The translations under genes and the position numbers were made by a program. DNA of 58,593 bases, filler included, from Dimargaris cristalligena (taxonomy: Eukaryota), in NCBI GenBank assembly GCA_003614675.1. It is 2 parts of 2 records of this genome, joined end to end, with 100 filler letters (N's around TTAATTAATTAA, not from the genome) between each part and the next. Parts side by side here need not be neighbours in the genome. Positions count along the whole stretch, not along the records: positions 29,348 to 58,593 come from ML002487.1; 1 more part is not named here. One strand, written 5' to 3'. The notes beneath the pieces were generated by a model, which saw only the letters and a program-made list of their open reading frames with translations, ran no database searches and was not told where the DNA came from. Below are positions 1 to 58,593 of this stretch, piece after piece (positions within the stretch are counted from its first letter, which is position 1; every line of letters begins with the position of its first letter).

Positions 1-3000
1 GTGTAGGGCATCCGAACCGCCAGGCTCCGCTGCGACTTGGAATTATAATGAGTTCTTATGCGGAAAGGCGGATCCCCAAGCCCCCTTTCCCACTGCCGTT
101 TCAACAGGTTTGTACAGGGCGGTTGGGCAACTGTTCGATGGAAATAAGCTACAGTTTGGGGGCGGTGGGAATGAAAGCCAGTTACTGGTTGGGGTAGAGG
201 TAAATAACTTGACCTGGTAGGATTGATTTTTATGAAGGATATTATATATGGATTATAATCCCACTTAATAATTATGCATAGTGATAGGGAGGGTGTTCGA
301 GCGATATGAGGCGGGTAAGGCCTGTTTTGCCCTTCCAAATCCGGGTGGGGTGACATGGACGTACCGCAAGGATGACCCACTATTAAGCAGAATGATAGGG
401 GGGCGGTGTTAACTCCCCCCTACAAAAGGACTTAAACTATTACTTGGAGAATCCGGCTTCTAGACGAGTGTGCCAGAGGCTCTGCTCTGTTTCCAAATGC
501 ATTAAAATATATAGTTTTTAGCCATGGTGTGCATTACACATTTGTCCTTCGGCTATCGCGTCGTCCATATTTGTACAGTGATTGGGGTGAAAGTCGGGAG
601 TTGGTTAATAGTTAGAGAGCATGGTGGAATAGATACTAGTTGGCGGTATGAGACGGACCACTCGTTATACCTGAATAGTCCTGAATATGCCTATGCTGAA
701 CCGTAATTAGGGGTGACCTCGCACCTCCCTTCTTATTCAATGCCCTCCACTTTCACTAAATTGGGCATACCTTTTCTATCGGCGATTGAATTCCGCGGCA
801 GTCTTTTTCTAAACGCTAACTTGGCATGGTATTTACCCTATTCCACCCAGCCGCATCAGCTGACGACTTTATTGCCCAGGATTTACCTCCGTAGGTGTAC
901 AATTCGGGAAATATGCACCCCTTCCCCAGTTGCAATTCTATTATAACATGCTCAATAGCCAATTCATCCTGGCCATTTTACACCGTTAAATAATACTTGA
1001 ATCAATGGCCATCAATTGCGTTGTGCGCCAAATGCATTGGCAATTATACATGATTATCTACGCCATTCACGACTTACTCCATCAATATAGGAGTTTCCCG
1101 GTATCGTTTTTTGACAATAGCCAAGTATATTTTTGTGCTTCCTGTTGGCCGATCCAGCCTTGCACATTTCGGCTCTCACAGCCCACCAAAACCCACTCAC
1201 TGCCTCGTCTACCACAGTCCCTATCCAGACTATACCCATCTTTGCCGGGCCACCATACTGCCCCTATAATGTCCTGATATTGTAACACTAAAACAGGGAG
1301 GGGGATGGTACTCCTGTCATAGACCCAAAGTTGCGGTGACTGGAGCTACAATTATAGAAAGTCACTCGCAAGTACGGAGATGCACCTACATTCAACGCCT
1401 GAAAACAGGACACTCTCTCTATAATATTGTTGTTGTTTTTTTTTAGAATTGACCTCCTCTTAAGCAAGTTGGTAGCCGGACTTTGTATATCCCCACACTA
1501 TACTGAGGCTCGTCGCGAATATTCACTCTAATTGGACGCCTCAGTAGGTGGGGCCCAGCCACCCGGCATGACGATAAAATGTCTTCAGGTAGAGCCTTCG
1601 CGGGCCTTGAACCAATGGCGAGCCTTCGGGGAATGGTGACATTAATGTGGTTTTGACTGACGAGCCAAACAATAACTAGGCATTAAAAAGTGTTACAGTG
1701 TAAAATAATATATTTATACTAACACGTTGGAACCAACTCTTCTAGTCGGAAACCTCTTTAGCAACGTACAAGCTTCATTGGCAACTAATCATTCGATGAG
1801 TTAAATAATCATAATTAAAGGAGTAGTCGGGGTTTAGTTATCAGAGGATTAACGTTCAACTTTCACGTTGACCGTAAGGCACGCCCTTCTCAAGTCGGTC
1901 AATATCCCTGGATCACAATACCTCGTAATGACCGTTGGGCTAGGAGGATCTGAAATGGGGGCCCCCTGGTCCCGCTTGGAGGCTTACCAGTGTTGGCCAT
2001 TTTTGGCAATTGAACAAAATACCAACTGGCAAATCGTCTACCCGAACTCAGTCGATTACAACAAACACATTTCAATTGGATGAAATAGGAGCACTTAATA
2101 CAAGTGAGGTACTGAATTTAAAAATAATAATGGCAGTGTGGTTGCGTGAATTGTGCATACGCCACGGCAGCAGCACAGTTCGATGAATCAGTCTACTACC
2201 ATTTTCAGAACAAGGACCAAACAGCAGGAGCAAACATCCCTTCAACCCCCCCCCACTGATATAGGGACTCGATAGAAAGTAGATTCTTTGGCTCAGAAAA
2301 TGGTGGGCTCGAGTGGGCCAGCCGTTTGAGGAATTGCGAAGGGTTAAACTAACAAGGTTGGTAGGCATCCCCCCCGGAACGTTGTAGCAATGCATATACA
2401 GCATGTAAATTTACCAAAGCATGGATGAAAATTGACATTTAATATATGAAATACAATTGTATGGACAAGAAGATATGTCCCATCGAAAGGTGTACAATAC
2501 TTACGAAACTGGCCGAACTGTAACCCACAGAATGTAAACCCGTTAACAGAAAGCAATTGAAATAATCCCTGATTCAGCGAGGGATTCCCTACGGTTTTCT
2601 GTTGAGAAGGGTTCGAAACCACAACATACCCATGGTGAAGGTGATTCCCCGTTGAATGCCAATGGTTGGGAATAGCGTATGCCGTTAATTTTTTGGCAGG
2701 CGGTCTTTTAAAATCCATGCACCCAATAACGGAACCTAATGAAAGTGGTAACTTGGTCATTAGTATATACCCCTATTGTTACTCTATCCATCTGATTACT
2801 GAGGAACCGTTTATGGAAACCTGACTCACTCTACACATAAGCCATACATACCACTATTTAAGGAGAGGTAGGTTGATCCGCAGCTGTCCTACCTTAGCAC
2901 TGTTGGTTATAATATGGACTTGAGAATGCTACATTTACATGTATGGTTTCATGACCGCCTGCTTCTGTTGGATTTCAAAACCAGCTTTCGCCCAAGGGTT

Positions 3001-5368
3001 ACTGCTAGTATCTAATATACTTTTATTTCACAGGATACAAAGCGCGAGGGCCTTCCCATGACGTGTCTATACAATGTGCTTCTATAACACTCCCGAGTAA
3101 GAAATTTCTAGAGAGAGAGTATATGTAGAATATATGTATTGTTTGACTTACTTAACCTTTGCCCTTTCTCTTGTTAATTCCTTACCAATATACAACCACC
3201 GCGACCCTACCGCTTTATACTGACCTATGTTGCACCTAAATGTATAGACCAGGGCCTGCGAACCCACCAAGCGTAGTGATGGCAATTAATATATAATGGG
3301 TTTGGGTCTGACTAACTATACTGGCATCGGGACTTGCAGGGAAGCAATGGGAATAGGGTGTATATTAGGGAAACTGAGGTAATAATAATCAATTGTTCCA
3401 GAAACAGTCCAATGAAATTATATGTATGAGTACCCATTGGGCTAGTGTATTCCTACTGTCGGGCGACTATGCTTGGTTTCGACTGGTATGGTCTAATTCT
3501 TTATCCGGGTACTGATATTCTGGACGCGGTATTACTGACTCGGGGGTCAGGTTGTGGGCTGATGATTCAGTAGGCTGTTTTCACATTAAACTATTGTATA
3601 GGAAACGAATATTTTGTGTAACGGGGGGGTTTCTTCAAGGAAGTCCATGCTTGAAGCAAAGAACAAGAGTAGGGTTGATAATAGTAAAAAACCTAAACGA
3701 TTTGGATATCGGCTGTTGCCTGTCTGGATGATATATATGGGGAATGAATAATCTAGTTATATGACAAACAGTATCTTTTTGACGAGACAGGGGGGGGTAG
3801 TGTTGGGCGAAAATATACATGCCGCCTGTTTCCAATATACAGCTGAGCCAAACGTCGCCCATATACACACTGTGGCTTAGGAGGGCTAACCCCCATTGGT
3901 CCCCAACAACCCAATGCCCGTTGCAATACAAGTTTTGTAGGGTCTTTAAGTGTGTGGCCTATCAGCTAGTATTACCTGCGCAGTAATTTATTGAACTAAT
4001 TTCGATACACAATGAAGGGGGGGACCAGCATGCTAGTTTCTAAGATATATGGGTAAAAGAGAAAATATAAGGGTAAAAGGACAGTTTGCAAGGCTGACCA
4101 ACTCTATATTGAACTATTTCTGTTAGTCAATGATGACAGAGTTCCCTGTAAAAGGAAACACTGTCTCAATAACATATTAACATAATAGAGCTCTGTCAAT
4201 TGTACAGGCACTTCAGGTTGTACAACAATTGGGTACCGGCTCTGAGGTACCAAGTCTAGGGGGTGCACATGCTTGATATAGTCGCCCTGTTAGCACCATC
4301 TATAGCTGACAGGGTCAGTTTCCCACTTGTAGAAGATGCCATGTTTGCCAGATTCGACGAGTCGGTTCCGAGGATGGACGTAATTGTTGTTTTGGATTGG
4401 CGGTAACGGGCAAACAGATGTAGTATTAGCGAAGAAATGCTGTAAGAAGTCCCTTTTATACTGTGATAAAAGGTGACCTTGGCGGTTGCTACTGGACCAC
4501 ACTGGATAAAATAATGGTAGCTATTTATTCGAGCTTCCAGACGGTACTTTAGAAGGGGGATGCCTCTAATTAAGGCATATATAAAGTGACATATCGGATG
4601 AGCAAGTTGGAGAATACGGTTGTTTCTGAATACAACTCGCACCTCATCACTTGCCTGTATTCACTCTCACTTACAGTAAAAATGTAAAACTGTACTACCA
4701 GGCCGCACTCACCATGTGCTGTAGGGGCTGGCAGATTCCTGCAGTGAACGCGTATGCTCTATCCAAGTAATACACCATCGATGTCTTTGATTATATTTCG
4801 CTAGTCAATAACAAGAAGCCCTAATATATCTGCCGATTTACTACAGCATCTTTTCCTATGTCTCAGACACTGCTCCCCTTCTTGACTTACGAAGGTTCCC
4901 CCTTGCTATTACTATTACCGGTATTATGATTGTTATTGTTTTGTTTCGATAGTCCATTCGAAACACTTCCATAACATAACACTGTAACTACGGGGGAAGT
5001 GCAATTTAAATGTTTGTGATATTTTATGATATGTGGATGGTCAAAAAGGTTAGAGGTATATTTTATTAATCCAGTACTACTTTTACCGTCAATTGTTTTG
5101 TTGTTTTTTCCGTTTTACAGTTAGATTGAATCTCACCCACAATTACTTTCTATAACCGTTCGCTAGCTAAATCCAAAAATTTCTTGTTGAGCCTCTACCA
5201 GTACAGCAATGGCAGATTGCTTAATGTTCGCCATTCACATGGAATCCAGGTGCAGTTTATCATGAGACATAATCTACGTTGGCCTATACCATGTGCCACC
5301 AATGTATGGCCCATGTGGAAAAATAAAATAATATCAGTTATAATATATGTAATGCTGAGTGGATAATG

Positions 5369-6370
5369 TTAGGCAGCCTTAATACCCAGGATTTCGTTTA
5401 ATGAGGCAGCATCCCGGGTGCTCATTTTCTTGTTCCTTAGGAATTTCGCCCGATGGCTGTTCGATTATGCCCGGAGTTATAGATGGTCCAGATAAAATAA
5501 TATCGAATAGTAACCAATGTATCGGTAAGAGTTAGTTCATGACCAGAAGCATGGGATCACACAGTCATAGTGGTGTAGAGCGCCGGCAACTGGGTCAATT
5601 GAAACCCGAAATAGAGTAAAGGGGGAGGAGGGTAGTTAATGGCCACCACCCTCGGCTTTCATATGGCCCTACGCAATCAACTTACCCACGGAGAACCGTA
5701 CGGGACGTAACACTTGAATCAGTGGGGCCGACGTTAGGTGGAGACTCGGAAGCATCTTCGGACGACGACGGGTCACCCTTACGGGACTTCTTGGCACTTT
5801 TTGAATCTTCATCAGACCGACTGCGTTTCTTGGACTTTTTGTCCTTTTTAGCCTTCTTGGCCTTTTTGGGGTCACTGCTACTCTCTGGGGTAGACGTGGG
5901 CTCGGTTGTTTCGGCGGTCGTAGAATTGCCCGATGGCGGGGGGTTACTACTGTTAAGTCGCTCCAGCAGTGCCCCGAAGCCCGAGGCCTTCTCTATCCAT
6001 TTGTCGGAGGTGTTGACGTCGGCCCCGATACCTAGAGTTGTGGTCCGATGCTTAACCACGATGTGCTTCGTGACTCCGTCCCGGTTTGTGCCGAGACCTT
6101 GGCCATCCGCCCAGCCCATTTTCTCGAGTAACCGGAAGCCGAACCGACCGGTGTCTATAAGAGGGAGTTGGGGATTATACGTGGGTTGTAAAGTAGGGGT
6201 GATTAATGGAGGTAGAAGTCCAGCTGAATGGGGCGGTGGAGTATTCTACCGGGCAGGGGGACTGGTGGTGGAAAGGGGGAGCAACAATGGCCGGACATAC
6301 CTTTACTCCAGGCGTGGTTGTTGGGGTCGACGGCGCGAGCCACCTTCTTCTTTTTTTCGGCGAGCCCCAT
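5369..6370 (-). CDS. PXR1: G-patch ribosome-biogenesis/telomerase-inhibitor protein Pxr1/PinX1 (Gno1), 3 exons, about 208 aa
   Basis: Exons 6370-6301, 6154-5686 and 5456-5369 join in phase across GT..AG introns to give MGLAEKKKKVARAVDPNNHAWSKDTGRFGFRLLEKMGWADGQGLG... (Pxr1 N-terminus plus G-patch), a Lys-rich segment and HRAKFLRNKKMS...NEILGIKAA*. Confidence 0.92.
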
Positions 6371-6726
6371 GGTGCTTAGAAATAAAGGACTGGGGTATAG
6401 GAGATACTTTTAAAGAAGGCAGGCTTCGGCTAATGGCCTATTTACTAGAATGGAGGAGGAATCGGGCGGAGGTAGTTAAAAGAAAACACCCTGTTGGATA
6501 ATGACATGCGACTGAGAGGGGTGGTGAAATGGACAGTGGTTAACCATTCTACTAGACAGCTAGCTCATGTGAAGGACAGCTTGACTAGGAAGCAGCCCAA
6601 GCCAAAAGAGAAAGGAATAAAGAAGAAAAAAAAAAAGACCGAGCTAATAATTGAGCACACCCTAGACAGTCCAAAAGGAGGCCTCATTATGATTGGCGGC
6701 CATAGTAGAGGGAGGGGGGTTATCGA

Positions 6727-6734
6727 GTCACGTG
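6727..6734. promoter_or_regulatory. E-box/Cbf1-type site GTCACGTG in the divergent PXR1/hydrolase promoter
   Basis: Exact RTCACGTG match with an ATTGG (CCAAT) box about 35 bp away; function is inferred. Confidence 0.4.
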
Positions 6735-6954
6735 GTTTAAAATTGGACCGGTGATGATGTATATCCACCTCCACCACCGATCTACCTACCTACCTATATG
6801 ATGGTATTGGATTGGATGTCCGACGGTATGGCGCCCGAAGAAGGCGGGGAAGGTGACCATCCCATTAACGGAGGGGGAGAGAGGAAGGTGGATTTTCCAA
6901 GCCAGCCTTCCCACCCTTATTAATGCTACTGCGCTGGCGGGCTTTGTTTGTCTC

Positions 6955-6980
6955 TACTTTACTTTACTTTACTTTACTTT
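6955..6980 (+). repeat. (ACTTT)5 pentanucleotide microsatellite
   Basis: tactttactttactttactttacttt upstream of the hydrolase ATG. Confidence 0.85.
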
Positions 6981-7072
6981 CGTTCCATTTCCCGAACTCA
7001 TTATTCTATTTCCTCTCGTCGTCTTTTCTTTCAAACCCCGCACCTGGTCTGCTACTTGCCGACTCCCATACT

Positions 7073-8862
7073 ATGGCCACCCTCACGCCAGGCTACGGTA
7101 GTTACACCAACTCGTCTTATCAAGACACTGTCTCAAGTGCCGGCTCACTCTCCATGCTAAACACTAGCGAGTCCGTCAAGTGGATTCGCGCCAACGACGG
7201 CCACGAGATATATACCCGCACCTACCGGGTAAGTCTACGAAGCCCCTCCCCGCTTCAGTCGCCCTGCCCCGCCTCTCCCCTACACAGTCGTCTAAACCCC
7301 TACAATTTATACCCTATACCCTATATGCACTTTATCCCCTCCCCTCCCCTAGCCTATCCACCGCAGCATCCTGGCCACCGTCGTGCTGGTCCACGGCTTC
7401 GGTGAGCACTGCGACCGCTACTCCAAGTTAGCCCGCCGCTTCACGGACGCGGGTATCCAGGTGTACACCTACGACCAGCGGGGCTTCGGCAAGACCGGGC
7501 GGCAAAACGGCCGGCCCGGCCACACGGGCGGTTTCCAGAATCTTATCGATGACCTTTCCTTTATCTGCAGCCGTGCTTACCAATCCGAAATACCCACTAT
7601 AATATTTGGTCACGCCATGGGCGCTGTCGTGGCCCTTGACTACGCGAAAAGCTCCATGGCCCGACTGCCCATTGCCGGAGTCATTGCTCAGGGTAAGTAG
7701 TATATCCATTATTTTCTTTAATATAAAGGTGGGAGTGGTCGGCCAACCATTCTTGTTCCCCAACGAATCACAGACCCCACTCGCCCGTGGATCCATCCAG
7801 TCGCAGGCCAGCCTGGTGATATCTGGGGCCGTATTCGATTACGATGCTGGAATTCCTCTATTTCACACGCCTATAGTATATAGAATGGGGACCATCCACA
7901 ACGATAAATCCAGTTACGGCTCACCCTGGGGACTTCGCCGACTCCCTTTCTGAACTAACCCCCTCTCCTAGTTTGGTGCGGGTTTCCTCCTTGGGCAGTC
8001 TGTTATTATTATTGCTTTTCTTCTCCTCCTGTCCAGCCGATTAGCGTGCGGTCGGATGGCCATGAAACCACCTATTGCGTCAGGATCAACCCATGTGGCA
8101 CGTGGCCAACCACGCCAAGGCCTTGGCGCCGACTGCCATCTATTCCTTTGCATGCACCTCCATGTGTCCTCCAGCGACTAACCCTCCTTTTCCCTGCCTA
8201 TACGTCGATTGTATATCTATTCTTACTCGTATATCTCTCATACCGTCGTGCCTTCCTCCTGGATACTGGTGACTCCCGGACCGCTTCATTAATTGAACAA
8301 TGGAATACACCCAGCCCCCGCCATCCGAACCAACACCGACCTCCATCCCAACCGGGTCGCAGTGTCGCTTGGTCACCTGGCCGCTAAAATTGTCAAAAGC
8401 AAAACCATAGACCTCCCCATCGAGCCCGAAATGCTGACCCGTGACCAGCAGGTGGTGGCGGAGTTCAAGGCCTCCGACTACAACTACGAGATTGGATCCT
8501 TGCAGACCGTATCCGATCTCCTCAAACGGGGCCCGATGCTACTAGATACCTGCCACACATTGACCGACTGCCCCGTCCTCATCACTCACGGCGACGAGGA
8601 TCAAATTACCCCCTATCAGGGCAGCCGCGAACTGTTCGAAAAACTCCCTTTTGATATCGACAAGGAGCTGAAAATTTACCGAGGCTGTTTCCACGAACTG
8701 CACCACGAGCCGGTCAAGGATGAGATCATCGCCTATTATATTGAGTGGGCCCTCAAGCGGGCGGACATGGCACTTCTCAAGCAGGACTTAGCTAGTAGCA
8801 CCCATACCGGGATCCGAAACAGCTCCACCTCCTTCCGGCCCATTTCCCCCAGTCTGCTCTAA
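7073..8862 (+). CDS. Alpha/beta hydrolase, monoacylglycerol lipase/lysophospholipase (Hydrolase_4, Yju3-like) family; nucleophile motif GHAMG; 3 exons, about 347 aa
   Basis: Exons 7073-7228, 7353-7692 and 8315-8862 join in phase. Motifs VLVHGFGEH, YDQRGFGKT, FGHAMG, HGDEDQIT and FHELH are present. Confidence 0.88.
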
Positions 8863-10855
8863 CCCCACGGTTTAATTCCAATTGGCTGCGATTAGCAAAG
8901 CAGTTGGCCTTTTCCCTTTTCATTACAACCGGGGGGCGAGGGGGTGCTGTCATCCAGTCCCAATAAGGACCCTCCCGCCAGCTTGTACTGGCAATCTCCA
9001 CACGCTCACTTACCATTGATAATCACGCTAAATTATTCCTTATATATCTAGGTTTTTTATACATATAATAACACTGTAATATTCCCTTAATAATAATTGA
9101 TCTATCTCCACCTGCCTCTTGTATAACCACTACAATTTTTGCATATTGGTGTACTCTATACCTCAAATACGTTATATTTTTTACCCACTACCTCAGAACC
9201 ATTCTAGGCCTGTTTGATTTAAAGTAACTCTATATGAGATTCTGCATTATATCCGATTTCCTCCCCTTTGTATCCACTGTATTCCTTTAATTTTTCATTC
9301 AGATGACTGACTTTGCGATGGTTTGCGTCTAATGGCGAATACAAACTAGCCCTTCATAGTAGGATGGGGTATGTTTTGATATAAAATAATGTGACGTTGT
9401 AAACACACGCCCACCGAGTTGACACTGAAATATACCCCTCGTAGGGGAGTAGGTCCGACTAATTCGAGATTCGGGGGGGGGGATAGTCAAGAGGAGGTTG
9501 ACGGTGACCCGATTGTCGGAAGTACCCTTCAGGGGGAGGAGAAGAAAGGGGAGGTGATAAGGGGTGAACGGCCATTTACCTGGGGATTCCGGGCTAGGGG
9601 CCCCTATTAGACGCAACAAGGGTGCTCTTTTTTAATTGAGCGACAGATAAAGGATATGCGGGTGGGATTGAAACCAGCCGTTGGCCGACGATCACTGTGT
9701 CGTTAAGTCCTTGAACCAGCTGGAACTAACCCCCAACCCTACGCGTAATTTGTGCAGCATGGGGGTGGATGGCAAGGTTGTTTTTTTGGGCGTATACGCC
9801 AATACCCTCCAGCAGCTGAGAGAATTACCCCAGCAAACGAGACTAAAGATAAGCCAAGCAGACTGAGGGAAAATCCGTTACCCTAATGAATGGGTTTCTA
9901 GAAACTAGGGCACATCATTTACAGTCCGTATGCCACGGTGGAAATTGGTGGACTGGAATGGCTGAAGCGCCAGGTAGGTGTATGTAATAGAGTGTACGTG
10001 ACACAATGATAAGCCGACTGCTTGCGAATGGCTTCGTATTGAGCGATACAGTCACCACAGCATCTTGTCAAAAGCCATCCGACAGATTGGCCGTGGTGGT
10101 GGGAATTGAGCGGAATCAACAAAGGCAAACAATAGGCTTTGCTACCGAAACCTTAAGCAATTCAGCACTCGCCCACCGTGAAGGCTAGCGTATATATATA
10201 AATAGCATATATATGTGGCCCAAAGTGGAAAAGGGATCGGCCGGAGGGACGGATTCGAAGGCCAAATTGGGCACACCCGCGGCTTCAGAAGCTTAAAGCG
10301 GCTAGCCGTACAACTAACTGATGCCCCACGGCTAGTCAAGCCGAGCAGCATATCCAAGGGGCAGAGCCCAGACCAACCCCGATCAGCCTGTTTTCCAGTA
10401 GGGAGTGTGGCTGGATTACCCGTCATGGCAGAGAGCGAGGGCAACAAACATCCACGCAGAGGAGAGACGGCGTATATCATCATCCTCCTACCTCTTCTCT
10501 ACATTCACCGGCCCCGCGATGTGAAGAGGTTCGAGTGATACTCGGCGACTTCCGAGTTAGCGACCAAATTAGCGGCCACAGGTTGCGGGATCTACAGTAC
10601 TCACGTTTAGGGCTAGTCGCCATGGTTGGGCAGCTTAATCACTCAGCGGGGTTGGCGGGGTTTTGAAGTCCGCCCGAAACGGCCGGCGCACCAATCGGAC
10701 ACGCTTCGTTACTTGCCCACCGCGCTCTCCTTAATTTCTCCAGCCATGTGCTGACTAAACTGGACCGCCCGTCTCCACTTCCCCTCCCTCCCAGACTACT
10801 GTCTAGTTGCTTTCTACTTCGTCCCTTATGAATTCCTCAGCCTCTTCTTTCCCCT

Positions 10856-10880
10856 CACTTCACTCCACTCCACTCCACTC
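10856..10880 (+). repeat. (CACTC)n pentanucleotide repeat
   Basis: cacttcactccactccactccactc. Confidence 0.8.
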
Positions 10881-11077
10881 GGCTTTCCTTGTAAGCCCCT
10901 CACCCTCCTTCCCCTTATAGACGATTATTATTTCTTGTATTTATAAATTCCCATTGCCGACCCTCCCATTCGACTTCGTTATTCCTGCGAGGTTCCTACT
11001 TCTTGGGGTCGTCTTTGCTCTACTTTCCTCCGTTTCCGTTTTGCCCCTCTCATGTCGCGGGCTCCGCTGAGTAGGTC

Positions 11078-13714
11078 ATGTCTGAGTCCCTTCCGAAGCC
11101 CCTTCTCGTCCGCCGTAGCTGCGACGCCTGTCTCAAGCGCAAAGTACGCTGCGACAGTGGTCGGCCCTGCCAGCGTTGTCAGTCTCGTCAGGAGGAGTGT
11201 CACTATGGGACCATTACCCGACGCCCGCCTCGCAACACCCAGCGCCGTAAACGGACGGAGTTGGCCCAACTCCGCCAGCACCAGCAGGGGAGTGAGGGTG
11301 GTCTGGTTGCTATTACCACCACCACCTTGCCCCCCGCGGTGGGAGGCCTGGTAGTCACCACTGCCACTTTGCGGTCGGTCGCTGCTCCGTTTACGGTGGG
11401 CTCCTCTTCTTTGGCGGAGGAAGCGACGGTCCTACCCCTCTCCGCAGAGTCGTGGGTCAGCTACGACTCGTCAAATTACCACCAGTACCAGCCGCCACTT
11501 CCCTGTACCACAGCCCTCCCCCCTGCCACCACCACGGCGACACTCCCGCTTTCCACTGGGCCTGGCCGGTCGCCCCATATCCCTCGGCACGGGTCGCCCC
11601 AACCTCAGGAGATTACCCGGATTCTGGCCACCCTGAACCAGTACTTCCCCCATCCCGCGGACCAACCCCCTTTAGTCGACCCCGCGTGGACCGGTCCACT
11701 GGCGGGCTGTATGCCGACTCCCCTCTCACCCTCCGTCACGGCTGAATACGGTACCTTGCAGAAACTCAGCGTCTTCTTCGAGGGCCTTAGTCTAGAGAGC
11801 CATACGCTATGCCAGGAACGGGTCCTAGTGGAGGCGTTGCACCGCCTCATGTATTTGCTTAATCAGTATGCCCCCGACCATATCACATCCGTGCTGGACC
11901 TGGGCGCCGACCCCCTAGGTATCCCCTCTACTACGGAGAATGCCCCCAGCAGTGCCGTGGGGGCACCTGAAAAGGGCTCCGGCCCCTTCCTCAGGGCCAT
12001 CCCTCTTTTGGAACAGCGTCCGGCCTTGCTCGAGAACCTCATGTCGGACATCACCCACAACCCGCTCCAACACCAACTCCTGTACCTATTGACCCAGCGA
12101 CCTAAACTGCGCGGCCTACCCTGGGAGCTTCGTTCAACCGAGCAGGATCTGTACCACCCCGAAGTAATCATCCCCCTCTGTGCCCTCTATACGGCCATCT
12201 GCTACGGCCCTCAGTCCACTTTCATGTTCAACCGTTTCCTGGCCCGCCTGCGTCAGAACCGGGTGCCCGCCCTCCTCCTCAACGCGATGCTGGCCGTGGC
12301 GTCGCCCTTCTCCAGCACCGCTGCCAACCTCGAAACCCCCCGTCACCAGGCCGGTCGCTACTACGCCCAGCGCACCAAGTACTTGATTCTGACCAGCCAC
12401 TACATCTCACCCGAGGCCATTACGAATTTCTGTATAGGCAGTTTGGTGTTTTTCAACGCCCGGGAAATGCTGGTGATTAGCGAGATTTTGGGTATGACCA
12501 TGCGAAAAGTCATCGAGGCTGGCTATCACCAAATCGATTTGGATACCCGGCGGCCGAGTGGTTCACCGGAATTCTCCGACCCTACGCCACTGGTGGACCA
12601 TCCGCCCCACCTCTCCCATCCCCCAGCACTATCCTCACCGTCGTCGTCATCCCTGGCGTCCTCTTCCCCCTCCAATCTTGTTCGATACGGGGGAAACTCG
12701 CCCCTATCCATATCGTCATCATCATCGTCATCAGTATCCCCGGTTTTATTTTTGGCCTCGGGCTCGTCATCTACGGAGCACCCTTCTAATTCCCGGACCC
12801 TGGCCCTCCGGAGCGACATTAAATATCTGGCTCGTAACATCATCCGACAGATCTTCTGGGTGGTGTATTGCGGCCAGACCATGTCTAATCTCGCGCTGGG
12901 CCTCAACCCCGGCATCGACGCGGATATCATTTGCACTCTCCCCCCGGACGAGGATTTCTTGACGAGTGTCTTGCGCAGCGATGGGACGGACCCTTGCCCG
13001 TGCATGCCGTTCGCCCATTTTGACTACCCCTTCGGTATACCATCGGCCATCCAGCTCTACCGACTCATGAATACGTTAAACGAATACCGGGCCGGCCAAC
13101 GCGTAGGCCGGGTGGTGACCCAAGCCCGGCACGAGGACCTTGATCACCAGTTCCGGCAGTGGGAGAAGACGCTGCCCCCTGAATGCACCTTGGCCTACAT
13201 TCAACTGGCCTTCCCGGGGTCTCCACCGTCCCTCCCGGCCAATCCCCCCCAGTGGGTGCGTCACTTGCTGTCCCTCCACTGTAACTATTATATGCTCCGG
13301 ATTTGCCTCAACACCCCTAGTCCCTACGCCACGCCGGACTGCTTCAATCCGTTTACCCGTCCCGATACGCACCCCGCCAACTGGCACACCGCCGAACAAA
13401 TGTCCCGCAACATCCTCCCTGTCCTAGACGTGATTGATTTTAAGTACGTCCCCATTAGTATGTACGCTTACCTGTACGGACCTGCCCATATCTACCTCTA
13501 CGATTTACTGCACGGCCCGGCCCAGCGCAAGGCCTACGCCCGCTACCGGGTCCAAGACTACATGAACCGGTTGAAGATCTGTGCCGACTACTTCCAGGTG
13601 GCCGAGGTGATGTTTAAGAATTTTCAGGCGGCTTTTGATGCGGCGCTCAAGGCCATTGGGGCGGATTCCGCCGGTAGTGCGACGCTAGCTGCAGTGGATC
13701 CCTTCAACCTGTGA
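11078..13714 (+). CDS. Zn(II)2Cys6 (GAL4-like) fungal transcription factor, 878 aa, possibly with an extra 5' exon at 10828-10890
   Basis: N-terminal CDACLKRKVRCDSGRPCQRCQSRQEEC has the six-Cys binuclear cluster spacing. The downstream segments LLNAMLAVAS, GYHQIDL and RQIFWVVY resemble the fungal TF middle homology region. Confidence 0.9.
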   Translation: MSESLPKPLLVRRSCDACLKRKVRCDSGRPCQRCQSRQEECHYGTITRRPPRNTQRRKRTELAQLRQHQQGSEGGLVAITTTTLPPAVGGLVVTTATLRSVAAPFTVGSSSLAEEATVLPLSAESWVSYDSSNYHQYQPPLPCTTALPPATTTATLPLSTGPGRSPHIPRHGSPQPQEITRILATLNQYFPHPADQPPLVDPAWTGPLAGCMPTPLSPSVTAEYGTLQKLSVFFEGLSLESHTLCQERVLVEALHRLMYLLNQYAPDHITSVLDLGADPLGIPSTTENAPSSAVGAPEKGSGPFLRAIPLLEQRPALLENLMSDITHNPLQHQLLYLLTQRPKLRGLPWELRSTEQDLYHPEVIIPLCALYTAICYGPQSTFMFNRFLARLRQNRVPALLLNAMLAVASPFSSTAANLETPRHQAGRYYAQRTKYLILTSHYISPEAITNFCIGSLVFFNAREMLVISEILGMTMRKVIEAGYHQIDLDTRRPSGSPEFSDPTPLVDHPPHLSHPPALSSPSSSSLASSSPSNLVRYGGNSPLSISSSSSSSVSPVLFLASGSSSTEHPSNSRTLALRSDIKYLARNIIRQIFWVVYCGQTMSNLALGLNPGIDADIICTLPPDEDFLTSVLRSDGTDPCPCMPFAHFDYPFGIPSAIQLYRLMNTLNEYRAGQRVGRVVTQARHEDLDHQFRQWEKTLPPECTLAYIQLAFPGSPPSLPANPPQWVRHLLSLHCNYYMLRICLNTPSPYATPDCFNPFTRPDTHPANWHTAEQMSRNILPVLDVIDFKYVPISMYAYLYGPAHIYLYDLLHGPAQRKAYARYRVQDYMNRLKICADYFQVAEVMFKNFQAAFDAALKAIGADSAGSATLAAVDPFNL

Positions 13715-15201
13715 GGCGGGATTATTGCTTAGCCCCTTTCCCTCACAATATTACAACTTGACCTCTTTATGGTATTCAAAATACCCATGCTTTCTTTTTT
13801 TTGTTATTGGCTCAATACTATTGACCGGTTCCCCTTTGGAAGTGCAAACTCGCGTATATGTGTGTGTGTGTAATGGGCGGGGGTGCTTCCGTTGTGCTGT
13901 AACCGGGCGTTCATAATACGGGGTTTTTTTTTCATTTTAAAGGGAAGGGTGAACAATGTGCGACTGTACTTTTATTTCTACTGTTATTATTATTTTGCTC
14001 TAATTAATAATGGCACATTTCCCTTGCCCAAGAGTTTTCCTAGTTCGATTCGGGTTGATTTCCGGTATGATTTTTAGTACGATTTTATTGTTTTACTTTA
14101 CAATAGACCACCTCTTTGCTTCGGATAGATTTTTAGGATACTGCTGGGTTTATATTAGAGGACCGCGTCTCCTGCGATATTGTCTTATCGAAGCCGCTCC
14201 CTTGTGATGTATTGGCACGTATACCCTTTAGACACACGGACCCGTCTCTTAACGGATGGGATCCAAAATTCCTCGGGTCAACACTCCGGAACTGTGAAAC
14301 CGCCGACAAACCCTATGTTTAGAATGGGAAGATGGGGGGGGGTATAGTGTCTACGTCATCCATAAAAGTACTAACTAGTCACCCAACATCAACCTGAAAT
14401 AGATACTGGTGTTGGCGGAGAATGGCTGGGTTTCAGTTCGGTCCGGGCAACCGCCAACCCCCCTTGGAAGATACACATCATTTTAACCTATGGGGTGAAA
14501 TTGATAGTGAACGTGTGTTTTGGGCCGAGGTTTAAAGTAGATTAGTACTTGGATTGTGAGTGTGGCTGTGGTGTTTATATTATTCTAAGGTAAAGCTAGG
14601 AAAGGCCCCAGCACTCCGAATATTCCCTCCAGCCCGTGACGGCGCCAGTACATATGCGAAAAGGAAAGGAGGGAGAGAGGGGGATTATTACTACCAGCCG
14701 CAACCCCACACCACCCACTGGCTGGTATATAAGTGTTTAGTATGTCATTAATCGATGGACATCTTACTGGTCCAATCAAATCGAATCAACCACCAGTCAA
14801 AACAGATAAATTTTCCCCCTACTCTATCAGATGGGGTGCCGTAGTCGATAATCATTGAGGGGTGGTTCCGGGATTAGCCTATTAAAGAAGGGCCGGGGTC
14901 CGATCGGCTCCGATTTTAATTTATATTTATAATACACCAATCATAATGGTCCGTTTCGGATTGGGGCGGCAATAGCAGCGACACTTCTCCCCAATTAAAA
15001 CTATCCACCGGAAACAAACGACGCGAACCCCACACTGCGTTGCCGCCACCCTCTGCAAATGCACCGCCGGTCGCTGTGGGACAGTACACACACATTTGAC
15101 TCACGCGGCCCCACGGCTATCTGATATATACCATGGGGCTATGGAATGGCCAATAACAGTCGTAGGTAATTTTCGAGTTTTATAAAGCTGTACCGTGGTG
15201 C

Positions 15202-15221
15202 TATATATATATATATATATA
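15202..15221. repeat. (TA)n microsatellite
   Basis: About 10 TA units upstream of AOX. Confidence 0.9.
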
Positions 15222-15453
15222 AAGAGGATATATAATAGTCTTATAACAAAAAAACACAGCCGCGATTGGCTCTAACATCCCCCACTTAACCAGTTCCGGG
15301 CAATAAAGTCGGACTTGCCTTGCCCAACATTCCGCCAGGCCATTGTTATCTAATGGCCGTCGTTGAAGTACTTGTCAGGTGCAGACAAATAGCCGAAGGG
15401 GTGCGTTATTATGACCATATTCCCTGTTTATAAGCAGCAAATACAATGAATGG

Positions 15454-15476
15454 CCGGGCCAACCCGGAAGCCCCCG
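15454..15476. promoter_or_regulatory. Cluster of CGG-N7-CGG direct repeats (alternative-oxidase-induction-motif-like zinc-cluster sites)
   Basis: CCG at 15454, 15464 and 15474 (CGG-N7-CGG-N7-CGG on the minus strand) plus CGG at 15455 and 15465 on the plus strand, about 170-190 bp upstream of TATAAAA. Confidence 0.55.
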
Positions 15477-15643
15477 ACCAAAGAATGGAGGGGAATCCCA
15501 GTTCCACTGGCGGGATAGGGGGTAAGGAGTGCCACCGCCGCAGCCACGGTAGCGGCCCCAATTGCCCAGTCCGGGAATAAAGAGGCTTTCCCCATATGAC
15601 AAGCCCACTGCTTCGTCATCATATCCTCCATCTGATATAGGAG

Positions 15644-15650
15644 TATAAAA
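15644..15650 (+). promoter_or_regulatory. Putative TATA box of AOX
   Basis: TATAAAA followed by a pyrimidine-rich leader, 170 bp before the ATG. Confidence 0.5.
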
Positions 15651-15819
15651 CTGCCTGTACTTTCGGCCGGCTATACCTACCCATCATTCCTCGGACTTAC
15701 CCTCTCGTATGAACTGAACCAACCATTCTTTCTGATTTCCGCCCGTTCCTAATTTATCTATTTAAAATATTACCGCCCTTCTCTAGTAGAATTATCGTCT
15801 ACCTACCTCTTTCTATATC

Positions 15820-16923
15820 ATGTCCATGTCGGCGTTTCCTCTTACCCGCTCCCTGCTTGTTTCACGGACCGCACCCGCCCTCGTGTGGGCCCCTGCTTGT
15901 TTACTATCACAGGCCGGAATTCGCAACGGTAACCTGTTAAGCCGCCGCCCCATTAGTTTCTTTAGCGGCAGCGAAGTGCAGGCCAATACCCCGGCCAACG
16001 AGCCCCCCTCCCTGCTGCTCCACCGCCAGCGGCTCCAGAAGGCCGCCGAACAAGTCGCCCCGGGCGTCCACATGCCCCCAGAGCTGCACCACGCCTACAC
16101 CCCCCAGCCCATCCGCGACGAGTTCAAAACCGACGCCCCATTGACCACGGCCGACCTGGAGCAGCTCGAAATCTACCCCACTGCGCACCGTGAGCCCGCC
16201 GACTGGACCGACCGACTGGCGCTGACCACCGTCAAAATCCTGCGCAAGCCCACTGACTGGTTCTTCAAGAAGAAGTACGTCCACCGCGCGGTGATGCTGG
16301 AAACAGTGGCCGCCGTTCCGGGCATGGTCGGGGCCATGTTGCGGCATTTGCGGAGTTTGCGCGGACTCAAACACGACGGCGGCTGGATCGGCCACTTATT
16401 GCATGAGGCCGAAAACGAGCGTATGCATCTCATGACCTGGATGCGCATCTGTAACCCTAACTGGTTCGACCGCACCCTGGTGCTGGCCGTCCAGGGCGGG
16501 TTTTTCAACCTCTTCTTCGCGTTATACTTAATCACCCCCCGGGTGGCCCACCGCGTCGTGGGCTACTTGGAGGAGGAGGCCATCCTGTCGTACACGGCCT
16601 TTTTGAATGAAATCGACGCGGGCCGTATCGAGAATGTCGCGGCCCCCGAAATTGCCGTCCAGTACTGGAATCTGGACCCGGCTACCGCAACCTTGCGTGA
16701 CGTGGTGCTGGCCGTCCGGGCCGATGAGGCTTTGCACCGCGATACTAACCACCATTTCGCCGACCGTATCCACACTCACAATGAGGACCTGCACCAGGAC
16801 CTGCATTCGGCTGACTGGAAGCAGGCGAATGCCGGGAAATTGACTCCTACTTCCAAGCCCCGAACCACCCCGACCGCCGCGGAGGACTTCCCCAAGTCGG
16901 CCGGGACAGCCGGTTCGCATTAA
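15820..16923 (+). CDS. AOX: Mitochondrial alternative oxidase (ubiquinol oxidase), intronless, 367 aa
   Basis: All di-iron motifs are present ([35 protein letters not shown]), preceded by an Arg/Ser-rich presequence lacking acidic residues. Confidence 0.97.
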
Positions 16924-19900
16924 GAGGGAGAATGCTGTCATGGCTAAGTAATCGTGGTTTTCCCTTTGGTGGTGTGGTTGATTGAAGTGCGGTGGATCTT
17001 AGACTTATTGTTTTCATATGACGTCTCTGTGTTGCCCTATGTGTCCAAATGAGTAGCCGTTGCCCAGTGACATGGGTATTTGGCTGCTTGGGGCTTGCCC
17101 GGTGTGTTACCCACGTAAGCGATGGACTATGGTCACGGGATCAAATTGAAAAAGTCCTCTTACACTCCTACTCCCCTTTTAATCAGCTCCTCCCTTTTTT
17201 TTATATATCTGCTACTATCTGGTGTTAAATTCCCTTTACTACTGGCCCGCTGCCTTAGTTATGCTTGGGCCAGGTTGACGACGTCATTGAACCCTGGAGT
17301 GGAGAATAGAAACAGTCAACTAAACTATCCATGCAGGCCGGATTGTGCGCACAGTCCCCTGCTTTTATCATTTTACCTCTTTCCTGGGGTGGTTAAATGA
17401 ACGTCCCTTATTGCATCTATTCTTCTAGGCTTAGCCCAAACTTAGGAATTCCTTGCCAATGTAATATTATTTATAAAAACTAGAATAACAATCACCGCCC
17501 ATTCCCTGAAACAATAGCTATTTGGATGGATTGCTACCGAATGCCTTGCTAAATTGGATCGCGGCTCCCCAGTATATACCCATCATTTATGCGGTAGAGT
17601 GCCAGTAGATGTGCTGATGTTCAGATTATTATTTTTTGGATTGAGTCATCCATATCGGTGAGCGCTGGCTAACCACATTGGGTGGGGGGTCTAAAGCGCA
17701 CCGGCCAATGTTTATGATGTAAAGTGCAACCCTGTTTATTAGAAGATGCGGGTCGCCAACCACAATGGAAGATCCATAGTCGATTATATCGCAAATCGCA
17801 GGCGGTATAGGTTTAGGGGACCCATACAGTCGATGAAGAATGTCTGGTTTGAATCGATTCCACGACATCATAACAATTCCATGACGATATCCCAAACTGC
17901 TACATAAGGTCAATGGCGCGCCCTGGGCCCCTCAATACTAAATCATTAGATCTAACAAGGTCGTGGACGACTAACATTTGGTTACATCGACTATATCCTT
18001 GCCCTTTCACATTATTATTGAATATTTGGCCTGTTTAAATACATGGTCGAGTGGCCTTAGGCCTTTTTCGGACCATCCCGACCCTCCACTGTATGGTATC
18101 TTGTATAAAGGAAGTCAGGTGACGTATAGGATTCATGATAGGTGGCCTTTGAATCCATCCCCTATATTCGAAAATGCACGTTCTAACCCAACGCTGGCAT
18201 AACTCCATTTGCTACCCTCTTTGGCTGTCTTATTATTATCCCAAAAAGGCCGAGTGAATAGGAGGACCCCGCCAATAGTCAAAGTACGGTGAGTTTAAAG
18301 CATCTTTATGACGACCCAGATTGGGTAAGTTACGTTGGGTTTGTACCTTAAGGTCGAATGTGACTCAAATGGGGATTATGGATATGGGTTTATTACATGA
18401 AATGAACTAAGCTGGGGACGTTTCAGTATACTCAAAAAGATCCCCACATCCGGCAATGGGCCGCCAGTGATTCCGAGATAGCGACAACATTCAGGTGGCC
18501 TGATTCCCTCGGCATTATCTTTGACGCCGGAGGGGCACAGCACTACTTTGGGTCATGCCGCCCACCGCCCAATAACCCGGCCGGCGGTATTCGAGGAAAT
18601 CGTATCACCATTGTCCTTGCGTGATTACATTTCTCCGATTAAAACAGGGATCCCAAGGCCATCTCATGCAAAGGAGGGCGACAGGAACATAAGGAATCTA
18701 GTCCGGGCGGCATATTGGGCCTGATTAGGCAACCCTTTTAGTCGGCGCCACAACACAAAGAGGAATAGGGTTACCACTCCTGGGCCCCGTGATGGTACCG
18801 CGTTTCATTGCCGTATTACCGGTGTATTCCATTCCTGACTTCAGCGATTTTGCTTTCCGTATAATGTAAATACATTATAGTGCTCCCTATGGTAGGGTTC
18901 CCAATTGGCCTGCTTAGTATAGCAATATAATGGGCCATATCCCTTTAAAGGATGTTTCTTCTCCACCGACCCCAGTGAATTTGGTTGTTGACTTTATTTC
19001 GACTTACCCTATATTCCATGTGATGTTCCTGAGGCATGCCGATTGGCCGAAGCGCTTGGCGTGTATAACCATATAGACCCCCCATGAAGAGGAAAAAGGC
19101 CAGGTGAAAGTCGCCATAAAATAAAATTTCAGCCAAATTACCATAATGCGAATATATTATCCGCGCTTAGACAGTTGACGGGCGTTAGAGATTTACCTTC
19201 GATTACCAGATAAGTGCCAAAAATCACCCAATCCTGCCGCCAATCCTAAGTCCCAGCATTGTATCGCTCAATCGGTTTTATAGAAGGTGCAATTAAACGT
19301 AAAACAAGGAATTCGCTTTACGAGAGAAATTAGCGAGGTCCCCAATTAATGTGAAGGGTGGAAGGTTGACTTAAGCCACCAACCCAGACAATGGAAGAGA
19401 AGGGAGCGATGTCGGTTCAAGGGATACATCGACACTGGCACCAACGCTTACCTGCGACTGGAATTCCCATCAAGCGGTGCACATGCTTTCTGTCAACACC
19501 GCCCGTCCGCCGGCTAACCAGTTCCACCGAGGTCCCCCCCTCCCTACACTGCCCCGGTTATCTTCCCCGTCCCTTTCCCTTTCCATCCGTTCCGTCAACC
19601 AGGCTTGGTGTGGGGATGGTCAGCATTGCCTTCCCCCTTCTGCCCTCCTTTCCCTCCCCTCACGTCGTACCGACCCGTTGGGTACGACGCGAAACGGACC
19701 ATCTTGATCATCGATTGGCCTAGTGAGTCATGGGCGATAACCACTTTTCGTTACACTAGATCAGACCGTCGGCAACGGCCGTAGGTCGACGGGTCCTATA
19801 AGGCCAAACCCAATGAATGTTTCATCCCTCAGCAACGGCCTTCATTGGCTTCTAGTATATTGTTCGTGGGCCCGCATGGTCCCGACGACCGGCAGTGGTT

Positions 19901-22900
19901 GGTGCTTAGTCCCTTCCCGTTCTCCGCAGTTGTTAGCCATTTTATGGATCCTCAGTCCACCAAACCACAGTACACGCGGTGGGGAGGGTCCAATGGCTCC
20001 ATGTCAATTGGCGGAATGAACAGGGTTTCATTTGTCCAATTTGGCGGAATAGTGGTGGATGCTGAAAACGGAGAGTAGTGTGCCTTGAACTTCTCACATG
20101 ACACCCGTTTTCAGCCGTAATTATACATCCTCCATTCATTCGTCCGTGGGGGTAGTGCGTTAAATACGCATTGCCTTTTTATTATACCCAACTTATAGTT
20201 TGATTGGCGGTGCCCAAGTGGTAGAAATTGGTGGAGTAACCATGTAAAATTGACTGGGGAACCACTGTTGAAATACAGGGTGGGTATACCGAAGGAAAAC
20301 GGCCAAACCGCACCAATCCCGGCTTTTGCTAAAAATAGGCGGCGAAAAATCGCGGGTTTTGGGTCGATTTTAATCCAGCAAAATGTCTTAATCGATCTCT
20401 AATGCCCTTATCACCGCCCTACTCTGTCTCTAGTCTACCCCAATCTTATTGATGACCTCCTTATAGTTGCGTATCAAAGATATTTTGTTCGCTCACATTC
20501 GACCCCCCCCCAAATTACGCACAGCCGCTGATTAGAGAGTCAAGTTAGTAGAATCGAAATAAACAGGGTGGTTAGCCGGCGGTTGAAGACGGACCACTGT
20601 CTTGTGTAACTCCAATAGGGATGACAAAAGATAATCATTTATCCAGTCAATGTGCACCAATCTTGGGTTACACCATGTCTACAGAACAATACCCTAAACT
20701 GCACCTCCTCCTCTCTCCTCCCCCACCTTGATTCTTGATATTACTAACCCCGTAATCCAAACGTGAAGGGAAAGGAAATATTGGGGCAATAGTGGATTTA
20801 CAGGGTCCAAGGCTTCACAGACTGCGAGCAGTCCATCGATCAAAGTGACGCCACCCAGTGGCTATCGATGGAGCATCGCTAAACCGACTGGGTAGCTAAT
20901 TCCTAAATGAAAACCGGGTGTTTAAGGGGCGCATAACGTAATCCCACGGACATAAAACCGCCCCTTACCGATGCGACTGCCCCTTTATTGACAGTGGGAG
21001 CCGACAATGCGGACCCTTGGTCGTTTGGGCAATGCCATCGTCATTTCGACTCACTGGGATTGGGGCCTAGGGATAGGTGCATTGTAGGCATTTTACGGGG
21101 TCCTAACCTTACCCAATCCAGTGGTCATGGAGCGATAACGGGACTTCCCATGTCGAATGTGGCTATGGCTAAAAAAAAACAGTAATTCAGGAATCCACGG
21201 ATGCCAATATTGGCCGGAAATTCTGACGTCTTGCGGGTTCCGTTTTTAGATTCGTGTGGCGACATCCCTATTCGATTCGTGAGAATGGTTTTATCACGGC
21301 CAATATTCCTAACTCGCCTGTAGATGGAATTTGATATCGGGCTGGACTGATGGATCGTGGTAGGGAAACCTGAATCGCGAATATTTTGATGGCGAATCCC
21401 TGCATCCAATGCTCCGATCTAATCTGGGCTTCCTGCAAACAATCGGCAGGGATCATGCAGCTTTGTTTATCCGGACCGGCGGATGCTTATCAGTAAAGCA
21501 ATACTCGGTAGAACTGGGGAATCCCCGAATCAACGAAGGATTCACGATCTAATGTTCCCATACCCCAGTCCCGATAAGCTGACAAATTAGAGTATCCGGC
21601 GAAACTTGGGCCATTTTACTCCAGACGCACGCCATTGTTTTCCACGGAACAAGTGGTTCCCAAATGCACGGAAAGTAACAATAGATTACCGGCAGGAACC
21701 CATACCTCATACCTACTGGTTTATGCATTCCAATAGGCTAGATGCTGTGTTTTTGACACCTTATTCCTGATGTTGGAATGGATTGGAGAATCAGTCGAAT
21801 CGGGCTAATTCGGCCCCAATGCCCTATACCACCCCCCCCCCCTAAGCTAATGGGCCTCAGGGGTCTCGACTCAGTACTGGGATGGGCGAGAATGGCATCG
21901 TGCCCCAACCCATTTAGCTGCAGCTGGCTTCGTCAGACTCCATTATTCCCTAGATATAGCCCTGGGGTGGGTGACAAGAAAATGGGGGCCATTCAGCGGC
22001 TGCTCCTCCGGCACCGACTGGCGGATGGGATTGGGCGTCGAGAGCTAGAACGGGGGAACGAAGGGAGGGGTAAGAGGAAAAGGGCATCGACACAGTCACT
22101 AGCGCAGAGTATGACCCTCAGACATTGGTTGTCCCACCCAAATACGCAATCTAAGTGGGCCAAGTCCTTGCACATAAGGGTGACAATACCATGGGATTTG
22201 ACATGTATTTATTGTAAGGGCACCCGTTGATTAGTACGTAGACATCGCCACTTGGTCGTTTATTTTAAATTAGAGATATCTGTGTAATAATTGATATTAC
22301 ATCTTGCTTTTTTTTTGATATTAGTTGGCACGGGCGGGGTCAGCCGGTCACTTTCGGTAACCCACTTATTTTGTACCCCTATTAGTCATATAGCCCTATT
22401 CCGTCCGGTCGACTTAGTTCCGTGGCTGCGCGATTAAACCAATGCCTACCGCAAGCAGCATGCTTTAATTTTAGGGTTTACCCTATATACATCTGGCGGT
22501 AATATAGGCTGGCAGAGGGGGGGGGGTTAAAGAGGTGGCATCTCTGTAGATGCACAGATGTTGACTATCGCCAATCGCTCAACCAACCCAATATATTATA
22601 GTATAACCGAAACGCCGGATCACGGAAGGCTAGCTCCACTGTAAAAAAATAGCAATAGGGTTACTATTGAAAGCAGAATCTTTTCGGTAGTATAAGTGAT
22701 AATGTCCTAAAGTGGCAATACCCAAAGAAAAAAATCAAGGGGGCGGTAAGAAATTGGAGCGGTGCGGCGAGAGAAAAATATAAGAAGGGTGGGGTGAGGG
22801 AAAGGTCGGGTGGAGCATTGTGTAAGTGTACCACCACCATAGGTGACCACTCCGTTGGCTCGTTCACCAGCAGCAACTCAAACCTGGCTGTACTCTCCCA

Positions 22901-23772
22901 TCTTCCTCCACCTACTTGAAATCCCCCTTGATCCTACCCCCGTCCCATGGAGCCCTACACCTAACAACCTTCTGCGGGCCGAGTAAATAAAGGGGTGGCC
23001 CAGGATCATATAAATAGGGCCCCTTCATCCCCCTCAGTGAATTCCATCCCTATACAACTTCCCAGTGCCCGACTAGCCTGTACGGACACCAACCCTTCCC
23101 ACAGCCCGCCCCTATCTTTCCTTGCTATATCTTTGGCACCCACAGTGTCACTTTATCTTTACTATCGCTTCCTTCCCTTTCCCTCCCCCCTGCTTAATCG
23201 CACTGGCCCATAATCTGGTTTAAATCAACCGGAACCACCAGCTCTGTTGTGATTTCTAGCCGAGATTTACCATCGCCTTGATTGTTTTGAGGCAATTCTA
23301 CGATCAGATTCATTTATTATCCCGCCCCTGGCCTCCCCGCACCTTTCTTCCTGGTCCTAGCGTCATTGGATGAAATTCCCCGATTCGTAGGCATTTGCTC
23401 CCTTGAAGACCCTTTTGTATTTTATTAGTCCAGTTGTTTTTTTACATTCCGTTTATCTACCCTGCACCCATTAGATTTTTTCTGCCTTAGCATCGTATAT
23501 TACACTATAGCTTCTACTTCTGTTTTATGTACGATTACTGCTTCCTCTTTATCTCAACCACTTTCATCGTCATCGGTTAAAAGCTCCTATTATCCTATAC
23601 GCTTGTTCAGCAATCATTATTTGAACACATCTCCAAGACACTCGTATTTCGCCATATCTATATAATCTCCGGCATTAGCCGCCCTTTTTTCTACAACCAT
23701 CTCCCCTCCCTTCTATTACTTCTCGTTTGATATTGGCCTACTCCGACTCTCTTGATTCAATCAGTCTCAAAA

Positions 23773-25140
23773 ATGCCCGGCAAACGCTCCACCTACACCC
23801 AGTTCATTCTGGTGGCCGCGATTTACTTCTGCGCGTCCGCTAGTTACCTCATCGTCAATGGTATTGGCGGTGGCGGTCTCAAAGACCCCAGCATCGCAGC
23901 CCAATCTAACCTCATTGCCAACATTGTCAGTCTAGTGACTGGTCTATTCGCTGGCGCCTTCCACAACTACCTAGGCCCCCGCATTTCGCTTCTGCTCGGT
24001 TGTATCGCCTACCTCTTCTTCGGCTTCTCCTACCTGATCTACGGCTGGACTAACTTTAAGTATATTATTTACATCGCGGGCGCCTTCTTCGGTCTCATCA
24101 TCACCCTGTTCTGGACGGCCCAGGGTTCGCTCATGTTGTCGTACCCCACCGAGGAGCACCGTAGTAAATACCTGACCACCTTCTTCGTGGCCTTCTCCGC
24201 CAGCGGTGCCGTGGGTGGTATCCTGACATTTTCGCTCAACTTCAACAACACCGGCCTGAGTCTGGGCACCGCCACCTACTGGGCCGCCATTGCGGTAGCC
24301 GGTCTAGGTGTTGCGCTGGTCTTCCTCCTGCGCCCCAATTCGGCCCTCATTCGCGACGACGGTACCAGTGTTCCTGAGGAGAAATTCCAGGGGTGGCTGG
24401 TGGAAGTCCGGGGTCTATCGGATACCCTGCGCAACCGGCATATCCTCATGTTGATCCCGCTGTTCATGTTCCTGGGTACCTATTTTACCTACATCACCAA
24501 CTGCTACAACCTGTCCCTGTTCCGTATCCGTACCCGTGGCCTCAACGTCATCTTCTTCAGTGTGTTCGGTACTATCGGTTCGCTGGCTTTCGGCCTGTTC
24601 ATGCGTAAATGCAAGCTTCCCACCCGGCAAAAGGGCCTCCTGGCCACTTTGATTTTCACCACCTTGATTTGCGCCTCCTGGATCAGTGCCTATTTTGTGC
24701 AGCGGCCCGTCAAGCGCGGCCATACCGGCGAAGTGGTGGACTTTGAGCAGCCCTACTACTGGTCGATTATCATCATTTACTGCATCTGGGGTTTCCTCGA
24801 TTCTAGCCTCAACGCCTTTGGCTTCTGGATTTTGGGCTATTTGACCAACGACACCCAGAAGCAGGCCCGTTACACGGCCTTCACCCGGTTCCTCCAGAGT
24901 ACCGGTGGTGTGCTATCGTGGGGTATTGACTCGGCCCAGATCCCTTACATCCTGGAACTCTGGGTGACCTTTACCTTCCTCATTCTCGCCATGGTCTCGG
25001 CCGCGACCACCATCACATCGATTAAGTTCCCCAAGGATACTGACTCCATGGAGACCAACTCGATGGATCTGTCGCTGGAGGAGGAGACCAAGTACCCCAG
25101 TGCCAAGGTCCAGACCGAAAAGACCAACTACGGCGTGTAA
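23773..25140 (+). CDS. MFS transporter, UNC-93-like/DUF895 family, about 455 aa
   Basis: About 12 hydrophobic segments; motifs GIGGGGLKD, LGPRISL, FWTAQGSLMLSYP, RTRGLN and ARYTAF...QSTGG. First ATG is at 23773 (the ORF track starts at an upstream TTG). Confidence 0.88.
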   Translation: MPGKRSTYTQFILVAAIYFCASASYLIVNGIGGGGLKDPSIAAQSNLIANIVSLVTGLFAGAFHNYLGPRISLLLGCIAYLFFGFSYLIYGWTNFKYIIYIAGAFFGLIITLFWTAQGSLMLSYPTEEHRSKYLTTFFVAFSASGAVGGILTFSLNFNNTGLSLGTATYWAAIAVAGLGVALVFLLRPNSALIRDDGTSVPEEKFQGWLVEVRGLSDTLRNRHILMLIPLFMFLGTYFTYITNCYNLSLFRIRTRGLNVIFFSVFGTIGSLAFGLFMRKCKLPTRQKGLLATLIFTTLICASWISAYFVQRPVKRGHTGEVVDFEQPYYWSIIIIYCIWGFLDSSLNAFGFWILGYLTNDTQKQARYTAFTRFLQSTGGVLSWGIDSAQIPYILELWVTFTFLILAMVSAATTITSIKFPKDTDSMETNSMDLSLEEETKYPSAKVQTEKTNYGV

Positions 25141-26737
25141 TATCATATTTGTGTGTTTCTTTTTATTCTAATTTACATTTTTTTTAAAGTGTTTAATTCT
25201 TCTTATTATGATCCGAGCTACGATTATCGGTGATTTTTCCAAAAACCCCTACATGAGTTTCCACGGGGCCGTCATTTAATTTTTTGTTATCTGGTATTCC
25301 ATACATATAGTATGGACCGATTGATTAATAAATACCTTGTATGTGTTATATTTGATTCAGTTTTGGTAAAGCGTTTGTGGGTGGTTTAGCAAAGGATCAG
25401 GGGCCGCCCGTACAACGTCGGTAATTCGGGGAGAGATCTAGCTCTCCTCTTACTATTTTCAGCACTCAATTACTTATCGGATGGGCTGTACCAGTACCAA
25501 AATGGTTTGTTATCTAACAGTACAGGGTTGCACGCCGACTGTGGGAGGCAGCTTCTGCCAACAGCCGTCGCGAACGATTTTGTGCTTGATGCCACCAGTT
25601 CCCACAGACACACTCGTCCAATGTGCTGCCGCATAGTAAGCCAAAGAGGAGGCTTCGTTTCTAAAGACAGATTCGATGAAAGGAGCAACCAACCGTCATT
25701 TTTGCATCTTGGATCTTACATCCATAATAACCTATCGTCACGCTTACATTTCCGACCTTTTCCTGAAGGTATCAGTTTAAGTACAAGGTCGTCGGCTGAT
25801 TTAATAGATAGTTTCTTTCCCCGTACCGAGGAGGAAGAGAAGCGACAGTCGACTATACTCTACCAGTATCGTTGTGCTTTTATCTTATGTTTTGGTCAGT
25901 GGTAGTCACCAATGCTTATCATTTAAATAATTGGGTTTTTTGATCTCAATTCTTCCCCGTTTCGGGATACCCATTGCGCCCAGTCCTACCAAACTGGAAT
26001 CAAGAGCGCCTTTCACCATCTGCAAGTAAGGAATCGGTCTCGCTGACAGTAGGCCACGTCGAAAGGAGGCAGACCACGACCTCCATTCGCCCCCCCTCCC
26101 AGTCTAGCAGCTCGATACCGGAGTTCAACGGCAGTACATAATTACACGCTTCATTTCATTCCAAGAGCATTTCAAATGTCGTGACGACAACCCAACATAC
26201 ACTGGTTTGTGGCCAGTATAATGGTCTAATAGTAGTGGCTCATCAGCTACTATAACTCGACCATTAGCAACCATGGAGCTGGCTCATTTTGTCTTTTATC
26301 ACAGTCATTCATCCCCCAAGTGACAGGCAGTGTTATAAATGAGGGGCTCTGTAGTCTACCGATAATTACAGGTTTTTAGGATTGGCCCTACCCCGAGTAG
26401 CAACGGAGTTGCTGTCTTGCTTGAGCCACATGTTCCGTTTTGATGGATTTCTTCAGATCCATGCTCATGGTTCGCATCATTTTCCCTTAAAAGCGACCGG
26501 ATATATCTTCTTCGGAAGCTCTTACCATTTAATAACAAGTTCAGGCTATTTTCTGGCGGTAAGGCAGTTTACGCTTGATTACTTGGCATTTCCCCTTTAC
26601 CAGCTTGGGGTTGGTGCCCTATTGGTTCTAATAACTAGCTACTCTATTGCCTAATGGCCATAATGGGATGCCTGGGAGTCAATATGGGATTTCCGTTTCA
26701 ACGGGGGTTCCCATCCTCCCTTTGAATAGTCTTAACT

Positions 26738-26767
26738 ATATATATATATATAAATATAAATATAATA
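26738..26767. repeat. (TA)n / AT-rich low-complexity tract
   Basis: atatatatatatataaatataaatataata. Confidence 0.8.
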
Positions 26768-27178
26768 GGTTATCACTTTCGAAATGGTCTCTGATCAGTT
26801 GTAGCTAGATATTGTGCCCAGTCTGACAAAGGTCGGGAATATGGACACCGCACCAGCACTTTTGAGTAACCTTAGCCCCCCATTCACTGGGCTCTCCTTG
26901 GAAATACCCGAGCATGATGGCTAGTGTGACGGCCTCGCCTGGTTCCACAGCGACGGGGGGTACGGACTGACAGGGCCACGCATGTAGCCTCCCCCATCAC
27001 CAACAGTCCATCCACAGGCCCAACCCGTCCGATTAAGGAATGGCGTGTGTGGCTTTCGGCCCTTTTCCCTTTCCATTCCCATAGTCTCCTTTAATCTATC
27101 CTTGCAATAATACCGGTTACTTATTCATTTTCCCAGCCCTATTGGTGCTCGACGTTCCTACTTATTGGTGCCCTCGGT

Positions 27179-29051
27179 ATGCTGCCGTGGCCTTGCCGTA
27201 TCCCCCCTGCTCTTCTTCTTCGTTCCCCCTCGTTGCTCCAGCCTGGTGCCGCCTCTCGCCACCCCGTATCCCGATTACCTCTGCATTCCCGTCGACTCTT
27301 CGCCCCCCACTCGCTCCCTTCTTTGTTTACTACCCCCCTCCGACTCTCTCCCTACTCCACCGCCATGACGGCCCAAGTGATCGACGGCAAGACCATTGCG
27401 GCCGACATTCGCGCCTCCATTAAGGAGGCCATTGCCCAATACCAGGCCCAGCACCCCCATTTCCAGCCCGGTCTTGCCATTATTCAGGTGGGCCAGCAGG
27501 AAGACTCCATTGTCTACGTTCGCCAAAAGAACCGCGCCGCAGCCGAGGTCGGCATTAAATTCCAGCACCACCAGCTCCCGGAGTCCGTGACCCAGGCCCA
27601 GCTCATGCAGCTGATCCACGAGCTGAACCACGATCCCCGGGTCCACGGTATTCTGATCCAACTGCCCATTCCCGAGCACCTCGACCCCCAGGAGGCCATT
27701 TACGCCATTAGTCCCCACAAGGACGTGGACGGATTCCACCCGCTGAACATCGGTAACTTGTCTAAACGGCAGGGCCATCCCTACTTTCTGCCCTGCACCC
27801 CCAAGGGCTGCATCGAACTCCTGAAGCGCTCAGGGGTCGAAGTGGCCGGCCGTAAGGCCGTGGTGATCGGGCGCAGTGACATCGTTGGCACCCCGCTCTT
27901 CGCCCTGCTTAATGGTCTCGATGCGACCGTGACGCTGTGCCACCGGCGCACGAGCAACCTGGAGGCCATCATTGGCACCGCCGATATCCTGGTGGTGGCC
28001 ATTGGACAGGCCCAGTTCGTCCAGGGGTCCTGGCTCAAGCCCGGCGCGGTGGTCATTGACGTGGGCATGAATGCTATCCCCGATGCCACCAAAAAGTCCG
28101 GCATGCGGCTGGTGGGCGATGTGGACTACGCCTCAGCCTCCCAGGTGGCCTCCCACATCACCCCCGTTCCCGGGGGCGTGGGGCCCATGACCGTGGCCAT
28201 GTTACTGCAGAACACCTTCGAAGGTGCCAAGGCGGTGATGGATCCCGCCCACAAGGTCCGGATTACGCCGCTTCCTCTACGGCCTTTACATCCCGTCCCC
28301 TCCGACATCGATATTGCCATGGGCCAGATCCCGAAACAAATCACCCGGTTGGCTGACGAGCTCCAGCTGTCCCCCCACGAGTTTGATTCGTACGGTCCGT
28401 ATAAGGCCAAGGTGAGCATGGACGTGCTGCAGCGACTGGCTGGTCGCCGCAACGGCAAGTATATTATCGTGGCCGGTATCACACCTACGCCGCTGGGTGA
28501 GGGAAAATCGACGCTTACCATTGGCCTGTGCCAGGCTTTGGGTGCTCACTTAGGTAAAACCGCATTCGCCTGCGTCCGCCAGCCGTCCCAGGGCCCTACG
28601 TTCGGGATCAAAGGGGGGGCCGCCGGAGGTGGTTACTCGCAGGTTATCCCCATGGACGAATTCAATCTCCACCTCACGGGGGATATCCATGCCGTTGCCG
28701 CCGCCAACAATTTACTCGCGGCAGCCATTGATGCCCGCATGTTCCACGAGGCCACGCAGTCGGATCAGGCCCTCTTCAACCGCCTGTGCCCCCTCAAGAA
28801 GGGCAAACGCCACTTCGCCCCCGTTATGCGCACCCGGTTGGCCAACCTGGGTATCCCCGCCGATGCCGAGCCCGAGGATTTAACCGAAGCGCAAATCTGC
28901 CAGTTTGTGCGCTTAGATATTGATCCCGACACTATCACCTGGAACCGCGTGGTGGACACCAACGATCGATTCCTGCGCCGCATTACCATTGGCCAAAACC
29001 CCACCGAACAGGGTCGTGAACGCCGAACCGGGTACGATATCGCAGTGGCCA
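27179..29051 (+). CDS. ADE3: C1-tetrahydrofolate synthase (methylene-THF dehydrogenase/cyclohydrolase plus formyl-THF synthetase; Ade3/Mis1/MTHFD1 family), 5' part, truncated by an inversion at the contig end
   Basis: [31 protein letters not shown] and [16 protein letters not shown] (FolD domain), followed by [11 protein letters not shown] and [22 protein letters not shown] (FTHFS). Homology stops after GYDIAVA. Confidence 0.95.
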
Positions 29052-29247
29052 CCAGGACCACAGCGCTGGGGGTAAGGCCCGAAACGCGGCACTTGATGTC
29101 AAAGAACTTCTCCATGCCGATATCCGCCCCAAATCCGGCCTCGGTAACGACGTAGCCGGGCTGGGCCGTGGGTTCCAGAGGGTCGGTACCCGCGAGTTTC
29201 AGGGCAATAGCGTCGGCGAGAATGGACGAATTACCGTGCGCAATGTT
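29043..29247 (-). other. Inverted internal fragment of the same C1-THF synthase gene (FTHFS domain)
   Basis: The minus strand reads [20 protein letters not shown]...[37 protein letters not shown], a conserved FTHFS segment that normally lies downstream in the same orientation as the gene. Confidence 0.93.
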
Positions 29248-29347
29248 NNNNNNNNNNNNNNNNNNNNNNNNNNNNNNNNNNNNNNNNNNNNTTAATTAAT
29301 TAANNNNNNNNNNNNNNNNNNNNNNNNNNNNNNNNNNNNNNNNNNNN
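29248..29347. other. Artificial contig-joining linker / assembly gap
   Basis: 44 N + TTAATTAATTAA (stops in all six frames) + 44 N, exactly 100 bp. Confidence 0.97.
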
Positions 29348-30465
29348 AGTATTTATATAAGGTGTTGAGTATGGCCAACTTCGAGTTTGCCCTGTATGAG
29401 CCCAAGAGGTGAGTAATGGGATATCAAATGCAAACGATCTCGGGTAAGAGTGCTATACTAGGGTGGGGTTCTACTCAACTGTATATAATAATGGGTTAAA
29501 TGTATATAGGAATATACATAGGATCCTCATTTGGTACTTGAAAAATCAGTCATATCAACCAAGGTTAAAATCATACAGCCATGTTGAACCTAACCTATTC
29601 CAACTGTATCATAACCAGTGTTGTCTCAGATGAAGTAGAGTTTTATTTAAAGTGAATCTAAGGCGGGCGACCTTTTGGTCATAATTGCTATCCACAGGGA
29701 ACATGATAATGGGTACTTTGGTTAAAAACCCTCAAAAGCTACAGATATAGAGGGAAAGGACAGGAGGTAGAATAAAGAACAGACCCTGGAAAGAAACTAG
29801 GCCCTTATGACAACCAACCCACTTAGCTGGACCAGTGTTGTCTCATACAGAAACAACTCCTGCATATATAGATTGTTGCACAGCTATTCAAATGTGATTT
29901 TTGAATTTTGGCATTGGACCTTCTCATTACCCAAATTAATGGTTGAGATGCCAACAATTTATGGTTGATGATTGGGCAAACCAATCTACTATGTCTCCAT
30001 TTCACACCGACTATGGACACCCTGGTATTGGGATTAAAAAGGCCAAAGACAATGGCACCCCCACTGGTTCTGGCAGTTGGCTGAGGTTTCTGAAATATTT
30101 TTCATTAATACATTTTTTTAATGGAAGGTCAGTATTGGTTTTAGAAAAAATAACTACATATATTGTAAACAGTGGCTCCCTCTTATCAACGGTACCAAAA
30201 TAATGTAAATATGTGGGAAAGTAGGCGGAATATATCACCTAACTAGTGCACAATCCCATTATTATTAAATGGATATTTCATTATACAACCCAATTGAACT
30301 ATACCCATATATAAAATTAAAGCGGAACCTCATATACTTACCCCTACAGTGACCTGGTGACCATCCCCCCATTGAGGCCCCAGAATTCATGGCCTCAACC
30401 TGGGACCCCCGAATGTGTGAAGACAGGGGGGATGGGGGGGTGCAAGGCAAAAAAATAATGGTTTA

Positions 30466-30492
30466 GGGGAAGGGAAAGGGAAAGGGAAAGGG
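30466..30492 (+). repeat. (GGGAAA)n tandem repeat, G-quadruplex-capable
   Basis: GGGGAAGGGAAAGGGAAAGGGAAAGGG: five runs of three or more G with 2-3 nt loops. Confidence 0.8.
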
Positions 30493-30528
30493 AGACCACT
30501 TGTCATACTACCCTAATTGTAGTCTTCA

Positions 30529-30812
30529 TCAGCTATTCCAATATACATCTCTCTTTGTGCTACACTCAGCATATTCATGAATTAAAATACTCTCCATCCT
30601 GACATTGGCCAGTATGTATCCAATGAAATGGGTGTCAGTGGAGCTGGTGTATCAAGCTTGCACCGCCCTTGTATCTTGATTAACACCAACCAACTAGCAA
30701 CTCGCACCATCGGTATAACTCAGGTTTAGAATGATCCATTGCTAGTTAACCACTAGCTGGCATCCTGCCTATAGGGCTCCTATATAAAAATAAAACCAAA
30801 GGAGATGGTCAT
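30529..30812 (-). pseudogene. Possible decayed small secreted-protein gene
   Basis: TATAA-like element and C/A-rich leader, then MTISFGFIF, a frameshift, and IGAL*AGCQLVVN*QWIILNLSYTDG... with several stops, inside a CpG-depleted tract. No family recognised. Confidence 0.2.
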
Positions 30813-32843
30813 GCTTGTAGTTGGAAGTAAAGTTGTGGTGGCTGAAATGGATGTTGTGCAGCCTTTATGGGACTTGGTAGGGAGCTTGTTTTTTTTTGTA
30901 AAGTTGGGAGTGGCTGAGAAGGGAGGTGCCCTTATAAGGCAGTCAGCCAAAGCAGAAATGGTCACTTAGGTCGGCAATAGTAATTTATATCAATAAATTA
31001 AAATGGGTCACTAACAAGTTCAAATATGCTAACTGTAAAAATGTGAAAATGGCAATTAATAAAAGGTTGCAGGCTTCTATGCCCGGCCAATCAAAATATA
31101 CTAAAGGAAAGACATTGAGGGACATAAATTAGCTTCTAAAATATGGCCCAGTTTAGAAAGGCAGGTGTAAGGATAGAAAAAATAATGGCAGTAGAAAGAA
31201 TCAAGCATGCTATAGTATTACAGCTGTTAATATTAAAAGTGTGTCAACAATTTTGTAAAGTTGGGAGGCAATCCTATTGTAGGATATGTGTAATAATATA
31301 ACTAGGGGTACAGTGCCACAGAAAATAGAGTGGTTTATTGATGTACTGCTGTTGGACTCCAGTCTAGCACTGTTGGGCTTAGATAGAGGTGAAATTCAAA
31401 CCAGTTGTATAAGGTTCTACATAATATGTGTATGGGTGAATATATATAAGAATAGCTCTTAACCAGTAATATTAGTCTTATTTAATGGATTTTTTATTAT
31501 ACAGTCTGAATGAACTTCTCCTATATACAAGTGAAGAGAACCACCTTCCTTTGTGCATGGGGCTAAAAGCCACGTAGGCTGGCTTCCCACTGGCAAAAGA
31601 CAGTATACTCACTAAATTGGAGTAAATAGTTCCAGGGATGGGTGGAGTAGTTATTTTTAGGCCAACAGAGGGATACATAAGTGGGCATCACGGGATAATA
31701 ATAAAAATTATAAAAAAAATTACCTTTAATTACATTGGGTTATGGCTTGATTTTTCAAATATTATTGCCTTTGGTTATATGACTGGCCCCCTATAAGCTG
31801 CCTGGCCGTACTTGCTTTAGCCATTTACCAATTGAGGGTGTATACTGAAATCCACTGAGGAGGCTCTTATTAGACAGTAAATTCTGTCGGCCTGGGTTTA
31901 TTAGTAGTCAAAAGGAGGGTGTATACGTGCTTATTGGGATACACCAGATGCCCATTGGCTATTTAAATGGCGGGCCATAACCCGGGAGAATATTAATGTG
32001 AAAGGATGCCTCTAAATGTATCACCTATGAGGAGCAGTGGTACCGGAAGTGCCTTCAAATCAATGAAGAAGTCCATTGAAGATGCCTTTTGAGCACCTAC
32101 TAGAAAGGTGGGTAAATGGCACTCATAGCACTGGGCACCATATTATAACCAGGTCTGATTGAGGAGGGACGAGGGCAAGGCGTCAGGTTAAAATAGGACT
32201 ACAAAGAATAGTAGCTCAGTTTCCGACCACAACTGTATATTTTGGAAAATTAGATGGCAGTACTATTAGCATTTCCCCCTCCACCATCACCTCAATTATT
32301 CAAGGGCTGACTTATCCTACCTTAGTTGAATATTCACTTTAATATGGCCCATTCCAAAGGCGGTCTATCGCCAAACTGTTCTAATAGTTAGGGCGGTATA
32401 ATTTTGGCACCATTCTAAAAAAAAAAAGAGCTCAGGTCAGCTACATCTACTTGAAGAGGTGTATTTACAAAATCCTGTATAGAGGCCCGATTATTAATTA
32501 ATATACATAGGGAGTTGGTATAGATGTACTTGATATCCAAGATGCTACGCGTTAAAGTAGCGTGGATAGTTTATAATTCGGTTTATTCGGGTTTAATATA
32601 TAGGCGACTTAAAAATGGCATGTCATCACACCCTATTGAATATACAGGGATTAGCTGTTGAAACGTTACATAAACTAGGCTTGAGTAATAAAGCTATACA
32701 AGGTGTATTTTTTGTTTGAAAAAAAGGAAAGTAAAAGGTACTTATGAATCGCATTGATCGCGGGTAATGAAAATATTCGCAGAGCTATATAAAAATGACA
32801 TTTCGGATGACAATTAATCAGGCCGAATTATAAAGCGATGTTT

Positions 32844-33092
32844 TTACTGGGTGTCTTTGGGCTTGGACGAACCGAATATTTTCTTACCGACTTTATAGGT
32901 GCCGTAAGCCGTAGCAGCAGCAGCAGCAGTCCCAGCAGCGGCCAATACCGCACCTCCGATGGCCAAATTCTTAGCGACGCTGCGCTTAGCCAGCTTGGGA
33001 GTCGAGATAATGGGGTCGGCAGGGTTGGCATGGGCCATGGAGGCAGTGGCGATGGTAGCCAGAATGAGAGCGACGGCAGAGAGGAACTTCAT
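32844..33092 (-). CDS. Small secreted prepro-peptide (82 aa): signal peptide, pro-region, KR (Kex2-type) site and cationic Gly/Ala-rich 45-aa peptide
   Basis: MKFLSAVALILATIATASMAHA | NPADPIISTPKLAKR | SVAKNLAIGGAVLAAAGTAAAAATAYGTYKVGKKIFGSSKPKDTQ*. Start context CACA-ATG, TATATAAA about 200 bp upstream, CT-rich leader and AT-rich 3' flank. Confidence 0.8.
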   Translation of the reverse strand: MKFLSAVALILATIATASMAHANPADPIISTPKLAKRSVAKNLAIGGAVLAAAGTAAAAATAYGTYKVGKKIFGSSKPKDTQ

Positions 33093-33294
33093 TGTGAATC
33101 GAGGTGGTTCGTTTTTGGTTTGTTTGTTTTGCGAAAGAGGTAGAGCAAAAATGGAATGGCGGAGGAATTGGCTAAGAGGCTTACAAATTATAGAGGATGA
33201 TCTGATCGGGGAGAGAGACAGAGAGGGGCGGGAGAGGCTGGAGGATGGTGATTGTAAGGTGATTTTTGAAAAAGATGGGGGCCACCAGGGCGGT

Positions 33295-33306
33295 ATTTAT
33301 ATATAA
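33295..33306 (-). promoter_or_regulatory. Putative TATA box of the prepro-peptide gene
   Basis: Minus strand TTATATATAAAT followed by a pyrimidine-rich leader. Confidence 0.55.
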
Positions 33307-35174
33307 CTGATGTGACCTCCGCCACTCGATTGGGAGTCCCGGGTTACGCGGGTCAACGCACCTCGGACTATGGCCGCACCACAACTCCTCCCTGCTATCC
33401 TCTCCGCTACTAGCTGCGTATTTTTCGATATCCGACAAGCCTTCCTCATTGGTGTGGTTGGGGCTGGCCCAATCACCTAAAAGGCCCGAGGTGACTGTTA
33501 TGGGCCTTTCCCCTTTCCCTATTTTTTGCCAAGACCCATTAGGAATAAAATGGACCCGCTAATTGGGAACACCGCGCCTCGCTAGCTCAAGGCTTTCCCA
33601 TTGCTTGGATTCATCCGCGCATGTTTTGCGCCAATAAGCTACCCGCCGACCACCATTCCCTTTACATTGAGAATTCTTGTTATCGTCCTATAGATGAATA
33701 GTTGAGTAAGAAGTTGGGAAACTATCGAGAGTAAAGTGGAAGGGGGAGGAGGGAGGGGGACATCAAAAATACAGGTGTAGTAGAGTAACCACCGCCTGTA
33801 CTCGACCTGCCTGGCTACGGCCCGGGGTAGTACCAGAACGCCGCCTTCTGCTCGCACCCTACACTTCCACGACGGAAAGGACGGGGAATTAGCAGAGGTA
33901 CCATTTGGACCGGAATTCAACATACCCATCTAGTCGAAGGCAGTGACAAAGAGTGTAGGCGCTCAATGAATATTCATCGATGCCTCTCATATTCACCCCC
34001 CCCCCTTCTCCCACCCTCTCTCGACTTTTCCTTCGTGGTCTACATTTCATTTTGAAGGGCATAGCTAGTAGACAGGGAGAAGGATATCACAGTATGAACT
34101 TATAGACCCCCTACTTCAATCCAGACAATGTATCTCTTGGCACACACCGATTGGTAGTCTCAAAACGACTAAATAATAATGTGCCGTTTTGAAGTGGTCC
34201 ACCCACCCCCTTAAGCTCCTTTTTGCGACCAACTAAATACTTTTCAGCTTTTCCACTGGCCTTCCAGGTCTATGGGGCCTAAAGTAACCTACGAATAGTT
34301 GTTGGTGTAAACCAATTTACTCAATAGGTCTCTGTAAGTCCAAATGGTCAGTCCAAATAGGGAAGATGTGCCCTTATCCCTCCCCCTCCTTGAGTAGCAG
34401 TGGTGGGACATGTATGCCATCTGCTCATATTTCTATCCCCAAAAGGAATACTACTACCTCGTGGACCCACCATTGTCCCCCTCCTACCTGCTTACCAAAA
34501 AATAAGGGCTAGATTCGAGCTGCGTTTTCTAACCATCCGCCGACTATCCTTTTACCGATAATTGTAGTATTCGGGAGAGCTCTACGGCCACTGTACGTAC
34601 AGGCGGGATTCCTGGATGAGAGCTACCAGCCCCAAGCAACGTCGAAAGTAAAGCCCAAGTAAAATGGCTCGGCGCGGCTGTGGTAACACAATAAAGGCCC
34701 ATTAAGGTACACCAATCTTTTAAACAGTTGACTCACCAATCTGTTATAGGGGGGCCACCTCGAAAGAAGACCACACTAAAATGCCACCCTCCTATCTGTA
34801 GGGTAAATTTAGACCTTGGTTGGGCCGTATGTATGTGTCGCATTTTCCGGCGGCCGACATTCAACTACAATGCTCAATCGAATTTAGGGTGTTAAACGGA
34901 AATTATTCGCACTAAATTACGGTGAGCAACGCTGAGAATTACACCAGACTGGCCCTTTAAAAGCAGGCTCGGAGTCCAATGTATCGGTGACCAAATCCTC
35001 TGCAAAAGACCAAGCGGTACAAATCGCAGCCATAAAATAGAAGCTACTGTACTATAGCTGGGGGCTTTATCACCCCACGCAAGCACAAATCCCCTTGTAT
35101 ATTTTTTTAGTGAAATATATCTATCTATACGGTAATTTAAGGGGGGGGTATACTGGAAAGTCAACACCAGTCGC

Positions 35175-36386
35175 TCAATAGCGCATTCCACGGTGGTGGA
35201 TATTGCCACTGGGCGGCGGCGGGGTGTCAGCGTGGTAGGAAGCCAACAACGGGTCGGTACCAATACCATCCGCATTCATGTATACTTTTGATGGCGCGCC
35301 AGCGGGGTTAACCGGCTGGGCGGCAGGTACGGAGACGCTATTTCGGAGCTGGTCGTTCATGGCGGCGGTTGCCTGCTGCTGGAGGTGATCAACGGCCTCG
35401 GGCTGAAGGGAGGGGTTGTTAAACACCGACGTTGGGTGAGACTTGGAGGACGGGTTAGCCGGAGGGGGGTGGTGGTGTTCATTAGAGTGAGTCGTCGTCG
35501 TCGGTTCGTCGTCTTCGTCCGCACTGGAATCGGCATACCAGCGGTCGGTGGGGGTAGCGAAGAAACTATCGTGCGTTTCCAAAGTATGCCAAACTCCATT
35601 GTTCGACGACGCCTTATCCTTTGGGCCGTTCAACCCACGGGACTGCACGGACCCGGACACATTGCCGCTATTTCCTCCGTCGGTTCTTTGCTTTTGGGCC
35701 AATTTCTCTTCCTTTTCGACCCACCGTTCAACCACCCGGTACGACCACAGGTTAATTTTAAACATGGCCCCGAGAATATCGCCAATGAAGGGAATGATAC
35801 CCAAGACCATATCGAACAGTCGGTTGATGAACATCCACACTAACAAGCGTTGGGGCACCCCGATTCGGTAGGCGATGAAGAATGGGTGGAGGGACAGGAT
35901 GAAACCGAGCACCGCGCCCAGACCGGGAATTAAGCCAATGATGGCTTGCAGCCCCACTTTTACTTCGGTTCCCTTGAATTGACGCCAGCCGGAGACGGTT
36001 TGGGGCGGTGTTGGTTGTTGTTTTCCTCCTTTGCCAGCGTCGCCCCCGGCGACGGCGGACGAAGTACTACTATCCGTTTCGACCGCCGTATCCGACGACG
36101 AGCTACGTCGATGGTGTTGTTGGCCATGTTGACGATGACTCGGGCTCCGACGACCGGAACGCATGACCCCATCGGTCACCAACCCAATCAGGGCAATGGT
36201 GTTATGGAACGTATGGTTAAATGGCTTAACGGCCAGGGACAGAGGGAAGGGTACAGGGATGGTAAAGCAAGTGTCCAGTAAGTTACAGGAACTCTTCATG
36301 TTTTTGAGCAGTTGGCGACGAGCCGCCAGCATTTCGGGGCTGGCCGGTTCGCCCCCGGAAGTTTTAAGGCGTTGGATTTGCGGCAT
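35175..36386 (-). CDS. DUF4112-family membrane protein with low-complexity insert and tail, 403 aa
   Basis: LLDTCFTIP ... VGLQAIIGLIPGLGAVLG ... GVPQRLLVWMFIN..FDMVLGIIPFIGDILGAMFKIN matches the DUF4112 pattern (IGLIP.GD, M..N...D...G.IP..GD......K.N). Confidence 0.8.
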   Translation of the reverse strand: MPQIQRLKTSGGEPASPEMLAARRQLLKNMKSSCNLLDTCFTIPVPFPLSLAVKPFNHTFHNTIALIGLVTDGVMRSGRRSPSHRQHGQQHHRRSSSSDTAVETDSSTSSAVAGGDAGKGGKQQPTPPQTVSGWRQFKGTEVKVGLQAIIGLIPGLGAVLGFILSLHPFFIAYRIGVPQRLLVWMFINRLFDMVLGIIPFIGDILGAMFKINLWSYRVVERWVEKEEKLAQKQRTDGGNSGNVSGSVQSRGLNGPKDKASSNNGVWHTLETHDSFFATPTDRWYADSSADEDDEPTTTTHSNEHHHPPPANPSSKSHPTSVFNNPSLQPEAVDHLQQQATAAMNDQLRNSVSVPAAQPVNPAGAPSKVYMNADGIGTDPLLASYHADTPPPPSGNIHHRGMRY

Positions 36387-36477
36387 TTTTTTTTGAAAGA
36401 GACGCGGCCACCGGGCAATTTTAGTTGTAGAGTAGGGGAGGGGGGGGCTGCTAGGCGTAATATATGTAGGTATATGT

Positions 36478-36485
<8 letters not shown>

Positions 36486-36512
<27 letters not shown>
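36486..36512. repeat. (TG)n microsatellite
   Basis: About 13 TG units, 100 bp upstream of the DUF4112 start. Confidence 0.92.
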
Positions 36513-36516
<4 letters not shown>

Positions 36517-37766
36517 CTCGTGCACAGTAACAGCCCTGAAGATGGCTATATCAAAAGGCGAGTACGTGAATAGGTGCGCAAAGCGTTATACACCGACGCG
36601 TGGAAATTTCGCGGGGACAAGATGCGACAAGGCCGGTCAAAATAATCCAAAAGCACGGCTATAATAACATCATGGGTTAGCGAGAATATGAGTGCGGTAG
36701 AAAAAAGGAGCGATACTAAATTGAGCAAACAACACAGTAGACCGGAACGCAATAGCCTGGACAAAACAAGCTTTACACAATGGCACTTACAGATGGATTT
36801 TTAGAGAAGGGAGGGATTTCGAAGAGAATGATAAAGAAAGGGAAACAATTAGAGGGTTCATCGGTCGAACCTGTAACGGTTTTATATGAAACCGCAATAG
36901 CTAAGGTGCGCGGTATCCCCACCATAAAAATCGCAGTTATGTCTTTTGAAACCCCAGGAGGGTTAAAGCCTACTACTATGAGTGGTGGTGGTAAACCCTA
37001 CCAGCCTAGTACAGCCAGCCTTATACGCCGCCTGTCATTATGAGGTAATCCCCTAATTGGCTTGGTAGTACCAGGTTGGTGTGGGCTGGTTTACCTCATC
37101 CAGCCCATGGTCATCTGTCCCGTCTATTTACCACCCGCCGTATTCTCCTATTCCCAGCCTTTCCCACTCATAGTATCCTCTTTGCTGGACATTGTTGATA
37201 CACTATGCAACACTCAATTTATGTCTGGTGATTGAGCCCCATCGTAATCTTAATTTCGGCTTCATCGTGAGCAAATATTGACTTAAGGACCTCCCCACCT
37301 GCGTAGAATTGGCTCATGACTAGGGGGGCATGGGTCAATAATAAAGGGTCAAATTGAGTGGTTTAGTGGGAGGGAACGGGGTTAGCGGGTATCAGCGGTT
37401 GTGACGGAAATGATCAGGCAAGCCTGCGGCAACCATCGTAAGGGTTAAAATGAAAGCGGTAATTACTGTTTTAAAAGTATAGTATAAAAGAGAGAAAATT
37501 CAAAAAATGGGTATAATAACGGCTGATTGATCAACCGCCCTGATATAAACTAAACTAAATGGGGGCAGCAGACACCGGCCCTAACTGATCAAATGTACCA
37601 CGGGATCGGTAAAGCTCTAGTCACAGACTCAACATCAAGGAAAAAGGCACAGCCTGGCGAAATGGGGGAGGGGTAACCCACCCTAATGCATAAAGGGATA
37701 TGTGTGAGAACGGGAGAAAGGGGGGAGGAGGGCGGGGGTGCCCATATCCCCCATAGTCGCGCTGTG

Positions 37767-40094
37767 TTATTCCTCGGGCCCGTAGACGCCCTCGTCATCT
37801 ACCGCAAGCTCGTGGTCTTCCTCGTAGATGTCATCGTCGATGGTGGCGTCCTGGTACTGCTGGTACTCGCAGATAAGGTCATTCATATTGGACTCGGCCT
37901 CAGAGAACTCCATTTCATCCATACCCTCGTCGGTGTACCAGTGCAAGAAAGCCTTGCGACGGAACATAGCAGAGAACTGCTCTTGCACGCGGCGGAACAA
38001 GCTCTGGATAGCGGTGTTATTGCCGATGAAAGTAGATGCAAGCTCCATACCGGCGGGCGGGATATTACAGTACACGGTTTGCATATTATTGGGAATCCAT
38101 TCAACAAACTGCGAGCTGCTACGATCACGGATGTTGTGCAACTGCTGCTCCACGTCCCGCATAGACACCTTGCCCCGGAAGAGACAGGCCACTGTGAGGT
38201 AACGGCCAGTACTGGGGTCAGCCGCCGCCATCATGTTGGTGGGGTGGAAGAGCTGCTGGGTCAAATCGTTAACGGTCACGTGGCGAAAGTTCTTGGAGGC
38301 CATGGCAGTTAGCGGCGCAAAGCCAACCATGAAGAAATGCAGACGGGGGAAAGGAATCAGGTTGACGGCCATTTTACGGAGATCCGAGTTGAGTTGGCCA
38401 GGGAACCGTAGGGACGTAGTGACACCGCTCATCACAGTGGTGACCAAACGGTTCAGGTCCTCATAGGTGGGCGAGGTAAATTTGAGGGTATTCTGACAAA
38501 TATTGTACAGGGCCTCGTTATCAATACAGAAAGTCTGGTCCGAGTTTTCAACCAGGTGATGTACGGACAGAGTGGCGTTGTAAGGTTCCACCACAGTTTC
38601 GGAGACTCGGGGGGAGGGCACGACGGAGAAGGTGGCCATCATGCGGTCGGGATATTCCTCACGAATCTTCTGAATAAGCAAAGAGCCCAGGCCCGAGCCG
38701 GTACCACCACCCAAAGAGTGGGTAATCTGGAAGCCCTGGAGACTGTCGCAGCCTTCAGCCTCTTTACGAACCACATCCATAATCTCGTCGATTAACTCGG
38801 CGCCTTCGGTGTAGTAACCGGTGGCCCAGTTATTACCCGCGCCGGTGGAGCCGTGGATCATGTTGTCGGGGCGGAACAGGGCGCTGTGGGAGCTGGAGCG
38901 AATGGCATCGATGGAGCCGGGCTCCAGATCAACGCACACGGCACTGTTAACAATAGGCATTGTAATCCAATGAGTAAATAATAATTAATACGAGCATGGT
39001 TAATTGGTAATGCTATAGACAGGAAAGAGTAGAGGTGCCGGAAGGGGAGGGAAAGAAGAGGGTATCTCTATAAAATTGGGATCCCGTGGCGGGGCCGAAT
39101 GGCATACTAGGATATAGAGTACATACAAAGTATATTTATTGTGACTAGGGAGAAAGGAGGAACTACCTGAAAACTTACCGAGGCACGTATTTGCCGCCTT
39201 GAGCTTCATTGTAATAGACGTCAATCTTTTGAAGTTGCAGGGGGTCATTGCCCTCGTAGTGGCCCTTGGCGTCAAGGCCATGTTCCTGGGAGATGGTTTC
39301 CCAGAATTTTTGACCGAGCTATCAACAAGGTCATAAGGGGTTGATAAAGATGGGGAGGGATAGTATAAGTATTGTTAAAGCGACATTGTCCGATGAATTA
39401 AATATTAGAGCATGGTATACGGGTACCTCTGAAACTAAGGCTACTAGTGCAGAGGTAGTGTAATGGAAGTGCTAGAGGTTTGGGCTGTAAAGTATAATTT
39501 TGGTTCTATACAGACCCATGGCCCACACCCAACTCCTGCTTGCTCGACAGCCAATCCGACGGAAGCCTTGGGACGATGCAGATGATGAAAATATGTAAAG
39601 CGACTCTTCGCCCAAGAATTCAACTCAGCCAACCTACCTGGTTACCGCACTGACCTAGTTAGCCCGGGAATTGATCATTAGATTAGCGAGATTGACGCGA
39701 ATTAAGGATAATTAGGTTAATAATTGAATGCCAATGATAGTATATGCGCATTAAAGCCTAATTATGGAAGCTGGAATTGGCATGTGTTGGGCAGGGCACG
39801 GTGAATGCCACGGCCAGGTGCAATTGGACTACCGCCCAGGCCCCCGTGTCGGACGGTTGGCTAGAGAGAAGCACAGTATAGCATACACACGGCCAATATA
39901 CGTCCTGCGTAGTCCATAAACAGCCCAATCACCAGTCCCAGACGGTGAATGTTGGCGCTGGAGGGGCCAGGATATCCTAAAATACCATAGGCCGGATTTA
40001 CAAAGGATATCCGATATATTGGAGAATAGTCCTCCGGGCGCATGCGCAAGGAATAAAGGCACTTACCGGTTTGAAGGTGAACGATTTCTCTCAT
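37767..40094 (-). CDS. Beta-tubulin, divergent isoform, 4 exons, 453 aa
   Basis: Exons 40094-40067 ([10 protein letters not shown]), 39654-39638 (QCGNQ), 39318-39179 and 38943-37767. Has the MREI start, [32 protein letters not shown] and an acidic tail. Confidence 0.96.
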
Positions 40095-42607
40095 GATGAC
40101 GGGGAAATTAGAGCGAAGGGGATAAGGTATAAGGTATAGGTATAGAGAAAGTAAGCAAATGGTACACCAAAGGAAAAGCACGAAAGGGAAACAGTTAACT
40201 GGAAAGGAGGGAAGAGGTGCGTAATGAGATTGAAGGCCGTGGCGACGTTTAACCGGTGGTTGGCGAAGTCCCCCTTGTCTTCGTGTCCTGGGCGAAACGG
40301 CCTGAGTGCATTGCACACGTTTCCACCCCCCTCCCCTTCCCCAAAACCACTACACCCATGTCATATCTAACGGCAGTTCTCATGAGCCATACACCCATAT
40401 CCCTAGGTAGCGTGCAGTAAATCAGCCCAGGGTGGGGAATTAAATCAAACTCAGTCCCTGCAAAACATACGCCGGAAATCCCTTCCATCGAACATGGTGT
40501 GGGGCCCGTGTGGTGGCTGGTAGTGAGCTGTTAACTCCCCCTTCCCTTACGTTTTCCATAGGCTAGGCCTACTACAACAACGCCCCCCATCTCGGGACAC
40601 ACCTACCTGAGACACTCCATCATCCTTTAAAAACGACCGGGATTCGGGCGGAGGAGCACAACCCCCCAGATAGCCGAGCCCCATTTCATGGATATCGGCG
40701 TACTGCTAATGCCACTCTCCCCCCTTTACTACTCCTTCCCTATGGTGTACTGTAATCAGTGCAAGCGGGGATTGAATAGAAGGAGAGAGAGAGAGCGCTC
40801 TGTGGTTGAGCATTCCTATTCCCGTACTGTCACACCTGGGCCTATTCGGCATCTTCCAATCATTGGCCCGGACCCTTTGGATGGCCGACCAATAGAGACG
40901 TTACGTAGCCGTAATCCAAGCTCTGTTGTTGTGTTTCTCTCACCGAGGGAGAGACTGTTTGACTGAAATAATATGAAAAATAAATAGTGCTCACTTCATA
41001 AAAGGCGCATAGTAGTGAAAACCGACTACCAAAGAACTTTGCTGATAATTGGTAGTAGGCAGTTTGGCATTAGGTGTTCGCAGCGTGTTACCCCCCTCCC
41101 CTTCGTCCCCCCAATCCAGAAAAATAAAGCATTCACCTTCCTCACCTACCTATTTTTACCCTGCTAAATATACCAGTTTCAAGGTGAAATGCCAGTTTCG
41201 CCCAGGGGTGAAGGGCAGTTGGAGAAAGAGCGCGAGGGCAGTAGCCGAACGAGTAACGGAGAAATAGTCGGAATGCTTAGTCAACCTAGCTGTAATGAAT
41301 GGTACAAAGGCAATGTCGAACCGGTTGCTAATATGGTGTCGAGCCATGTTTAGTCACCCTCTGTCGCGGGAGAGATGTTTGTCACAGACTTGGCTGCATC
41401 CTAGGTACAGGGTGGTCAGTGACCTAACTATGTTGAAGACAAGTTGCTGCGTTTTCCTGGTGCACCTATTATAATGATGTTACCCAATGTCACAATAAGC
41501 GGAGGGGCTGTACACCAAAGTTGGCCTCGAAGAAGCGCAGCGAACCGATCATGAAAAAGAGGGGAAAAAACTCTGAGTTGTTGACTCACCTGGGTATATT
41601 CGGGGTAATGGATTTGGTCATACCCAGTTCGCTGTTTAAAGACCCGACTCAGGTCAATGGCAATTTATAAAGAAATATAACCTTTATCGGCAAATATCAT
41701 GAAGGGGTAAAGGCAGGCCAGTGCATTACAATAGTTAGCGCCATGGTAAATGTTTTCCGAAACATGCCAAGTCGAGGTACACGGGTGTCGGCCCCCGAAT
41801 TCGATAGTGTATCTCATAGTCGAGTAATAAATAAGATGCGTTGCTAGAAGAAGTGCAATTTTGCACTGGTTAAGCGATGTGGGTCGGATACGGTCCACAC
41901 TATCCTTACTGAATGTATAGGGGAAAACTGGCAACCTCACTGAAAAAAATAAAAATAAAGATGCGATTAGCGATGGGTGCCAATCTATGGAGCCGTTTGG
42001 TAATAATGAAAAACAAGTAATTCAAACCATGCACAAACCCATAGTTGGAGTATGCTTAACTGCCTCGGCGGAAAAGTACCTTGAGTCGCGTCATTCCAGT
42101 AGTCCACTTTCCATCTACTAAATAGGTGAACGAAGCGACGTAAGTGGCTGTATTAGTAGGAAAGGTGGATTCACATCCATGGCGTAGGTGGCGTTGGGTC
42201 AAATAAGCAGCAGCGTTGGTTCCAGTGTTTCGGGAATCGGATGCGGTTCGTGGCTAAAAATGGTCTACATGTGGGATTGTACCGGGGAACTGGCTACCTT
42301 AATATACCTGGGCTCCCTGGGAATCGAGGGTTTACCTAGTAATTGTCAGATCCCCAAGGTTCTCTTCTCCCAACCCAATCCAACCCAGACCAGTAATGGT
42401 GGTACTATCTTTCGGCAATACAAATATTATTCTTAGACAAATGGAGGCGCAATGGTCTTTGCTCATTGGGGCCAACCCTATTTTTGGAGGTTCCAACCGG
42501 TTAGAATTTAATATAAACAAACGGTGTTGGGCTGTGTGATCCCGCATCGTTGGGGGTTGGAGTTACCCAGTGGGGCCCACCGCCTCATTTCATTATTTCT
42601 TCTTTCG

Positions 42608-42624
42608 TGTGTGTGTGTGTGTGT
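42608..42624. repeat. (GT)n microsatellite
   Basis: About 8 GT units. Confidence 0.85.
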
Positions 42625-43772
42625 TGCAGAAACGGTTCGGGCATCCTAAAGTACGAGCAGGAAGGTGGCATTAGAGAGAAAAAAAAATAGCCAAGTCCGC
42701 GGTGCGAGAATGCTTCAGTGAGAATTCGAAAATGACCAGGGGGGAAGTAGGAGATAGAGGGGGGGGGTAAGGCCCCTCATAAACTTAAATTAAAAATGGC
42801 TGGAATACGCTGTTGAAAACGAATACCTCCTTCGTCTTATCTCCCCCCCCCCCCCCGAGTACCCGTTTAGGTTGAATCCCGCGACTCGCGCAGTATATGA
42901 GGCACTGAAACATACACGCACATGCACACATACTCTCTCTTTCCTCCGCGAGCCGCGGCGATTTCAGTCCACCGAGCCTCTAATCGCCACCCATTTGGAA
43001 ATGGGCTACTGTGGGTCCCGAAATATAAAGCAATGCTGACCCAGCCCCGCACATACGGGCTGCACGGACACGAATACCGAGTAGAGAAGTGTACGCGTGG
43101 GAGGGGCGGGTGAATAGATTGTCTGGGCTCGTTATTTATATCGTACCAGGATTCTTAACGGGTCGGGTTTTTGCATCTAACCCCCAGTGGGTTGGATCCA
43201 ATAAGTGGGGTGGCGGTGCCTCCACTCGCACCACGAGGCAGGAAAATCAGACCACCTACAGATGGACTGTGCAAAGGAAAGGGAGGGGTCAGCCATGGGA
43301 GGGCTATTATAGCGTATTAAGCAGATGCAGAAGCGGGGGGAATTGGCATGGCTTTGTTGCATCAAGTGGCAGCTTATGAGAAGGGGTGTGATAGAGAGGG
43401 AGGCGGAGGCGGAGAGGAGGTGGTGGCCGACTATATTGCCGATAAATGTTTAATTTTAGTGAAGAGCATCTCATCTGCAGCTGGTCAACCAAAGCAATGG
43501 TAACGTGGTCAAGGTAGCAGTGCTGTAGGTAGGAAAGCGCCTTCAATAAGAATGGGAATGCTAAACCATTCCTGATATAAAGCTCCGTAAACGCCCACCG
43601 ACTCAGCATCAGCACATTCAAACCGGTATGCCATCTTCCCATTAAAATATACACCCTTGACTGGAGAGAAGTATCGGCGCCACAACGTTGCTTCATTTTT
43701 ACTCGGTTTCCGGTTTATCTCACTGTCACCCATTCATATATTTTATTTTTTTTGCTTTTATCCGTACCCACC

Positions 43773-44593
43773 ATGACCACCATTCCGAAGCCAGCCACTC
43801 CTTACCCGTCCATTCGCAATATCGAACTGACCGACATTCTGGTCAACTCGGCTAAATTTCCGGCCTGGACCCTCTGGCAATATAACCCTTGTCTAATTCT
43901 CATCATCCGGCGGCCAGGCTGTCAGTTCTGCCGCGAAGAAGCAATGGAACTGGCGTCCCATCGCAACAAACTCTACCGCAACTACGTAAGTATTTTTATA
44001 GCTACTTTACCTTGGCGTCCCGTTCCAAATAGGTCTAAAGGAGATGGCGGATTGAACAGCGTATTCACTCCACCCAAAAATTATATTAATGGTGGTATAT
44101 GGCTAAGGGGAGGGGGAGTTCAACCAAGTACTAACCGGTGTTGGACTATGATGCTCATGGTATATTTGTTGGAATGGATAATGCATTATAGGGCATCAAA
44201 ATGATCGCTGTCATCCACGAGAATCTCGGTGCCCAGGAGTTCAGCGTTAAGTACTGGCGGGGCCCGGTCTACCTCGACGAACAACAGGGGTTCATCAGTG
44301 CCATCGGGGGCGGCAAACCCCGGTGGGGCAGCGTGGTCATGTCCCTCTTTCGGCCGTCCGTGTGGGGCAACCTCCGCCGCAATCTCATCAAGGGCATTGA
44401 GAGTGATTTTGACGGGGAAGGCCGCATCCTCGGCGGACTGTACGTTCTGCACACCGGGGAGCAGGGGATCGCCTACGAACACCAGGAGGCCGTCTTTGGG
44501 GACCACGCCCCCTGGGACGAAGTGCTGGCCGCGGCTAAAAAAGCGGGTAAATTGGCTAAACAAATGCGCACCAGCTCCTCGAAATTGGTGTAA
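43773..44593 (+). CDS. Peroxiredoxin-like 2A (FAM213/AhpC-TSA_2 family) redoxin, 2 exons, about 204 aa
   Basis: Exons 43773-43985 and 44192-44593 (intron with GTAAGT donor and TACTAAC branch). Motifs IRRPGCQFCREEA, VIHENLGAQEF, YW.GPVYLDE, GEGRILGGLYV and FGDHA. Confidence 0.88.
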
Positions 44594-45027
44594 GGTGAAC
44601 ACTAATATCCAGGTGTGGTGGTGGAGTACCGATAAATGAAAGGGAATGAAGACACACACACTTCCTCTCTCTCGTTCATTCTTTTGAATTCAATGGACTG
44701 CCCAATGACATGATCGATGGGCCCTCTTACTTGGCCCTAACCTCGTTCGATCGCCACTCTACCTAGCCATCTTCGATGGGTGTGGGGTATTTATCTATCC
44801 CTATTATATATTATATTCATGGTGGTAATGCGAATTGGGCCTCACCTTGAACCAATTTTATTTACCCCCGTATGATCATGTACAGCTATATTTTAATGTC
44901 TCTTTCTCTCAAACCAACTATTACGCTAATGACCATTCTGTGAGTATATCTACGATGAGCTATTCCCATTAATCTAATAATAAAATTGCGGGTAACCTTA
45001 ATCGATCAATGATCAGCCAATCGGAGG

Positions 45028-45036
45028 ATCACGTGA
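45028..45036. promoter_or_regulatory. E-box ATCACGTGA with adjacent CCAAT box upstream of the PPR gene
   Basis: CAGCCAATCGGAGGATCACGTGA, about 290 bp before the ATG. Confidence 0.4.
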
Positions 45037-45323
45037 GCGCCATCTAAGCTGTAATTGAGAGGGATCCACAATCCTCGATTTTAGGTTAAAAAGCTCAGGA
45101 TACTTGTCAAAGTCACCAAGCAACCAGAAGAATGAGAGAGTGGTCTAGAGGCACACAAAAGTATGCGCGGTTAAGCACAGTGTAGGGGAAGAAGGAGGAA
45201 GAGCAACTCTGCTCAGAAATAGTATAACCGGTTGACAGTATTGAACACTTTACAGGCTCGCTCCCTCGTCAATCGCTCCGAATAAAGAAAACCCCCCTCT
45301 CTACCTACGAATCAACCCATTCC

Positions 45324-48300
45324 ATGCATTCACTTCGGTTATTGGGAGCAACCCATGTCCTTCAAGGGGGAGGATCCCTTGCCGTACGGGTAGCGACAGC
45401 GGCCAGCCCCGGACGAGCTGCGCATTCCACCCAGATTACCACGGCAACTCGAGCGGGTCCCACCCATTCTAATCGAGCCTCCCGAGCAGACCGACCACGG
45501 ACGGAAATGGCTGAACCCAACCTGGAATCCGCGCACCTGTTGGCAGCGTTAAACCGGGCCCTGGCCGACCACCACTCATTGCATACAATCGCCTTTTCCA
45601 CCTATCGTGATTTAGTCCACCAGTGGCCCGATGTTCAATTGCTGAATTCCCAATATTACCGATTGTTGGACATGGCCATGCACCGGTACCTGAATCACCC
45701 GGATAGCTTCCAAGCCCCTGGTCGGCCGACTCGGCATCCCGAACGGTTGACCCTGGGACTGGCCCCGGGCTCACCACTTCCTGCTTCCAGTCACCCACCG
45801 CTGTCCGAGATTACGGCGGATATCCAGCGTATCACGACAGACTGGCGGACTTCGTTGAATACCAGCGAACGGGACCGCCAAACGGTGCCCCAAGATGCCG
45901 ACTCGCGTGATATCACGCCCTATGCGGCGTACCAAATGATCATCAAAGGGCTGAGTCGGAGTGGACAGCTGGGGGCGGCCCTCGACGCGGCGTTGGATAT
46001 GGTCCGCAAAGGATTATTCGCGCGGGTGGCGGATGCCATCACACCGCTGCTCCGGGGCTGCTATCACCACCGGGACGCGGTCGTTGCCAATCGCATCTGG
46101 GAACACCGGTCGGAGCTGGGGATTCCCCTCGCCAACCCCACGCTGGATCCGCTGATGCTGGCGGCTATTCATGGCACAGGTATTACTACGGCCCCCACCA
46201 CTGCCGCCGCCGCAGCTTCGACTCTGACGGAAACCCTAATCGAGGTCTACCGCCAACAGGACCTGGCTCTGCCCGAAGCGGGAGCCCTGGCCTTGGCCAC
46301 CCGCTACAGTGAACACCTGGCTCTCCGACCCCGCATCGCGGGCTTATTTGCTGGTGTGAAACCCGACCTAGATCAACTGAGCCGGAACCACCTGCACAGC
46401 TGGATGGTCCTCCTCGGCCGGTCCGGGTATATTGCCGAGGCCATGGAAGTATATACCATGTATAAGGTCCGGTACGGTTCTAGTCGACCGGATATCATCA
46501 ATCTCCTGCTCACTAGTTGCCAAAACGCCGCAACGGTGGGTATCCATTATGTGCCCACGCTCCATGCCGACTTTCAGGCGCTGGGCGTAACCTACATGGC
46601 TAATATTCTGACCATGTTAATTCGGGGGTATTCGCGGCGTCTCGAACCCTGGAATATCCTCCCTTTACTCCCCCGCGTCACTCAATGCCAGCCGGCCCCC
46701 ACCCCGGCCCAGTACCACACTATCATCATATCGTTACTGTACCTGGATCAGTGGTTGGAAGCCTGGTCCTTGTACGAACACCTTATGACCCACCACCACA
46801 CACACAAATTATCGCTTCCACCCGGTACCCACCGGTTCATCCTTCTCGCTGCGGTACGCCACCGACAGACCGAAGCCTGTCACTCGGCCCTCCGCTACTC
46901 AACTTCACTTCCCTCCCCACCCCCGGACGATTTGCTGGTGGCCCGGTTGGAAGCTCTAGGGTTCATTGGTAACCGCCCCAGATTCGACCAACTCTTGGGG
47001 GAGTTGGAGGGTCGGAGTCACCGCATGGCTCCCACCGATCGCGTCGCATTCGCAAGTGTTTTAGTTCGGGTTGGCCACTTAAAACGGGGCCAAGCGTTAA
47101 TCCGCCAAGCAACCGTTAAACCCCAGGGCATTCCCTGGAAATGGGCCCATTTTCGGGACGTGGTCCAGTTTGCCTACCGTACCGCCAACGGGGCTCTAAT
47201 GGGCCAGTTGGTCGATACCATGGCGCGCATAGGTATTTCGAACCCCCACTCGGATATGTACCCCACCCTGGCGGCGGCCCTGGTCGACTTCAAGGAAGTA
47301 TTGCCTCAGCTGGAGACTCTCCTCCTTCGGAACGAAAAGGCCCTCCGGGCCCTCTCGTGGACCGCCGGTCTGGCCGTGGTGGGCTTCCTAAGTCGGGGCT
47401 CTCACATTGACCTGGCCCGCCAGGTCCTAAGTATCCTCCTCGCGGCCGGTCGGACCTTTGGGAACGGAAACCCGGCCCTGACGGCCTATTTGCAGCGAGC
47501 CCTCGCCGAGAATGATTGGACACTCCCGGCTGACTTAAACTGGCTGACCGAAACCCCGCCTCCGGGGGTGGCTCTGGTGCACCTTATCATGGGGGCCTCC
47601 GCCGAGCAGGACTCCTCCTCCTCCCAGGTCCTGTCGACGAACTTCCGCCAACTCCTAGGCCAGCCGGCGTGGCCCCTCGATGGACATGCCTATGCGCTAG
47701 CCATTGGCCACACGGTCCAGCATGGTACGCGACTGGAAGCCGAACTCATTCTGCGGCTGGCCGACCGGCGGGGTATTCCATTCGATATGCGTGCGTTGGG
47801 TCAGCTAACCAAGGGACTGGTCGAGCTGCAAAGTGAAGAGCACTTGGCCCAAGTTCTTCGGCGGTACCGGGCCTTAGTGGCCGAGCCCCCCCCCGTATCC
47901 CTGTCCGCATCCGCATCCGTGTCCGCGGCCAGCCAAGCCGAATGCGTGACCCAGTTGGTGCAGGCCTATACGAAGCTCGGCCTTCGGTCGACGACCCATG
48001 AAATCCTGCAGGAGTATACCACCGCCCCGGACCGCACCCCCGCTACCCCGCCGGCGTTTATGCTTGCCGCTTTACAGGCCCATCGCCAGCTTCGCCTCCC
48101 CGGCCTGGCCGACTTACTAGTCTGGGCCGGGTTTCCGGAGGTTCCGTTAAGTAAGGCTAGTTTGCGCGAACTTCTGTGGGGGTACTGTGAACGGGGTCGG
48201 TCGGACCTGGCTTTCCAGCAACTAAAACTCGCCGTGGCAGCGGGCGGCGTGGACCAATGTTTAAGCGAAACTACTCTGGTGGCGGACTTGGCCCAATTAC

Positions 48301-48422
48301 TCCAACGTATGCGAGCACCTGAGCTGACCCTTTTTAGGCAGTGGGTTGAGAACAACCACCCCGAACTATCCCCCAGTGTGCAACAGGCACTCAGCGTTGG
48401 GATTGAAGATAACCTTGATTAG
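45324..48422 (+). CDS. Pentatricopeptide-repeat (PPR)-like protein, probably mitochondrial RNA metabolism, 1032 aa
   Basis: Degenerate PPR helices (AAYQMIIKGLSRSGQLGAALDAALDMVRKGL, LTMLIRGYSRR, PTPAQYHTIIISLLYLDQWLEAWSLYEHL, SLRELLWGYCERGRSDLA) and an Arg/Ala/Thr-rich N-terminus resembling a presequence. Confidence 0.75.
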   Translation: MHSLRLLGATHVLQGGGSLAVRVATAASPGRAAHSTQITTATRAGPTHSNRASRADRPRTEMAEPNLESAHLLAALNRALADHHSLHTIAFSTYRDLVHQWPDVQLLNSQYYRLLDMAMHRYLNHPDSFQAPGRPTRHPERLTLGLAPGSPLPASSHPPLSEITADIQRITTDWRTSLNTSERDRQTVPQDADSRDITPYAAYQMIIKGLSRSGQLGAALDAALDMVRKGLFARVADAITPLLRGCYHHRDAVVANRIWEHRSELGIPLANPTLDPLMLAAIHGTGITTAPTTAAAAASTLTETLIEVYRQQDLALPEAGALALATRYSEHLALRPRIAGLFAGVKPDLDQLSRNHLHSWMVLLGRSGYIAEAMEVYTMYKVRYGSSRPDIINLLLTSCQNAATVGIHYVPTLHADFQALGVTYMANILTMLIRGYSRRLEPWNILPLLPRVTQCQPAPTPAQYHTIIISLLYLDQWLEAWSLYEHLMTHHHTHKLSLPPGTHRFILLAAVRHRQTEACHSALRYSTSLPSPPPDDLLVARLEALGFIGNRPRFDQLLGELEGRSHRMAPTDRVAFASVLVRVGHLKRGQALIRQATVKPQGIPWKWAHFRDVVQFAYRTANGALMGQLVDTMARIGISNPHSDMYPTLAAALVDFKEVLPQLETLLLRNEKALRALSWTAGLAVVGFLSRGSHIDLARQVLSILLAAGRTFGNGNPALTAYLQRALAENDWTLPADLNWLTETPPPGVALVHLIMGASAEQDSSSSQVLSTNFRQLLGQPAWPLDGHAYALAIGHTVQHGTRLEAELILRLADRRGIPFDMRALGQLTKGLVELQSEEHLAQVLRRYRALVAEPPPVSLSASASVSAASQAECVTQLVQAYTKLGLRSTTHEILQEYTTAPDRTPATPPAFMLAALQAHRQLRLPGLADLLVWAGFPEVPLSKASLRELLWGYCERGRSDLAFQQLKLAVAAGGVDQCLSETTLVADLAQLLQRMRAPELTLFRQWVENNHPELSPSVQQALSVGIEDNLD

Positions 48423-49272
48423 GAGTGGGCACTCTAGTCTCCAGGGGACGACCACACTGCCATCATCTCTACCTTTCCCCCCCTTCATTTATTTTGTTTT
48501 ACTCTGAGTCCTTGGTAGTGCATTCAAAGGGGGGGATAATAACCAGAAGGAAATCCCCAAGGGTCGGGGAATTGGTACTACCGTAGATTTAAGCTTGGAT
48601 AATAATGGGCCCGTTGCCCTCAGCGTCCTTTCGCCAACGTATTATTCATGGCTGGGCTTCTTTTATTCATACATGCCGCACATTGTACCACCCTGACCTC
48701 CCCCCCCCCCGTGAAAGGAATATCTTTGCATATATCGGGCATTTAGCATTCTGGCGGTTTCCTTTGGGAATTCCGCTTTGTTGCGGCCCGTGTGCTTGGG
48801 GTCGTACCATTGTAATGTCGGCTAAACCTGAACGGGGCGGTGAGTGAGCCAGATGGTAGCGGGACAGCAGTAGTAGTGTATGGTCGTCGTGGGTGTAGCC
48901 TAACATCCTCCAACAGTTTCAGATTATGGCCATGTCGGTGCGATAAAACAGGCCCAAGTGGCTGTTGGACACATGTTTTTTTAGGTTCGTTGTCGGGAGA
49001 GGGGGGGATTATTCAATTGGCAGTGAATTTATATATAATAGACCCATGAGGTCGGCCTGGTATTCTATACAAACCATTATTATTCACCTAGGGAATTATT
49101 CTCGCATTCCCCTTCTCTGTGTCTCTCTGTATCCGGGGGTCCACACCTACGTCCTTTACATCGGCCTTTATATATTATTTATTATTATTTGTTTTCCAAG
49201 TGACTCCTAGGATATATAGTTCAACAAGGCCCTAACCCCCCACCCTTCATCTATAGAAAAATATACGAAGTG

Positions 49273-49878
49273 ATGTGTTTCTCTCAATTGGCCGGTACCT
49301 GGTCCCTCCTCGCGTTAGCGAGTGGCTCTTTGGCTGCTCCCACTGGCTTCCCGAATCGTAGTAATACTCTCCCCCCGCTAAACTCCTCCTTTAACCAAGC
49401 GGCTGACCTCCCCTTTACCACCGGAACCTCCCAGTCCCCCCTCAGGCTTGATTATCCACATAACGTAGAAGACGGCAACCATTCTTCTGTTCGCCCGTGG
49501 TTGGAAGATCAAGCCCAATACTGGGATGGCTCATCGTCAGACACGTTAAGTCCCAACTTCCAACCGCAGTCGATGAAATCTAGCCTTGACGGGTGGTGGT
49601 CCCCTTACCCCTCGACGGTACACGGCCAATCAACCATTGCGCCTATACCCCGCTATTCCTTGATCCCACAGTTGCCGTATCCTGCGGGGATAAAGCAAGG
49701 TGGGGAGGACGGGCCTTCGTCCTTTCACCAGCAGGTGCTGGCGGCCCCTAGGTTATCCCACGACGCCTATTACATGCCTAGTGAAGAAGGAGAGATGCAC
49801 TATTTTTCACTCGAGACTGCTAGGTTGGAACCCGTGTTGGATCATAGCCACCAGGAAGTTAACCCCGTTGCTGGATAG
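49273..49878 (+). CDS. Hypothetical secreted protein, about 201 aa, Pro/Ser/Gln-rich
   Basis: MCFSQLAGTWSLLALASGSLA|APTG resembles a signal peptide; GC-richer than its flanks; no domain recognised. Confidence 0.5.
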   Translation: MCFSQLAGTWSLLALASGSLAAPTGFPNRSNTLPPLNSSFNQAADLPFTTGTSQSPLRLDYPHNVEDGNHSSVRPWLEDQAQYWDGSSSDTLSPNFQPQSMKSSLDGWWSPYPSTVHGQSTIAPIPRYSLIPQLPYPAGIKQGGEDGPSSFHQQVLAAPRLSHDAYYMPSEEGEMHYFSLETARLEPVLDHSHQEVNPVAG

Positions 49879-50472
49879 AGAGTATATCGAACTCCTCTGG
49901 ATTATATAAACCATTGGCCTTTTAACGATATGCGATACAGGACAGCTATCGCCAGACTAGAAATCCCGAATTTATTTAACCTATATATGTACTACTTTAT
50001 TTAAAACCTTTATGATATGGGGCCCTCGTGAGACAGTATTAAAATAAATGGTGTTAATAGCACACACACTTGGCCTGGTCACTAGAATCCTCATGTCTGC
50101 CTAAATTATATCACTTCGTATAGGGAGGGCTCGACCACATCGTCCTTTGTATTAAGAAGGTGAAAATATAATGTGAAAATCAATGGGCGTTGTTTGGTCA
50201 GTATAAAGAGTAGGCACATCTAACTGTGTTGGTCAGGGCGGCGTTCTTTATGGTCTCATACAGTGGTCCAAGTGGAGAGAAGCGATTCCTCTTGACATAG
50301 CCGTGTCCTTGTCATCTCAGGGTCCCTATTTTGATTTGGTCATTCCTTTTCGTTTTTTATTATTATTATCGCCAGCCGTCATCGTTCGAATAGATTCATT
50401 TCGTTCCATTCGCCTGTTCCTTTAGTTGAATTCTGATCGGCTACTGACCCTCCCCTCCCCCCACTTTCAACC

Positions 50473-52331
50473 ATGCTGTGCGCTAGTAAGTAATGAGTTA
50501 ACCACTGATTAAATTGGCTGTACCTCTAGGGTGCCCAGGGCCCTGGCCACTACTACACCATCAAGCAAACCAATGGGCCAATTCCGCTGCTTCCATCATC
50601 GATTCCATTTCTACTAGATCGCTGGAGGATCCATTAGCCAACCGTGGACATGTTAACCATTTCGACCCACCCGCCAATCTCTTTAGCGCAAGTCTCTTCC
50701 TCCTGCTACGGCACTAATTCAAAAATATATATATTTCTATATATGCACAATTAAACTAACCATCGCGGCCTCCTACAGTCTCAGGTGAAGTCCCTGAGGT
50801 CCCCGTGGTGTCCACCAAAACCGGCCACATCTTCGAGAAACGCCTCATTCTCAAATACATCGCGGAGAATGGCACCTGTCCCGTCACCGGCGCCGAGCTG
50901 GCCGAGGGCGATCTGGTCGAGATTCAACAGGGCAACCCTACCGGACGGCCCAAGATACCCTCCATGACCTCGATTCCGGCCCTCCTATCGACATTCCAAG
51001 ACGAATGGGACGCCGTGATGTTGGAAACGTTCAAGCTGAAACAGCAGTACCAACAGGTCCGCCAGGAACTGGCCCAGGCCCTCTACCAAAACGACGCGTC
51101 CTGTCGCGTCATTGCCCGCCTAATCAAAGAGCGCGATGCGGCGCGTGATGCATTGACGAATATTCAGAGTCAAATGCCAGGTGGTCCCGTGCCCCACGGT
51201 GGGGATGCGATGCAGGTCGAGTCTGAAGCCCCGCCGGCTGACGCTGCCCCGGCCCAGGCCCAGTCAACGGATGCCACCGAAGGGTTTACGGACGAGATCC
51301 GTAAGATAATTAAAGATACCGCCGGTACGCTCTGCAAGGGCCGGAAGAAGCGGAAAGTGCCCGCTGAGTTGACGTCGGCGGCTGATATTGCCCAATTTTT
51401 GAATGTGGCCACGGTGCCGTCGATGCACTCTTCCACTAAGCCCGGGGTGACTTGTTTGGCTGTGGACCGGTCGGGAGAGCTCGTTCTCACCGGCGGGGAG
51501 GACGCTGTAGCCCAGGTGTACCACATCGACCAGGGCCAGATTCTTGCGGTGCTCAAAGGTCATAATGGCCGGATTAATGACGTGACCTGGTTAGGTCAAA
51601 CCGAAGCGGCAAGTCAGGACGTGATTCTCAGCGCGGGAACCGATAAGACGGTCCGGGTATGGCACGCGACCGATGCCGAGTCCCCCGAATACGCCTGCAT
51701 CCATACCATCCAAGCGCACCACAGTGAAGTAGTGGCCCTCACGGTCCATCCCAGCCGGGAACTCTTTGTGAGTGCCAGCCGACAGGGCTCCTGGGTCCTC
51801 CACCGGGCCTCCTCGGGCGCCCCCCTAGCGGCCATGCAGGCGGGCGAAGGCGTGGCCTTTAACTGTGCCCAGTTCCACCCCGACGGTGTCATTCTAGCCG
51901 CGGGTACGCAGGCGGGAACCATCCCCATCTGGAATATCAAGGACCAGACCCTGCTAGCGACCCTGGCGGGCCACCAGGGAGCGGTGACTGCGCTGGCGTT
52001 CTCCGAAAACGGCTACTATTTGGCCAGTGCGGGCGAGGACTACGCCGTCTATATCTGGGACCTGCGTAGTCAATCCCAGGCCCACGTACTGACCCTTGAC
52101 AACGAATCGGGCACCGCCCCGCAAGCGCTGACTTTCGACCATTCCGGAAGTTACCTGGTGGTGGCCGGGGTGGACATTCGTATCTTCCAGGTCAAGGGTT
52201 GGACCGAACTCGCGGTGTTCGACGATAACGCCGGTCCAGTGACGGGAATTCAGTTTGTGGATCCTTTGGCTCGTACCCTGGTGGCTTCGTCCCTCGACCG
52301 AACCCTCCGCTTCTACGCCATGCCTTCATAG
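50473..52331 (+). CDS. PRP19: Pre-mRNA-processing factor 19 (U-box, coiled coil, WD40), 2 exons, about 521 aa
   Basis: Exon 50473-50485 plus 50779-52331 gives [40 protein letters not shown] (U-box), SIPALLSTFQDEWDAVMLE...ELAQALYQNDASCRVIARL and WD40 repeats. Branch ACTAAC at 50755-50760. Confidence 0.96.
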
Positions 52332-52700
52332 TTAGTACTGGGGGTTTTTCTTTTATTTTATAGTTTTTTTGGTTCTTTAAAAAAATGATTTCATTGCATG
52401 AGGACGACTACTGTTATGGCATGTTCGTTGAACCAGACGTGGAAGGAGTTGGCCAATGTCCCCCCATATATGACCCACGACGTTATTTCACGGCGAAGCT
52501 CTTCTGATTTATAGCTATTCTAAATGAAACTGGCTGAATTTTCTATATTGCCCGATTTATTATATAAAGACCCACTGGGCCAATTGTAGTTTAAGCTTGG
52601 CCAGTATCAGACTGATATCAGCGACCTATTCCTTTTGATGAGAGAGGATGGAGTGTGAGTAAATTAGCCATTGATGGCTCTTGAGGGTATTAGCTGTAGT

Positions 52701-52712
52701 AATCACGTGATT
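52701..52712. promoter_or_regulatory. Palindromic E-box AATCACGTGATT upstream of NUG1
   Basis: Perfect 12-bp palindrome about 435 bp before the ATG. Confidence 0.45.
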
Positions 52713-53146
52713 CTAATCAGGCTAGGGCGATGGATCTTTTTTTACACTTTTGAAGAATAAAGACGACCTTGTATTATCTCCAGCCGTAACATTTTCCAAA
52801 GACTGGCGACTTGATTAATTGCAGCTGTAACCCCGCATGGGCCAACGTATCGACACCCCCTGCGAAAATAGGACCATTAATAATTGCAGACGAAGAAAAA
52901 AAAACTGTCCAACAGCCTCGCAGGACTATTACTCGAGCTGCGCATACTATCTGTCCCTTGAACTGTTCGCTGGTGATTCACCCATTCCTTCTGCGAAATC
53001 AACTAAACTCGTCGAGCCACCCCGTTCCACTCGACCTTTTCCTTCGTCCGTGACTAATTTCCGGTCCTTGGCCCACTTACACCCTGCCCATTCACGCACG
53101 AGTCCACTACTCTATAGTCACTTCCCCCTGAAGTACCACCACCACC

Positions 53147-55614
53147 ATGGTCCCCAAGAGTAAGTCCGTTTCCTCCGTACAGTCCTCGCAACTTCTCTAT
53201 TCCGCCAGAGACACCGGAAGCCCCTCTGTATTTCTGTATATATATATTTGGAGGTGGTTAAAGTAGTCGAGGCCGGTGTCGTCTCCTCTGCAGAGAACGG
53301 GCTGCAGCAGTCCTGTAGCGGTAGTGCCAATATTACCTCGCCTGGTAACTAACCCTTCCCAAATCATCTTCCCCATTATCATCGTCAACCCGGTATCAGA
53401 GCATAAGTCCAAGCGGATGAGTGGCCGCCAAAAGGCCAAAATTGTCAAGCGCTCCAGTGAGAAGCGGCGCAAGGAACGGAAGGCTGCCCGTCTGAATCCA
53501 ACTACCAACAGTAAGTCATTGTCATCCTTCGATTTTCCGGCCTAGGGCCGTACATCATAAATTTCGAAAAATTTCGAGTTAGTATCCATTAGTACCACCC
53601 CCCATCGCATACCATTGCACTCAACAACCCATGCCCATGCTCATAACCCTAACACCCACCCTTCTCCACCTTCCATCTGATACCATTGCCATAAACTTCA
53701 GAGGCCAAGAAGGACCCCGGTATCCCCAACCTGTGGCCCTTCAAGGATAAGTTGATGGGCCAAATTGAGGAGAGCAAGCAACGGGCCGCCGAGGAAAAGC
53801 TGCGCCAAAAGTCCGACCGGTCCAAGATGCACGACAAGAACCGCGGCCTGGGCAACACCAAGTCCCTCAAGGATCTGGCCAGCGACGCCCAGTCCCGGGG
53901 TCAAGTCTACAATGATATCCACGGCGGCAGCTTAGCTAATGACGGCACCCGCGTGCTGGTCGACGGTGCCCTTTCCGGTCGCCGCGATAACTCGATGCGC
54001 GCCTACTACCGCGAGTTCCGTAAGGTCGTCGATCACGCCGACGTGATTCTCGAAGTCCTGGATGCCCGTGACCCCCTGGGTTGCCGTACCAAGTCGATTG
54101 AGCGTCTGATTATGAGCCAGGCTACCAACAAGCGTATCATCCTCGTGCTCAACAAGATCGATCTGGTGCCCCGCGAGAACGTGGAAGCTTGGCTTAAATA
54201 CCTCCGCAACGAGTTCCCCACGATTGCCTTCAAGGCCTCTACCCAGAACCAGCGGACCCGGCTGGGCCAGGCCAACGCGAATACCGCCAACAGCGACCAG
54301 CAGGTCCAAAAGAGCGAATGTCTCGGCGCGGATACCCTGATTCAACTGCTCAAGAACTATTCCCGGAACCTTAACATCAAAACCTCCATCACCGTGGGTG
54401 TCATTGGCTACCCCAATGTCGGCAAGTCCTCGCTGATCAACTCCCTGCGGCGCGCCCGCGTGTGCCAGGTTGGTTCCACCCCCGGTATGACGAAGGTGGC
54501 CCAAGAAATCCACCTGGACAAGAACGTCAAACTGCTCGATTCCCCGGGTATCGTGTTCGCCAAGCCACCCAACGCCGACAGCTCCAACGGCAAGGTGATG
54601 GCCGACGTGATGCTGCGTAACTGCATCAAGGTTGACCTTCTCGAAGACCCCATTGCCCCCGTTGAAGCCATTGTGGCCCGCTGTAACATCCGCCATCTGA
54701 TGGTGCTGTACAACGTCCCCTCTTTCGAAGACACCCGCGGTTTCTTGATCCATCTCGCCCGGCAACGGGGCCGTCTCCGCCACGGTGGACTTCCCAACAT
54801 GGACGCCGCCGCGCGGATCGTGCTCAATGATTGGAATACCGGCGTCATCCAGTTCTATACCTCCCCACCCACCCAGACCACCACCGCCCCCATGCAGGCG
54901 GCCGAAATCGTGCAAGCCTGGGGTAAGGAATTCGATTTGAATATGGTCCAGGGCGAATCCGACCAGACCGCTCTGGATGGGCTCAAGCCCACCAATTCCT
55001 TCGGAAAACAAATCGTCAATGTCATGTTTGATCCTTCGTCCGGTAACGACCAGCTCATGACCGAAGAGGAAATCGCTGCCATTGACGAGGCCAACGGTAT
55101 CGACGTGGACTCGGATGAGTTCGATTCGGATATGGATGGCGATGATATGGACGACTCTGACGATGGTGATGACGATGATGAGGCTCCCGATGCCGTGCCC
55201 ATGGAGGACGACGAGAGCGATGCCGAGAGTGAGGTCGATGCTACCCAACCGGCTCTCCACGTCAGCGCCGAACCCCGCAATACCAAGAAATCCTCTTCTT
55301 CCACCACCACTACTACCAAAACCACTACACGGAAGCAGGTGCTGATGACCCCCGAGGAAGAGCTCATTAACCCCCAGACCCGGGCCGCTCAGCGCAAGCT
55401 GCAAAAGAAGTTGAAGAAGGACCGGCGTCGTAACGAAGCTGCCCAAGTCGAGACCCTGGAGAATGGCGATAATATCATGGTTGAAGAAGAAGGCGGTGCC
55501 GATGATGATTACAACTTTAACTCCTATTTTACCAAACCCCAAACCGGCTCATCTAAAACTTCAGCGGTGGCGGCGGCGATGAACGATGATTCCGACTCCG
55601 AAGAAGATTTGTAA
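53147..55614 (+). CDS. NUG1: Nucleolar circularly permuted GTPase Nug1/Grn1/GNL3-like (60S biogenesis), 3 exons, about 678 aa
   Basis: Exons 53147-53159, 53400-53510 and 53702-55614 give MVPKKHKSKR...KKDPGIPNLWPFK (GN3L_Grn1 N-terminus), VLDARDPLG, NKID (G4), GYPNVGKSS (G1), DSPG (G3) and an acidic C-terminus. Confidence 0.95.
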
Positions 55615-58572
55615 AGTGTTGAATGCTTCATCTGTTCCCAAGTTTAATTATATTTTATTCAGTCTCCCTTCCCCTCCTCTCAGCCATCTTTCCCATACAC
55701 CATCAAGCCATTACGTGTGCAGTTTTAATATCCATTCCCGGCATTATATTCGAATAAAAATTGGCGTAGGGCAACCGTTACTACCACTGCGGTGCTTTTT
55801 TATATAAAATAGCCATTCCTAGGTAGTCAATTTATTTTGAAGTATACTGTTAGTGGTTATCATTATAACAATAACGATCTACTCTTTCGAAATGGGGTCA
55901 TCTGCATTTGAATAGACAGTTTGCCCACAATGGGGGCTGGATGCAGGTGTATACCAGATATCAAACTTATAGATGGTAATGCCCATATCTGAGTTGTACC
56001 ACCATGTTGATTTTGGGCCTAGTAATAAAATAAGGCGATAAACCACCACTGGTCATGATGAATCCTGTATGGAAGATCTTCCCGACCCAGGTGGGAGGTG
56101 GTCGGTTAATGTGTGTTCCAAGGACAACCCGCTAGAGAATGTCTTAACTGCCTGGTTGGCCTAGTGTTTAGTGCAGACAAGAAAGTTCCTTCACACATAT
56201 CCAAACCAAGCAAATGGACCCCTGGCGGTCCGCCGAATTGCCGGAGGGGGCGGAAGAACAGGTGGAATTGGCCAGTCTATTTACTAGTGACGAATTCTTG
56301 AGCTAAATCTTGTCTGATATAGACCAGAAAGCCATCAAGTTGACTTTGAGTTACTCTTATTCCTCACGAATATTCATCGAAGGACCATGTTCCTCTGGTT
56401 GGCCTGTTCATTAAAGACATAACATCTAGGCCATTTCCGTAGTAAGTACAACTGATGCCCAACGGATATTAGTTCCATATCCCCGGTATTGCCATTAGTA
56501 CCAACCCTGAATTGTTCGAGGCCCAACTATACCAGCACTTCCATAATATATAGGTAGTCTGCTACCATGGTTGAATATACCATAGGCGCTGCTGCACGCA
56601 ATTGACCTGGCTAATAAATCCAGGCCTGTGGAGCTACTAGTCGCCTCATGGTCTCCGGTTACTAATAGGCTGGACCACCGGGAGGGCCATGTTTAATTTA
56701 CTTGATGGCGTCTCGAAGTAATTCCATCTTTCAAAGGATATATAAAAATAACCGCTGTCTTAGATACCCCCTGTAGATTATTAAAAACCCTCATAAATAA
56801 TTCCATCTCGCTCCCCTTGGGGCTGGCATCTTATATCCACTTTTTCTATATACACCACTATTTCTATATGTCCACTCCCTTTAGGAACCCCAGGCCCAGA
56901 CGCACCCTTCCAACCTTGAAACCCCCCCTCCTCCCCCACCCCTTACCACAAGTGAATCCCCATGGGCAGGTATCCCCGGCCGAGTGGGCACCTCCTTTCC
57001 AATCGATTTGGGTGTTCAGCTTAAGCGGCTAACTATTGTCGCTGTCTCAATCTACCAGTGTTGGCTCTAGTCAGTCGGTCATACCGGTTGATAATTCCTG
57101 CATACTACCAGGTCCTTAAATGAACTGTAAATATTGTAACTTCGCAGTACCAATCTGCTTACCTTTAGAGTAAACGAGTGCCAATACCCCTCCCACCTCC
57201 CACCCCATAAACAGCTCATAATGTTTTGGTGCACCCTCTATGGCTATTTAAATGTATGCTATCCAACATTATTGACACTGTGCGGGGCAGGTTTGGTGAC
57301 CTACAGTCGCTTATGTGCAGCGTAGGTTTCCATACTGTTGAAGATTCCCCAGTAATGTAGGGAGCGGGGCATTTTCGACTGCTAGACAGGGTCCGCCTGA
57401 AATATAGGCATGCTCTAGTTGGGGTTCGCCACAACTATTCCACCGCGTCCATGCAAAGCCCATCCCGTTTATAGCATCAGTCGGCTACTCGGCTTATAAA
57501 ACATGCTGGGGTATTTATTGCAGTGGATTTCACTCCCCTAAGTGAGGGTAAACACTCGGAAAGGTAGGCTTAAGGTATATTTACAGCCCGGAGTGAATCC
57601 CCTGTCTTACCTTCTCTGTGCACCGCCACCAATCTCTGGAAGAGCAAGAGTTTTGCCAACTAATGTAATCACAGCGATGGACTTACATTGCATGTATATT
57701 TAAATTAGGCTGGTCAAAATACAGGGCTATGTTTTGACTCTCTTAGTGCAGAATAGATAGTGATGGTAAATTCCGTTGGTTTTCAAGTTTGGCATGCCCA
57801 TTGCCTATCTTTTTATACAAGGGACAGGCTTCTTTAGGCCCCTTCTGCTCAAATGTTCTTTGGAAAATAGGATAGCGTTTTTCAGGGCGCGGCGAGGCGA
57901 CTTAACTATCAATATTAGGACTGTAGCTCTGGCGCTTTGGCTAAACATACAAAAAGATTTTGGTATTTCTACTGTCCACTCTGCATAAGTAGTGGGTACT
58001 TCCCACTGTTCTACATATTTCCTTGCCTAAGCTTGCACCAGGTCTAGAGGTTGCATAGTCTTCAACTGCAATGCTTTATACTAAAAAAATAGCCATTTAT
58101 CTTCCCAATGGTGGTCAGCCTCCTTACACCAAAGCCTGCGATGGAATATATAGAATACAATAATAGGGGGAAAAGGCATGGAAAGGACTTCAAGGCTAGC
58201 GGAGGGGGGCAGTGGGCAGTAATATCCGACGATGGAGATACGCGAAGAAAATAGACAAGGCAGTGTTGGTCAAAGGTGCCCCATGGCCTATTAAATGGCA
58301 ACGCCTAGGTTTATCGGATGTTAAAAACAGTAGCGGTGGGGCCACCTATTCTGTCTTCTGCGAAGAATATTCGCTGCTTCCCTTTCCCTATCGCCTGCAC
58401 GTCCCGCTAAACCGTTTATCCACCTATGTAAGCTCTAAAGCACATGTTAGCAATTGGTTCATATGAGGAGAGGGGAGGGGGGAGGGATTCCCATTAGCGA
58501 AGTACAGGGGTTGTGTTTGGGGGACCGTAACATTCAAAGAACCGAAATTTTTCTCCATTTGACGGCTCGATT

Positions 58573-58588
58573 GGGGGGGGGGGGGGGA
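58573..58588 (+). repeat. Poly-G homopolymer
   Basis: Run of about 16 G near the window end; similar poly-C/G runs occur elsewhere, e.g. 42843-42856. Confidence 0.85.
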
Positions 58589-58593
58589 GTATA

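Follow-up and report, generated by a model that had tools for sequence, protein, structure and literature searches.

A family of putative Kex2-processed cationic prepro-peptides, apparently restricted to Dimargaris cristalligena

We analysed a window of 58,593 nt from Dimargaris cristalligena, the window being the whole stretch of DNA with its filler included. Its translation revealed, on the minus strand at 32844..33092, a single-exon coding sequence for a precursor of 82 aa plus a TAA stop (P0002), which bears out the 82-codon gene of a preliminary description that had left the strand unstated. All parts of the precursor given here lie on the minus strand. P0002 begins with a hydrophobic N-terminus ending in AHA-NP, in which the signal peptide (aa 1-22, 33027..33092) was called from the hydrophobicity pattern and from family conservation, with cleavage predicted after AHA; this supports the signal of about 22 aa proposed before. 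A 15-aa pro-piece (aa 23-37, 32982..33026) follows and ends in LAKR, the KR codons (32982-32987) forming a putative Kex2 site. The predicted mature peptide (32847..32981), 45 aa long and without Cys, contains 6 Lys and 1 Asp and has a net charge of +5; the composition claimed for it was confirmed. It contains an uncharged Gly/Ala-rich run of 25 residues (32895..32969), on the summed Hessa scale only a marginal membrane-spanning helix, followed by a basic C-terminal part (32847..32894) that holds five of the six Lys. The run of about 25 residues noted earlier is therefore correct for this gene (the string quoted covered 24 of the 25) but is not a constant of the family, since it measures only 8-11 residues in 8 of 17 copies. 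A filter for signal peptide, KR site and cationic Cys-free product, designed with P0002 already in view, retained P0002 alone among 171 ATG-ORFs of 60-130 aa in the window and 1 of 10,733 ORFs in 100 shuffled windows.

Locally the gene is isolated as described, the nearest ORF of at least 200 aa being 2,086 nt away, but it is not the sole copy in the genome. Its neighbours in the window are housekeeping genes (C1-THF synthase, DUF4112, tubulin) with no evident link to P0002, and the plus-strand ORFs that cross it (P0001 and others) were rejected as an antisense shadow. Genome comparison indicated that a 1.3-kb unit (32422..33707) with intact CpG (o/e 0.92) is duplicated at G000:C584 with 67% identity, and that the gene adjoins an AT-rich, CpG-depleted block (o/e 0.24) of dispersed repeats (29350..32400). 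The strong CpG depletion of this block suggests CpG methylation of repeats in D. cristalligena. Inside the block, at about 29625-29841 and 31380-31527, lie members of two short dispersed repeat families, both present in some 20 or more copies in the rest of the genome. Additionally, the last part of the C1-THF synthase (FTHFS) gene before the gap (29053-29247) is a segment from further downstream in that gene, in inverted orientation, for which a chimera of amplification or assembly is the probable cause, and the 100-nt gap (29248-29347) consists of short TTAATTAA-type filler between N runs. The window also holds a 538-codon antisense frame over a GNL3/Grn1 GTPase gene (53932-55548, minus strand) and a 293-codon frame with no Pfam match (5620-6501, plus strand).

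The TATA box and good start context noted before were both found: TATAAATAC (33293..33301, minus strand) lies 209 nt before the ATG with no intervening ATG, and the start context is CACA-ATG. A motif count over 17 family copies located TATAAATA(C/T) 147-230 nt upstream in 13 of them, the background being TATAAA in 37 of 240 intergenic 200-nt windows. The likely poly(A) signal AATAAA (32582..32587, minus strand) is 257 nt past the P0002 stop, and the motif occurs 214-317 nt past the stop in 12 of the 17 copies. A public gene model, P0003 (73 aa), is identical to P0002 over its first 68 aa and differs at the end; its intron as reconstructed spans 655 nt (32887-32233), with donor and acceptor both canonical, and takes out the basic tail. 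This splicing is probably a wrong model, because paralogue C584 conserves the tail and the TAA without the P0003 acceptor, because the public model of C584 (P0004) is unspliced, and because AATAAA precedes the acceptor. An exact look-up of 10 family precursors recovered two in the protein collection and left eight absent, and several public family models are mis-spliced, fused or N-extended, in line with the earlier expectation that gene callers could easily miss such genes.

The precursor had been described as an orphan, which is contradicted by at least 21 related loci in the same genome, detected with single-protein queries for which several family members were used in turn. Two of the loci, C1268 and C1174, may be alleles; C172 gave a weak additional match, and the C302 match was dropped, the only long frame of that locus looking like a ribosomal protein. 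Among the 21 loci, visible damage affects four, by a split, a premature stop, a frameshift and a lost start, and a contig end truncates a fifth. The 17 loci analysed comprise 16 that are open from ATG to stop and one, C637, with ATA at the start, whereas C478/C206 (split by an insertion), C1345 (premature TGA), C15 at 48 kb (frameshift) and C786 (a contig-end fragment) were left out. In the family tree the pair C280/C584 and the C1268 group are strongly supported and the deeper forks are weak. The products are of three types: those of the P0002 gene and C584 (38-45 aa); eight short peptides of 32-37 aa starting with G(F/L)xS; and seven long peptides of 55-80 aa with a Pro hinge and 3-5 GxxxG motifs per product. 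All 17 are cationic (+2 to +14), most of them with the charge toward the C-end, and 16 are Cys-free; the highest charge, +14, belongs to C15a, which has a histone-H1-like Lys/Arg-rich tail. Many members also share an N-terminal (G/W/F)FRS motif. Together with the Kex2 release known for fungal alpha-type pheromones (PMC6339444), this motif might point to signalling peptides, pheromone- or quorum-like, for a receptor of the fungus or of a host, which we consider very unlikely given that the products are long (32-80 aa) with large length indels and that the P0002 product has no FRS.

Several loci have unusual structures. At L020:1387-1640 (G000:C15, about 48.0-48.3 kb, minus strand), between members at 44.8 and 50.6 kb with which it makes a three-gene cluster, the family leader (signal, pro-piece, LQKR) precedes an unrelated cationic peptide of 40 aa, rich in Pro and Arg; in this assembly the ATG is out of frame with the remainder. 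An insertion divides another family gene between L010:1-325 and L018:355-630 (G000:C478 and C206); its TGT...ACA termini and 5-bp target duplication are those to be expected for an LTR retrotransposon, and the matching public protein of the other locus-tag series, P0008, reads through the insertion point. In L012:1572-2160 (G000:C1345) and L019:971-1420 (G000:C676) the pro-piece occurs in tandem copies that carry several KR sites, a layout through which a single-peptide precursor could become like a Kex2-processed repeat protein (KEP); C1345 has a TGA within the product, and both of its public models (P0013, P0014) stop there. Repeated KR-bounded units and Ala/Gly-rich products also recall the Rep1 peptides of Ustilago maydis, water repellents released by Kex2 according to PMC7329392, so that surface-active coat or adhesion peptides of aerial hyphae, spores or attachment might be considered. 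This explanation appears quite improbable, since the repeats of C676 and C1345 copy the pro-piece and not the product, and since high positive charge with few bulky hydrophobics suits water repellence poorly.

Comparison of P0002 with its closest paralogue, C584, gave a dN/dS of 0.29 overall (p=0.0005), with 0.10 for the signal, 0.17 for the pro-piece and 0.68 for the product; the two genes differ by a 21-nt in-frame indel and have the TAA at the same place. These values indicate purifying selection on the P0002 gene, with conservation of the leader and faster change in the product. The products of C674, C611 and C292 are likewise under purifying selection (dN/dS 0.22-0.34), and in these three pairs the product is the freest part except for one pro-piece without synonymous change. 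In the C143 group the product is not the freest part, and in the C1268/C766 group its dN/dS of 1.5-1.6 is not significant; no significant dN/dS above 1 was detected in 17 pairs. That P0002 is a non-functional or decaying repeat-borne ORF could be argued from the five broken or contig-cut loci among the 21 and from the CpG-depleted repeat block next to the gene. This seems hardly credible against the dN/dS of 0.29, the frame-keeping indel, the intact TATA box, start and stop, and the lack of CpG loss in the P0002 gene.

Alignment A3 showed the Lys of the KR site to be invariant in all 17 copies. KR itself is present in 12, so paralogues that keep the site, which the preliminary description had proposed to look for, do exist; one copy has RR further along and four have KC or KH. 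A single CpG transition separates each of these four from an Arg CGY codon. In three of the four, CpG erosion affects both the gene (o/e 0.08, 0.18 and 0.53) and a flank. The directional CpG loss is 10:0 in C1363, 9:0 in C637 and 15:4 in C1300, with CpG-poor flanks adjoining; because of this loss throughout and of the CpG-poor flanks, the three look like silenced, decaying copies. C2025 lost KR without general CpG erosion; with a dN/dS of 0.16 against C143 its product seems conserved, and KR may therefore not be required by every copy. The genome encodes a Kex2 orthologue with a P domain over the cut-off, subtilisin catalytic motifs and a C-terminal anchor.

Pfam gave no family for P0002 at E<=0.1, and 13 other members had only sub-threshold matches (Bacteriocin_IIc, DUF456, Gly-zipper), all in the long type. 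The best Bacteriocin_IIc score was 18 bits against a cut-off of 27.1, with none for P0002; these weak matches begin at or near the KR site, are no stronger than those to DUF456 and are probably due to composition. Horizontal transfer from bacteriocins found no support. A profile search of 1.84 billion protein representatives, in which other Dimargaritales are covered as annotated proteins, returned 10 matches, eight of them from D. cristalligena, and nothing real outside this species, for the other two (P0012, P0015) are repetitive proteins matched over short stretches only and were rejected as relatives. The database relatives judged real are all named Dimargaris cristalligena, under two locus-tag series. 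Single-protein, low-sensitivity searches of metagenome contigs and of bacterial genomes detected no close relative. Among six PDB sequence matches at E<=10 there was no AMP, and the best, a tape-measure protein (0.034), was read as Gly/Ala composition. Foldseek with the long-type model gave 0 PDB matches at E<=10, and the ESM Atlas gave no usable match for the mature P0002 peptide and, for P0006, two matches at 0.75, below chance level. We found no description of this peptide family in the literature covered, subscription journals excepted; some members may appear, as small secreted proteins without a name, in the supplements of the secretome paper PMC9391592 and of PMC9866270. The family is real, species-restricted and apparently undescribed. 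With the conserved KR, the Kex2 orthologue and relatives only in D. cristalligena, these results agree with the lineage-specific prepro-peptide that had been claimed.

AlphaFold2 models the P0002 product as one helix (residues 2-37, pLDDT 67) and the long-type product as helix-break-helix at the Pro (pLDDT 66), both models being of moderate confidence. The hydrophobic moment is not above that of shuffled sequences: the best 11-mer of the P0002 product was matched by 66 of 500 shuffles (p about 0.13), no family member had fewer than 29 of 500, and the whole-helix moment of the P0002 product gave p=0.15. For the conserved C-terminal 14-mer, p was below 0.2 in 14 of 17 copies and below 0.05 in only two, the copies being related to one another. 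Hydrophobic residues make up 44% of the P0002 product when Ala is counted, and bulky ones 18%. As the moment does not exceed the shuffles and bulky hydrophobics are few, pore formation by the P0002 product is a guess.

On the Hessa scale, applied as a simple sum without positional terms, the uncharged run of P0002 scored +2.4, within the range of helices in the multi-pass UNC-93-like protein of the window. The 25 uncharged residues with basic ones behind them also fit the positive-inside rule, and an automatic UniRef label of some members reads 'Transmembrane protein'. P0002 might then be a type I membrane micro-protein, with the run stopping transfer in the ER and the basic tail in the cytosol, or, in a variant favoured by the canonical donor and acceptor, the tail-less P0003. 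By the same sum, however, the run of C584, seven residues shorter, scored +5.1, the true single anchor of Kex2 -2.3, and the eight short members, with 8-11 uncharged residues, +8 to +11. These eight paralogues cannot span a membrane, which disfavours an anchored protein as the family function, and the tail-less variant conflicts with the conserved tail and stop of C584, its missing acceptor and the AATAAA before the acceptor. We therefore attach very little probability to a membrane micro-protein.

We give about an even chance to antagonistic peptides that Kex2 releases, that act on membranes and that have converged on the prepro-AMP families of animals. If expressed, the precursor would enter the ER through its signal peptide, Golgi Kex2 would cut at KR and remove the 15-aa pro-piece, and the 45-aa cationic peptide would be secreted and become helical once on membranes. 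There the basic tail would bind anionic lipid, and the Gly/Ala helix would insert and pack with others through small-residue faces. The family is of the fast-turnover (birth-and-death) kind; its leader is shared, and its cationic Gly/Ala-rich products vary, with lengths of 32-80 aa. Likely targets would be dung bacteria, or the fungal host membrane at the penetration site, with killing or modulation as the outcome; the Dimargaritales are described in PMC9866270 as haustorial, biotrophic parasites of other fungi, almost exclusively on dung.

An antagonistic function is favoured by the 21-locus family with purifying selection, a conserved leader and a freer product, by the KR retained in 12 of 17 copies despite widely differing products, by the CpG erosion of most KC/KH copies, by the Kex2 orthologue, and by cationic, mostly Cys-free products with helical models. 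The GxxxG motifs, the Pro hinge and the weak Bacteriocin_IIc matches from KR onward in the long subfamily point the same way, as do the lifestyle and habitat. The charge and the 44% hydrophobic content of the P0002 product can be set beside the +2 to +11 and about 50% given as typical of AMPs in PMC8583803. Against it stand the hydrophobic moment of the P0002 product, bacteriocin matches far below the cut-off and absent for P0002, the lack of a significant dN/dS above 1, the only moderate confidence of the models, the KR-less but uneroded C2025 with its seemingly conserved product, and the small profit that a biotroph draws from host lysis. A non-lytic effector is a rival explanation: a cell-penetrating cationic helix, secreted at the haustorium, would enter the host cell and leave it alive while acting on its mitochondria or nucleic acids. 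The biotrophic haustorial lifestyle (PMC9866270), the modest amphipathicity, the Lys/Arg-rich tails, the histone-H1-like C15a and the species-restricted, repeat-associated, fast-turnover family are consistent with such an effector. It nevertheless appears unlikely, there being no targeting motif common to the subfamilies and products that range from 32 to 80 aa.

Within the antagonistic reading, an independently evolved animal-style arsenal, in which one signal-pro-KR cassette would deliver some 20 cationic peptides against dung bacteria or the fungal host, is a tentative and on balance doubtful proposal. If true, the arsenal would span piscidin-sized helices, bacteriocin-like glycine-zipper hairpins and one Pro/Arg-rich peptide (from the frameshifted locus), and a haustorial mycoparasite would have its first candidate peptide weapons in this family. 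The members are, for the first time, concrete peptides open to synthesis as candidates for the way in which a biotrophic mycoparasite deals with bacteria or with its host; they are possible leads against Mucorales, and they illustrate that such peptide families hide behind wrong gene models.

Melittin- and dermaseptin-type peptides are made as prepro-peptides, and in melittin a hydrophobic stretch precedes a basic tail, as in the P0002 product. Animal linear cationic helical peptides, including cecropin and piscidin, likewise combine a signal, a short pro-piece and a Cys-free cationic helix, and animal prepro-AMP families are likewise multigene, with a conserved leader and a variable product. 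Frog peptides have a strongly acidic pro-piece, whereas that of the P0002 family is neutral or slightly acidic. Compared with animal AMPs, the P0002 product is fungal, less amphipathic and poorer in bulky residues, and a candidate only for membrane activity; Pfam on P0002 and 13 members and the six PDB matches revealed no sequence relation to a named AMP family.

Among linear Kex2-released peptide toxins candidalysin is the main example. This peptide of Candida albicans (Ece1-III) is likewise linear, Cys-free, ribosomal and released by Kex2 at KR, with a hydrophobic N-part and a basic C-end; it comes from a 271-aa precursor of eight pieces, out of which it is excised by cuts at both ends, with trimming by Kex1 (PMC5784256). 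P0002, in contrast, contains a single product, whose C-terminus is free, and belongs to a large gene family. About half of candidalysin is bulky hydrophobic, in a by-eye count from its printed sequence (PMC5784256), against 18% of the P0002 product, which weakens the antagonistic reading. No homology to Ece1/candidalysin was detected, all protein matches being from D. cristalligena or repeat artefacts.

The KEPs, including Ustilago Rep1 (PMC7329392), likewise have a signal and KR-bounded peptides, and two family members have repeated units. P0002, however, has a single core without repeats, C676 and C1345 repeat only the pro-piece, and Table S2 of PMC7329392, with its 11 D. cristalligena KEPs, includes none of the seven known family accessions. 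On this evidence P0002 is not a KEP. The long subfamily shares a GxxxG-rich helix-Pro-helix, with weak Bacteriocin_IIc and Gly-zipper matches, with class II bacteriocins and with the Caulobacter glycine-zipper toxins CdzC/D, which kill by membrane depolarisation (PMC7690452), but it has a Sec signal and KR instead of a GG leader, and the matches are below the cut-off. P0002 thus resembles animal prepro-AMPs and candidalysin on paper and, lacking homology and having a precursor unlike Ece1, is by this comparison a member of neither. Fungal AMPs fall into peptaibols and defensins in a review from 2021 (PMC8583803); a family of about 20 linear cationic prepro-peptides in an early-diverging mycoparasite would, if antimicrobial, form a third fungal class and a case of convergence with animal defence peptides.
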